From a virus (taxonomy: Duplodnaviria; Heunggongvirae; Uroviricota; Caudoviricetes), in IMG/VR virus record IMGVR_UViG_2939127364_000004: a stretch of 38,955 bases of DNA. One strand, written 5' to 3'. The position numbers were made by a program, and so were the translations under genes. Under the pieces are notes generated by a model, which had not been told where the DNA came from, did not search any database, and was given only the letters and a program-made list of their open reading frames with translations. Shown in pieces: positions 1-38,955 of the stretch (its first letter is position 1; every line of letters begins with the position of its first letter).

Positions 1-234
1 ATGAAATCAAAAGACACCCTAAAGTGGTTCCCTGCGCAGCTTCCTGAAGTAAGAATTATCCTAGGGGATGCTGTAGTGGAAGTAGCAAAACAGGGAAGAC
101 CTATCAATACCAGAACATTGCTTGATTACATTGAAGGAAACATAAAGAAAAAATCATGGCTGGATAACAAAGAATTATTACAAACAGCGATATCAGTTCT
201 TAAAGACAACCAAAATTTAAATGGTAAAATGTAA
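1..234 (+). CDS. ynaE: YnaE/YdfK-family small protein (77 aa) that flanks pin in Rac/Qin prophages
   Basis: Complete ORF, ATG at 1 and TAA at 232-234; 77 aa; sequence and position directly upstream of pin match recollection of the ynaE/ydfK paralog family. Confidence 0.5.
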   Translation: MKSKDTLKWFPAQLPEVRIILGDAVVEVAKQGRPINTRTLLDYIEGNIKKKSWLDNKELLQTAISVLKDNQNLNGKM

Positions 235-550
235 TATAATAAACTTACTTTTTTATCATTTTTCCACTTTAACAACATTTTGCTCCACTTTTCCACGACC
301 AAACAACTTGAAATCTGGTTAAAATAACACGCAACACTATTCTTCTTCCTTGAGTCCGCCCGGAACTCGAAAAACAAACCGAGTTAAAGCCATTTTTCAC
401 AAAATCGATTTTGGGTCTCACCAAAATTACGGGGTTGCATACGCATTCGTTTATTTTCGAACGTGTACATACAAATATGCACAAAAATAATCATAATTAT
501 TTTCTGAGATGCATTATGATATGAACACCAATTTCGTATAGAGTCTCACT

Positions 551-1081
551 ATGTCTCAAATTTTTGCTTACTGTCGGATATCAACGCTGGATCAGACCAC
601 CGAAAATCAACGCCGGGAAATCGAAAGTGCAGGTTTTAAAATCAAACCTCAGCAAATAATCGAAGAACACATTAGTGGCTCAGCAGCAACCAGTGAGCGT
701 CCTGGTTTTAACCGGTTGCTTGCTCGCCTGAAATGTGGTGATCAATTGATTGTGACAAAACTGGATCGCCTTGGTTGTAATGCAATGGATATCAGGAAAA
801 CAGTGGAACAACTGACCGAAACAGGTATCAGAGTGCATTGCTTAGCATTGGGGGGCATTGACCTGACCAGTCCAACAGGAAAAATGATGATGCAAGTAAT
901 TTCAGCAGTCGCTGAATTTGAACGAGACCTTTTACTTGAACGCACTCATTCCGGGATAGTAAGAGCCCGCGGCGCAGGGAAACGTTTTGGTCGACCACCT
1001 GTGTTAAATGAAGAACAGAAACAGGTGGTATTCGAACGAATTAAGGAAGGTGCGAATAAGTACCCTCCGCAACGAAAATGA
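551..1081 (+). CDS. pinR: Serine DNA invertase (Pin/Gin/Hin family), C-terminally truncated: HTH DNA-binding domain replaced by IS5-IR-derived codons
   Basis: N-terminal resolvase catalytic domain ([11 protein letters not shown] ... KLDRLGCN ... [21 protein letters not shown]); reading frame runs into GGAAGGTGCGAATAAG at 1045 and stops at 1079-1081, about 20 aa short of full-length PinR/PinQ as recalled. Confidence 0.75.
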
Positions 1082-1153
1082 AACTTTTAGTCAATTAAAT
1101 TCAATCACTTACATAGGCGTTTTTTTGCGTTTGGTGACTTATTCGCACCTTCC
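1045..1153. mobile_element. IS5 terminal-inverted-repeat remnant: two 16-bp IS5 IRs in inverted orientation around a 77-bp non-IS5 spacer, no target-site duplication
   Basis: GGAAGGTGCGAATAAG at 1045-1060 and its exact reverse complement CTTATTCGCACCTTCC at 1138-1153; identical to the IR at the right end of the intact IS5 at 17503-17518; flanks TTAA and CAAG differ. Confidence 0.6.
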
Positions 1154-1457
1154 CAAGAGTCTCTGCATAAGGAAGGTTATTCTGGATATAAATAACTCCG
1201 TAATTTGCAGCTTTCGAAATAACCCCGATCCCACGCTGAACCGCAATCGTACCGTTCGGATCCACGTTATCAGATATACCAAAATCGGGATGCTGTAACG
1301 ACACCAGGTTGTTATTTCTGAAACGTCCGGTATCAACCGGAGCAGCAATATCAATAGCAGTAAGAATCTGCATAGCGATGTAGCGAATTTTCAGCCCCAC
1401 ATCTTCCTCAATCATCCCGGCAAATATTGACGGTTCTATATCCCATGCCTTTGCCAT
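1101..1457 (-). pseudogene. Phage head-completion / head-tail joining protein whose last ~18 codons are encoded by the IS5-IR remnant (fusion/truncation)
   Basis: ATG at 1457 directly after stop of upstream gene; C-terminal GKVRISHQTQKNAYVSD is translated from the IR and 77-bp spacer; last gene of head operon before the deletion junction. Confidence 0.4.
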
Positions 1458-1841
1458 TTACGCTCTCCTTAACTGGATAGAGTAAACTGATGCGGAAGGA
1501 TCTACACTCGCTGTAATTACCTCGTATCGTTGTAACTGCCTTAATACAGGATCATAAATCTCAATAATATGGTCGACAGCGGATTTATCCGTAACCTCGC
1601 ATACCAGAGCGGTTAATTTAAGGTCACCATGCAAAATATTAATCCCATCAATTCTGCCCAGCTTATAACGTGTCAACACGCCTCGCCCGGTATAGATTGC
1701 GGTGGATTCGCCGCCAGTTTCCGTCACAGGATCCCAGTGCCGGTGCGTAACGTAAGAACCAGAAAAATCACTCACGGCGTCCGCTAAATCCTCATCAAAA
1801 GCAGCGGCAACCTCTGACTGAATCTCTTCACGAAGCCCCAT
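1458..1841 (-). CDS. Hypothetical phage head-tail protein (127 aa)
   Basis: ORF in head operon; start ATG 1841 overlaps stop of upstream gene by 1 nt (TAATG). Confidence 0.45.
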   Translation of the reverse strand: MGLREEIQSEVAAAFDEDLADAVSDFSGSYVTHRHWDPVTETGGESTAIYTGRGVLTRYKLGRIDGINILHGDLKLTALVCEVTDKSAVDHIIEIYDPVLRQLQRYEVITASVDPSASVYSIQLRRA

Positions 1842-2236
1842 TATCCCCCCCTCACAACCCTGACTTGTGAGCGACTAAGTCCGTACGGTTTCAGCAGTGC
1901 TATCGCAAGCTGTAAATCGGGTTCAAGCAATACAGTGCTGTTTGCTGGCAACTCAGCAAATGATTTCGATACACTGACCCCGTCAGCCGACACGGCTTTA
2001 CTGATAACAACGCCAGAATCATTTTTCTGCTGAAACAACTTACCGAATGAGGCAATTCTGGCTGCATATGCTCCCGCAAGTTTTACCTCTTCCGGAATAC
2101 GGGATGGGTTAATTTTCAGGTTGAAGCCATTAAGCCAGGCATTAGCCATTAAAACAGCTTTATTTTTAGCGTTCTCACTCGTCCAGGCGTTCCCAAACGC
2201 ATTATCAACGTCATCACAGGTCACGTAAGTGATCAT
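1841..2236 (-). CDS. Putative head-tail connector / DNA-packaging protein (gp6-like, 131 aa)
   Basis: ORF with AGGAG SD 7 nt upstream of ATG 2236; position after coat gene; weak resemblance to gp6-like connector N-termini. Confidence 0.4.
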   Translation of the reverse strand: MITYVTCDDVDNAFGNAWTSENAKNKAVLMANAWLNGFNLKINPSRIPEEVKLAGAYAARIASFGKLFQQKNDSGVVISKAVSADGVSVSKSFAELPANSTVLLEPDLQLAIALLKPYGLSRSQVRVVRGG

Positions 2237-2239
2237 GTG

Positions 2240-2416
2240 TTACTCCTGAGTTTTCCAGCCCATAGCCTTCCAGTTGTCAACTTCATCAGGATGAACATTA
2301 GCGATAGTTGGTGCGCCGGGAAACATCTGATAATCGGTCACCATAACCACTAACTCAATTTGCGTTTTTTGTGCGGCTTCACGCTGTGCTCTTTGCTCTT
2401 TAGTTAATCCGGCCAT
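2240..2416 (-). CDS. Small phage protein (58 aa) between coat and connector genes, not in the supplied ORF track
   Basis: ATG at 2416 preceded by GGAGGG SD; translates MAGLTKEQRAQREAAQKTQIELVVMVTDYQMFPGAPTIANVHPDEVDNWKAMGWKTQE without internal stop; 3' end overlaps the SD of the next gene. Confidence 0.3.
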   Translation of the reverse strand: MAGLTKEQRAQREAAQKTQIELVVMVTDYQMFPGAPTIANVHPDEVDNWKAMGWKTQE

Positions 2417-2426
2417 ATGCCCTCCA

Positions 2427-2450
2427 TTAAAAATGGGGCCGAAGCCCCGT
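2427..2450 (-). terminator. Intrinsic terminator after major capsid gene (GGGGC-UUCG-GCCCC hairpin plus U-run)
   Basis: On minus strand ACGGGGCTTCGGCCCCATTTTTAA immediately 3' of coat stop at 2459. Confidence 0.55.
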
Positions 2451-2458
2451 TTGAATGT

Positions 2459-3598
2459 TTAACCAAGAATCAGACAACCATGTGCCGGCTTCACTGATGA
2501 AACACCCCATGCCAGTCCAACTTCATAGCGCACCTGGCGATACTGACGATACAGTGCAATCTGGAACGTAATCCCTGAAATCGGGTCCGTAACATTCATT
2601 ACATCATCAGCATTATCGCCACCTTCCGGCATTGCCGGAGTACGGGATGCCAGCAGAAACGCGTTGCGATCAAACGCCATATTTGCCGTAAAGGCCCCAA
2701 CAACTGTGATGGCAGTATCATCGGCCAGATCCTGACGCAGTCCGGGCGCTGCAAGAGTAATCAGATTGCTGGTCGCTGCTGCCACAACATACTGATTCGG
2801 ATCACCAGCGAACGTAACAATCTGCCCTGCAGAAATACTCCCCGAACCAGTATCAATGGAAATAAGAACATCGCCTTCTTTTTTCTCTCCATTCACGAGA
2901 TAACCAGTTGCAGCAACCTTTGGCGCTCGTTTCACACCTGCCGAACTGTGAATATTGAATCCCTCCAGACGCCCCAACACGCCCTCACGCAGTAGCTGTT
3001 CAGTGCCGGATTCATTCACTTTAAACAATACAGACTGTTTTCCGCGCAAATTAGCAATGGCAGTGGAGCCAAGCACCATCTGCAGATCGGTTGTCGGTGC
3101 GCCGTTATCCTCCAGAACCTGACGAGCCAGAGCAGCATCAGAAAGATCATCTTTAACACCAAACGGCGTTGTCCCTGCGGTTCCCACGGCGCGGGAAGCA
3201 CCGAAATACAACGCACCAAGATCAGCCTCAACCTCGTTTGCAAGGGCGCGAAAAGCCTGCTTGAACTGATCAGCCAGAATGGTGTTGTAAGTCCCTGAAG
3301 GGCCAAGAGCCAGTTGTTCTTCACCATTCCATTTAACCGGTGCCATTTTGGATTTAGTAATTTTTACATCAACAGTGCCAATATTTTGATCACCGGTATT
3401 CGGAGCTGACGGCCCCGGTACGATATCTTCGGTTTTCGCCTCAGGCGCAACTGGCGCGGTTACCGTCTGATCTTTTGCTGCGGCGTCAGCTTTTGCGTTT
3501 TTTGCTACCGCAGGGATAAAACCTACCTGCTCACGGGATACAACATCCAGGGCGGTATAAATAGTCGGGATCAACCCGGTCAGGGTATTTCCAGCCAT
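2459..3598 (-). CDS. Major capsid (coat) protein
   Basis: 379-aa ORF from ATG 3598 (SD AAGGAATAT) rather than the extended ORF start at 3691; follows scaffold gene and is followed by a strong terminator; Ala/Gly-rich capsid-like composition. Confidence 0.65.
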   Translation of the reverse strand: MAGNTLTGLIPTIYTALDVVSREQVGFIPAVAKNAKADAAAKDQTVTAPVAPEAKTEDIVPGPSAPNTGDQNIGTVDVKITKSKMAPVKWNGEEQLALGPSGTYNTILADQFKQAFRALANEVEADLGALYFGASRAVGTAGTTPFGVKDDLSDAALARQVLEDNGAPTTDLQMVLGSTAIANLRGKQSVLFKVNESGTEQLLREGVLGRLEGFNIHSSAGVKRAPKVAATGYLVNGEKKEGDVLISIDTGSGSISAGQIVTFAGDPNQYVVAAATSNLITLAAPGLRQDLADDTAITVVGAFTANMAFDRNAFLLASRTPAMPEGGDNADDVMNVTDPISGITFQIALYRQYRQVRYEVGLAWGVSSVKPAHGCLILG

Positions 3599-3696
3599 AA
3601 TTAAATATTCCTTAAAAATTTGCGTAATTGTGAATAGATGGAGTAATGAGCTATCCAGCCCTGACACCAGCTCCCATCCGGAAGCTGACAAATGTG

Positions 3697-4461
3697 TTAA
3701 TCAACGATTGTGATACCGTCTTTCAATGCGTTTTGCTTACCTGCAACATCCAGTGCATCAAAAGCAGAGCGTTTCATCGTTTTCTGACCAATATCATGCT
3801 GTGTCGGACGGGAGCCGCCGCCATTGTTGCCACTGGCTTTCAGGATGTAGTCTTTCTGAGGGTAATTTTCGACAAGGAACTCCAGCGCCTCATCAAACTG
3901 CGCCAGTTCGCCAGGCTTCGCGCGGGAATAAATTTTGTTGCCGGAAGCGTCATAAGCAACGATCCTCCCTTCTTCCACTTTGAATGCCTGCCCGAAGCGG
4001 GCTTGTAATAAATCTGCCGGGATCGCAATTTTATCGGCAATATATTTTGAACCCGCAAAACTACCGCCAATCATAGAATCGTAAAGCTGCTTCTCCAGCA
4101 TCTGAGAGCGTTGCTTTTCTTCATCTAATTGCTGCTGAAAATTTTTCGTAATTTCTGCCTTAACCTGGTCAACCTGTCCCGCATCGAGCAGCTTTTTCTG
4201 GTCGATTTTTGACAGCATTTCCAGTGCCTCGATCGCCTTCTTCGGGTCTTCGATAGCGGCAAACTTAGCCAGTTTTTCCTCTGCAGCTTCTTTAGCCAGG
4301 CGATGATTTTTTGCCTCGCCATTAAGCTCTGTAATTTTTTTTGTCGCCAGCGGTGCATCGAAGCCAATTTCTTTACCATCGTCGTGCACATAAACTGGCA
4401 GGCCAGCAGTATCAATTTCTGCGTATTGTTTTCCGTTAATCTCGACCGTTTTCAGTTTCAT
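3697..4461 (-). CDS. Scaffolding protein
   Basis: 254-aa ORF from internal ATG 4461 (MKLKTVEING), charged coiled-coil-like sequence (EKQRSQMLEKQLYD), located between head-morphogenesis and coat genes. Confidence 0.6.
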   Translation of the reverse strand: MKLKTVEINGKQYAEIDTAGLPVYVHDDGKEIGFDAPLATKKITELNGEAKNHRLAKEAAEEKLAKFAAIEDPKKAIEALEMLSKIDQKKLLDAGQVDQVKAEITKNFQQQLDEEKQRSQMLEKQLYDSMIGGSFAGSKYIADKIAIPADLLQARFGQAFKVEEGRIVAYDASGNKIYSRAKPGELAQFDEALEFLVENYPQKDYILKASGNNGGGSRPTQHDIGQKTMKRSAFDALDVAGKQNALKDGITIVD

Positions 4462-4518
4462 ATTAGTACCTGGTTTAAGTCTTCCGACAGTTACGCTGCT
4501 CACCATCCGGATCGCAGC

Positions 4519-4546
4519 AATAAAAAAGGCCACCCGAAGGTAGCCT
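4519..4546 (-). terminator. Intrinsic terminator/attenuator between head-morphogenesis and scaffold genes (UUCG tetraloop hairpin plus U-run)
   Basis: Minus strand AGGCTACC-TTCG-GGTGGCCT followed by TTTTTTATTG. Confidence 0.45.
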
Positions 4547-4565
4547 GTTGTAATAAATGATTTAT

Positions 4566-5681
4566 TTAAATCCCTGCTTTTCTGAATACCTGTGCATCAC
4601 GCTCACGGAGCTGCTTCAGCGTCAGCCATTCGCCTTTATCGGTGTAAAATTCATCTGGCGACATACCACCATCCCGAATCAGCTTTGCTCGGGTTTCCCC
4701 CACAATCTGTTTTTGTCTGGTGTAAGGCTGACGCAAAAACCATTCCCTGTAGGTTGTATCTCCGGCCACCACGCCATCCATGCTGGCCCGCTCAGCCGGG
4801 GAAATATCGCGAACATCAATACCCAGTTCCTTCGCTGATTTCAGAATGAACGTTTCCGTTGAGCGGCAGCAGAAATGAATTTTTCCCGGCCCCTGCAAAT
4901 AAGGCACGCTGTGACCTACAGGTTTATTATTCAGCGTATATTTGAGGCGATCCCTGATTCGACATTGTGGCGTAGTACGATTATCAAGCGTTGATAACCA
5001 TTGCTTACCCTTAATCAAATCATTATTCGCGCTGGCAAAACTCTCACGGGCAGTAGCAGCAAGATGTCCAACCGCTGTTTTTGCAATGCTGGCCGCATTA
5101 GCCCGGCTCATCTGCAATGCACCATCCTGAAATCCCTTACTGACATGTCCCCGAATTTTTCTTGCGATCTGCTCATTGGTATCCCCCAGCAAAAAACCCT
5201 GACGCACTGTATTTGTTATGCGTCTGAGCCGATCCGCCTCAAGATCTGAGGCCCACTCACTGAGCAGTCGTCCCTGGAATGGTCGCGCCATTGCAGCGGC
5301 ATAAAGTGCATCAGGAGAGATACCAACCAGAGGGTGAACATCAGCAACAAAATCAGGTAGCATAGAATCAAACAGACTTAACTGATAACCAGCCTCATAA
5401 ATTGCCAGCTCGTTCAGCTCTCCGGAGAGACTGGTAAACATGCTGTTAATAGCAGTGCGGTTAACCTTTCTGACGCTCGCCAGAAGTGACTCCAGGCGCT
5501 TAACGGTAAAATTACCTGGATCGAGGCTGTCCAGTGCTATCAGCAGGCGAGCAGTAAGTTCCGCATCGCTGTCATTCAGTATTTTCACCATTCTGGCAGC
5601 CACGCCAGTGCTATAGCGGGATATCCAGACTGCATGAGCAATTGATTCATCACGCAGCCGTTCATTCACGGTTTGCATCAT
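4566..5681 (-). CDS. Phage head morphogenesis protein (Mu gpF / SPP1 gp7 family)
   Basis: 371 aa; C-terminal GKIHFCCRSTE resembles the H-x-NCRC motif of the Mu F-like domain; follows portal with overlap. Confidence 0.65.
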   Translation of the reverse strand: MMQTVNERLRDESIAHAVWISRYSTGVAARMVKILNDSDAELTARLLIALDSLDPGNFTVKRLESLLASVRKVNRTAINSMFTSLSGELNELAIYEAGYQLSLFDSMLPDFVADVHPLVGISPDALYAAAMARPFQGRLLSEWASDLEADRLRRITNTVRQGFLLGDTNEQIARKIRGHVSKGFQDGALQMSRANAASIAKTAVGHLAATARESFASANNDLIKGKQWLSTLDNRTTPQCRIRDRLKYTLNNKPVGHSVPYLQGPGKIHFCCRSTETFILKSAKELGIDVRDISPAERASMDGVVAGDTTYREWFLRQPYTRQKQIVGETRAKLIRDGGMSPDEFYTDKGEWLTLKQLRERDAQVFRKAGI

Positions 5682-7068
5682 TGATTTCCATCAGCATTAC
5701 ACTCTGATTTTTTAATTCATCGATCACTTCCTCTGGACGGGAATCCTGATCGATAAATTTCAACGCCTGCAACACCCGAACCGCATCAATCTGACGTATA
5801 TTACCGCCCTGACGCAATGACTGAACAGCCAGCGCGGAGGATGAGTCAAACACCTGGGCAGATACATCCAGTTCAGTGCGCACATCCACATTGCCACCGC
5901 AACTCTCTCCGATCCATTCCGCCATTATCTGGAGAATATTATCGAGGGCATCTTCGAGGGAGTTCGCCATTGTATAAAGCGGCGAGTTTTCCTGCATTCG
6001 CTCTTCATTAGTCTGATCAACAGATTTGGTGGATGTATTTTCAGCACGCAGAAGTTTAGCGCCGGCATGACGCATCTGATTTTCCAGCTTCTCAAGTGAT
6101 GTTTCGCCAGATTCTATCGCTGCGCCACTATGTTCAACATATTCGAGGCCATTTTTTGTTCTGTCCTCAAAAATCGTAGCGGTGGATGCACCAACCGTCA
6201 GTTCTTCATTCCTGTCCAGCCCGTAGGCCACCAGCAATGGAACGCGGGCAACATGAAGAATATTGTCCTGCTCGCTCTGGCTTTGCCAGTGCTTGATATT
6301 CAGCAAGCCAAGATTAAGCAATGGCGGTGTACCACGCATAAATCCTGTTTTCTTCGTGTACAGTGTTACCAGAGGAATATCATCACGGCTGGTATTCCAT
6401 GACTCATGAAGCGTCCAGACAGATTCGCCATTAGTGCCTTCGCTACGTCGATAAATTTCAACTCGACGGGGCATAATATGGCGGATCTGCTCCACCTTCT
6501 TCTGCCCGAAATCATCACCATCAATAATGATGACCTCTTTTATACGCAAATCAGTGAGAACAACTTTCCCTTTTTCAACTTTCGATTTCCATCCAATAAC
6601 CTGGCGTGGATTCAGCATCGTAACGTACGGACGACCACCGGTCGCGTTTTCATCGGCTTTTGTACGAATCTCTTTCATATCCGTTCGTGGATAGTCCACC
6701 AGCGCATGTGCCACACCATACTGAAATGCGAGGCTGAAAAATTGCTGCGCCCACACATCCAGTCGGCTCCCCTCCATGTCGATATTTTCTGCATATTCCC
6801 TGATTTTTGCCGGCGTTTCCTCACTCAATACTGTCGGCTCTGCAAATATGCGCCCAATATTTTGCTTGATGCTTTCTTCATACACAGGAAGTAGCGTAGC
6901 CACAGACAGGCGTTTTTTATAAGCGTCTTCATCTTCGTTAGGCCATTTTGGGAGATAATTTTCCCCCTGCCTGCGCATTTCAAGCGTACCGCCCATCAGT
7001 GCGTCGTTAATATCCCACGCCTCCAGCATATCGTTATAGTCGAGGTTGGGTGTTGATATATCAGCCAT
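5662..7068 (-). CDS. Portal protein
   Basis: 468-aa ORF immediately downstream of terminase large subunit, ATG 7068; acidic C-terminus; canonical position. Confidence 0.7.
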   Translation of the reverse strand: MADISTPNLDYNDMLEAWDINDALMGGTLEMRRQGENYLPKWPNEDEDAYKKRLSVATLLPVYEESIKQNIGRIFAEPTVLSEETPAKIREYAENIDMEGSRLDVWAQQFFSLAFQYGVAHALVDYPRTDMKEIRTKADENATGGRPYVTMLNPRQVIGWKSKVEKGKVVLTDLRIKEVIIIDGDDFGQKKVEQIRHIMPRRVEIYRRSEGTNGESVWTLHESWNTSRDDIPLVTLYTKKTGFMRGTPPLLNLGLLNIKHWQSQSEQDNILHVARVPLLVAYGLDRNEELTVGASTATIFEDRTKNGLEYVEHSGAAIESGETSLEKLENQMRHAGAKLLRAENTSTKSVDQTNEERMQENSPLYTMANSLEDALDNILQIMAEWIGESCGGNVDVRTELDVSAQVFDSSSALAVQSLRQGGNIRQIDAVRVLQALKFIDQDSRPEEVIDELKNQSVMLMEINDANRE

Positions 7069-7070
7069 AA

Positions 7071-8372
7071 TTAAATCCGAAGTGATGTGACTCTTCCGGT
7101 CGGTTTGACAATAGGGAATTGCTTAACGATGAAATAACCTCCGGCATCATTCGGGTGATCATTGCCAGATTTTTTATCAGGCTCCCCCTTCTCATCCCAG
7201 ACCTGTTGCTCCAGAGATTCGGCATATAACGGGCAACGCTTCACATTAACTTTATAGCGACGCTCACCATTGGCATTGCAGAACATTGCATTCATTGAGT
7301 TAACGCGATCTTTTACTGGCGGGTTCGAGCTGTTCACCACAACGTTAAAACCAGCCTGCTTAAGCTGGGCTATATCCGTCGTACTTGCGTTACTTGATTT
7401 TCTGGAATCCCCGGAAGCATCTGGATAAATATAAATTTCCCTCACTTTCCGGTAATCATTCCCATCATACAGCCAGAAGCGTTCTTTAATGATGCGGATC
7501 ATATCCGGCGTATCGTAGGCATTGATGATTTCAGTTACCGCACATGGAAGCCCCAAACGCAGCACATGGACGATTCCCGCCATCTTTCCAACGTTAAAAT
7601 CCATCCCAATATAAATCGGCTCCCCTGGCTGCTCCACTTCTTCGCAATTATTCAGTTTCCGGTCAAACTGATGGTAAACAGTACCACTTGTCAGGTTAGT
7701 AAACTGTCCTCGAAGATAGGCTTTAATCAGCTCTGGAGGGTATGATTCAAGAAGCGAAGGAATGTAATCTGCTGGCAGGTTCTTTTCATTATCGAAAGTA
7801 GATGCCTGCACCAGACCATACAGTGAGGCCAGCTCTGTTTTTTCACGCACGGCTTTAACAAACTGCTCGTAGACAAATTTGAATCCTTCCGGCGTGGTTG
7901 TAACGTCAATACCGTTGCGAAGTCCATCAATCTTATAACGCATACGTGCAATTATCTTGCGCCACGCCGTTCTGGCTTTTTCCTTCGGCAAAATGTCCAG
8001 TTCATCCACCAACGCATTACCAATTTTGAAACCGACGATCGTTTGTGGCTTCTCCATCGATCTGCAGATAGTGGTTCCCCGATACTGGCGTCCGTAATAA
8101 AAGTGAACCTCTTTATTTCCCTCATTAATTTTTACGTTCAATCCCCAGTCAGCAGCAACTTCTTCCACTGTAGGGTAAAAAATATCGCGAATTTGGGGAT
8201 ACGTTGGCGCAAAATATCCCTGATTTATACCTGGATGCTCCCAAATCCCCTTGCATATGCCGCCACACCCAACCCATGTTTTGCCCGAGCCAAAACCAGC
8301 AATATAGGCTTTAAATTTATGGGGCATTGAAAGAAATCGCGCCTGAGGCACATTAAGCGTCGGAGAGATCAT
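7071..8372 (-). CDS. Terminase large subunit
   Basis: Walker A motif GFGSGKT near N-terminus, nuclease-like C-terminal half; AAGGAG SD gives best spacing (8 nt) to ATG at 8372; ORF track extends to 8381. Confidence 0.85.
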   Translation of the reverse strand: MISPTLNVPQARFLSMPHKFKAYIAGFGSGKTWVGCGGICKGIWEHPGINQGYFAPTYPQIRDIFYPTVEEVAADWGLNVKINEGNKEVHFYYGRQYRGTTICRSMEKPQTIVGFKIGNALVDELDILPKEKARTAWRKIIARMRYKIDGLRNGIDVTTTPEGFKFVYEQFVKAVREKTELASLYGLVQASTFDNEKNLPADYIPSLLESYPPELIKAYLRGQFTNLTSGTVYHQFDRKLNNCEEVEQPGEPIYIGMDFNVGKMAGIVHVLRLGLPCAVTEIINAYDTPDMIRIIKERFWLYDGNDYRKVREIYIYPDASGDSRKSSNASTTDIAQLKQAGFNVVVNSSNPPVKDRVNSMNAMFCNANGERRYKVNVKRCPLYAESLEQQVWDEKGEPDKKSGNDHPNDAGGYFIVKQFPIVKPTGRVTSLRI

Positions 8373-9447
8373 CTTCATCACTCCTTACTCTGGCATCAAC
8401 CACATTAATATTGATCGCCACAGGCTGGGGATGTTCATTATCTTCCACCGTTTCGATCTCTTTGCGCAGCTTCTGGTTTTCCATTCTGCGCCGTTCAATT
8501 TCCAGTTCCTGTAGCCGTTTATCTGCACATAAAGCCCCGCCAGCAGAAAACAAACGCAACAATTCACGCCGGGCGGCAGCCTTATCCTCCAGCAGGATCT
8601 CAACGCCGAATTTTCCGAATTTTGCCCCTGCATATAATTGCCGCGCATCCCCATCAAGCAGAGTGGTATCAGCCATATAAAGCTGTCCCGTTCCCTCACC
8701 GCAGCACTTCGGGCAGTCCGGATTGGGTATGGCGTTATCAACAAAGCCGAGGCCTCCATATTCCGGTTCGGGTTTGCCATCTCTGGAAGCCTGCGCCGCT
8801 GCCTTGTCGAATTCTGCTATATCGCGCCACTGGTAGAGATGATTCTCGCCCCAGCAATAACGGCAGTTAACACGGCGAAATTGTGCAAGCTGATTGGGGT
8901 CGGCCAGGACAATAGCCATCAACTGACTCACTAGTAAATCCAGGTCTGCGGTATAGCGTTTCTGGTACTGATTGCGGAAGTAGCTGATAGCGCGAAAAAC
9001 CCTGGCATTTCTAAGCATACGACTGGCGTTGCTGTTAGCTGTCGCACCTTGCCCCTCATAACCGGCTAGTCGGTACGCCTCTGTCGGCTTTTTACCCTGA
9101 GCAACAAGCATCGCAAACTTAGCCTGCTGGTCAGAAATGCCGAATTCATCGGGACAGAACGAAAATTCCTCCGCGTCGCCCTCATTCAGGCCCGCATCGA
9201 ATACTGGCTTTTTTTCCTGAGATTTTTCGTTCCGCTTTTGTGCAGTCTGCGCAGATTTTTTCTGCGCACTTTTTTGCGCAGTTTTGCACATTTCTGTCTG
9301 CGCATTTTTCGGAGTTTTTTTGATGTAACGACGGGCTGTTGCGTAATTCAGTCCCCTTGCTTCACACCATGCCACCGGAGATATACCGGAGCGGGTGTAT
9401 TCAGCAATATACTCCTGCTGCAACGCCCCCCAGTCCGGTCTGCTCAT
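8353..9447 (-). CDS. Terminase small subunit with long C-terminal extension carrying a Cys cluster
   Basis: N-terminus LQQEYIAEYTRSGISPVAWCEARGLNYATARRY matches TerS HTH pattern; 364 aa is about twice typical TerS length; C-terminal CRYCW ... CPKCCGEG. Confidence 0.6.
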   Translation of the reverse strand: MSRPDWGALQQEYIAEYTRSGISPVAWCEARGLNYATARRYIKKTPKNAQTEMCKTAQKSAQKKSAQTAQKRNEKSQEKKPVFDAGLNEGDAEEFSFCPDEFGISDQQAKFAMLVAQGKKPTEAYRLAGYEGQGATANSNASRMLRNARVFRAISYFRNQYQKRYTADLDLLVSQLMAIVLADPNQLAQFRRVNCRYCWGENHLYQWRDIAEFDKAAAQASRDGKPEPEYGGLGFVDNAIPNPDCPKCCGEGTGQLYMADTTLLDGDARQLYAGAKFGKFGVEILLEDKAAARRELLRLFSAGGALCADKRLQELEIERRRMENQKLRKEIETVEDNEHPQPVAININVVDARVRSDEDDLSDA

Positions 9448-9450
9448 CAG

Positions 9451-9702
9451 TTAGTCCTGATTTTTATCCACCCTGAGTAGTTCGCGCAGAGCAAAGGCAT
9501 CCCCTTTTCTGGCAAGCTTAAACAATGCCGCTCGTAACTCGGCTTCACCTTTCGCTCTGCCCTTACGGATGGCCGCATAAAAATCTGTCATTGCTTCCCG
9601 ATTTTCTTTCAGTCGGTTCAGATCAACATCCAGAACGTCAGCGATTTGTTGTGCAGTCATCCGGCACGCTGCCAGAGACTCGACTTTCGAATACGGAATC
9701 AT
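9451..9702 (-). CDS. Small HTH-like protein (83 aa) directly upstream of terminase small subunit
   Basis: ATG 9702 with GGGGGTGA SD; MTAQQIADVLDVDLNRL helix-turn-helix-like segment; first 21 codons overlap the 3' end of the upstream gene. Confidence 0.4.
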   Translation of the reverse strand: MIPYSKVESLAACRMTAQQIADVLDVDLNRLKENREAMTDFYAAIRKGRAKGEAELRAALFKLARKGDAFALRELLRVDKNQD

Positions 9703-10570
9703 TTGTCACCCCCATTGATATGCAGGGTGTCTTCTTCCTGTATTTTTCGTGAAGGATTTTTACTGCAGCGTTGTTCCAGGTGACCTGATGGTGAATGCGT
9801 TTATGGCTGGCACCCATCAGTGAGATTTTTACGCACGACGGCGCATACATGACGGAGTAAAAACTTTTAACGTAGGTTCCGGAATCCAGATACAGCTCGG
9901 TCATTCCGCCGCTGTTTTTCTGCGTCTGTTTCTGCCCTAACTGGACAGCACCGATCGTCATAAACAATTCACCACAGCGACCGAGATTCGTGTACGTATT
10001 CACATCCTCGTTAATGCGCCCCATGAATGAGAACGGTCGATCAACCGAACAGATAAAGCTGTTCATTGCCTTGCGTTTCACCCACGAAGCATGGCCGCCA
10101 TTGTCACCAAGAAAATCCCCGCCCTGCGACATAGCGATGGAAAGAGCAGGTATTGATTCGTAGTACGCCAGCATTTCAGAAAGGATCGCATCCAGTTTCC
10201 TTATCGGAAAATAGGCCTGGTCATAGTTGCGATCCACCCGAAACTGGAACTCGTGATAATCATCATCGAGCTGAATGAAGTATTTACACCCGACCAGTTT
10301 TGCCAGGTCGAAACAGGCATTACGGGCGTAAAAAATTGAGCGGCGGTCACAGAAATTATCGGCTTCGTCAAAACGACTGGCGATATCGGCTTTGGAAAAC
10401 ACCAGCACCTGTTCACCAAATTCAGCCATGTACTGATTCCGTGTCTTATCTTCATCATCAACAACGATAAAAATTTTCCCGGTATAGCCAGCACGACGCA
10501 ACGTCCGGTAAGTCAGAACTTTGTCCGGTCGCCCGTGAGTCAGAATAAAGGCGCAAAAATCATCACGCAT
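9638..10570 (-). CDS. GT-A-fold-like nucleotide-sugar transferase candidate (310 aa, soluble)
   Basis: ATG at 10570 with perfect AGGAGG SD; motif order FILTHGRP, IVVDDED, IQLDDDY (DXD) at GT-A-like spacing; no predicted TM segments; start overlaps ParB-like stop by 8 nt. Confidence 0.4.
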   Translation of the reverse strand: MRDDFCAFILTHGRPDKVLTYRTLRRAGYTGKIFIVVDDEDKTRNQYMAEFGEQVLVFSKADIASRFDEADNFCDRRSIFYARNACFDLAKLVGCKYFIQLDDDYHEFQFRVDRNYDQAYFPIRKLDAILSEMLAYYESIPALSIAMSQGGDFLGDNGGHASWVKRKAMNSFICSVDRPFSFMGRINEDVNTYTNLGRCGELFMTIGAVQLGQKQTQKNSGGMTELYLDSGTYVKSFYSVMYAPSCVKISLMGASHKRIHHQVTWNNAAVKILHEKYRKKTPCISMGVTNDSVFESRVSGSVPDDCTTNR

Positions 10571-11354
10571 ATTCCTCCTCCTCACCACCATGCATGATCT
10601 CCACCATGCGCTGCGTCATCCGGACAAATCCATTTTCAATAGCCTGCTGATAATCAATGATCACCAGCGCCGACTCCTCGAAAAAACACTGAATTTCAGA
10701 GGGGGCGTGAGCGTAATAGTCCGCAATTCTGCTGAAATTAAACACCGTGTGACGTTCTGCCGCACACAGGAGGAATTTCTCAATATCAGGCTCAAGGGAC
10801 GCCGAACGTATCCGGCTGATCAGCTCCTGAGTTTTCGTATCGTCGTACAGTTCACTGATATCCGGTTTACCGCCCGACGGCTCATAAACAGGCGTATCAA
10901 TTTTCGTCGTATACGGCTCCTCCTCATTTCCTGTACCGGGCAAAACATCCGTCAACAGTTCATCAATTTCTGTCGGGATGAAGCCTGTCAGGGAGACATC
11001 AAAATCAGCATTGATTAGGTCCGACAGCTCCATCCGCAACAGATCTTCATCCCAGCCAGCATTCATCGGCAGGCGATTATCTGCCAGGCGGTACGCCTTT
11101 TTCTGCTCATCCGTCAGGCCAGACAGAACAATGACCGGAACAGAATCCATTTTGAGCATTTCAGCCGCCATAACACGACCGTGACCCGCAATAATTTCGC
11201 CCTTTTCGTCAATCAGCACCGGATTAGTCCAGCCGAATTGCTTAATACTTTCTACCAGTTGTGCCACCTGCTCAGGGCTGTGCGTCCTGGCGTTGTGCGC
11301 ATACGGTGACAATTCTTGTAATGGGCGATAGACTATCTTTAATTTCTCGCTCAT
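10563..11354 (-). CDS. ParB-like nuclease domain protein (ParB/Srx fold N-terminal domain plus uncharacterised acidic C-terminal domain)
   Basis: N-terminal VYRPLQELSPYAHNARTHSPEQVAQLVESIKQFGWTNPVLI ... GHGR is the ParB N-terminal signature; 263 aa. Confidence 0.7.
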   Translation of the reverse strand: MSEKLKIVYRPLQELSPYAHNARTHSPEQVAQLVESIKQFGWTNPVLIDEKGEIIAGHGRVMAAEMLKMDSVPVIVLSGLTDEQKKAYRLADNRLPMNAGWDEDLLRMELSDLINADFDVSLTGFIPTEIDELLTDVLPGTGNEEEPYTTKIDTPVYEPSGGKPDISELYDDTKTQELISRIRSASLEPDIEKFLLCAAERHTVFNFSRIADYYAHAPSEIQCFFEESALVIIDYQQAIENGFVRMTQRMVEIMHGGEEEEYA

Positions 11355-11370
11355 ACAGCCTTGCTTTATG

Positions 11371-11405
11371 AATAAAACGCACCCCAGCAGCCAGTGCTAC
11401 TGGGG
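11371..11405 (-). terminator. Intrinsic terminator downstream of trkG
   Basis: Minus strand CCCCAG-loop-CTGGGG hairpin followed by TGCGTTTTATTCAT. Confidence 0.5.
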
Positions 11406-11491
11406 ACGGAGGGGTTGCTGGTAAAGTTAGGTATTGGATCAATGAGTGAGTCAACATAATATTAAACTCACAATTATAAATCAGCCATATA

Positions 11492-12949
11492 TTAGGAGCG
11501 CCAAAAAAAACCTGAAAACAATATAATAACAGGATAAATTTCAAGGCGACCAAGAATCATAGCTATGCACATTAAACATTTTGCAATGTCATTAAGCACT
11601 CCGAATGACGATGCAGTAGCCCCAAAACCTAATCCCATATTATTAATACATGCAGCCACTGTTGCAAATGATGTAAGAAAATCATATCCCATACCATTTA
11701 ACACCAGTATAAAAAACACCGTGAAGAGAGTATAAAGAAAAAAGAAACTCCATACAGACCTCATTACACGATCTGTAACTATCTTCCCTCCTACATTTAC
11801 ACTCAACAACGCTCTGGGATGAGAAAGCTGATTTATCTCGTGTTTGCTTTGTTTGAAAAGTATAAGAAATCGAAGTGACTTAATTCCACCACAAGTTGAA
11901 CCTATACATCCCCCAAAGAAACTTGACAACAGCAAAAACACTATCGTGTGCGTGGGCCAACTTGCATAATCCTGCGTAGCTAAACCATTATCAGTGAGCA
12001 TGGAGCTGGCAAGAAAAAACGAATGAATAAAACTTCCATGCAAGTCATACATACCTATATGCCAGACCTGGAAAGAGGTAACAATGATCACCCCTAAGGC
12101 TATTAACAGAAAGAAACGAAGTTCAATATCTCTGATTAAAGGTTTTATCGTTTTCCTGCTAATAACAATATACCAAAGAGTGAAGTTGAAAGCCGATAGC
12201 AGGGAAAAAGAACCAGCCACCAGCTCAACCAAATAGTTATTAAAATATCCGATACTCTCGCTATGAGTTGAGAAACCACCAAGCGAAACTGTGGAAATCC
12301 CGTGACAAATAGCATCAAACAAAGGCATTCCTGCAAGTCTATAACAGACAATACAAGCAATACCTAATAAAGAATAAGTTATCCACAGTGTCCGTGACGT
12401 ATCGGCCAGGCGGGGAGTGAGTTTGTCATCCTTAAATGGCCCCGGCATTTCTGACTGATAAAGCTTTGCACCACCAATACCCAATAATGGCAATACAGCA
12501 ACCGCCAGAACAATAACTCCTAAACCACCTATAAAATTTAACTGTGACCGATAGTACAAATATGCCCGAGGTAATGAACTAACATCATCAATTACAGTTG
12601 CTCCTGTTGTTGTTATTCCAGAAACCCCTTCAAACAGAGCATCAATGAACGTTAAATTAAGTTCTGAGTCAATCCATAAAGGGAATGCACTAATAACAGA
12701 AAACAAAATCCAAAACATTACAATTATAATAAACCCATCACGGGTACGTAATTGAATGCCAGATTTCTTAGTTGTATACCACGCTCCGCCACCAATGCAA
12801 AAAAATATAACGAAAGTTATAAAGAAAACGAACAGGCTTTTTTCTTTATAAAACAATGCTACAACCATTGGTGGCAACATTGAAAGACTATAGAGCCAAA
12901 CCAGGAACCCACACATATGAGTAACAACTCTTACATGAGATGTATTCAT
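11492..12949 (-). CDS. trkG: Trk-system potassium uptake protein TrkG (prophage moron)
   Basis: 485-aa polytopic membrane protein from ATG 12949 (MNTSHVRVVTHMCGFLVW...), matches recalled Rac TrkG; visibly AT-rich versus flanking phage genes. Confidence 0.9.
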   Translation of the reverse strand: MNTSHVRVVTHMCGFLVWLYSLSMLPPMVVALFYKEKSLFVFFITFVIFFCIGGGAWYTTKKSGIQLRTRDGFIIIVMFWILFSVISAFPLWIDSELNLTFIDALFEGVSGITTTGATVIDDVSSLPRAYLYYRSQLNFIGGLGVIVLAVAVLPLLGIGGAKLYQSEMPGPFKDDKLTPRLADTSRTLWITYSLLGIACIVCYRLAGMPLFDAICHGISTVSLGGFSTHSESIGYFNNYLVELVAGSFSLLSAFNFTLWYIVISRKTIKPLIRDIELRFFLLIALGVIIVTSFQVWHIGMYDLHGSFIHSFFLASSMLTDNGLATQDYASWPTHTIVFLLLSSFFGGCIGSTCGGIKSLRFLILFKQSKHEINQLSHPRALLSVNVGGKIVTDRVMRSVWSFFFLYTLFTVFFILVLNGMGYDFLTSFATVAACINNMGLGFGATASSFGVLNDIAKCLMCIAMILGRLEIYPVIILFSGFFWRS

Positions 12950-13086
12950 ATCTAAATATTCTTTCAATTATAACCACCTTGCTGCAATATTATGATTATA
13001 CTGTATAAAATTTAACTCCTCTTAGATCTTACTTCACTGTTCCTTATGAAACAATCATCAAAATGAATCATATTGTAGTTAAGATT

Positions 13087-13551
13087 TTACTTTAAACACT
13101 GCTCGGTTATGTATTGCTGAGCACCTTCAAGTTGGGCCTGCATCATTACCAGTCGTTCCCGGAGGGTGAAATAATCCCGTTCAGCGGTGTCTGCCAGTCG
13201 GGGGGAGGCTGCATTATCCACGCCGGAGGCGGTGGTGGCTTCACGCACTGACTGACAGACTGCTTTGATGTGCAACCGACGACGACCAGCGGCAACATCA
13301 TCACGCAGAACATCATTTTCAGCTTTCGCATCAGCTAACTCCTTCGTGTATTTTGCATCGAGCGCAGCAACATCACGCTGACGCATCTGCATGTCAGTAA
13401 TTGCCGCGTTCGCCAGCTTCAGTTCTCTGGCATTTTTGTCGCGCTGTTCTTTGTAGGCGATGGCGTTATCACGGTAATGATTAACACCCCATGACAGGCA
13501 GACGACGATGCAGATAACCAGAGCGGAGATAATCGCGGTTACTCTGTTCAT
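13087..13551 (-). CDS. Spanin inner-membrane subunit Rz
   Basis: N-terminal TM helix then coiled-coil; ATG 13551 overlaps endolysin stop (ATGA). Confidence 0.8.
13146..13331 (-). CDS. Spanin outer-membrane lipoprotein Rz1, embedded in Rz in +1 frame
   Basis: 61-aa ORF inside Rz; lipoprotein signal with lipobox VVGC; proline-rich mature part ([15 protein letters not shown]). Confidence 0.75.
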
Positions 13552-14045
13552 TGCTGACCCCACAAACAGATTTCACGCTCAATCTCACGACGAGTCATGA
13601 GACCTTTCCATTGCTTACCGCCAGCATATGTCCAGCGACGTAGCTGATCACATGCGCCTTTGATATCGCCCTGGTTTATTTTGCGAAGAAGCGTCGATGT
13701 TCTGAAATTGCCAGCACCCACGTTGTAAACGAATGAGTAAAGAGCGCCGCGCGTTGTTTCCGGTATATCGACTTTGATGTACGGGTTAATTTGTCTGGCG
13801 ACCGTGGCAAGGTCTTTATTCAGGAGGGCTTTGCATTCTGCTTTGGTATACGTTTTACCGAGCATGATGTCTTTTCCTGTATGCCCGTGACATACAGTCC
13901 ATACACCAACAATATCTTTGTATGGTATGTAGCTGACACCTTCCAGACCATCGTTACCACTTGGGCCAGTGATTAACACTGATGCTATAGCAATTGCTCC
14001 GCCACCAATAGCAGCAGCAACGACTTTTCGTAATGATGGAGGCAT
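13548..14045 (-). CDS. SAR endolysin (phage 21 R-type lysozyme with signal-arrest-release N-terminal domain)
   Basis: [39 protein letters not shown]... near-identical to recalled phage 21 R; start overlaps holin stop (TAATG). Confidence 0.9.
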
Positions 14046-14260
14046 TATTCACCTCTCGCAGCCTTGCGCTTATCTTCTTTAATCTTGAAATAAAGGTTTG
14101 TCAGGTACGTCAGCAGGCCAAATACCAGACTACCCAGCACACCGATTGCAGCCCACTGTGACGGAGTTACTCTATCGAGCAACTGTAAAAACCAGTAGCC
14201 AGCACTGCCTGCGGAGGTGCCGTAGGCAATGCCTGTTGAAATTTTGTCCATGGATTTCAT
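14045..14260 (-). CDS. Class II pinholin S21 with dual-start motif (MKSMDK)
   Basis: [26 protein letters not shown]... two TM domains; GGAGGT SD; near-identical to recalled phage 21 S. Confidence 0.9.
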
Positions 14261-14311
14261 AGCCTCACCTCCGCACGGAACGGATGGCATAGTTATTATG
14301 TGGATTCGCCC

Positions 14312-15217
14312 CTATATTTCCAGACACCTGTTATCACTTAACCCATTACTGGCCCGCTGCCGCAGATATTCCCGTGGCGAGCGATAACCCAGCGCACTAT
14401 GCGGATGCCATTCGTTATAATGCTCGAACGCCTCTGCAAGGTTCTTTGCTGCCGTTAACCCGTCTGGTTTGGGCATGATACTTATGTAGTCACGCTTTAT
14501 CGTTTTCACGAAGCTCTCTGCTATTCCGTTACTCTCCGGACTCCGCACCGCCGTGTTCTTCGGTTCAAGTCCCAACATCCTGGCGAACTGACGTGTTTCA
14601 TTCGCCCGGTAGCATGAACCATTATCCGTCAGCCACTCCACTGGAGACGCCGGAAGCTCGCTGCCAAAGCGGCGTTCCACTGCTCCCAGCATGACGTCCT
14701 GTACTGTTTCACTGTCGAAACCCCCCGTTGTGACCGCCCAGTGCAGTGCCTCACGGTCACAGCAGTCCAGCGCGAACGTGACCCGCAGTTTTTCTCCGTT
14801 ATCACAGCGGAACTCAAACCCGTCAGAGCACCATCGCTGATTACTTTCTTTCACAGCCACTCTGCCGGTATGTGCCCGTTTCGATGGCGGTACAGCGGGT
14901 TTTCGCTCAAGCAACAGCGCATTCTGGCGCATGATCCGGTAAACACGTTTGGCATTGATCGCAGGCATACCATCAAGTTCCGTCTGTCTGCGAAGCAGCG
15001 CCCATACCCGACGATAACCATATGTGGGCAGCTCTCCGATAACATGGTGTATACGGAGAAGCACATCCGTATCATCAGTGTGACGACTGCGGCGGCCATC
15101 CATCCAGTCATCGGTTCGTCTGAGAATGACGTGCAACTGCGCACGCGACACCCGGAGACAACGGCTGACTAAGCTTACTCCCCATCCCCGGGCAATAAGG
15201 GCGCGTGCGCTATCCAC
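14312..15217 (-). CDS. insD: IS2 transposase OrfB (InsD)
   Basis: 301-aa [33 protein letters not shown]..., DDE integrase-type catalytic region. Confidence 0.9.
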
Positions 15218-15540
15218 TTTTTTGCCCGTCCATATTCAACGGCTTCTTTGAGGAGTTCATTTTCCATCGTTTTCTTGCCGAGCAGGCGCTGGAGTTCTTT
15301 AATCTGCTTCATGGCGGCAGCAAGTTCAGAGGCAGGAACAACCTGTTCTCCGGCGGCGACAGCAGTAAGACTTCCTTCCTGATATTGCTTACGCCAGAGA
15401 AATAACTGGCTGGCTGCTACACCATGTTGCCGGGCAACGAGGGAGACCGTCATCCCCGGTTCAAAGCTCTGCTGAACAATTGCGATCTTTTCCTGTGTGG
15501 TACGCCGTCTGCGTTTCTCCGGCCCTAAGACATCAATCAT
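15175..15540 (-). CDS. insC: IS2 OrfA (InsC) HTH protein
   Basis: 121 aa from ATG 15540, [41 protein letters not shown]... Confidence 0.9.
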
Positions 15541-15694
15541 CTGTTCTCCAATGACTAGTCTAAAAACTAGTATTAAGACTATCACTTATTTAAGTGATAC
15601 TGGTTGTCTGGAGATTCAGGGGGCCAGTCTATTATGTGTAGGCTTTCAGACACATCAATCAGAGCCTTAATTGATATATATGCTGGAGACGATG

Positions 15695-15721
15695 CAATAT
15701 AAAAAGCTCGCCGTAGCGAGC
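15695..15721 (-). terminator. Intrinsic terminator downstream of lipoprotein gene 1
   Basis: Minus strand AGCTCGC-tacg-GCGAGCT hairpin followed by TTTTTATATTG. Confidence 0.5.
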
Positions 15722-15847
15722 TAATAAAATGTATTTCTCTGATATTATGTTTATTTGTATTAGCTCAGACTTGACATCACAGGTTTCGTATATAGAACAT
15801 CATCAAATCTGTCAGTTTGCTATGAATGAGATATAGTAATTGAAGAG

Positions 15848-16243
15848 CTAACCTCGCATGTCAAAGCCAGATTTCTGAAAATCTCTGTAGACTTCCGGAT
15901 TGTTGAAGGCCGGAAATTTGGCTTTATGAGCTGCGGACTTTATCGCTTCGCAATAGGCTTTATCACCGTTACTGGTAGATATTTTTAACGCCGTGCCATC
16001 CTGAGAGAATTCCATATGCAACCTGCATTTTTTCCCTTTCCAGTTATGCGGCTCATCAAGTTTGGCATTAATTGCAGCTCTGATTCCCCGCGCTTGCGCC
16101 CCCCATTCATCCTGATCATCCCAGCGTCCTGAACTGCAACTACCTGTAGCAGTAGTTTTGTGGCAATCTGAAGGGTGTAAAGGTGTGCATCCCGCAACAA
16201 AACCGACCCAAAAAGTCAACATAACGATTTTCTTTAATCCCAC
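15848..16243 (-). CDS. Lipoprotein with TolA C-terminal domain III-like domain (paralog 1)
   Basis: GTG start 16243 with GAGGAG SD; signal peptide MGLKKIVMLTFWVGFVAGC (lipobox VAGC); C-terminal KGKKCRLHMEFSQDGTALKISTSNGDKAYCEAI...PEVYRDF aligns with TolA-III and with paralog 2. Confidence 0.7.
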   Translation of the reverse strand: MGLKKIVMLTFWVGFVAGCTPLHPSDCHKTTATGSCSSGRWDDQDEWGAQARGIRAAINAKLDEPHNWKGKKCRLHMEFSQDGTALKISTSNGDKAYCEAIKSAAHKAKFPAFNNPEVYRDFQKSGFDMRG

Positions 16244-16323
16244 TTCTTGCTCCTCAATCCATTAAAATCTCAGCAATAGTAGTTGTTACGTCCGCCACTG
16301 GCTCAGAGCTGACTATCCGCTAA

Positions 16324-17518
<1,195 letters not shown>

Positions 17519-17592
17519 CTAAATTTAGCTCAGTGCCGTAGCTGTGTCAGAACAAACCTAAGCCGAAACCGTTTATTACAAAACAATAAATA

Positions 17593-18021
17593 TCAGGGTT
17601 TAAAATCCAGCACCCCATTTTGAAATACTTTATATACTTCCGGCGAAGGGGGGGCAGGTATATCAGCATTCTTTATCGCATTCATCGCTTCACGACATAA
17701 ATCGAGGTCTCCACTTTCTCTTTTAACCTCCAGTAGAAGGCCATTCGGGGCCATATGCATTCTCAGTGTACACTCTTTTCCTGAATACTTACTCGCATCC
17801 CCGAACTGTTTTTCGATGGCGCTCTTGATTTGATGGGCATACAGACGGATATCCTCACTAACATCAGAAGTACGTTCAGATGAACTCACATACTGTGTCT
17901 CTATTGCTTTATCGGAGTAATATGATGTACGGTCATGATAATTTGTCGATACAGCATCAGTGCACCCGATAATAATCCCACTAATAATCAACGTAAGAAT
18001 TGATGCGCTACGAAAACCCAT
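17593..18021 (-). CDS. Lipoprotein with TolA C-terminal domain III-like domain (paralog 2)
   Basis: ATG 18021 with GAGGA SD; signal peptide MGFRSASILTLIISGIIIGC; C-terminal YAHQIKSAIEKQFGDASKYSGKECTLRMHMAPNGLLLEVKRESGDLDLCREAMNAIKNADIPAPPSPEVYKVFQNGVLDFKP is roughly half identical to recalled E. coli TolA residues ~335-421. Confidence 0.75.
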   Translation of the reverse strand: MGFRSASILTLIISGIIIGCTDAVSTNYHDRTSYYSDKAIETQYVSSSERTSDVSEDIRLYAHQIKSAIEKQFGDASKYSGKECTLRMHMAPNGLLLEVKRESGDLDLCREAMNAIKNADIPAPPSPEVYKVFQNGVLDFKP

Positions 18022-18610
18022 TTTTCCTCACATATGTCATATAGTAAAGGATTATATATACCGTTGTTTTGGACGCTCAAACAGCGAATCAGATCAAATA
18101 AAACGCACATTTGTTAACATTTACACAAAGTCTGCGTGGGATATTCTGAAAGAATATCCATAATGTGGAGAGAATCTATTGAAGTGCATGGTGCCGGGTG
18201 CCTCCCGGTGAACAAAATGTTCGTGATACCTGTCGGCGACAGAAAAGGTTAATGGTATCACCCCACCGCACAGGGGGATTCACCATGCAGGAGTTTTCTT
18301 AGCAAACTCACTGCGCGCCCGGCAACTCCCAACCACATAAAATGCGGAGTTTGTGGTATTTATGCATATAACTCGCAGGAATTATCTTAAAAAACTGATG
18401 TCGATCCGGATTAAAAAGAAGCAGGTCATCATCAGATGACTGGAAAAAAGGAAAACAAAAAATACTCATCATACAGTTTTGATTGCAGGGATGAGCCTGC
18501 TATGCACAATATGCAGAATATAAGCAAGATAAAAATATGCAGGCATATTATTTCGGATTTTGTTATTAACACAACCTTTTTAATAATCATTTGGCATACA
18601 ATAAACCAGC

Positions 18611-18640
18611 CCAAAAAGAACCGCCTAAACAGGCGGTTGG
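18611..18640 (-). terminator. Intrinsic terminator in late leader (second, downstream of Q-proximal terminator)
   Basis: Minus strand CCGCC-tgttta-GGCGG hairpin followed by TTCTTTTTGG. Confidence 0.45.
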
Positions 18641-18957
18641 TCAATACAAAGGATGCTTCGTCTTTATTATAGTAATCTGAGGCGTCGGGTGTCTTGTATC
18701 AGACAACATATTGTCCCGCTAAACAGCGAATTACAAACCACCCTGCAATGATCTCTCATCTCATTTTATATGAGTTGACGACATCAGGATAACGCATCAT
18801 CAGCCCCTGCCAAGAAATATCAAAACTCCCGCCAGCAATGTGTTATCACAATATTGTAAAAAAAACACAGCACCGAAACTATAACTGGTCTCTGTTATAA
18901 TTTGGAGCAGAAAGACCAGTTGCCCAACTAGCAGCATTCTCCCCTGCTTTCCTGACG

Positions 18958-18986
18958 TAAAAAAACCGCATTAAGCGGTTTTTTTA
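18958..18986. terminator. Bidirectional intrinsic terminator ~80 bp downstream of Q stop (candidate tR' of the late promoter)
   Basis: AAAAAAACCGC-attaa-GCGGTTTTTTT: hairpin flanked by A7 and T7. Confidence 0.6.
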
Positions 18987-19065
18987 CGATGTCCATGTCT
19001 GCAATCCGCCTCGCGATACAGCTTTGCGAAGCATAGCAAAATTGAAGCAGTTTATACGTAAGAAA

Positions 19066-19608
19066 TCAAGCCATTTTCTCAGCAAATGATTCACGCATGG
19101 GAATATATAGGGCATACTCAGCAACAGCTAACCAATTAGCAATCCGTTTTTCGCATGTGCTAAAACACCACTCTGGGTGTGCATCATTTAGCAATTCAGC
19201 CATTTTGCGCTTAGTCATCCCCCGCCCTTCATAGCGTTGCCGGAGAATGCAAATCAATCCTGGATGCTCTGCCAGCACCTCACTTATGACTCGATCAATA
19301 CATAACGCCTCTGCATCAGTACAATGCGCCAGCCAGCTCTTTTGCTTGCCGTTGATCATCTCTCGCAAAAACGCTTCCAGCTCAGCTTTCTCTATTCCCG
19401 CTTTTTTCATTCTGCGCAGGGCTTCATTAATGGCTGTTTTCGTCAGTTTTTTGGATGCCAACAACTGATTGAACATATTCCCTGACCTGTCACCGCCAAT
19501 ATACGACCAGCGCCCCCACATACGTAGTTTTCCCTGAATCCAGACACTTTCCAGCGTGGTGAGGCGAAGGTGTTCTCCGCTTTTTCCTGTATTCGTTGGG
19601 TAAATCAT
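19066..19608 (-). CDS. Putative late-gene antiterminator Q-like protein (180 aa)
   Basis: Position between Nin-type genes and late terminator/lysis cassette; ATGA overlap with upstream gene; assignment by synteny, weak sequence recollection. Confidence 0.5.
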   Translation of the reverse strand: MIYPTNTGKSGEHLRLTTLESVWIQGKLRMWGRWSYIGGDRSGNMFNQLLASKKLTKTAINEALRRMKKAGIEKAELEAFLREMINGKQKSWLAHCTDAEALCIDRVISEVLAEHPGLICILRQRYEGRGMTKRKMAELLNDAHPEWCFSTCEKRIANWLAVAEYALYIPMRESFAEKMA

Positions 19609-19895
19609 AAATGACCTTTCTTTCTCCAGATTTCTTGTGTGCGAAAAACCCCTTCAGCATGCATCAGGCGCAATTCTTCTTTGGTGTAATCGCTGGTTTT
19701 TACCCGCCCGTCGATTAGATCGTGGCATGAGCTACAGGCTATCGCCGCCTGCATATCGTGTGGTTTTGTCGCTGTTCCGCACGTCCCCGCCAGCCTGTAA
19801 TGCGCCAGCACAGAGGTTTCGGGATTGTGATTGCAGTAGCCAGGGATTCTGATCTGGCACATCTGGCCTTTAGCCGCTTTACGTAAATTCACCAT
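19605..19895 (-). CDS. YbcO-like Nin-region protein (DUF1364, Cys-rich putative nuclease, 96 aa)
   Basis: Five conserved Cys (CQIRIPGYC ... CSSCHD); position upstream of Q as in DLP12 ybcO. Confidence 0.55.
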   Translation of the reverse strand: MVNLRKAAKGQMCQIRIPGYCNHNPETSVLAHYRLAGTCGTATKPHDMQAAIACSSCHDLIDGRVKTSDYTKEELRLMHAEGVFRTQEIWRKKGHL

Positions 19896-20494
19896 TACGC
19901 AAACTCCAGTAGTTGTGCGGCCACATTTTCAACTTCCTCCTGAGAGGAGAATTTACGGAACAGAATCCAGTTCCACAGCACATTCAGTACAGATTTATAA
20001 ACCTGCTGAAACTCGACTTCGTCCATATTCGCAAAAGCGATGGATTTTGCCCGACGCCCACGGCTACCGTCCGGATAAATATGCTCGGTGTAAAATCCGG
20101 CCTGAATGGTTACCCACTCGCGGAAAGCCTCAAACGACTTTAGCAACGCCGTATCCCGGGTTCTACGAGTCGCAACGGTGTTAAGGTATTGCTCTGCGGC
20201 ATCACTCAGGGCTGGCGTGTGTTCCCGACCAACTGATTCGCACAGGTAATCAACGAAACCAGACAGCAGTTCTCGTTCGCGAGGCGTGATCGCCCCACCG
20301 ACCGGAGTCCAGTAATCGAATCCCAGTTGCAGGAGTTTGAAAAAACGCTTGTGGAATGCGTAGTTACGCACACGCTTAAAGTCTGCGTGTATCCACTCAC
20401 CTATTTTGATTTGATGCAGAAAATCGCAACTCTCCGGCGTCGCCGGGAGAAGTAAACCAGAAGAAGTTTGTTTGACCAGTTGTATATGCGCCAT
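19895..20494 (-). CDS. DUF1367 / YbcN-like Nin-region protein (199 aa)
   Basis: ORF with ATG 20494, translationally coupled (TAATG) to downstream gene; family assignment from recollection. Confidence 0.45.
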   Translation of the reverse strand: MAHIQLVKQTSSGLLLPATPESCDFLHQIKIGEWIHADFKRVRNYAFHKRFFKLLQLGFDYWTPVGGAITPRERELLSGFVDYLCESVGREHTPALSDAAEQYLNTVATRRTRDTALLKSFEAFREWVTIQAGFYTEHIYPDGSRGRRAKSIAFANMDEVEFQQVYKSVLNVLWNWILFRKFSSQEEVENVAAQLLEFA

Positions 20495-20767
20495 TTCTCA
20501 ATCTCTCGATGGCGCAGTGCAGCAGATGCCAGTTGTTCAGGCTGACGTATAAAGTATAAATAAACTGGTTCCAGTGTAAAGCCCCCACCTTAATGGAATA
20601 AAAACCAAACAACAGATTGCTGGGATACAAACAACGCTTATTATTAAAAGCGGTTAAACAAATTAAATTTTAATGTTATGCAAATTTGTCAGATCACCAT
20701 AATATCTCATTTGAAAACCGCTGAAATAACAATCCTATCAGGATTAATCATATTAAGGTGAGTAAAT

Positions 20768-20854
20768 ATGGAAAACAACAAATCTGCACATTACGCTCCT
20801 TTTTTATCTGTAATACTTTTTGTTTTTTGCTGTGTATGGGCATTATTTTTATAA
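20768..20854 (+). CDS. Candidate 28-aa hydrophobic small protein (MENNKSAHYAPFLSVILFVFCCVWALFL), not in ORF track
   Basis: ATG 20768 preceded by AAGGTGAG SD at 7-nt spacing; possible sigma70 promoter TTATGC-17-ATAATA about 50 bp upstream; single predicted TM helix; convergent with hokD. Confidence 0.3.
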   Translation: MENNKSAHYAPFLSVILFVFCCVWALFL

Positions 20855-20962
20855 AAATATTCACAGATAAAATAAACTCGCCGAATCAGGTTAAGTGTGG
20901 GTGCGTTGAGGATGCCTGACACATCAGAGGCGGCGAGGGATTTCTCCCTCGCCTAGTCACTC

Positions 20963-21118
20963 TTACTCCTCAGGTTCGTAAGCTGTGAAGACAGCGACCT
21001 CCGTCTGACCGGTTCGGATTCGCACCTCGCAGAGGTCTTTCCTCGTTACCAGTGCCGTCACTATGACGGTTAAACAGATGACAATCAGTGCGACTAACAT
21101 CGCCTTTTGCTGCTTCAT
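20963..21118 (-). CDS. hokD: Hok/Gef-family type I toxin HokD (51 aa)
   Basis: MKQQKAMLVALIVICLTVIVTALVTRKDLCEVRIRTGQTEVAVFTAYEPEE; stable GGCGAGGGA-tttc-TCCCTCGCC hairpin 10 nt past the stop at 20932-20953. Confidence 0.85.
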   Translation of the reverse strand: MKQQKAMLVALIVICLTVIVTALVTRKDLCEVRIRTGQTEVAVFTAYEPEE

Positions 21119-21838
21119 AGCCTGCTTCTCCTTGCCTTCCGGCGCGTAAGAGGCTAACCTACATGTGCAAAGCATGAAATTGGCCTCAGATTAATGTTAA
21201 GCGTCTTGCCGGACGCGTAATGTTATCTGGGGCTTTTCTCTATCTGCCTTTGGTGTTCATGCCTGAGGCAGATAGCCTCAAGCACCCGCAGCAATTCTAC
21301 TTAACTCCCGTCACCTCGCCAATATAAAATCAATCAGAAAGGCGATCCATAAGAACAACAGCAAGACAATAAATTGCCATTACAGCCGCAATAGCTAGCG
21401 CACATTTGAGAACCAGCACGACAACCTCCTGTATTGGACGTACACCAGTTCTGATAAATATGAGGCTGTCTCATCATTGATTCAATATAACTATTGGGTA
21501 TAGTTTCTGTGATTTTGTTCTGTAGAAATGGAACACAACAACCAGTCACCACCAGCACTTCTTTAAATACGCCAAGTCCGACGCAAGCTAACCTTCTAGT
21601 CCGCTTTGAGCGAGGAGCGGACCAAACCCGGCCAACTGACTCTTAAAGGGGCCGCAGGAATTTTTCGTCTGAACTTTCGAAGCTCCTCTCCCTGAAGACA
21701 GAAAACTTCTGTGTGCTGTGGGAATATTGAATCTTTGCCTTAGATATAAATAATTTTATCCCGCCTGAAGTTTACATTATTTTATTTATCTGTTTTTCTA
21801 AATCAGACTGCACTCCTTACTTAAATCAGGAGCCAGTC

Positions 21839-23038
21839 ATGCCATTTGTTATTTATGTGTTTACTATCAGTGCCTTTGCGCTCGGACTCGCGGAATTTGT
21901 CCCCATTGGGCTGACAGACGTTATGGCTCAGGGGTTGTGTGTGGGTGTGGAGCAGACCGGGGCAGCGGTTACAACCTATGCACTGGGGGCAACGTTCGCG
22001 GCACCCGTACTGTCTGCGCTGACAGCAAGCTGGAGCCGGAAAAATGTAATGCTTACAACTGCCGTTGTGTTTACTGCCGGTAGTCTGGCGGCCGCGTTTG
22101 CAGCCACATTACCTCAGCTCCTGTTAGCGCGGTTCATTGCTGGTCTGGGACACGGCCTGTTTCTGGCTGCGGCATCCAGTACCGCAGCTCGTCTTGCTGG
22201 ACCGGGTAAAGCAGGCAGAGCGGTGGCTGTGGTATTTGGTGGCTTTACTCTGGCGATGGCAATCGGCGTACCGCTGAGTACATGGTTGGGGGGGGTGGTC
22301 TCATGGCGTCCAGTTCTCGGCGCTATTGCCGCTTTTGGCGCGTTCGGATTCCTTGGACTGTTGTTCGGTATGAAAGATCCCGTACGCAGCGTGCCCGGTG
22401 AACATAGTGACTCAGCAATGCAGAATATCGGCATGCTGTTTAACCGTAAGTTGCTGGCCGGCGCGCTGGTTACGGTGCTGGCGTATGCAGGCTCGTTTAC
22501 GGATTACACCTTTATCGCACCTATTCTGACGCAGGTGACAGGGGTTACCGGAGCAACGGTGAGTCTGTTTATGCTGGTTTACGGTATTACAGCTGCGGTA
22601 GGTAATATTCTTGGTGGGAAACTTACCGACAGCATGGGGGTTAATCGTGCCAATATACTCATCATTAGCGGCATTGTTGTTGTCGTGCTTGGTATGTGGC
22701 TGCTGTCATCCTCACCGGTGAGCATGGGCATTCTGGTTGCGCTGCTGGGTATGGTGACATTTGCCGCAGTGCCGGCACTGCAGGCCCGTCTGATTGGTGT
22801 CGCTGAGCAACATGCTCCTCATGCGCATGGTGTTGCTGCCGGCCTGAATATTGCGGGCTTCAACTCAGGTATAGCGCTGGGATCAGTACTGGGCAGCATT
22901 ACTATAAGCCACGCCGGTATCGTGTATACCGGTATCAGCGGTGCGATTGTTTCTCTGCTCGGCCTGCTGTTGCTGCTTGCACAAATCCGTCGCAGCCACA
23001 GTCGTAAATTTCAACAGGTTAAAATCGTAGGCCAGTAA
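21839..23038 (+). CDS. MFS transporter (12-TM, 399 aa)
   Basis: AGGAG SD; hydrophobic 12-helix pattern, Gly/Ala-rich, central cytoplasmic loop. Confidence 0.8.
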   Translation: MPFVIYVFTISAFALGLAEFVPIGLTDVMAQGLCVGVEQTGAAVTTYALGATFAAPVLSALTASWSRKNVMLTTAVVFTAGSLAAAFAATLPQLLLARFIAGLGHGLFLAAASSTAARLAGPGKAGRAVAVVFGGFTLAMAIGVPLSTWLGGVVSWRPVLGAIAAFGAFGFLGLLFGMKDPVRSVPGEHSDSAMQNIGMLFNRKLLAGALVTVLAYAGSFTDYTFIAPILTQVTGVTGATVSLFMLVYGITAAVGNILGGKLTDSMGVNRANILIISGIVVVVLGMWLLSSSPVSMGILVALLGMVTFAAVPALQARLIGVAEQHAPHAHGVAAGLNIAGFNSGIALGSVLGSITISHAGIVYTGISGAIVSLLGLLLLLAQIRRSHSRKFQQVKIVGQ

Positions 23039-23049
23039 AGGGAGGTTAT

Positions 23050-23742
23050 ATGCTTACCCGTGAAAATATGCTTAATGGCACATTTGTCAGGGTGCATGAA
23101 GCGCTGCTCCCGGCGAATATGCTCTGGGACGCTGAAAAAATACGCGCATCAATGAACTCTACTCTGGAGGAGCGCCCGACGGGTGCTCCTGTCTGGATAT
23201 TTGCCTACGGGTCATTGATGTGGAATCCCGTGCTGGCGATTGAAGAAATGCAACGGGCCCGTCTGAAAGGATGGCAGCGCAGTTTCTGCATTCGTTTGAT
23301 ATCCGGACGAGCGACTCCTGATGTCCCCGGCAGGATGTTATCGCTCGACGAAGGTGGAATTACCGAAGGTATTGCGTTCAGACTGCCGGAATCGACTCTT
23401 ATTAATGAGCTGGAAATTGTCTGGACGCGCGAGATGATAACCGGTCTTTACCGTCCGGTCTGGGCAGACGTTTCGCTAGGAAACGGTGAGGAAATTCAGG
23501 CGCTGGCTTTCGTATCAGACAGACTGCATCCGCATTATGAACAGGACAATCTTACAGCGACCGTAGCGTTGAGCATCGCATCTGCCCGTGGAGACATTGG
23601 CACGAATGCAGATTATGTATGGAAACTGCAGGCCACTCTGGGTGCGTTGGGAATACGGGATGATTACGTGAGTGAACTGGCCCTTGCTCTGCATGAGGCT
23701 CCCTGTAACGATAAACTTCATCAGCGAGGCGCTTCACTATGA
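23050..23742 (+). CDS. ChaC-family gamma-glutamylcyclotransferase-like protein
   Basis: GGAGG SD; WIFAYGSLMWNP (YGSL motif) and overall similarity to ChaC; 230 aa. Confidence 0.7.
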   Translation: MLTRENMLNGTFVRVHEALLPANMLWDAEKIRASMNSTLEERPTGAPVWIFAYGSLMWNPVLAIEEMQRARLKGWQRSFCIRLISGRATPDVPGRMLSLDEGGITEGIAFRLPESTLINELEIVWTREMITGLYRPVWADVSLGNGEEIQALAFVSDRLHPHYEQDNLTATVALSIASARGDIGTNADYVWKLQATLGALGIRDDYVSELALALHEAPCNDKLHQRGASL

Positions 23743-24620
23743 GCCATCTGAGCCATCTGCGAACGTTTCTTGAGGCCTATCGCTCTGGCTCCTTTTCAAA
23801 GGCGGCAGAACTACTGGGCATCACTCAGCCCGCGGCGTCACAGCATATCCAGTCTCTTGAGACTCTGGTTGGTAAGCGTCTGTTTATCAGGCAGGCCAGA
23901 GGCGTGACGGCAACCGAAGCTGCGGATGAGCTTGCCCGCTCAGTTTCACCCTTCATTGATGGTCTGGAAGAAAAGCTGTCCTCTTTCCGGTCAGGCTCTG
24001 TACGCGGGGGAACAATTAATCTGGCAGGACCGCCAGATTTTATTCATTCCCGGCTTGGGACAGTAATGGCTCCACTAATGAAGGAGGGGTATCGCCTACG
24101 CTTTCATACCGGCAATAAGCAACGTATTTATTCCCTTTTGCATGACGGGAGCGCCGATCTCGCTGTTACCGCATCTATGCCTGATGACCGTCTGTACGGC
24201 TATGCACATCTACTGACTGAACGCATGCTCCTTGTTCATGCTCCCGCCATGTCAGAGATCATCGGATCAGAACCTGGTGCTGAAACGCTTGCCTCATTAC
24301 CGCTGATTGCTTATGACGAAGAGTTGCCACTGATTAGAGCGCTCTGGGCCTCCATGTTTCAGAGAGCCCCTGAGATGCAGGCTACATTCACCATTCCGGA
24401 TTTACGTATTATCCGCGACTTGGTCTGTGACGGCCACGGGTGGACAGTGCTGCCGGATTATCACTGTGACAATGACCTGAAAAGTGGTCGCCTGATTTCA
24501 GTGACACCTGCAGACCTCGCTCCGACTAATCATCTTTATCTGGTCTGGAACAAAAGGACGGCTAATAACAGCCGAACCGCCTATGTTCGGGATTACATTC
24601 TTAAAACGTTTCCGCGTTGA
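23739..24620 (+). CDS. LysR-type transcriptional regulator
   Basis: N-terminal HTH LRTFLEAYRSGSFSKAAELLGITQPAASQHIQSLE; start overlaps ChaC stop (ATGA). Confidence 0.85.
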   Translation: MSHLSHLRTFLEAYRSGSFSKAAELLGITQPAASQHIQSLETLVGKRLFIRQARGVTATEAADELARSVSPFIDGLEEKLSSFRSGSVRGGTINLAGPPDFIHSRLGTVMAPLMKEGYRLRFHTGNKQRIYSLLHDGSADLAVTASMPDDRLYGYAHLLTERMLLVHAPAMSEIIGSEPGAETLASLPLIAYDEELPLIRALWASMFQRAPEMQATFTIPDLRIIRDLVCDGHGWTVLPDYHCDNDLKSGRLISVTPADLAPTNHLYLVWNKRTANNSRTAYVRDYILKTFPR

Positions 24621-24750
24621 TGTTTGAAACGGATGATTGGCGATGCGTATCATAAGTTACGTATGTCCGCTTCTGGCACAAAGCAGACGCCCACTCTCAC
24701 GCGAATGCTTTGCCCTTGACTTGCCAACAACCGTATCGCTTGCTCCGCAA

Positions 24751-26043
24751 CTATGGTTTTTTATTAGAATCTTCGCCACTAAATAAATTATAATAAATTG
24801 ATTTTATTAGATATCTGTCAGAATCTATATGGTCAGCACGAGTAGCATGCTCTAATGTTTCAAATGCTAGGGTTTGTGCGGCTTCAGCAAAAATTCCAGG
24901 CCAACCCTTACTCAGCATCGACAGTCCTTTAAGTACCCTTATCTGAATTTCCCTCATACTGGCACCATCGCGCGCAACAGGTGAGAAAAAGTCTTCAAGT
25001 AGATCGTTATTCTGAAGTGGTGCAACATGTACAGAAGGATATTTCACTTCTATTTCATCAGATTTATTCTGCGCGTAAGCGGAAAGTATACGTACACCTC
25101 TGCCAATGACATCAATGGCGGTTCCTGGATCGTTCACTGCGGGGGAAAGGGCTCGGCAGGCTATTTCGGCCATGACGCTAAGACAAAATCGGGGGTCCTG
25201 AGCAAATGAACGTACATCCGAGACAATAATCGTCTCAAGTAAATCGGTGCTGATTGATGACTCCTGGCCCTGACTCAGGTACAAAACTGGCGTGGACGGA
25301 TGTATGAAACTGCCCGGCTGCGCCACGAGGTATACATGACGGGGATCATTGGTCAGCAGCTTGCTGAGTTTCACCATATCAACATATTCAACATAGCCAA
25401 TCTTTTTCGGATAAACTGCAACCGTTCCTTTCGGCTGTTCATTGTTCTCAAGCCATGGATATCCGCCGAGACAGGGATTTCTTGCTCTCGCAATAAATGT
25501 TTCGATGGCCGCCTGTTCTACTTTTGCCGTTGTCTCACCAACCCTCCCCAGAGAGGTCAAATGCTGTATCCAGCGAAGCAATGTGATGAGGATTAAGGCA
25601 ATGACAACCAGTGTTACAATGAATAAAATGACTCTCCCCCTTTCTCCATAAGCTCCCATATTGAGGGCAATAATCCCTACCAGACTGAAGAGAAAAGAAC
25701 CGATGAAGGTGGCCAGTACATTTTGTGTGGTGACGTCTTCAACAACTAAACGAGTAGCTCTGGGAGTCACATTAGTAGTGGCTGAACCGTAGGCTGTGAC
25801 CATGATGCTCAGCGAAAATGTGGTCACTGCCAGCATACTCGATGCCAGTATGTTCAGAATGTTATCGACTGCTTCCGCACCAACCTTCACGGAAACCGAC
25901 TCAGGTATCATTGATTTAAAAAGAATTGATAAAAGGGCCGTTATTATTGCGACAATTGCGAATAACGTTGCCCTGAACCATAGTTTTTTAAATGTCTGCT
26001 TCAGCATCCATTTCCAGCGTGAAATCATTCTGCATTCCCTCAT
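24751..26043 (-). CDS. DUF2254-family membrane protein (N-terminal TM domain plus soluble C-terminal domain)
   Basis: 430-aa ORF with 4-5 N-terminal TM helices; family from recollection; alternative start at 26028 has better SD. Confidence 0.5.
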   Translation of the reverse strand: MRECRMISRWKWMLKQTFKKLWFRATLFAIVAIITALLSILFKSMIPESVSVKVGAEAVDNILNILASSMLAVTTFSLSIMVTAYGSATTNVTPRATRLVVEDVTTQNVLATFIGSFLFSLVGIIALNMGAYGERGRVILFIVTLVVIALILITLLRWIQHLTSLGRVGETTAKVEQAAIETFIARARNPCLGGYPWLENNEQPKGTVAVYPKKIGYVEYVDMVKLSKLLTNDPRHVYLVAQPGSFIHPSTPVLYLSQGQESSISTDLLETIIVSDVRSFAQDPRFCLSVMAEIACRALSPAVNDPGTAIDVIGRGVRILSAYAQNKSDEIEVKYPSVHVAPLQNNDLLEDFFSPVARDGASMREIQIRVLKGLSMLSKGWPGIFAEAAQTLAFETLEHATRADHIDSDRYLIKSIYYNLFSGEDSNKKP

Positions 26044-26063
26044 ATTGCAGCCGGGATAAATAA

Positions 26064-26084
26064 ATGCCGCCTCTGTGGCGGCAT
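26064..26084 (-). terminator. Intrinsic terminator downstream of BCCT transporter gene
   Basis: Minus strand ATGCCGCC-acaga-GGCGGCAT followed by TTATTTAT. Confidence 0.5.
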
Positions 26085-26091
26085 GTTGCTG

Positions 26092-28095
26092 TTAACGAAC
26101 CAGATGCAGGAAGTGCAGGTGTTTTTCGTACTGGTCCAGTATGTCATTAATCAGCTGTTCCTGATTCCAGCCCATTACATCATAATTTTGGCCGCCCTCT
26201 TTGAGATAGACTTCAGCGCGATAATATCGATGTTGTTCACTCTGCTGCTCATCATTATCCAGCGCAGCGAGCGCGAAGGTCGGTGAGTTATACCCGCGAA
26301 GCCTCACTTCATATATATAATTCAGCTCGTTGCCCAAATCGACTTCAAGGCGAATACGATCCTCGGCGGCGTCACTGATGTGGCTTATCGTTCCCTGCTT
26401 GTTAAGTTCCTCCTGAACCAGCGTCATGGCGGGTTGGATAATGTCGTCCATAAAACGTTTCACAAGAGAGCGCTTCGGCAAATACGCGATATTGCGTAAC
26501 CTTCTCTGCCAGGGAATTGGGTTACGTGCAGCCGTAGGAGCAATAGTCGCCATGCTAAGGCTTTCACGCTTGGTCAAATCCCGACGCAGGGCTTTTAACA
26601 GTCCGTATATGGATATTAATAAGATAACTGAGAAGGGCAATGCACTCGCTATCGTTACGGTTTGCAACGCACTCAGCCCCCCTGCGATCAGCAGGGCAAT
26701 AGCAACAACGCCCATGAGCGATGCCCAGAAAATTCGCTGCCAGACGGGCGTGTTTGCCACCCCACCTGATGCCAGAGTATCCACAACCATTGCCCCCGAA
26801 TCAGCAGACGTTACAAAGAAGACGATGACCATCGCCATTGCAATGAATGACAGCACGGAAGAGAACGGGAAATGCTCCAGGAAATTAAACAGGGCAAGCG
26901 CAACATCCTGCTGAACGGTATTGGCGAGGTCAGTGGCGCCCTGGTTCATGATGAGATAGATGGCGCTGTTTCCAAACACCGTCATCCACATGAGCGTAAA
27001 GCCGGCGGGAACAAACAACACGCCAGTCACGAACTCACGAATTGTCCTGCCGCGGGAAACGCGTGCAATGAACATACCTACAAACGGCGACCATGAAAGC
27101 CACCATCCCCAGTATAATAATGTCCAGCCCCCCAGCCAGTTGCTCGACTTGGGTTCATACGCGTAAAGGTTGAACGTTTTACTCACCAGTTCCGACAGAT
27201 AACCACCCGTATTTTCCACAAATGACTTCAGCAGAAGCACAGTGGGACCCAGGCACAAGACCAGCGCCAGGAGCAACACCGCCAGGCCCAGATTAAGCTC
27301 AGACAGGATGCGTATTCCCTTGTCCAGGCCGGACACCACCGAAATCGTCGCTAACCCCGTGATGACCACGATCAAAATGACCTGTACCGTTTCATTGATG
27401 GGCACGCCGAAAAGATGGTTCAAACCGGCATTCACCTGCAATACACCGTAACCCAGCGATGTTGCAACGCCAAAGACAGTGCCTATCACGGCGAAGATAT
27501 CAACCGCGTGGCCTATAGGCCCGTAAATGCGATCGCCGATAATGGGATAGAGCGCAGAACGCAGCGTTAAAGGCAGACCGTGACGGTAACTGAAAAAGGC
27601 CAGAATCAGCGCCACGATGGCATAAATTGCCCATGCGTGCAGACCCCAGTGGAAGAACGTCAGGCGCATGGCTTCCTTCGCTGCCGCAACGGTCTCTGGA
27701 GTGCCGACAGGTGGCGAAAGATAATGCATCACAGGTTCGGCAACGCCAAAGAACATCAGGCCGATCCCCATCCCTGCCGAAAAAAGCATCGCGAACCAGG
27801 AGTGGTAGCTGAAATCAGGCTGCGCATGGTCTGGGCCCAGCTTTATATCACCGTAACGTGAGAGTCCAAGGAACGTGACGCTCAGTAAAATCAGGGCCAC
27901 AGCAAGTATGTAGAACCAGCTGGCATTCGTGAAGATTTGTTGCTGAAGTAGTTTAAAATTTTTGTCGGCGACATCCGGGAATACGGCGGCAAAGGCGACA
28001 AGAAGGAAAATTAGCAAAGCAGATGTAAAGAATACCGCTTTGTTAATCTGGCTTGTAGACTTCTTTGGGGTTGTATCATTTTCACTCATAATCAT
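26092..28095 (-). CDS. BCCT-family transporter, BetT-like (667 aa with long cytoplasmic C-terminal tail)
   Basis: Conserved BCCT blocks (WTLLYWGWWLSWSPFVGMFIARVSRGRTIREF); length and C-terminal extension as in choline transporter BetT but sequence clearly distinct from E. coli BetT. Confidence 0.85.
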   Translation of the reverse strand: MIMSENDTTPKKSTSQINKAVFFTSALLIFLLVAFAAVFPDVADKNFKLLQQQIFTNASWFYILAVALILLSVTFLGLSRYGDIKLGPDHAQPDFSYHSWFAMLFSAGMGIGLMFFGVAEPVMHYLSPPVGTPETVAAAKEAMRLTFFHWGLHAWAIYAIVALILAFFSYRHGLPLTLRSALYPIIGDRIYGPIGHAVDIFAVIGTVFGVATSLGYGVLQVNAGLNHLFGVPINETVQVILIVVITGLATISVVSGLDKGIRILSELNLGLAVLLLALVLCLGPTVLLLKSFVENTGGYLSELVSKTFNLYAYEPKSSNWLGGWTLLYWGWWLSWSPFVGMFIARVSRGRTIREFVTGVLFVPAGFTLMWMTVFGNSAIYLIMNQGATDLANTVQQDVALALFNFLEHFPFSSVLSFIAMAMVIVFFVTSADSGAMVVDTLASGGVANTPVWQRIFWASLMGVVAIALLIAGGLSALQTVTIASALPFSVILLISIYGLLKALRRDLTKRESLSMATIAPTAARNPIPWQRRLRNIAYLPKRSLVKRFMDDIIQPAMTLVQEELNKQGTISHISDAAEDRIRLEVDLGNELNYIYEVRLRGYNSPTFALAALDNDEQQSEQHRYYRAEVYLKEGGQNYDVMGWNQEQLINDILDQYEKHLHFLHLVR

Positions 28096-28429
28096 TTATT
28101 CCATTAATTAAATCCGCACTGGATAGAAGGTACTACCTCTCACAGAGTAGCAAAGTTCAACTGGCTATGCGGGGTTAATCGGAATGCATGGTGGAATGAG
28201 TGCCGATACAAATCATCCTATATTCTAAGGAGTTTTAAGTTACTCAGCCTGCCAATTACTGGGGCATTTAATTTGTATGATCTGTATCAAAGCTGGGATA
28301 TAAGTTAAGTGAAGTATATTAGGCACGAATTACCAGCGTCTGCTCTTGGCACAAAGCGGACAACCACGCTAGCTCTACCCTGTGCCACAAAATGTCAATT
28401 TGCATCTGAACTAATGCACTTTAATCTCG

Positions 28430-28852
28430 TCACTTCAATAAATACCGAACATCCCCCTGATAAAACGACAATATGCGCTGCATAACTTCGCTCTTCCGGC
28501 ACTCGCGACAGATTATGTTTAGGCGACTGTCGTAGCGACGTATTTCTCCGTCAGGTAATGACCAGATAAGGTCCGGATCAACCACAACCGGTTTCTTCAG
28601 CTTTGCCCTCGATAATTTTTTGCGGGCATTTTGCCAGTCTTTACGAGCCTGTTCAGACGGGAATAACCCGTAGCCAGAATTGTATACATCGCCACTGGCA
28701 ACCAGCTCTCTGGCCAGAACGCTCATCAGATATCTTGTTGCCCCAGTTTTAGCTTCCAGTTGTCGTAACGTCTCGCGCCCACTCTGGCGTACGAGTTCAA
28801 GAACCTGCCCTTTAATTTTTTCCCGCTCTTCTTGTGTAAAAACTTTTGCCAC
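28430..28852 (-). CDS. Hypothetical protein (140 aa) downstream of replication initiator; possibly replication-associated
   Basis: GTG start 28852 with AGGAGG SD; basic, possible winged-helix N-terminus; occupies the position where a helicase loader is normally found. Confidence 0.4.
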   Translation of the reverse strand: MAKVFTQEEREKIKGQVLELVRQSGRETLRQLEAKTGATRYLMSVLARELVASGDVYNSGYGLFPSEQARKDWQNARKKLSRAKLKKPVVVDPDLIWSLPDGEIRRYDSRLNIICRECRKSEVMQRILSFYQGDVRYLLK

Positions 28853-28892
28853 AAGCCCTCCTGAAAATTACCTCATGACCAGAAATTAACAC

Positions 28893-29963
28893 TTACCCCC
28901 TGAAGCCCGGCGGAATTTCGTTATCCGGTTCAGAAATATGATTCACACAACGCTGGTTGTTCGTGCCGCTTACCGGGAGCAACCAGGGGTTCTCAAAATT
29001 CCGGTCCGGTCCAAAAAACGTCGTCGCTCGCTGAACAAATTCCGTTCCCGTTTTCCCGGTAGCCGCCAAGTATCTTGCGTAACGCCTCACGCCATCCAGC
29101 ATGGCCTCTGGTGGCACCCCCTCGCGTAATCTGGCCTTCCAGGCACTGAAAGCGGATTTCTTCGGGTTTGCCCCAGCACGCAACGGGTACTCCCGCCAGA
29201 CCTGTTCGAACACATCCGGATAATCCACTCGTCCCACAGACTGCCCGGTGTTTTCCGGGACTACCCGATCGGCTTCCCGCTGAATGGCGGAATCGGCTTC
29301 AGGCTGCTGCAGTTGGTGTGATTGCTCCGCCCTTGCGGTCATCACCTGCTGCACAGCGCCCGAATCGGCTTTCAGCGCATACGCTGAATCGGCTTCCGGT
29401 GTCGTGCCTGCTGGCTGACCAAGATTGACGGTCTGAACATCCCCTGCCTGGTTCGTGGCGTTTTTTACGCCATGGACCATAGTGTTTTGATCTTCTTGAT
29501 CTGTATCTTTATCTGTATCTTTATCTGTCGTGACTCGTCGTGACATGTGCGTGACATTTCGTGACGCGCCGTGACAATCGCCATTTTGTTCCCGCTTTCT
29601 TTCCCTCTCTCGCTGCGCCCTCTTGCGCTCTGCAGGAGATTTTGCGGTTTGCGAAATATTGCCGTTGTCCTCTTTAAGCACCTGGCGTTTTTCCCATCCA
29701 GTGATTAAATCACCATCAAGTACCCGCCCCTGCATCGTCTGCAAAATTGAATCAATTACCTCTTCTGTCACGTCGAGCGCACTTGCCAAATCTTCTGTCG
29801 TGACATCAATGTGACCTCGCGTGACATTTCGTGACGCGCTCACCAGGAGGTGGATATACACTGCCATCACTGTTGCAATTGGCTGTCCTGACACCCTGGC
29901 AATTGTTCGCCACTTAGGGTCATTTGGCATGTCATGCCATAATCTGAGCCAGGCGTTAGCCAT
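28893..29963 (-). CDS. Lambda O-like replication initiator with internal origin iterons
   Basis: ATG 29963 (AGAGGTGA SD); two GTGAC iteron clusters inside the coding sequence; synteny after cro/cII-like genes. Confidence 0.6.
   Translation of the reverse strand: MANAWLRLWHDMPNDPKWRTIARVSGQPIATVMAVYIHLLVSASRNVTRGHIDVTTEDLASALDVTEEVIDSILQTMQGRVLDGDLITGWEKRQVLKEDNGNISQTAKSPAERKRAQRERERKREQNGDCHGASRNVTHMSRRVTTDKDTDKDTDQEDQNTMVHGVKNATNQAGDVQTVNLGQPAGTTPEADSAYALKADSGAVQQVMTARAEQSHQLQQPEADSAIQREADRVVPENTGQSVGRVDYPDVFEQVWREYPLRAGANPKKSAFSAWKARLREGVPPEAMLDGVRRYARYLAATGKTGTEFVQRATTFFGPDRNFENPWLLPVSGTNNQRCVNHISEPDNEIPPGFRG
29500..29575. repeat. Origin-like iteron cluster 1: 12-bp direct repeat TCTGTATCTTTA x2.5 followed by five GTGAC repeats at 10-11 bp spacing
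   Basis: GTGAC at 29530, 29540, 29551, 29561, 29571. Confidence 0.6.
29800..29839. repeat. Origin-like iteron cluster 2: four GTGAC repeats at 10-11 bp spacing; contains a 20-bp exact copy of part of cluster 1
   Basis: GTGAC at 29800, 29811, 29821, 29831; CGTGACATTTCGTGACGCGC present at 29550-29569 and 29820-29839. Confidence 0.6.
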
Positions 29964-30034
29964 ACTCACCTCTTTTGATACCGAATCTTTTTACTCACAA
30001 ATTGCCGGAAGTGATCCGGTATGAATATTGCGAG

Positions 30035-30460
30035 TCAATGCACAGCCACAATATTTCCTGCAGGGCCACCACGATTCATCTGGTTGAAACCAGCGATCGC
30101 CACTGCGACAAAATCATCAGCGTCTCTCACCAGTCGTTCCCGCGTCTCCACTAGTTCCCGAAAATAGGCTGAGCTATGGCTGCGCATTCGGGCCACCAGC
30201 AGAGGTGGCATTGCTTTTTCGATAGCTGGTAACAACGCCTGAATTTTTTCAACTGCATCAGGGGTGTCTTTCTCTACCCAGCGGAAAATTTTCTGGGTAT
30301 TGCGAGCCAGGGCTTCCGGATGGCTGTCGTCATACAGTTCTGGGAACGTCATACCCAGTTCAAAATAAGCCCTGGTTATTTCAGCTGCCGGAACTTTTTC
30401 ACCGTCCGGATGCGCCCAGGCATTCATCGCCATGCGGATGTGTTCATGCTTGATTTTCAT
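30035..30460 (-). CDS. ydaT: YdaT-like protein (cII position, 141 aa)
   Basis: MKIKHEHI... N-terminus and position after Cro-like gene as in Rac ydaS-ydaT; 17-nt overlap with upstream gene. Confidence 0.5.
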   Translation of the reverse strand: MKIKHEHIRMAMNAWAHPDGEKVPAAEITRAYFELGMTFPELYDDSHPEALARNTQKIFRWVEKDTPDAVEKIQALLPAIEKAMPPLLVARMRSHSSAYFRELVETRERLVRDADDFVAVAIAGFNQMNRGGPAGNIVAVH

Positions 30461-30725
30461 GAATCAAGCTCCTAGAAAGTGGTTGTGTTAACATTTTGGT
30501 ATCTTCCAGCTCGGGCCAAATATTCATCCAATCAAAAGGCCTTAGTTGCTGACGTGTAACTTCACCATTACTGGCTCGCTCAATAAGGACACATAACGAT
30601 GCCCCTAACACTTGACCTTTACTCAATGCCTTTCTTAGATAACCGATGCTGGTACCACACTCGCATGCAAACATACGCTGTTCATCTGACGAAAGAGAAT
30701 TGAGAAATATTCTTAATTCTTCCAT
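30444..30725 (-). CDS. ydaS: Cro-like HTH regulator (YdaS family)
   Basis: AAGGAG SD; 93 aa; divergent from repressor across operator-containing intergenic region. Confidence 0.5.
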   Translation of the reverse strand: MEELRIFLNSLSSDEQRMFACECGTSIGYLRKALSKGQVLGASLCVLIERASNGEVTRQQLRPFDWMNIWPELEDTKMLTQPLSRSLIHENQA

Positions 30726-30754
30726 AGCTACTCCTTAGTAAACACAGCAAAGAA

Positions 30755-30830
30755 TACCCATAGGTAAACAAAAGTCAATACCCACAGGTTGTTTACCTTG
30801 CAGTAATCGCATCTATTATTTACCTATGGA
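30755..30830. promoter_or_regulatory. OR-like operator cluster: three copies of 12-bp near-palindrome TACCCATAGGTA in the divergent repressor/cro intergenic region
   Basis: TACCCATAGGTA 30755-30766, TACCCACAGGTT 30779-30790, TTACCTATGGAC ~30819-30830; TATTAT -10 hexamer directly before repressor ATG. Confidence 0.5.
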
Positions 30831-31245
30831 CAAATATGAATTTAGACGACAGCAACTCATCAAAATTCGTGATGAGAAATGCGATGGTAAAGCGGTTAAC
30901 GTGGCCAGAAAGATCGGGCGCGAGCCTTCTTATGTATCAAGAATGTTGTACCCAGAGGGGAAAAAGGGAAAAAAACGGATCGCTGATGATATGGTGGAGA
31001 TTATCGAAGAGTCCTTTGGGTTACCCCGGGGATGGATGGATGGTATCGTTTCATCATCAACGAACACAGCCTCCAGTTATGAAACAAGGGTTCTAACGCC
31101 ACGACAACGTATTTTTTTAGATCTCTTAGACGAACTGCCAGAAAGTGAAGCGGATAACTTATTAAAAACTCTTGAAGAGAAAAAACAGTATTACAATATG
31201 ATCTACGAAGAAATCCGTAAAAAGAAAGCACAAAACGCATCATAG
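30826..31245 (+). CDS. racR: cI-like prophage repressor, probably translated from a leaderless mRNA
   Basis: 139-aa ORF with HTH-like GKAVNVARKIGREPSYVSRML; no SD, ATG immediately follows a -10-like TATTAT; divergent from cro-like gene. Confidence 0.5.
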   Translation: MDKYEFRRQQLIKIRDEKCDGKAVNVARKIGREPSYVSRMLYPEGKKGKKRIADDMVEIIEESFGLPRGWMDGIVSSSTNTASSYETRVLTPRQRIFLDLLDELPESEADNLLKTLEEKKQYYNMIYEEIRKKKAQNAS

Positions 31246-31287
31246 CTCACCAAACAACTAGTCACCAGTTAAGACACCGCAAAAAGT

Positions 31288-31324
31288 TACCCATGGGTAT
31301 TTACTTTTTAAATACCTATGGGTA
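31288..31324. promoter_or_regulatory. OL-like operator pair downstream of repressor gene
   Basis: Perfect palindrome TACCCATGGGTA at 31288-31299 and TACCTATGGGTA at 31313-31324, 25 bp centre to centre. Confidence 0.5.
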
Positions 31325-31499
31325 TCCTTCTTTTCATACCAACCCACCCCGCCCCACAGAATGCAGGGCAATACTTCGAGTTACCAGGCAGTGGTCAGGG
31401 GTTAAGTAGCCAGCCCGAGGCGTAAGAACATGACGGCGGGATTCAAATTTTGCAGTGCAGCAGTTAGTTCCGCCACCCGGCGTTAAGGGGAGAGATAAG

Positions 31500-31634
31500 A
31501 TGGTGCATTACGAAGTAGTTCAGTATTTGATGGATTGTTGCGGTATCACTTACAACCAGGCTGTGCAGGCTTTACGCAGCAACGACTGGGATCTCTGGCA
31601 GGCAGAAGTCGCTATACGTAGCAACAAGATGTGA
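31500..31634 (+). CDS. ydaG: Small early-left protein YdaG-like (44 aa)
   Basis: ATG 31500 with GGGGAGAG SD; size and order match Rac ydaG as recalled. Confidence 0.45.
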   Translation: MVHYEVVQYLMDCCGITYNQAVQALRSNDWDLWQAEVAIRSNKM

Positions 31635-31644
31635 GATTCGCAAA

Positions 31645-31800
31645 ATGCAAAAAATCGACCTCGGCAACAACGAATCCCTGGTGTGCGGCGTGTTCCCCAA
31701 CCAGGATGGAACGTTCACTGCCATGACGTATACCAAAAGCAAAACATTTAAAACCGAAACTGGTGCGCGCCGATGGTTGGAGAAGCACACAGTAAGCTAA
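31645..31800 (+). CDS. ydaF: Small early-left protein YdaF-like (51 aa)
   Basis: MQKIDLGNNESLVCGVFPNQDGTFTAMTYTKSKTFKTETGARRWLEKHTVS; size and order match Rac ydaF as recalled. Confidence 0.45.
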   Translation: MQKIDLGNNESLVCGVFPNQDGTFTAMTYTKSKTFKTETGARRWLEKHTVS

Positions 31801-32285
31801 CGATTAAAACGTCTACTCCTGCTGTTCCAGAATAACTTCATAAAATGGGAGTATTTTTCGGTGACGAGATAATAAGAACAGTTTGCGCTATCACTCTGAT
31901 GTTGAATGATGCCCTTCCGTTCTAATTTTTTCATAACCGGGTTACGGCAAGGAGAAGTGATAATAAGATTTCCTGTTTTAAGGAAATCTTTAAATACAGC
32001 GATTTCTTTCTCAGATAAACGAAGCAATACTCGTTGCTCTGGTAGTAATGAATAATGCTTTTGAATATGTGCTCGCAATCTTGAGAAGGAAATGGCGACC
32101 ACGAAAGAAAAGGCAAAAACGATAATCTGAAAGAGCCAAGGTATTTCAGTATAAGCATTGAATGCGACAGTAAACTCTTTCGGTATCAGCCAGAGAGTGA
32201 GACCAAAAATGATAATCGTATACATAAGTCTTTCGAGTGGCTCGTTAGCAAAAAGTTTCAACAATGGAGTAAATACATCCAACAT
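31797..32285 (-). CDS. sieB: Superinfection exclusion protein SieB (membrane protein, 162 aa)
   Basis: Internal ATG at 32285 (MLDVFTPLLKLFANEPLERLMYTIIIFGLTLWLIPKEF...), two TM helices; matches recalled Rac SieB; ORF track over-extends to 32597. Confidence 0.7.
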   Translation of the reverse strand: MLDVFTPLLKLFANEPLERLMYTIIIFGLTLWLIPKEFTVAFNAYTEIPWLFQIIVFAFSFVVAISFSRLRAHIQKHYSLLPEQRVLLRLSEKEIAVFKDFLKTGNLIITSPCRNPVMKKLERKGIIQHQSDSANCSYYLVTEKYSHFMKLFWNSRSRRFNR

Positions 32286-32725
32286 ATCAATAACTCTCAA
32301 CTGTAAGGGTATTGAAATGTTAACACAAGCTCTCGCTGTAGGGGTATAGCCGAGACCACCGAAGCCCGGAGGTGGTGAAATAAAACCGGGCACAACACGA
32401 AGGCGCATTTCCGATATCCATAAAGAGTCGGTCTTGTCTGTTAAATTTAAATGGTGGAGTGCGCCTCCGGTTGTAAATAACGACATTGCTGTGTGTAGTC
32501 CTGGCGGCATCAGTTTTTTTCTTGAAGTTCGGCTGATGTCCGCCCTTTTTAAAGTGAATTTTGTGATGCGGTGAATGCGGCTAAGCGCACGTGGCACAGT
32601 TAAAAGTCATGTTAGTCCTTATTGGTTTGGGTGGGAAAGCCGACTGTAATTGTTAACTGGTTGCAGTCACCTGGAGGCACCAGGCACCGCATCAACAAAG
32701 TTCATTTGTAAAAATGGAGATAATT

Positions 32726-32947
32726 ATGATTGCACATCACTTCGGAACTGATGAAATACCACGTCAGTGTGTGACTCCTGGCGATTATGTTCTTCATGAA
32801 GGCCGGACATATATTGCCTCGGCAAACAATATTAAAAAGCGAAAACTATATATTCGTAACCTGACCACAAAAACATGCATTACTGACCGCATGATTAAAG
32901 TCTTCCTCGGTCGTGATGGTTTACCTGTAAAGGCGGAGTCATGGTGA
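32726..32947 (+). CDS. kilR: FtsZ inhibitor KilR (73 aa)
   Basis: [73 protein letters not shown]; GGAGA SD. Confidence 0.7.
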
Positions 32948-33117
32948 TGACTAAGAAAATAAAATGTGCTTACCACCTTTGCAAAAAAGACGTTGAAGAA
33001 AGCAAAGCTATTGAAAGAATGCTTCACTTCATGCACGGGATTTTATCAAAAGACGAACCGAGAAAATATTGCAGTGAAGCTTGTGCCGAAAAAGACCAGA
33101 TGGCACATGAACTTTAA
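32947..33117 (+). CDS. ydaE: YdaE-like Cys-rich small protein (56 aa)
   Basis: [56 protein letters not shown]; start overlaps kilR stop (TGATG); not in ORF track. Confidence 0.5.
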   Translation: MTKKIKCAYHLCKKDVEESKAIERMLHFMHGILSKDEPRKYCSEACAEKDQMAHEL

Positions 33118-33191
33118 TTAATTGACTATTCGAAACTGAATTTATGCCAGAAATGGCAGGTATTCGCTCAACCTTAATTAAGGAGAAAAAC

Positions 33192-33467
33192 ATGATTACC
33201 AATTATGAAGCCACTGTTGTAACTACCGATGACATTGTTCACGAGGTGAATCTGGAAGGAAAGCGCATTGGCTACGTAATTAAAACAGAAAATAAAGAAA
33301 CCCCATTCACTGTGGTTGATATCGATGGTCCATCAGGCAACGTAAAAACACTTGATGAAGGTGTCAAAAAAATGTGCCTGGTGCATATCGGAAAGAATCT
33401 GCCCGCAGAAAAAAAAGCCGAATTTCTGGCAACTCTAATTGCAATGAAATTAAAAGGTGAAATCTGA
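33192..33467 (+). CDS. racC: RacC (91 aa)
   Basis: MITNYEATVVTTDDIVHEVNLEGKRIGYVIK...; AGGAG SD; internal start within longer track ORF. Confidence 0.6.
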   Translation: MITNYEATVVTTDDIVHEVNLEGKRIGYVIKTENKETPFTVVDIDGPSGNVKTLDEGVKKMCLVHIGKNLPAEKKAEFLATLIAMKLKGEI

Positions 33468-33568
33468 AAGAAATAGCCTGCGTATGGCGCAGGCTATGAA
33501 CAGTGTGTATCCGGCAAGATCATTCACTGAACAAAACGAATTTTAATCTGAGTTGAGGTTAAAAAACA

Positions 33569-36169
33569 ATGAGCACAAAACCACTCTTCCTGTTACGGAA
33601 AGCGAAAAAATCATCCGGTGAACCTGACGTCGTCCTGTGGGCAAGCAACGATTTTGAATCGACCTGTGCCACTCTGGACTACCTGATCGTTAAGTCAGGT
33701 AAAAAACTGAGCAGCTATTTTAAAGCTGTTGCCACGAATTTTCCTGTCGTTAATGACCTGCCCGCTGAAGGTGAGATCGATTTTACCTGGAGTGAACGCT
33801 ATCAACTCAGCAAAGACTCCATGACATGGGAACTAAAACCGGGAGCAGCACCAGACAACGCTCACTATCAAGGCAATACCAACGTCAACGGCGAAGACAT
33901 GACTGAGATTGAGGAGAATATGCTACTCCCAATTTCTGGCCAGGAACTGCCCATTCGTTGGCTTGCTCAACACGGCAGCGAAAAACCGGTAACGCACGTT
34001 TCACGCGACGGACTCCAGGCATTACACATTGCTCGGGCTGAAGAACTACCGGCTGTTACTGCCCTGGCTGTTTCCCACAAAACCAGCCTGCTCGACCCGC
34101 TGGAAATTCGCGAACTCCACAAACTGGTTCGTGACACTGACAAAGTTTTCCCTAATCCTGGTAATTCAAACCTGGGACTGATAACTGCTTTTTTCGAAGC
34201 ATACCTGAACGCTGACTACACCGATCGAGGACTGCTGACAAAAGAGTGGATGAAGGGTAATCGTGTTTCACACATCACTCGCACGGCTTCCGGTGCTAAT
34301 GCTGGCGGCGGAAACCTCACCGATCGCGGCGAAGGTTTCGTACACGATCTGACGTCACTGGCGCGCGACGTAGCCACTGGCGTACTGGCCCGTTCAATGG
34401 ATCTGGACATCTATAACCTTCATCCGGCACACGCTAAACGCATTGAGGAAATTATCGCTGAAAATAAACCGCCCTTTTCTGTTTTCCGCGACAAATTCAT
34501 CACCATGCCTGGCGGGCTGGATTATTCCCGCGCCATCGTGGTTGCGTCCGTAAAAGAAGCACCAATTGGGATCGAGGTCATCCCCGCGCACGTCACTGAA
34601 TATCTGAACAAAGTACTGACTGAAACCGATCATGCCAACCCTGATCCGGAAATCGTGGATATTGCCTGCGGTCGCTCCTCTGCCCCGATGCCGCAGCGAG
34701 TAACAGAAGAAGGAAAACAGGATGATGAAGAAAAACCGCAACCATCTGGAACAACGGCAGTTGAACAGGGAGAGGCTGAAACAATGGAACCGGACGCAAC
34801 TGAACATCATCAGGACACGCAGCCGCTGGATGCTCAGTCACAGGTAAATTCTGTTGATGCGAAATATCAGGAACTGCGGGCAGAACTCCATGAAGCCCGG
34901 AAAAACATTCCATCAAAAAATCCTGTCGATGCCGATAAATTGCTTGCTGCATCACGTGGTGAATTTGTTGACGGAATTAGCGACCCGAACGATCCGAAAT
35001 GGGTAAAGGGGATCCAGACTCGCGATTGTGTGTACCAGAACCAGCCAGAAACGGAAAAAACCAGCCCAGATATGAATCAACCTGAGCCAGTAGTGCAACA
35101 GGAACCGGAAATAGCCTGCAATGCCTGCGGCCAGACTGGCGGGGATAACTGCCCTGACTGTGGTGCGGTGATGGGCGACGCAACATACCAGGAAACATTC
35201 GCTGAAGAGAGTCAGGTTGAAGCTAAGGAAAATGATCCGGAGGAAATGGAAGGCGCTGAACATCCGCACAATGAGAATGCTGGCAGCGATCCGCATCGCG
35301 ATTGCAGTGATGAAACTGGCGAAGTCGCAGATCCCGTAATCGTAGAAGACATAGAGCCAGGTATTTATTACGGAATTTCGAATGAGAATTACCACGCGGG
35401 TCCCGGTATCAGTAAGTCTCAGCTCGATGACATTGCTGATACTCCGGCACTATATTTGTGGCGTAAAAATGCCCCCGTGGACACCACAAAGACAAAAACG
35501 CTCGATTTAGGAACTGCTTTCCACTGCCGGGTACTTGAACCGGAAGAATTCAGTAACCGCTTTATCGTAGCACCTGAATTTAACCGCCGTACAAACGCCG
35601 GAAAAGAAGAAGAGAAAGCGTTTCTGATGGAATGCGCAAGCACAGGAAAAACGGTTATCACTGCGGAAGAAGGCCGGAAAATTGAACTCATGTATCAAAG
35701 CGTTATGGCTTTGCCGCTGGGGCAATGGCTTGTTGAAAGCGCCGGACACGCTGAATCATCAATTTACTGGGAAGATCCTGAAACAGGAATTTTGTGTCGG
35801 TGCCGTCCGGACAAAATTATCCCTGAATTTCACTGGATCATGGACGTGAAAACTACGGCGGATATTCAACGATTCAAAACCGCTTATTACGACTACCGCT
35901 ATCACGTTCAGGATGCATTCTACAGTGACGGTTATGAAGCACAGTTTGGAGTGCAGCCAACTTTCGTTTTTCTGGTTGCCAGCACAACTATTGAATGCGG
36001 ACGTTATCCGGTTGAAATTTTCATGATGGGCGAAGAAGCAAAACTGGCAGGTCAACAGGAATATCACCGCAATCTGCGAACCCTGTCTGACTGCCTGAAT
36101 ACCGATGAATGGCCAGCTATTAAGACATTATCACTGCCCCGCTGGGCTAAGGAATATGCAAATGACTAA
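33569..36169 (+). CDS. recE: Exodeoxyribonuclease VIII RecE (866 aa)
   Basis: Full-length 866 aa; C-terminal nuclease domain; immediately followed by overlapping recT. Confidence 0.9.
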
Positions 36170-36971
36170 GCAACCACCAATCGCAAAAGCCGATCTGCAA
36201 AAAACTCAGGGAAACCGTGCACCAGCAGCAGTTAAAAATAGCGACGTGATTAGTTTTATTAACCAGCCATCAATGAAAGAGCAACTGGCAGCAGCTCTTC
36301 CACGCCATATGACGGCTGAACGTATGATCCGTATCGCCACCACAGAAATTCGTAAAGTTCCGGCGTTAGGAAACTGTGACACTATGAGTTTTGTCAGTGC
36401 GATCGTACAGTGTTCACAGCTCGGACTTGAGCCAGGTAGCGCCCTCGGTCATGCATATTTACTGCCTTTTGGTAATAAAAACGAAAAGAGCGGTAAAAAG
36501 AACGTTCAGCTAATCATTGGCTATCGCGGCATGATTGATCTGGCTCGCCGTTCTGGTCAAATCACCAGCCTGTCAGCCCGTGTTGTCCGTGAAGGTGACG
36601 AGTTTAGCTTCGAATTTGGCCTTGATGAAAAGTTAATACACCGCCCGGGAGAAAACGAAGATGCCCCGGTTACCCACGTCTATGCTGTCGCAAGACTGAA
36701 AGACGGAGGTACTCAGTTTGAAGTTATGACGCGCAAACAGATTGAGCTGGTGCGCAGCCTGAGTAAAGCTGGTAATAACGGGCCGTGGGTAACTCACTGG
36801 GAAGAAATGGCAAAGAAAACGGCTATTCGTCGCCTGTTCAAATATTTGCCCGTATCAATTGAGATCCAGCGTGCAGTATCAATGGATGAAAAGGAACCAC
36901 TGACAATCGATCCTGCAGATTCCTCTGTATTAACCGGGGAATACAGTGTAATCGATAATTCAGAGGAATAA
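36162..36971 (+). CDS. recT: Single-strand annealing protein RecT (269 aa)
   Basis: [41 protein letters not shown]...; start overlaps recE stop. Confidence 0.9.
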
Positions 36972-37027
36972 TTCAGCCTGGCGGTGTAATGCACCGCCAA
37001 CTTGAAATATTTTTTATGAGAAAAATT

Positions 37028-37222
37028 ATGAGATATGACAATGTTAAACCATGTCCATTTTGTGGTTGTCCATCAGTAACGGTGAAAGCCATTTCAGGAT
37101 ATTACCGAGCGAAGTGTAACGGATGCGAATCCCGAACCGGTTATGGTGGAAGTGAAAAAGAAGCACTCGAAAGATGGAATAAACGAACCACTGGAAATAA
37201 TAATGGAGGTGTTCATGTATAA
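37028..37222 (+). CDS. ralR: Restriction alleviation protein RalR/Lar (64 aa)
   Basis: MRYDNVKPCPFCGCPSVTVKAISGYYRAKCNGCESRTGYGGSEKEALERWNKRTTGNNNGGVHV. Confidence 0.8.
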   Translation: MRYDNVKPCPFCGCPSVTVKAISGYYRAKCNGCESRTGYGGSEKEALERWNKRTTGNNNGGVHV

Positions 37223-37424
37223 AATTACCGCCACTATTGAAAAGGAAGGTGGCACTCCTACTAACTGGACAAGATATTCAAAATCTAAACTAACGAAATC
37301 AGAATGCGAAAAAATGCTCTCAGGTAAAAAAGAAGCAGGCGTTTCCAGAGAGCAGAAAGTAAAACTGATAAATTTTAATTGCGAGAAACTTCAGTCCTCG
37401 AGAATTGCATTGTATTCAAATTAA
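37215..37424 (+). CDS. ydaC: YdaC/RcbA-like small protein (69 aa)
   Basis: ATG 37215 with GGAGGTG SD overlapping ralR 3' end; position before xis. Confidence 0.5.
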   Translation: MYKITATIEKEGGTPTNWTRYSKSKLTKSECEKMLSGKKEAGVSREQKVKLINFNCEKLQSSRIALYSN

Positions 37425-37502
37425 AACTTCATAGCTGATTATTAATAATCAACATCGGGCGTCAATTTCAGTCTAACATTGGCGCCTGCCAGAGGTGATG
37501 CG

Positions 37503-37718
37503 ATGGCACAAGTAATCTTTAATGAAGAGTGGATGGTTGAATACGGCCTGATGCTTCGCACTGGTCTGGGGGCCAGACAAATTGAAGCATACCGCCAGAA
37601 CTGTTGGGTGGAGGGCTTCCACTTCAAACGAGTATCTCCTTTAGGTAAGCCAGACAGCAAACGAGGGATTATCTGGTACAACTATCCAAAGATAAATCAG
37701 TTTATCAAAGACTCATGA
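37503..37718 (+). CDS. xisR: Excisionase (71 aa)
   Basis: AGAGGTGA SD; small basic protein immediately upstream of integrase with 1-nt spacing. Confidence 0.6.
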
Positions 37719-37719
37719 T

Positions 37720-38955
37720 ATGTCTAAATTACCAACAGGTGTCGAGATTAGAGGTAGATACATTCGCATCTGGTTCATGTTTCGAGGAAAACGATGTCGG
37801 GAAACATTAAAAGGCTGGGAGATTACAAACAGTAATATTAAAAAGGCCGGAAATTTAAGAGCGCTGATAGTTCATGAAATAAACTCCGGTGAATTTGAGT
37901 ATTTAAGACGTTTTCCCCAGTCCAGCACTGGGGCAAAAATGGTGACAACGAGAGTCATAAAAACGTTCGGAGAGCTTTGTGATATCTGGACAAAAATTAA
38001 AGAGACAGAGTTAACAACAAACACAATGAAGAAAACGAAATCACAATTAAAAACACTCAGAATAATAATTTGTGAAAGTACCCCGATATCACATATTCGT
38101 TATAGCGATATCTTAAACTACCGGAATGAACTGCTGCATGGAGAAACGCTTTACCTGGATAATCCAAGATCCAACAAAAAAGGAAGAACCGTGCGCACAG
38201 TTGATAACTATATCGCCCTGCTCTGTTCGCTGTTGCGTTTTGCGTATCAGTCGGGATTTATATCAACCAAACCATTTGAAGGAGTAAAAAAATTACAGCG
38301 AAACAGAATAAAGCCTGATCCGTTATCTAAAACAGAATTCAATGCATTAATGGAAAGTGAAAAAGGACAGAGCCAGAACTTGTGGAAATTTGCCGTTTAC
38401 TCAGGACTTCGTCACGGGGAACTGGCAGCTCTGGCGTGGGAGGATGTGGATCTCGAAAAGGGAATAGTGAATGTCAGAAGAAACCTGACGATACTTGATA
38501 TGTTCGGTCCCCCAAAAACAAATGCCGGGATCCGAACAGTAACACTACTGCAGCCTGCTCTTGAAGCACTGAAGGAGCAATACAAACTGACCGGGCATCA
38601 TCGCAAAAGCGAAATCACCTTTTATCATCGGGAGTACGGCAGAACCGAAAAGCAAAAACTGCATTTTGTTTTCATGCCCAGGGTGTGTAACGGAAAACAA
38701 AAACCTTATTACTCGGTAAGCAGTTTGGGGGCAAGGTGGAATGCAGCAGTAAAACGTGCTGGTATTCGCCGCCGTAATCCGTACCATACGCGGCATACTT
38801 TTGCCTGCTGGCTGTTGACGGCAGGAGCGAACCCGGCATTTATAGCCAGCCAAATGGGGCATGAAACTGCGCAGATGGTGTATGAAATTTACGGTATGTG
38901 GATTGATGACATGAACGACGAACAGATAGCCATGTTGAATGCGCGGTTATCGTAG
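37720..38955 (+). CDS. intR: Tyrosine site-specific integrase (411 aa)
   Basis: C-terminal catalytic motifs (R...HTRHTFA...Y region: NPYHTRHTFACWLLTAGANPAFIASQMGHETAQMVYEIYGMW); terminal gene of the prophage. Confidence 0.9.
   Translation: MSKLPTGVEIRGRYIRIWFMFRGKRCRETLKGWEITNSNIKKAGNLRALIVHEINSGEFEYLRRFPQSSTGAKMVTTRVIKTFGELCDIWTKIKETELTTNTMKKTKSQLKTLRIIICESTPISHIRYSDILNYRNELLHGETLYLDNPRSNKKGRTVRTVDNYIALLCSLLRFAYQSGFISTKPFEGVKKLQRNRIKPDPLSKTEFNALMESEKGQSQNLWKFAVYSGLRHGELAALAWEDVDLEKGIVNVRRNLTILDMFGPPKTNAGIRTVTLLQPALEALKEQYKLTGHHRKSEITFYHREYGRTEKQKLHFVFMPRVCNGKQKPYYSVSSLGARWNAAVKRAGIRRRNPYHTRHTFACWLLTAGANPAFIASQMGHETAQMVYEIYGMWIDDMNDEQIAMLNARLS

What the first reader, a model, noticed from the sequence alone, without database searches (positions are those of the whole stretch)
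29500..29839. Replication initiator gene contains two iteron clusters and an internal duplication
Inside the O-like gene there are five plus four GTGAC repeats at helical (10-11 bp) spacing in two clusters about 270 bp apart, preceded by 12-bp direct repeats. A 20-bp segment is exactly duplicated between the clusters, and the encoded protein has a corresponding duplicated VT-rich segment. This looks like an ori with duplicated iteron arrays, which could affect initiator binding and copy control.
Basis: seen in the sequence. Interest (0 to 1): 0.45.

Follow-up and report, generated by a model that had tools for sequence, protein, structure and literature searches.

The report
Two-part replication origin inside initiator gene
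The two GTGAC repeat clusters are real and are most likely the binding sites of a prophage replication origin built into the initiator's own gene, a two-array layout that is ancestral to a widespread, unstudied initiator family and not a local duplication.

Summary
The window has 5 + 4 GTGAC copies at 10-11 bp spacing, three 12-bp repeats and an exact 21-bp repeat. No simulated 39-kb sequence reached a chain of 4.

The gene (28893-29963, minus strand) lies in a Rac-like E. coli prophage. It is not a lambda O homologue. Its N-terminal domain is a winged helix whose best structural match is DnaD-NTD, and it scores below threshold for Pfam Phage_rep_org_N.

In 50 homologous loci from several phyla, most carry the same layout. 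Array A lies in the winged-helix coding region. Array B lies in the linker, followed by an AT- and purine-rich (GATAAA/GATACA)n tract.

The iteron differs between lineages (GTCACG, GTAACG, CGAACGC) but is always the same in both arrays of one gene. It falls in all three reading frames. Codons overlapping it are frozen at synonymous sites (relative entropy 0.06 versus 0.80).

So both arrays are DNA elements under selection. Array B plus the AT tract is probably the core origin. Array A is auxiliary, because some lineages lack it. The "duplication" reading is wrong. Binding and origin activity remain untested.

The parts
28893..29963 (-). Replication initiator gene (356 aa from the ATG at 29963; an alternative GTG start lies at 29969). 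PGAP calls it 'hypothetical protein'.
   Evidence: ORF list. RefSeq annotation of the 100% identical locus. phrog_3729 'replication initiation protein', E=2e-257. No Pfam family at E<0.01.
29799..29836 (-). Iteron array A. Four direct copies of (T)GTCAC(G) on the coding strand, at gene nt 135, 145, 155 and 166. It encodes aa 45-57 (ASRNVTRGHIDVT), which is the end of helix 3 plus the loop before the helix-turn-helix.
   Evidence: reading frames 1, 2, 0, 2. Same positions in all class I homologues. Codons frozen at synonymous sites. Secondary structure from the model.
29767..29772 (+). Single inverted iteron copy (GTCACG as read on the + strand). It encodes the D66-V67-T68 turn of the helix-turn-helix.
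   Evidence: Present at gene nt 199 in nearly all class I homologues. The V67 codon is GTG in 20 of 20 sequences.
29529..29576 (-). Iteron array B. Five direct copies of TGTCACG on the coding strand (gene nt 395-440). It encodes the disordered linker CHGASRNVTHMSRRVT.
   Evidence: Reading frames 0, 1, 2, 1, 2. Three to seven copies of the lineage's own iteron at the same place in about 44 of 50 homologues. pLDDT below 50 from residue 133.
29477..29528 (-). AT-rich, purine-rich tract (GATAAAGATACA)x2-GATCAAGAAGATCAAAAC on the coding strand, encoding DKDTDKDTDQEDQN. Proposed DNA unwinding element.
   Evidence: GC minimum of the gene, 0.30-0.375. An equivalent tract follows array B in all 42 loci scored: AT 0.69 versus 0.45 for the gene, Wilcoxon p=4.5e-13. 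The 12-bp unit is present two or three times among E. coli prophages.
29449..29479 (.). Imperfect 13-bp-arm palindrome just beyond the AT tract. Whether it belongs to the origin is uncertain.
   Evidence: Inverted repeat I8 and terminator-like hit. The number of such hits equals chance expectation, and it lies in the variable part of the gene, so the evidence is weak.
29670..29963 (-). Coding region of the winged-helix N-terminal domain (aa 3-100), the presumed iteron reader.
29583..29663 (-). Coding region of the basic segment and helix (aa 103-129). Apart from the array-A-encoded loop, it is the only N-domain segment whose sequence separates the iteron classes.
   Evidence: Helix 112-129 in the model. 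Class-discriminating alignment columns 103-119.
28896..28952 (-). Coding region of the C-terminal tail RCVNHISEPDNEIPPGFRG, a near copy of the extreme C-terminus of host primosomal protein DnaT.
   Evidence: NCBIfam DnaT positions 156-179. PDB 6aep, 2ru8 and 9zbt_D. Also shared with K-12 YdaU.

Best explanation
The two GTGAC clusters are the iterons of the prophage's replication origin, written into the coding sequence of the initiator that reads them.

Shown:
- Both arrays, the single inverted copy and the adjacent AT-rich tract are conserved DNA elements under selection at the nucleotide level.
- They are inherited together with the initiator's N-terminal winged-helix domain.
- The iteron sequence differs between lineages but is always the same in both arrays of one gene.

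Inferred:
- Initiator monomers bind head to tail, one per helical turn (7-bp core, 10-11 bp pitch).
- Array B (five copies) lies next to the (GATAAA/GATACA)n tract, which melts and becomes the helicase entry site. This is the core origin, laid out like ori-lambda or SPP1 oriL.
- Array A (four direct copies plus one inverted, about 230 bp upstream, inside the winged-helix coding region) is an auxiliary array for the same protein. Most likely it raises local occupancy and cooperates with array B in one nucleoprotein complex. It might also throttle transcription of the gene.
- No P, DnaC or DnaB gene follows this initiator. Helicase delivery is therefore inferred to go through the C-terminal domain and its DnaT-like tail, using host factors.
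For: Periodicity far beyond chance.

The motif occupies all three reading frames, so it is not a peptide repeat.

Pseudomonas phage P7869 has a 69.5% identical N-domain, an unrelated C-domain and a primase-helicase partner. It carries the same arrays at the same codons.

Among 50 genome loci, 34 strictly have three or more copies of the same 5-mer in both arrays, and about 40 do by eye. Lineages use GTCACG, GTAACG or CGAACGC, always matched between arrays A and B. The array B motif occurs 3.30 times in the locus's own array A region, against 0.22 times in array A regions of loci with a different motif.

Synonymous freeze: relative codon entropy is 0.056 versus 0.80 in class I (22 sequences, p=4e-7) and 0.145 versus 0.73 in class III (p=9e-6).

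Spacing is 10 bp in 103 cases and 11 bp in 30.

An AT-rich, purine-rich tract follows array B in all 42 loci scored.

Indels come in 7-codon (21-bp, two-iteron) units.

The N-domain is a winged helix whose best match is DnaD-NTD, and it also resembles RepA_N initiators, which bind iterons (PMC7145576).

SPP1 gp38 binds direct repeats inside its own gene next to an AT-rich unwinding element (PMC6316719).

The same gene occurs in phages deposited as isolates, such as vB_EcoS-689R5 and Evi.
Against: There are no binding, footprinting or origin-mapping data for any member of this family in the literature searched.

The window's prophage is a defective Rac-like remnant with an intR pseudogene, so activity here is uncertain.

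Array A is missing in about 5-9 of 50 homologues, so it is not essential to the family.

The gap between arrays A and B varies from 211 to 319 bp in class I without strict helical phasing. This gives no positive support for a fixed loop.

The helix-turn-helix helices do not differ between iteron classes, so the reading head has not been identified.
Confidence: 0.75

Rival explanations
1. Array B plus the AT tract is the origin, but array A is a negative control element rather than part of the initiation complex. Initiator bound inside its own coding region would block RNA polymerase (autoregulation of synthesis and of transcription through the origin). Alternatively it would pair with array B or with sister copies, as the incA and incC iterons do in P1 and F plasmids.
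For: Array A is dispensable in some lineages (L041, L049, L056, L057). It lies about 135 nt into the gene, upstream of array B in the direction of transcription. The gap between arrays has no strict helical phasing. Two-cluster control is established for iteron plasmids (my own knowledge).
Against: Nothing separates this from an enhancer role in silico. Lambdoid lytic replication has no obvious need for copy control. Array A has the same orientation and pitch as array B, as expected for one co-operative assembly.
Confidence: 0.2
2. The repeats are real protein-binding arrays, but the functional origin is elsewhere in the prophage. The arrays would serve only regulation or partition-like functions, or be bound by another protein such as DUF977, the YdaT-like protein or a host factor.
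For: There is no experimental mapping.
Against: The arrays travel with the initiator N-domain across hosts and across different neighbouring genes: lambda-P-like, DnaC-like, DnaB-like, primase-helicase or none. An AT-rich tract always abuts array B. No other periodic array exists in the 39-kb window. The layout matches ori-lambda and SPP1 oriL (PMC6316719).
Confidence: 0.08
3. The repeats are a by-product of coding: a repeated VT/SR-rich peptide, or a recent internal duplication or gene conversion, with no function as DNA.
For: The exact 21-bp identity and the duplicated ASRNVT peptide.
Against: The motif is read in frames 0, 1 and 2 (as CH, SR and VT). Synonymous sites in iteron codons are frozen while other conserved codons are near saturation. 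The layout is conserved across phyla with lineage-specific iterons. L041 lost array A and its loop sequence drifted, yet it keeps seven array B iterons.
Confidence: 0.02

Closest known systems
ori-lambda inside gene O of phage lambda (and the Stx-phage variants with six iterons)
   Same: The origin lies inside the initiator gene, in the region coding the linker between the origin-binding N-domain and the helicase-recruiting C-domain. Iterons are followed by an AT-rich, purine-rich tract that encodes a K/D/T/E-rich peptide. Extra iterons add residues to the protein (PMC7466680). The gene follows cro and cII in the rightward operon.
   Different: There is no sequence homology to O (E=0.079, low-complexity only; no Phage_rep_O hit). 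Lambda has four 18-bp iterons at 20-24 bp pitch; these have dyad symmetry (my own knowledge), whereas here there is a 7-bp asymmetric core at 10-11 bp pitch. Lambda has one array, and here there are two. No P gene follows.
Phage replisome organizers of Gram-positive phages (SPP1 gp38 with oriL and oriR; Pfam PF09681 Phage_rep_org_N)
   Same: The initiator binds direct repeats placed inside its own gene, next to an AT-rich unwinding element. SPP1 has a second set of the same repeats elsewhere (oriR) (PMC6316719). NCBI names relatives of the window protein 'phage replisome organizer'. The near-full-length Pfam alignment is sub-threshold.
   Different: The Pfam score of 15.6 bits is below the 23.3-bit cut-off. 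The second array is about 230 bp away inside the same gene, not about 13 kb away. The hosts are Proteobacteria, Acidobacteria and others.
RepA_N plasmid and satellite initiators (pSK41 and pTZ2162 RepA, Vibrio PLE RepA) and DnaD-NTD
   Different: There is no RepA_N Pfam hit. [quoted passage not shown] DnaD-NTD itself does not bind DNA (PMC7145576).
Two-cluster iteron replicons (P1 incC/incA, mini-F incB/incC, P4 ori/crr)
   Same: Two separate arrays of the same iteron lie in or around the initiator gene. One is at the origin and one is auxiliary or regulatory (my own knowledge, not tested here).
   Different: Those arrays flank the gene or lie kilobases away. Their iterons are 19-22 bp (8 bp in P4). 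The initiators are unrelated.
oriJ / ydaU of the E. coli K-12 Rac prophage
   Same: Same prophage type and same gene slot (racR-ydaS-ydaT-initiator). Rac is reported to have an active origin, oriJ (PMC3945230). ydaU carries its own TGTTCAA-type repeats followed by GATACAGATAAAGAT, and it has the same C-terminal IPPGFRG tail.
   Different: YdaU has a DUF1376 N-domain that is not homologous to the window's, has different repeats, and is followed by the DnaC-like ydaV.

Membership tests
Lambda O / ori-lambda type | N-terminal domain homologous to lambda O (Pfam Phage_rep_O) | tested here: not met
   No Pfam hit. BLASTP against lambda O gives E=0.079, restricted to the low-complexity linker.
Lambda O / ori-lambda type | Iterons inside the initiator gene followed by an AT-rich tract | tested here: met
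   Array B at 29529-29576, then the AT-rich tract at 29477-29528. Compared with the lambda annotation and sequence.
Lambda O / ori-lambda type | Iterons of about 18 bp with dyad symmetry at 20-24 bp pitch | tested here: not met
   The core is 7 bp and asymmetric, with 10 or 11 bp pitch.
Phage replisome organizer (PF09681 Phage_rep_org_N) | Score at or above the Pfam gathering cut-off | tested here: not met
   15.6 bits against a 23.3-bit cut-off, E=0.017. The alignment nevertheless spans residues 7-125 and model positions 1-119 of 121, which suggests a distant relative at most.
Phage replisome organizer (PF09681 Phage_rep_org_N) | DnaD-NTD-like winged-helix N-domain | tested here: met
Phage replisome organizer (PF09681 Phage_rep_org_N) | Origin repeats within its own gene plus an AT-rich unwinding element | tested here: met
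   The SPP1 precedent is described in PMC6316719.
Iteron-type origin (general) | Three or more direct repeats in helical phase, beyond chance | tested here: met
   Chains of 5 and 4 copies. Simulated sequences reach at most 3.
Iteron-type origin (general) | Repeats selected as DNA and co-varying with the initiator's DNA-binding domain | tested here: met
   Synonymous freeze. Class-matched arrays.
Iteron-type origin (general) | Initiator binds the repeats, and the segment supports replication | not testable with these tools
   This needs EMSA or footprinting and an origin-cloning assay. No such data were found.
RepA_N initiators | RepA_N Pfam domain and semi-palindromic iterons around a poly-A tract | tested here: not met
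PHROG 3729 'replication initiation protein' | Full-length profile match | tested here: met
   E=2.2e-257, residues 3-358 against profile positions 1-356 of 356.

The most novel reading that the evidence does not exclude
This initiator family runs a self-contained, bipartite intragenic origin, and the iteron 'language' has switched several times (GTCACG, GTAACG, CGAACGC). Each switch was fixed together in two arrays and in the peptide segments those arrays encode. Array A, inside the winged-helix coding region, would act as a built-in sensor: initiator bound there blocks or loops its own gene, coupling initiator synthesis to origin occupancy. The DnaT-tail mimic would let the phage load host DnaB through the restart primosome with no P- or DnaC-type loader of its own.
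Probability: 0.15. Interest if true: 0.7.

Novelty: new variant of a known kind. Interest (0 to 1): 0.5.

Why it matters
The 2.1-kb segment holding this initiator gene and its neighbours is at least 80% covered in 1,561 of 5,426 complete E. coli genomes. The N-domain family has 2,252 representatives at 50% identity. Yet RefSeq calls the gene 'hypothetical' and no origin is annotated.

The comparative signature found here gives a sequence-only way to annotate the origin and its specificity class in thousands of prophages. That signature is two class-matched arrays, frozen synonymous sites and a (GATAAA)n tract.

It also offers a natural set of orthogonal initiator-iteron pairs, and a clean system to ask what a second intragenic array contributes.

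It illustrates how strongly a cis-element can dictate protein sequence: SRNVT, CH and VT motifs, and 7-residue indels.

In practical terms, cloned arrays could interfere with phage replication. This is an untested idea by analogy with cloned phage origins (my own knowledge). Derepression of such defective prophages could fire an extra chromosomal origin, as reported for oriJ in K-12 Rac.

Tried and rejected
- Lambda O homology: none.
- Pfam on the whole protein: empty. With relaxed thresholds only a sub-threshold Phage_rep_org_N match appeared.
- A profile of the N-domain against PDB sequences: no hit.
- The viral-contig scan returned only near-identical E. coli copies. It was useful for population variants but not for diversity.
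- Idea that the array-A-encoded loop is the specificity determinant ('the iteron encodes its own reader'). This is weakened by L041, which keeps seven CGAACGC iterons in array B although array A is lost and the loop has drifted.
- Idea that phages Evi and Tritos show a recombination junction exactly at array B. Rejected: they carry the same full-length gene, and the apparent 1-144 coverage was low-complexity masking. The module boundary at the AT tract is instead seen against Shigella phage 75/02 gp15, where similarity starts at about aa 160.
- The promoter and terminator scan gave chance-level counts.
- Rfam: nothing in the gene.
- Literature searches for this iteron or family found nothing specific.
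- The cryo-EM paper on DnaT does not say what the extreme C-terminal tail contacts.

Full report
**The observation**

The + strand carries CGTGAC at 29529, 29539, 29550, 29560 and 29570. It carries CGTGAC at 29799, 29820 and 29830, with TGTGAC at 29810. Spacing is 10 or 11 bp throughout.

Three 12-bp repeats lie at 29494-29529. The segments 29549-29569 and 29819-29839 are identical over 21 bp.

In the whole 38,955-bp window these are the only chains of four or more of any 5-mer at 10/11-bp pitch. In 300 first-order Markov simulations the longest chain was 2 or 3.

**Where it sits**

The window is 100% identical to E. coli chromosomes at the Rac attachment region next to ttcA.

The gene order is a lambdoid early-right operon on the minus strand: a cI-like repressor, a YdaS/Cro-like gene, a YdaT/CII-like gene, the 356-aa gene at 28893-29963, and a DUF977 gene. 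RefSeq annotates the 356-aa gene as 'hypothetical protein'. It matches PHROG 3729, 'replication initiation protein', over its full length (E=2e-257).

No P-, DnaC- or DnaB-type gene follows it, either here or in phage vB_EcoS-689R5, which encodes a 98.6% identical protein.

**What the protein is**

It has no Pfam family at E<0.01 and no similarity to lambda O.

An AlphaFold2 model of residues 1-165 has a confident core (pLDDT 82-97 for about residues 10-100). The elements are three helices, a loop (48-57), a helix-turn-helix (58-65 and 69-79), a beta-hairpin wing, a basic helix (112-129) and a disordered tail from residue 133.

Array A therefore encodes the end of helix 3 and the loop before the helix-turn-helix. 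The inverted copy encodes the turn of the helix-turn-helix. Array B and the 12-bp repeats encode the disordered linker.

**Comparative test: is the layout conserved?**

Pseudomonas phage P7869 has an N-domain 69.5% identical to the window's, an unrelated C-domain and a downstream primase-helicase. It carries GTCAC at the same gene positions, followed by GATAAAGATACAGAAGAAG:
- gene nt 135, 145, 155 and 166
- an inverted copy at 199
- four copies at 394-424

A scan of one genome per species returned 52 loci. They come from gamma-, beta- and alpha-proteobacteria and from Acidobacteria, plus single metagenome bins labelled Anaerolineaceae, Solirubrobacteraceae and Collinsella.

Every homologue with about 57% or more N-domain identity keeps both GTCAC arrays at the same codons.

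More distant homologues have a different hexamer in the same two places. The alternatives are GTAACG, CGAACGC, and CTACGTA-type repeats in array B only. Within any one gene, arrays A and B always use the same motif. The array B motif occurs 3.30 times in the gene's own array A region, against 0.22 times in array A regions of genes with a different motif (classes).

The two-array layout is therefore ancestral and evolves in concert. It is not a duplication peculiar to this gene.

**DNA-level selection**

Because the pitch is 10-11 bp, successive copies fall in frames 0, 1 and 2 and are read as CH, SR and VT. A repeated peptide therefore cannot explain them.

In 22 class I genes (mean nucleotide identity 0.69 in the N-terminal coding part), amino-acid-conserved codons that overlap iterons have a relative synonymous entropy of 0.056. 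Other conserved codons score 0.80 (p=4e-7). For example:
- V49 is GTC in 22 of 22 sequences.
- T50 is ACG in 22 of 22.
- G52-H53 are GGT-CAC in 22 of 22.
- V67 is GTG in 20 of 20.

In nine class III genes the values are 0.145 versus 0.73 (p=9e-6).

Indels in both arrays come in 7-codon (21-bp, two-iteron) units. Copy number ranges from 3 to 6 per array in loci that have both, and L041 has 7 in array B.

Among 80 E. coli prophage copies the 12-bp unit occurs two or three times.

**The AT-rich tract**

In all 42 loci scored, the 40 bp after the last array B iteron are AT-rich (0.69 versus 0.45 for the gene; p=4.5e-13). They are purine-rich on the coding strand, typically (GATAAA)n or (GATACA)n encoding DKDK or DTDT. 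In the window this tract is the GC minimum of the gene.

The order 'iterons, then AT-rich tract, within the linker-coding part of the initiator gene' is that of ori-lambda and of SPP1 oriL. In SPP1, gp38 binds direct repeats inside gene 38 next to an AT-rich unwinding element, and a second repeat set exists at oriR (PMC6316719).

A 13-bp-arm palindrome follows the tract at 29449-29479. It lies in a variable region and such hits occur at chance frequency.

**Core versus auxiliary**

Array B plus the AT tract is found in about 44 of 50 loci. Array A is absent in L041, L049, L056 and L057, and in the low-GC L033, L036 and L048.

L041 keeps seven CGAACGC copies in array B, while its array A is gone and the corresponding loop has drifted (GAIERGVLTN versus NATERGRTQN). 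This indicates that the DNA dictates the loop sequence and that the loop is not needed to recognise the iteron.

Apart from that loop, the N-domain columns that separate iteron classes lie in the basic segment, residues 103-119.

The gap between arrays A and B is 227-229 bp in most class I genes but ranges from 211 to 319 bp. No fixed helical phasing is evident.

**Modularity**

The N-domain and its arrays combine with different C-domains and with different downstream partners:
- lambda-P-like (L009, L034)
- DnaC/IstB-like (L023)
- DnaB-like (L038)
- primase-helicase (P7869)
- none (the window)

Shigella phage 75/02 gp15 has an unrelated N-half but is 63% identical to the window protein from about residue 160 onward. 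That point is just after the AT tract. It is followed by a DnaC-like loader.

The last 19 residues (RCVNHISEPDNEIPPGFRG) nearly copy the C-terminus of host DnaT and of K-12 YdaU.

**Mechanism**

Shown: both arrays and the tract are selected DNA elements tied to the N-domain.

Inferred: N-domain monomers bind head to tail, one per helical turn. Array B nucleates melting of the adjoining tract. Array A supplies extra co-operative binding or control. The C-domain and tail bring in the host helicase machinery.

No binding or origin-mapping data exist for this family in the literature searched. The prophage in the window is a defective remnant with an intR pseudogene.

**Comparison and novelty**

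The kind is known: an iteron origin inside the initiator gene, as in lambda, SPP1 and lactococcal replisome organizers.

This is not a member of the lambda O family, and it is at most a distant relative of Phage_rep_org_N.

The features that were not found described are:
- the second, class-matched array inside the winged-helix coding sequence
- the short 10-11-bp head-to-tail iterons
- the several iteron 'dialects' within one family

I rate it a new variant of a known kind, of moderate interest. The family is large, with 2,252 representatives at 50% identity at E<=1e-3. It is common in E. coli but unannotated.

Noticed in passing
window 28896-28952 (minus strand): The initiator ends in RCVNHISEPDNEIPPGFRG. 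This nearly matches the extreme C-terminus of host primosomal protein DnaT (PDB 6aep, 2ru8, 9zbt_D: ...INSVSEPDNHIPPGFRG), of K-12 Rac YdaU and of Shigella phage 75/02 gp15. The tail is kept while N- and C-domains are swapped. It may be a mimic that recruits a host restart-primosome partner, which would fit the absence of a phage P or DnaC gene here.
   Followed up: partly
window about 20777-28095: A cargo block sits inside the Rac-like prophage, between the DUF977 gene and the DUF1367/DUF1364/DUF1133 late-regulatory genes. It holds a DUF1971 protein, an MFS transporter, a gamma-glutamylcyclotransferase, a LysR regulator, a DUF2254 protein and a 667-aa BCCT (BetT-like) transporter. It is in addition to the usual trkG cargo.
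   Followed up: no
window 29449-29479: An imperfect palindrome (TGGTTCGTGGCGT-TTTTT-ACGCCATGGACCA) lies immediately beyond the AT-rich tract. I recall a similar palindrome beyond the AT tract of ori-lambda (memory, not checked here). It lies in the variable part of the gene, and such hits occur at chance frequency.
   Followed up: partly
L003 5472-5620 (E. coli K-12 ydaU): The non-homologous Rac initiator YdaU (DUF1376) has its own run of GTGTTCAA/GATGTTGAA-type repeats followed by AATAAAGATACAGATAAAGAT. The (GATAAA/GATACA)n tract is therefore shared between unrelated initiator families. It could be both an unwinding element and a recombination joint for module exchange.
   Followed up: partly
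L049 and L056 (Serratia MAG, Pantoea), gene nt about 330-380: In these distant homologues array A is absent. Array B consists of (A)CTACGTA repeats that overlap the start of an extra domain inserted after the winged helix (…YVYYVATTDGDVVRVGISRNPWARCKDL…). That domain was not identified.
   Followed up: no
window 37221-37399, 21113-21287, 18132-18318 (all minus strand): Rfam gathering-level hits elsewhere in the prophage: the RalA antitoxin sRNA, a sok-type antitoxin RNA and STnc100.
   Followed up: no
one search hit list (P0002, P0008, P0010, P0019 and others): Very many database copies of this protein are 'partial' and end at contig edges (for example one cluster with 1,121 members). This suggests that short-read assemblies break inside this gene, probably because several prophages per genome share the N-domain and array module but differ downstream.
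   Followed up: no
L008 (E. albertii) and P0019 (E. coli O157): Natural alleles carry a 7-residue insertion (TCHGVSL) in array A, giving six iterons. The window allele carries a 7-residue insertion (VTHMSRR) in array B relative to most relatives. Iteron number therefore changes in two-iteron, frame-preserving steps.
   Followed up: partly

Follow-up and report, generated by a model that had tools for sequence, protein, structure and literature searches.

A divergent gene pair in a Rac-type prophage

The window, which is the whole 38,955-nucleotide stretch of Caudoviricetes DNA analysed here, contains a gene for a 139-aa protein and, divergent from it across a gap of 100 bp, a cro-like gene, ydaS (Table 1). 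The ydaS gene has the Shine-Dalgarno sequence AAGGAG (complement of 30731-30736) and its product is 73% identical to the Cro protein of phage mEp043. It is followed by ydaT, whose product is near-identical to PDB entry 3c4r (E = 3.6e-92, one substitution over a 141-residue alignment) and close to the YdaT of CP-933P (8bt1, E = 4.9e-80). A YdaT-box spans the ydaT start codon, within the 3' end of ydaS; at up to one mismatch this motif gives 3 matches against 0.23 expected. The same motif has been footprinted with the YdaT proteins of CP-933P (PMC9986795) and K-12 (PMC11879457), and boxes of this type are what leftward transcription is driven from in K-12 Rac and CP-933P (PMC11879457, PMC8630535); the box in the window is presumed to be the activator site of a PRE-like promoter reading toward the 139-aa gene.

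The host element is a Rac-family lambdoid prophage at ttcA, with an immunity cassette unlike that of K-12. It has kilR, recET and intR, and in this ttcA-integrated prophage the 139-aa gene occupies the place that racR has in K-12. Identical loci are annotated intR-xisR-...-recET-racC-ydaE-kilR-sieB-ydaF-ydaG-repressor, with ttcA adjoining intR. The cassette is carried by 821 of 5,426 complete E. coli genomes (about 15%), and the 139-aa protein is labelled "hypothetical protein" in every one of these carriers; the well-studied K-12 racR type is present in 1,086.

Table 1. Genes, candidate operators and predicted promoters around the repressor gene (positions in the window; strand left empty for DNA sites)
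Feature	Position	Strand	Description
ydaT / cII-like activator gene (141 aa)	30035..30460	-	Pfam YdaT_toxin; PHROG 'CII-like transcriptional activator'
ydaS / cro-like gene (93 aa)	30444..30725	-	Pfam YdaS_toxin, sub-threshold
YdaT-box	30450..30467		TTGATTTTCATGAATCAA, exact TTGATTN6AATCAA
PR-like promoter of ydaS-ydaT	30751..30778	-	-35 TTGACT (30778-30773), 16-bp spacer, -10 TATTCT (30756-30751)
OR1	30755..30766		TACCCATAGGTA, exact TACC-N4-GGTA; overlaps PR -10
OR2	30779..30790		TACCCACAGGTT, 1 mismatch; abuts PR -35
PRM-like promoter of repressor gene	30792..30819	+	-35 TTTACC, 16-bp spacer, -10 TATTAT (30814-30819); consensus scan
OR3	30794..30805		TACCTTGCAGTA, 1 mismatch; left half = PRM -35 (TTTACC)
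Weak match over start codon	30821..30832		TACCTATGGACA, 3 mismatches to 12-mer
Repressor gene (139 aa)	30826..31245	+	HTH DNA-binding domain, residues 1-75
OL2	31288..31299		TACCCATGGGTA, perfect palindrome, exact match; abuts PL -35
RNA hairpin OL2 + OL1 + U-rich tail	31288..31334	+	terminator-like match; low confidence
PL-like promoter	31300..31328	+	-35 TTTACT (31300-31305), 17-bp spacer, -10 TATCCT (31323-31328)
OL1	31313..31324		TACCTATGGGTA, exact TACC-N4-GGTA; overlaps PL -10

Candidate operators and promoters on both sides of the repressor gene

An initial annotation had placed 12-bp palindromic operators on both sides of the 139-aa gene, and the sites that it quoted (OR1, OR2, OL2, OL1) all lie where it had put them. 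The 39-kb window has three copies of exact TACCNNNNGGTA where 0.20 would be expected, a number reached in 0 of 100 shuffles, and all three exact sites fall within 570 bp around the repressor gene, flanking it. When up to one mismatch is allowed, TACC-N4-GGTA has 14 matches in the window (7.5 expected), 5 of which lie within 30755-31324, while the full 12-mer at 3 mismatches gives 13 matches (11.9 expected). The two degenerate upstream sites have no significance by window statistics alone; they were accepted because their position matches that of the sites in relatives.

These relatives are 43 loci, from E. coli to Xanthomonas, Neisseria and Burkholderiales, plus coliphage mEp043; many of them were found through the protein, so that their ancestry is not independent. 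At least two sites occur at -73/-48/-33 from the ATG in 36 of the 43 loci, where the background of TACC-N4-GGTA is 0.21 sites per kb. The position of OR1 (-71 to -73 from the ATG) is kept in 39 related loci, both the position of OR2 (-47/-48) and its GGTT variant are kept across the family, and the position of OR3 (-32/-33) is likewise conserved; in mEp043, as in the closest relatives from E. coli and Salmonella, its counterpart is a perfect TACC..GGTA. Three conserved candidate operators exist upstream, as the initial annotation had claimed, but the third is OR3 and not the weak match at the ATG, which was probably the site then meant. This match has a right half-site with two mismatches and lies partly inside the coding-constrained ATGGAC; it is found only in close relatives, reads TACT in Salmonella and is absent in mEp043, Serratia and Yersinia, and it was rejected as third operator in favour of OR3 on conservation. 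In the window OR2 and OR3 each depart from the consensus.

In close relatives the variation within sites is confined to the central 4 bp, and the half-sites are invariant despite divergence to about 45% identity, which argues for constraint. The recognition helix of the repressor (EPSYVSRMLY) covaries with the operators: the three loci with an altered helix are without TACC-N4-GGTA sites, and in two of them a differently spaced repeat stands in place of the usual sites. This covariation bears on whether the palindromes are bound by the Cro-like YdaS, or by a host factor, only, the 139-aa protein having some other role. YdaS homologues are co-inherited with the repressor gene and divergent from it in most related loci; since they and the sites occur in the same loci, co-occurrence cannot separate the two proteins. 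However, within the 139-aa family the sites are lost or altered where the helix has changed, relatives that have this DNA-binding domain combine it with a C-terminal domain of lambda-CI type (E = 1e-27 in a profile search) and are annotated cI in mEp043, and in lambdoid phages repressor and Cro use common operators. Binding by YdaS or a host factor only is scarcely credible, and the 139-aa protein is taken here as the reader of the sites.

An independent promoter scan returned precisely two divergent promoters, PRM and PR, both overlapped by sites. The two stand face to face within the 100-bp gap. PR has 9 of 12 consensus matches and agrees with the family consensus, in which GGTA-TTGA is built into OR2 and GGTA-NNNT into OR1; across the family, the flanks of OR2 and OL2 encode TTGA (-35) and those of OR1 and OL1 encode TANNNT (-10). 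Downstream, 42 bp with no ORF separate the repressor stop codon from OL2. The pair of sites that had been likened to OL is present, and a comparable pair, spaced 24-27 bp (nearly all 25-26) and built into a promoter, occurs in 32 of the 43 loci; NNNT comes after the second site across the family, its T being present in 100% of loci, which gives TANNNT. PL, with 8 of 12 consensus matches, is under the scan threshold and was read from the sequence; its layout is the same as that of PR and agrees with the family consensus. Homology with other Rac types begins at its predicted +1, about 31335. PL is read as the promoter of ydaG-ydaF, in an operon that probably continues to kilR onward and recET. 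In the 165-nt PL leader common to heteroimmune Rac types, no structured RNA or nut/put-like element (z = -0.03) and no Rfam family was found; a mir-2041 match (E = 0.035) was merely the OL hairpin.

That hairpin could suggest that the downstream palindromes are mainly an intrinsic terminator of the repressor transcript, their likeness to the upstream sites being incidental or a dual use. It has 16 pairs (31288-31324) followed by TCCTTCTTTT, with a free energy of -22.9 kcal/mol (z = -5.8), there is no further terminator-like signal from the repressor stop to PL, and in mEp043 a canonical terminator lies apart from OL, upstream of it. However, any two similar palindromes with Y-R-Y-R centres pair, so that the hairpin arises in part by itself; relatives from Salmonella and other E. 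coli do not have the T tract; and termination does not explain why the pair keeps its -35/-10 flanks in 32 of 43 loci. Selection for the hairpin is not demonstrable, since the T tract is specific to a lineage and pairing of the YRYR centres is nearly automatic. A mainly terminating role is highly improbable and an exclusive one very unlikely, and even an added terminator role, on top of that of operator, is rather unlikely. The downstream pair is therefore treated below as OL1 and OL2.

The initial annotation had noted that the repressor ATG closely follows a -10-like TATTAT with no Shine-Dalgarno sequence, which the positions bear out: the hexamer stands 6 nt ahead of the ATG, whose A is the predicted +1 of PRM, and no Shine-Dalgarno-like sequence was found 5' of it. 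No ATG, GTG or TTG occurs in frame from the upstream stop to 30826, the N-terminus MDKYE is conserved in the family, and a -10-like hexamer ends 6-7 nt 5' of the ATG in 29 of 43 loci. The spacing of the hexamer, together with the lack of an upstream in-frame start and of a Shine-Dalgarno sequence, makes it likely that the repressor mRNA is leaderless, with its 5' end on the A of the AUG or no more than two bases from it. Conversely, the mRNA could have a leader if transcription came from farther upstream, for instance from a YdaT-activated promoter of the PRE type in ydaS, with TATTAT no functional -10; the PRM -35 is weak (4 of 6 matches), and the YdaT-box upstream is of the kind that drives leftward transcription in K-12 Rac and CP-933P. 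This is improbable, since the hexamer is kept 6-7 nt before the ATG in distant relatives and a leadered transcript without Shine-Dalgarno sequence would also need SD-independent initiation. Moreover, leaderless and PRE-type repressor transcripts coexist in lambda and CP-933P, so the two explanations are not exclusive.

The 139-aa repressor and its proposed mode of action

Pfam gave no match for the 139-aa repressor. Structure model and fold searches reveal a lambda-repressor-like (XRE-fold) HTH as N-terminal domain, which is 65-82% identical to the DNA-binding domain of lambda-CI-type S24 repressors; a disordered linker (residues 76-87) leads to a helical, DicA-like C-terminal domain (about 88-139), which has two helices in the model. 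In the alignment, this 50-residue helical domain stands where relatives carry PF00717. A profile search of the PDB gave a match only for the S24 C-terminal domain of relatives, namely the C-terminal domain of lambda CI, and none for the DNA-binding domain. Matches to the ADAR1 Z-alpha domain in a single-protein PDB search (E about 0.08) were taken as chance, because both the model and the fold searches point to an HTH of XRE type. NCBIfam NF007257 aligns to residues 86-136 (E = 2.8e-5), with the whole protein below its cut-off (23.9 vs 101 bits) as the C-terminus alone aligns; BLASTP against DicA gives 1e-7, and the C-terminal 46 residues are 33% identical. Homology to K-12 RacR was rejected (BLASTP E = 2.3). 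As the S24 peptidase is replaced by a DicA-like C-terminus, RecA-stimulated self-cleavage is unlikely. No credible LexA box was found in the window, and no antirepressor gene is annotated there; antirepressors are small and diverse proteins that may act in trans.

The promoter scan, the geometry of sites in relatives, the covariation of helix and operators and the family-wide -10 hexamer support the lambda-like OR/OL layout that had been proposed. With good confidence, then, the region can be read as a lambda-type OR/OL immunity switch of a Rac prophage, run by an unannotated 139-aa repressor. This kind of system is well known; the type of repressor and its TACC-N4-GGTA operators are a new example of it.

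In the mechanism proposed, the 139-aa protein would be the maintenance repressor, a dimer or higher oligomer whose HTH is predicted to recognise palindromes of 12-14 bp, (T)TACC-YRYR-GGTA(A). When bound at OR1 and OR2, it would close the PR-like promoter, and with it the replication genes as well as ydaS and ydaT (the cro and cII analogues); binding at OL1 and OL2 would close the PL-like promoter of the leftward ydaG-ydaF operon. From OR2, whose centre is at -41.5 relative to the predicted PRM start, it probably activates its own weak promoter, and OR3, inside the PRM -35, could in the putative order of site occupancy be filled at high repressor concentration and confer negative autoregulation. 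YdaS is presumably a competitor of the repressor at its sites, and the YdaT-box would be where YdaT acts. Induction would proceed not by RecA-stimulated self-cleavage, but probably by an antirepressor or another signal.

Since the PL operon probably includes kilR and the PR operon includes ydaS and ydaT, the sites are likely, by analogy, to be the control point of prophage-borne growth inhibition in carrier strains; the repressor is not homologous to RacR, and the argument on toxicity is therefore by analogy with K-12 only. On a broader scale, the cassette, consisting of the repressor DNA-binding domain, Cro and the TACC-N4-GGTA operators with their built-in promoters and leaderless repressor start, may be an ancient portable immunity module of gamma- and betaproteobacterial prophages, in which helix and half-sites are invariant and the C-terminal domain is swapped between an S24 peptidase and a DicA-type helical one. 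This reading is put forward tentatively. If it is true, the Rac variant of about 15% of complete E. coli genomes has an SOS-insensitive repressor, which could give cross-immunity to free mEp043-type lambdoid phages, because these share the operator half-sites; family members would in that case owe their specificity to the central YRYR bases or to the spacing of the sites. The naming of repressor, operators and promoters fills an annotation gap in a very common prophage. The cassette also offers an operator consensus with natural variants, in which one DNA-binding domain is combined with differing induction domains, and it predicts, for a given resident cryptic prophage, the incoming lambdoid phages that it may exclude.

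Comparison with known immunity systems

In lambda, the repressor and cro genes are divergent, three operators lie between face-to-face promoters, and a second set, beyond the repressor gene, is found at the leftward promoter. A -35 is directly adjoined by one site and a -10 overlapped by another, OR2 lies near -42 of the repressor promoter, the -10 is about 7 nt before the cI AUG, cI is leaderless from PRM, and a cII-type activator gene comes after cro. The window shows the same layout, including the cII-type gene after the cro-like one, with candidate operators and a repressor mRNA that is probably leaderless. Differently from lambda, the DNA-binding domain of the repressor is not similar in sequence to the CI one, the operators (TACC-N4-GGTA) have 12-14 bp instead of 17 bp, the centres of OR2 and OR3 are 15 bp apart, two OL sites only were detected, and there are no rex genes and no S24 C-terminal domain.

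The coliphage mEp043 is closer: the repressor DNA-binding domain is 65% identical, the OR layout is the same, with TACC-N4-GGTA sites, OL is again a pair, and 6 nt separate the -10 from the ATG. Conversely, its cI has 228 aa, and the relatives aligned with it have a C-terminal domain of S24 type; before OL there are an extra gene and the canonical terminator, and an N gene follows PL. A search of the open-access literature found nothing relevant on the operator sequences or their consensus, nor an operator study of mEp043.

The K-12 Rac prophage has the same backbone and slot (ttcA, intR, recET, kilR, sieB, ydaF/G) and the same arrangement of paired operators, of other sequence, on either side of the repressor gene, and about 98% sequence identity to it resumes at the predicted PL +1. 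However, the two repressors are unrelated, the K-12 operators are ATTAGGC..GCCTAAT-like, racR has a Shine-Dalgarno sequence and a leader, and the similarity of the YdaS proteins is merely local (for K-12 RacR, YdaS and YdaT: PMC5700373, PMC5700377, PMC11879457).

In CP-933P, the PaaR2 repressor has a leaderless mRNA, as established by 5' RACE, together with OR and OL/PL (PMC8630535). Other common features are an intergenic region of about 100 bp and a short repressor without peptidase domain (PMC8630535, PMC9986795), as well as a closely related YdaT and an identical YdaT-box motif. Nevertheless, the repressor begins MDKYE here and MQKKE there (PaaR2 being compared by the text of the paper), the operators are different, with a reported consensus GTTTAGTAA (PMC8630535, PMC9986795), and the paaA2-parE2 toxin-antitoxin genes are absent 3' of the repressor gene in the window.

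Finally, the size and build of the repressor resemble those of the short repressors of DicA (Qin) and Gifsy type, which have about 135-150 aa, an HTH and a helical C-terminal domain, with no peptidase, and are controlled by antirepressors (PMC3121763). The Rep protein of Salmonella phage SPC32H (PDB 5d50) is similar in size and in its combination of an HTH with a helical C-terminal domain. Differently from DicA, the N-terminal domain of the 139-aa repressor is not DicA-like.

Palindromic sites and predicted promoters around the repressor gene

The palindromes proposed in the initial annotation, together with the TATTAT hexamer, are all present at their places, and its lambda-like reading of these sites as OR and OL is correct, with refinements in the position of the third operator and in the lack of homology to RacR. 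The window (38,955 bp) contains three exact copies of TACC-N4-GGTA, whereas 0.20 are expected; none of 100 shuffles reached three, and all three copies flank the 139-aa gene. With at most one mismatch, 14 matches are found in the window, five of them within 30755-31324. Three sites do lie upstream of the gene, as first proposed; the third is the conserved OR3, instead of the match at the ATG. In the latter (30821-30832), the right half, inside the coding-constrained ATGGAC, deviates at two bases, and the match is present in the closest relatives only, TACT being found at that place in Salmonella; as a candidate operator it is unproven. The OR3 counterpart is a perfect TACC..GGTA in the nearest relatives and in coliphage mEp043.

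Features of the immunity region of the window
Feature	Coordinates	Strand	Sequence	Remarks
ydaT-like gene	30035-30460	minus		
ydaS/cro-like gene	30444-30725	minus		
PR (predicted)	30778-30751	minus	TTGACT, 16-bp spacer, TATTCT	consensus scan
OR1	30755-30766		TACCCATAGGTA	overlaps PR -10
OR2	30779-30790		TACCCACAGGTT	abuts PR -35
PRM (predicted)	30792-30819	plus	TTTACC, 16-bp spacer, TATTAT	consensus scan
OR3	30794-30805		TACCTTGCAGTA	left half is PRM -35
139-aa ORF (repressor)	30826-31245	plus		
OL2	31288-31299		TACCCATGGGTA	abuts TTTACT of PL
PL (predicted)	31300-31305 (-35); 31323-31328 (-10)		TTTACT; TATCCT	8/12 matches, read by eye
OL1	31313-31324		TACCTATGGGTA	overlaps TATCCT of PL

The ydaS/cro-like gene is separated from the repressor gene by 100 bp, and ydaG-, ydaF- and sieB-like genes lie to the right of the latter (features read across 30.0-32.6 kb). 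A consensus promoter scan of 30400-31700 returned two promoter-like sites only, PRM and PR, each overlapping palindromes; PL is missing from the output, since its matches fall below the scan threshold. Downstream of the repressor gene the PL-side layout repeats that of the PR side, with one site abutting the -35 and the other overlapping the -10. For both PR and PL, the two sites are centred near -16.5 and -41 relative to the predicted start, and the OR2 centre is at -41.5 from the predicted PRM start. By geometry and analogy, the repressor at OR1/OR2 and OL1/OL2 would block PR and PL; OR2 would be suitably positioned for activation of PRM, a promoter with a weak -35, and OR3, within this -35, would serve for autorepression. 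YdaS would play the part of Cro, in competition for these sites, and YdaT that of cII.

The RNA spanning OL2 and OL1 (31288-31334) is predicted to form a hairpin of 16 pairs (-22.9 kcal/mol, z = -5.8), with the U-rich UCCUUCUUUU after it; no other terminator-like signal is found from the repressor stop codon to PL. Two palindromes so similar will pair largely as a matter of course, and relatives lack the T tract; the hairpin could, with low probability, double as a terminator of the repressor transcript.

Conservation of the sites and the protein that probably reads them

Over its N-terminal 75 residues, the repressor shares 65-82% identity with many repressors of 221-242 aa that contain PF00717 (S24), including cI of the lambdoid coliphage mEp043. 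In these relatives the C-terminal domain is lambda-CI-like (E = 1e-27). One genome per species was scanned, which gave 41 loci from Enterobacterales, Aeromonas, Neisseria, Burkholderiales, Nitrosomonadales and Xanthomonadales; mEp043 and the window bring the set analysed to 43. In 36 of the 43, at least two TACC-N4-GGTA sites (at most one mismatch) occupy positions near -73, -48 and -33 relative to the ATG, and 32 have a downstream pair with a spacing of 24-27 bp, nearly always 25-26; site density elsewhere in these loci is 0.21 per kb. GGTA followed by TTGA, the -35 part, is conserved beside OR2 and OL2, and GGTA followed by NNNT, the -10 part, at OR1 and OL1, the final T being present in 85-100% of loci. 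In close relatives from E. coli and Salmonella (92% and 83% protein identity, respectively), substitutions within sites are confined to the central four bases, the TACC and GGTA half-sites being invariant. In Klebsiella L008, L010 and L012-L014, encoding 233-aa relatives (counted from the MDKYE start), the -73 site is kept and usually the -33 one, the middle site is absent and the sequence between the outer sites differs, which points to a variant arrangement of OR.

A helix-3 segment of the ..SYVSRMLY type is found in every locus bearing TACC-N4-GGTA sites. The sites are lacking in three loci, two from Advenella and one from Nitrosomonas: the Advenella proteins (L041 and L045, distant relatives with 35-38% identity) have HPAS/TISH.L in the helix, their loci carrying ATACCG-N10-CGGTAT repeats upstream of the repressor ATG instead, and the Nitrosomonas one has SYVNRIFY in helix 3. 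Through this covariation the sites are linked to the repressor family. The outer half-site of the Advenella repeat resembles TACC-N4-GGTA, with different spacing. A Cro homologue is divergent from the repressor in most loci and is thus co-inherited with it (the window and mEp043 Cro proteins are 73% identical); it probably shares the same sites.

The repressor and its transcript

A Pfam search of the repressor gave no family, and its PHROGs class is transcriptional regulator. The AlphaFold2 model (pLDDT 86) contains a helical N-terminal domain with an HTH (helices 23-30 and 34-40), a basic loop (41-53), a disordered linker (76-87) and a two-helix C-terminal domain. No solved structure for the DNA-binding domain is detectable by sequence; next-ranked in fold searches are XRE-fold HTH domains, including the N-terminal domains of P22 c2, 434 and lambda CI. 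Similarity to DicA of prophage Qin is found over the C-terminal 50 residues (NCBIfam partial match, E = 2.8e-5; BLASTP, 1e-7), and the C-terminus aligns closely with that of the vB_EcoS-673R7 repressor, whose DNA-binding domain differs; thus, the protein joins the DNA-binding domain of one family to the C-terminal domain of another. The S24 peptidase is absent, although present in the nearest DNA-binding-domain relatives. Control by antirepressors has been proposed for such short repressors (PMC3121763); neither a LexA box nor an antirepressor was found within the window.

The TATTAT at 30814-30819 ends 6 nt before the ATG, with no Shine-Dalgarno-like sequence, as first noted. Upstream of 30826, the frame contains no ATG, GTG or TTG as far back as the preceding stop codon, and the N-terminus MDKYE is kept throughout the family. 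In 29 of the 43 loci, 6 or 7 nt separate the best -10-like hexamer from the ATG, so the expected start is the A of AUG, and we infer a leaderless repressor mRNA. Lambda cI is a precedent for such a transcript. The PaaR2 mRNA of CP-933P is also leaderless, according to 5' RACE and N-terminal sequencing (PMC8630535). In addition, a leadered transcript is probably made from a promoter activated by YdaT. An exact YdaT-box, TTGATTN6AATCAA (TTGATTTTCATGAATCAA, 30450-30467), spans the start codon of ydaT within the 3' end of ydaS, a placement footprinted in CP-933P and K-12 Rac (PMC9986795, PMC11879457). The window has three YdaT-box matches at up to one mismatch, against 0.23 expected. One with a single mismatch (CTGATTATTAATAATCAA, 37435-37452) lies between rcbA and xisR, some 50 bp ahead of xis/int, and might mark a promoter of the cII type (PI-like) for the integration genes.

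Relation to other Rac prophages and to lambda

The same DNA is found, identical, in complete E. coli genomes, annotated there as Rac prophage integrated next to ttcA, in the order intR, xisR, rcbA, ralR, recT, recE, racC, ydaE, kilR, sieB, ydaF, ydaG and immunity cassette, followed by a replication gene, a DUF977 gene, a cargo block and then lysis and head genes. The cargo block (about 21.8-28.1 kb of the window), between the replication and nin/Q-lysis modules, is non-phage and encodes an MFS transporter, a LysR regulator, a DUF2254 protein and a BCCT transporter. Rfam matches above gathering score are RalA antitoxin sRNA (37221-37399, minus), sok antitoxin RNA adjoining hokD (21113-21287, minus) and STnc100 (18132-18318, minus). 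Among 5,426 complete E. coli genomes, 821 carry the cassette and 1,086 the K-12 racR type, and in all 821 carriers RefSeq labels the repressor 'hypothetical protein'.

The cassette differs from that of K-12: the repressor shows no similarity to RacR (E = 2.3), and the YdaS proteins show local similarity only. The layout is shared with K-12 Rac, where the sites are of the ATTAGGC..GCCTAAT type and number three upstream of racR and two downstream. When the window, K-12 Rac and the Rac-like phage vB_EcoS-673R7 are aligned, the operator pairs are unrelated in sequence and identical in position, and from about 31335, the predicted PL start, all three are about 98% identical, including the 165-nt leader before ydaG (about 31335-31500), for which no significant RNA structure is predicted (z = -0.03) and no Rfam match was found. 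On this alignment, the sharp change at about 31335 is a classic mosaic junction of heteroimmune relatives. No paper on these operator sequences or on mEp043 operators was found in the literature searched, and the immunity type of the window appears undescribed. Its architecture is canonical: the overall layout parallels that of lambda and is known from experimental work on lambda, K-12 Rac and CP-933P.
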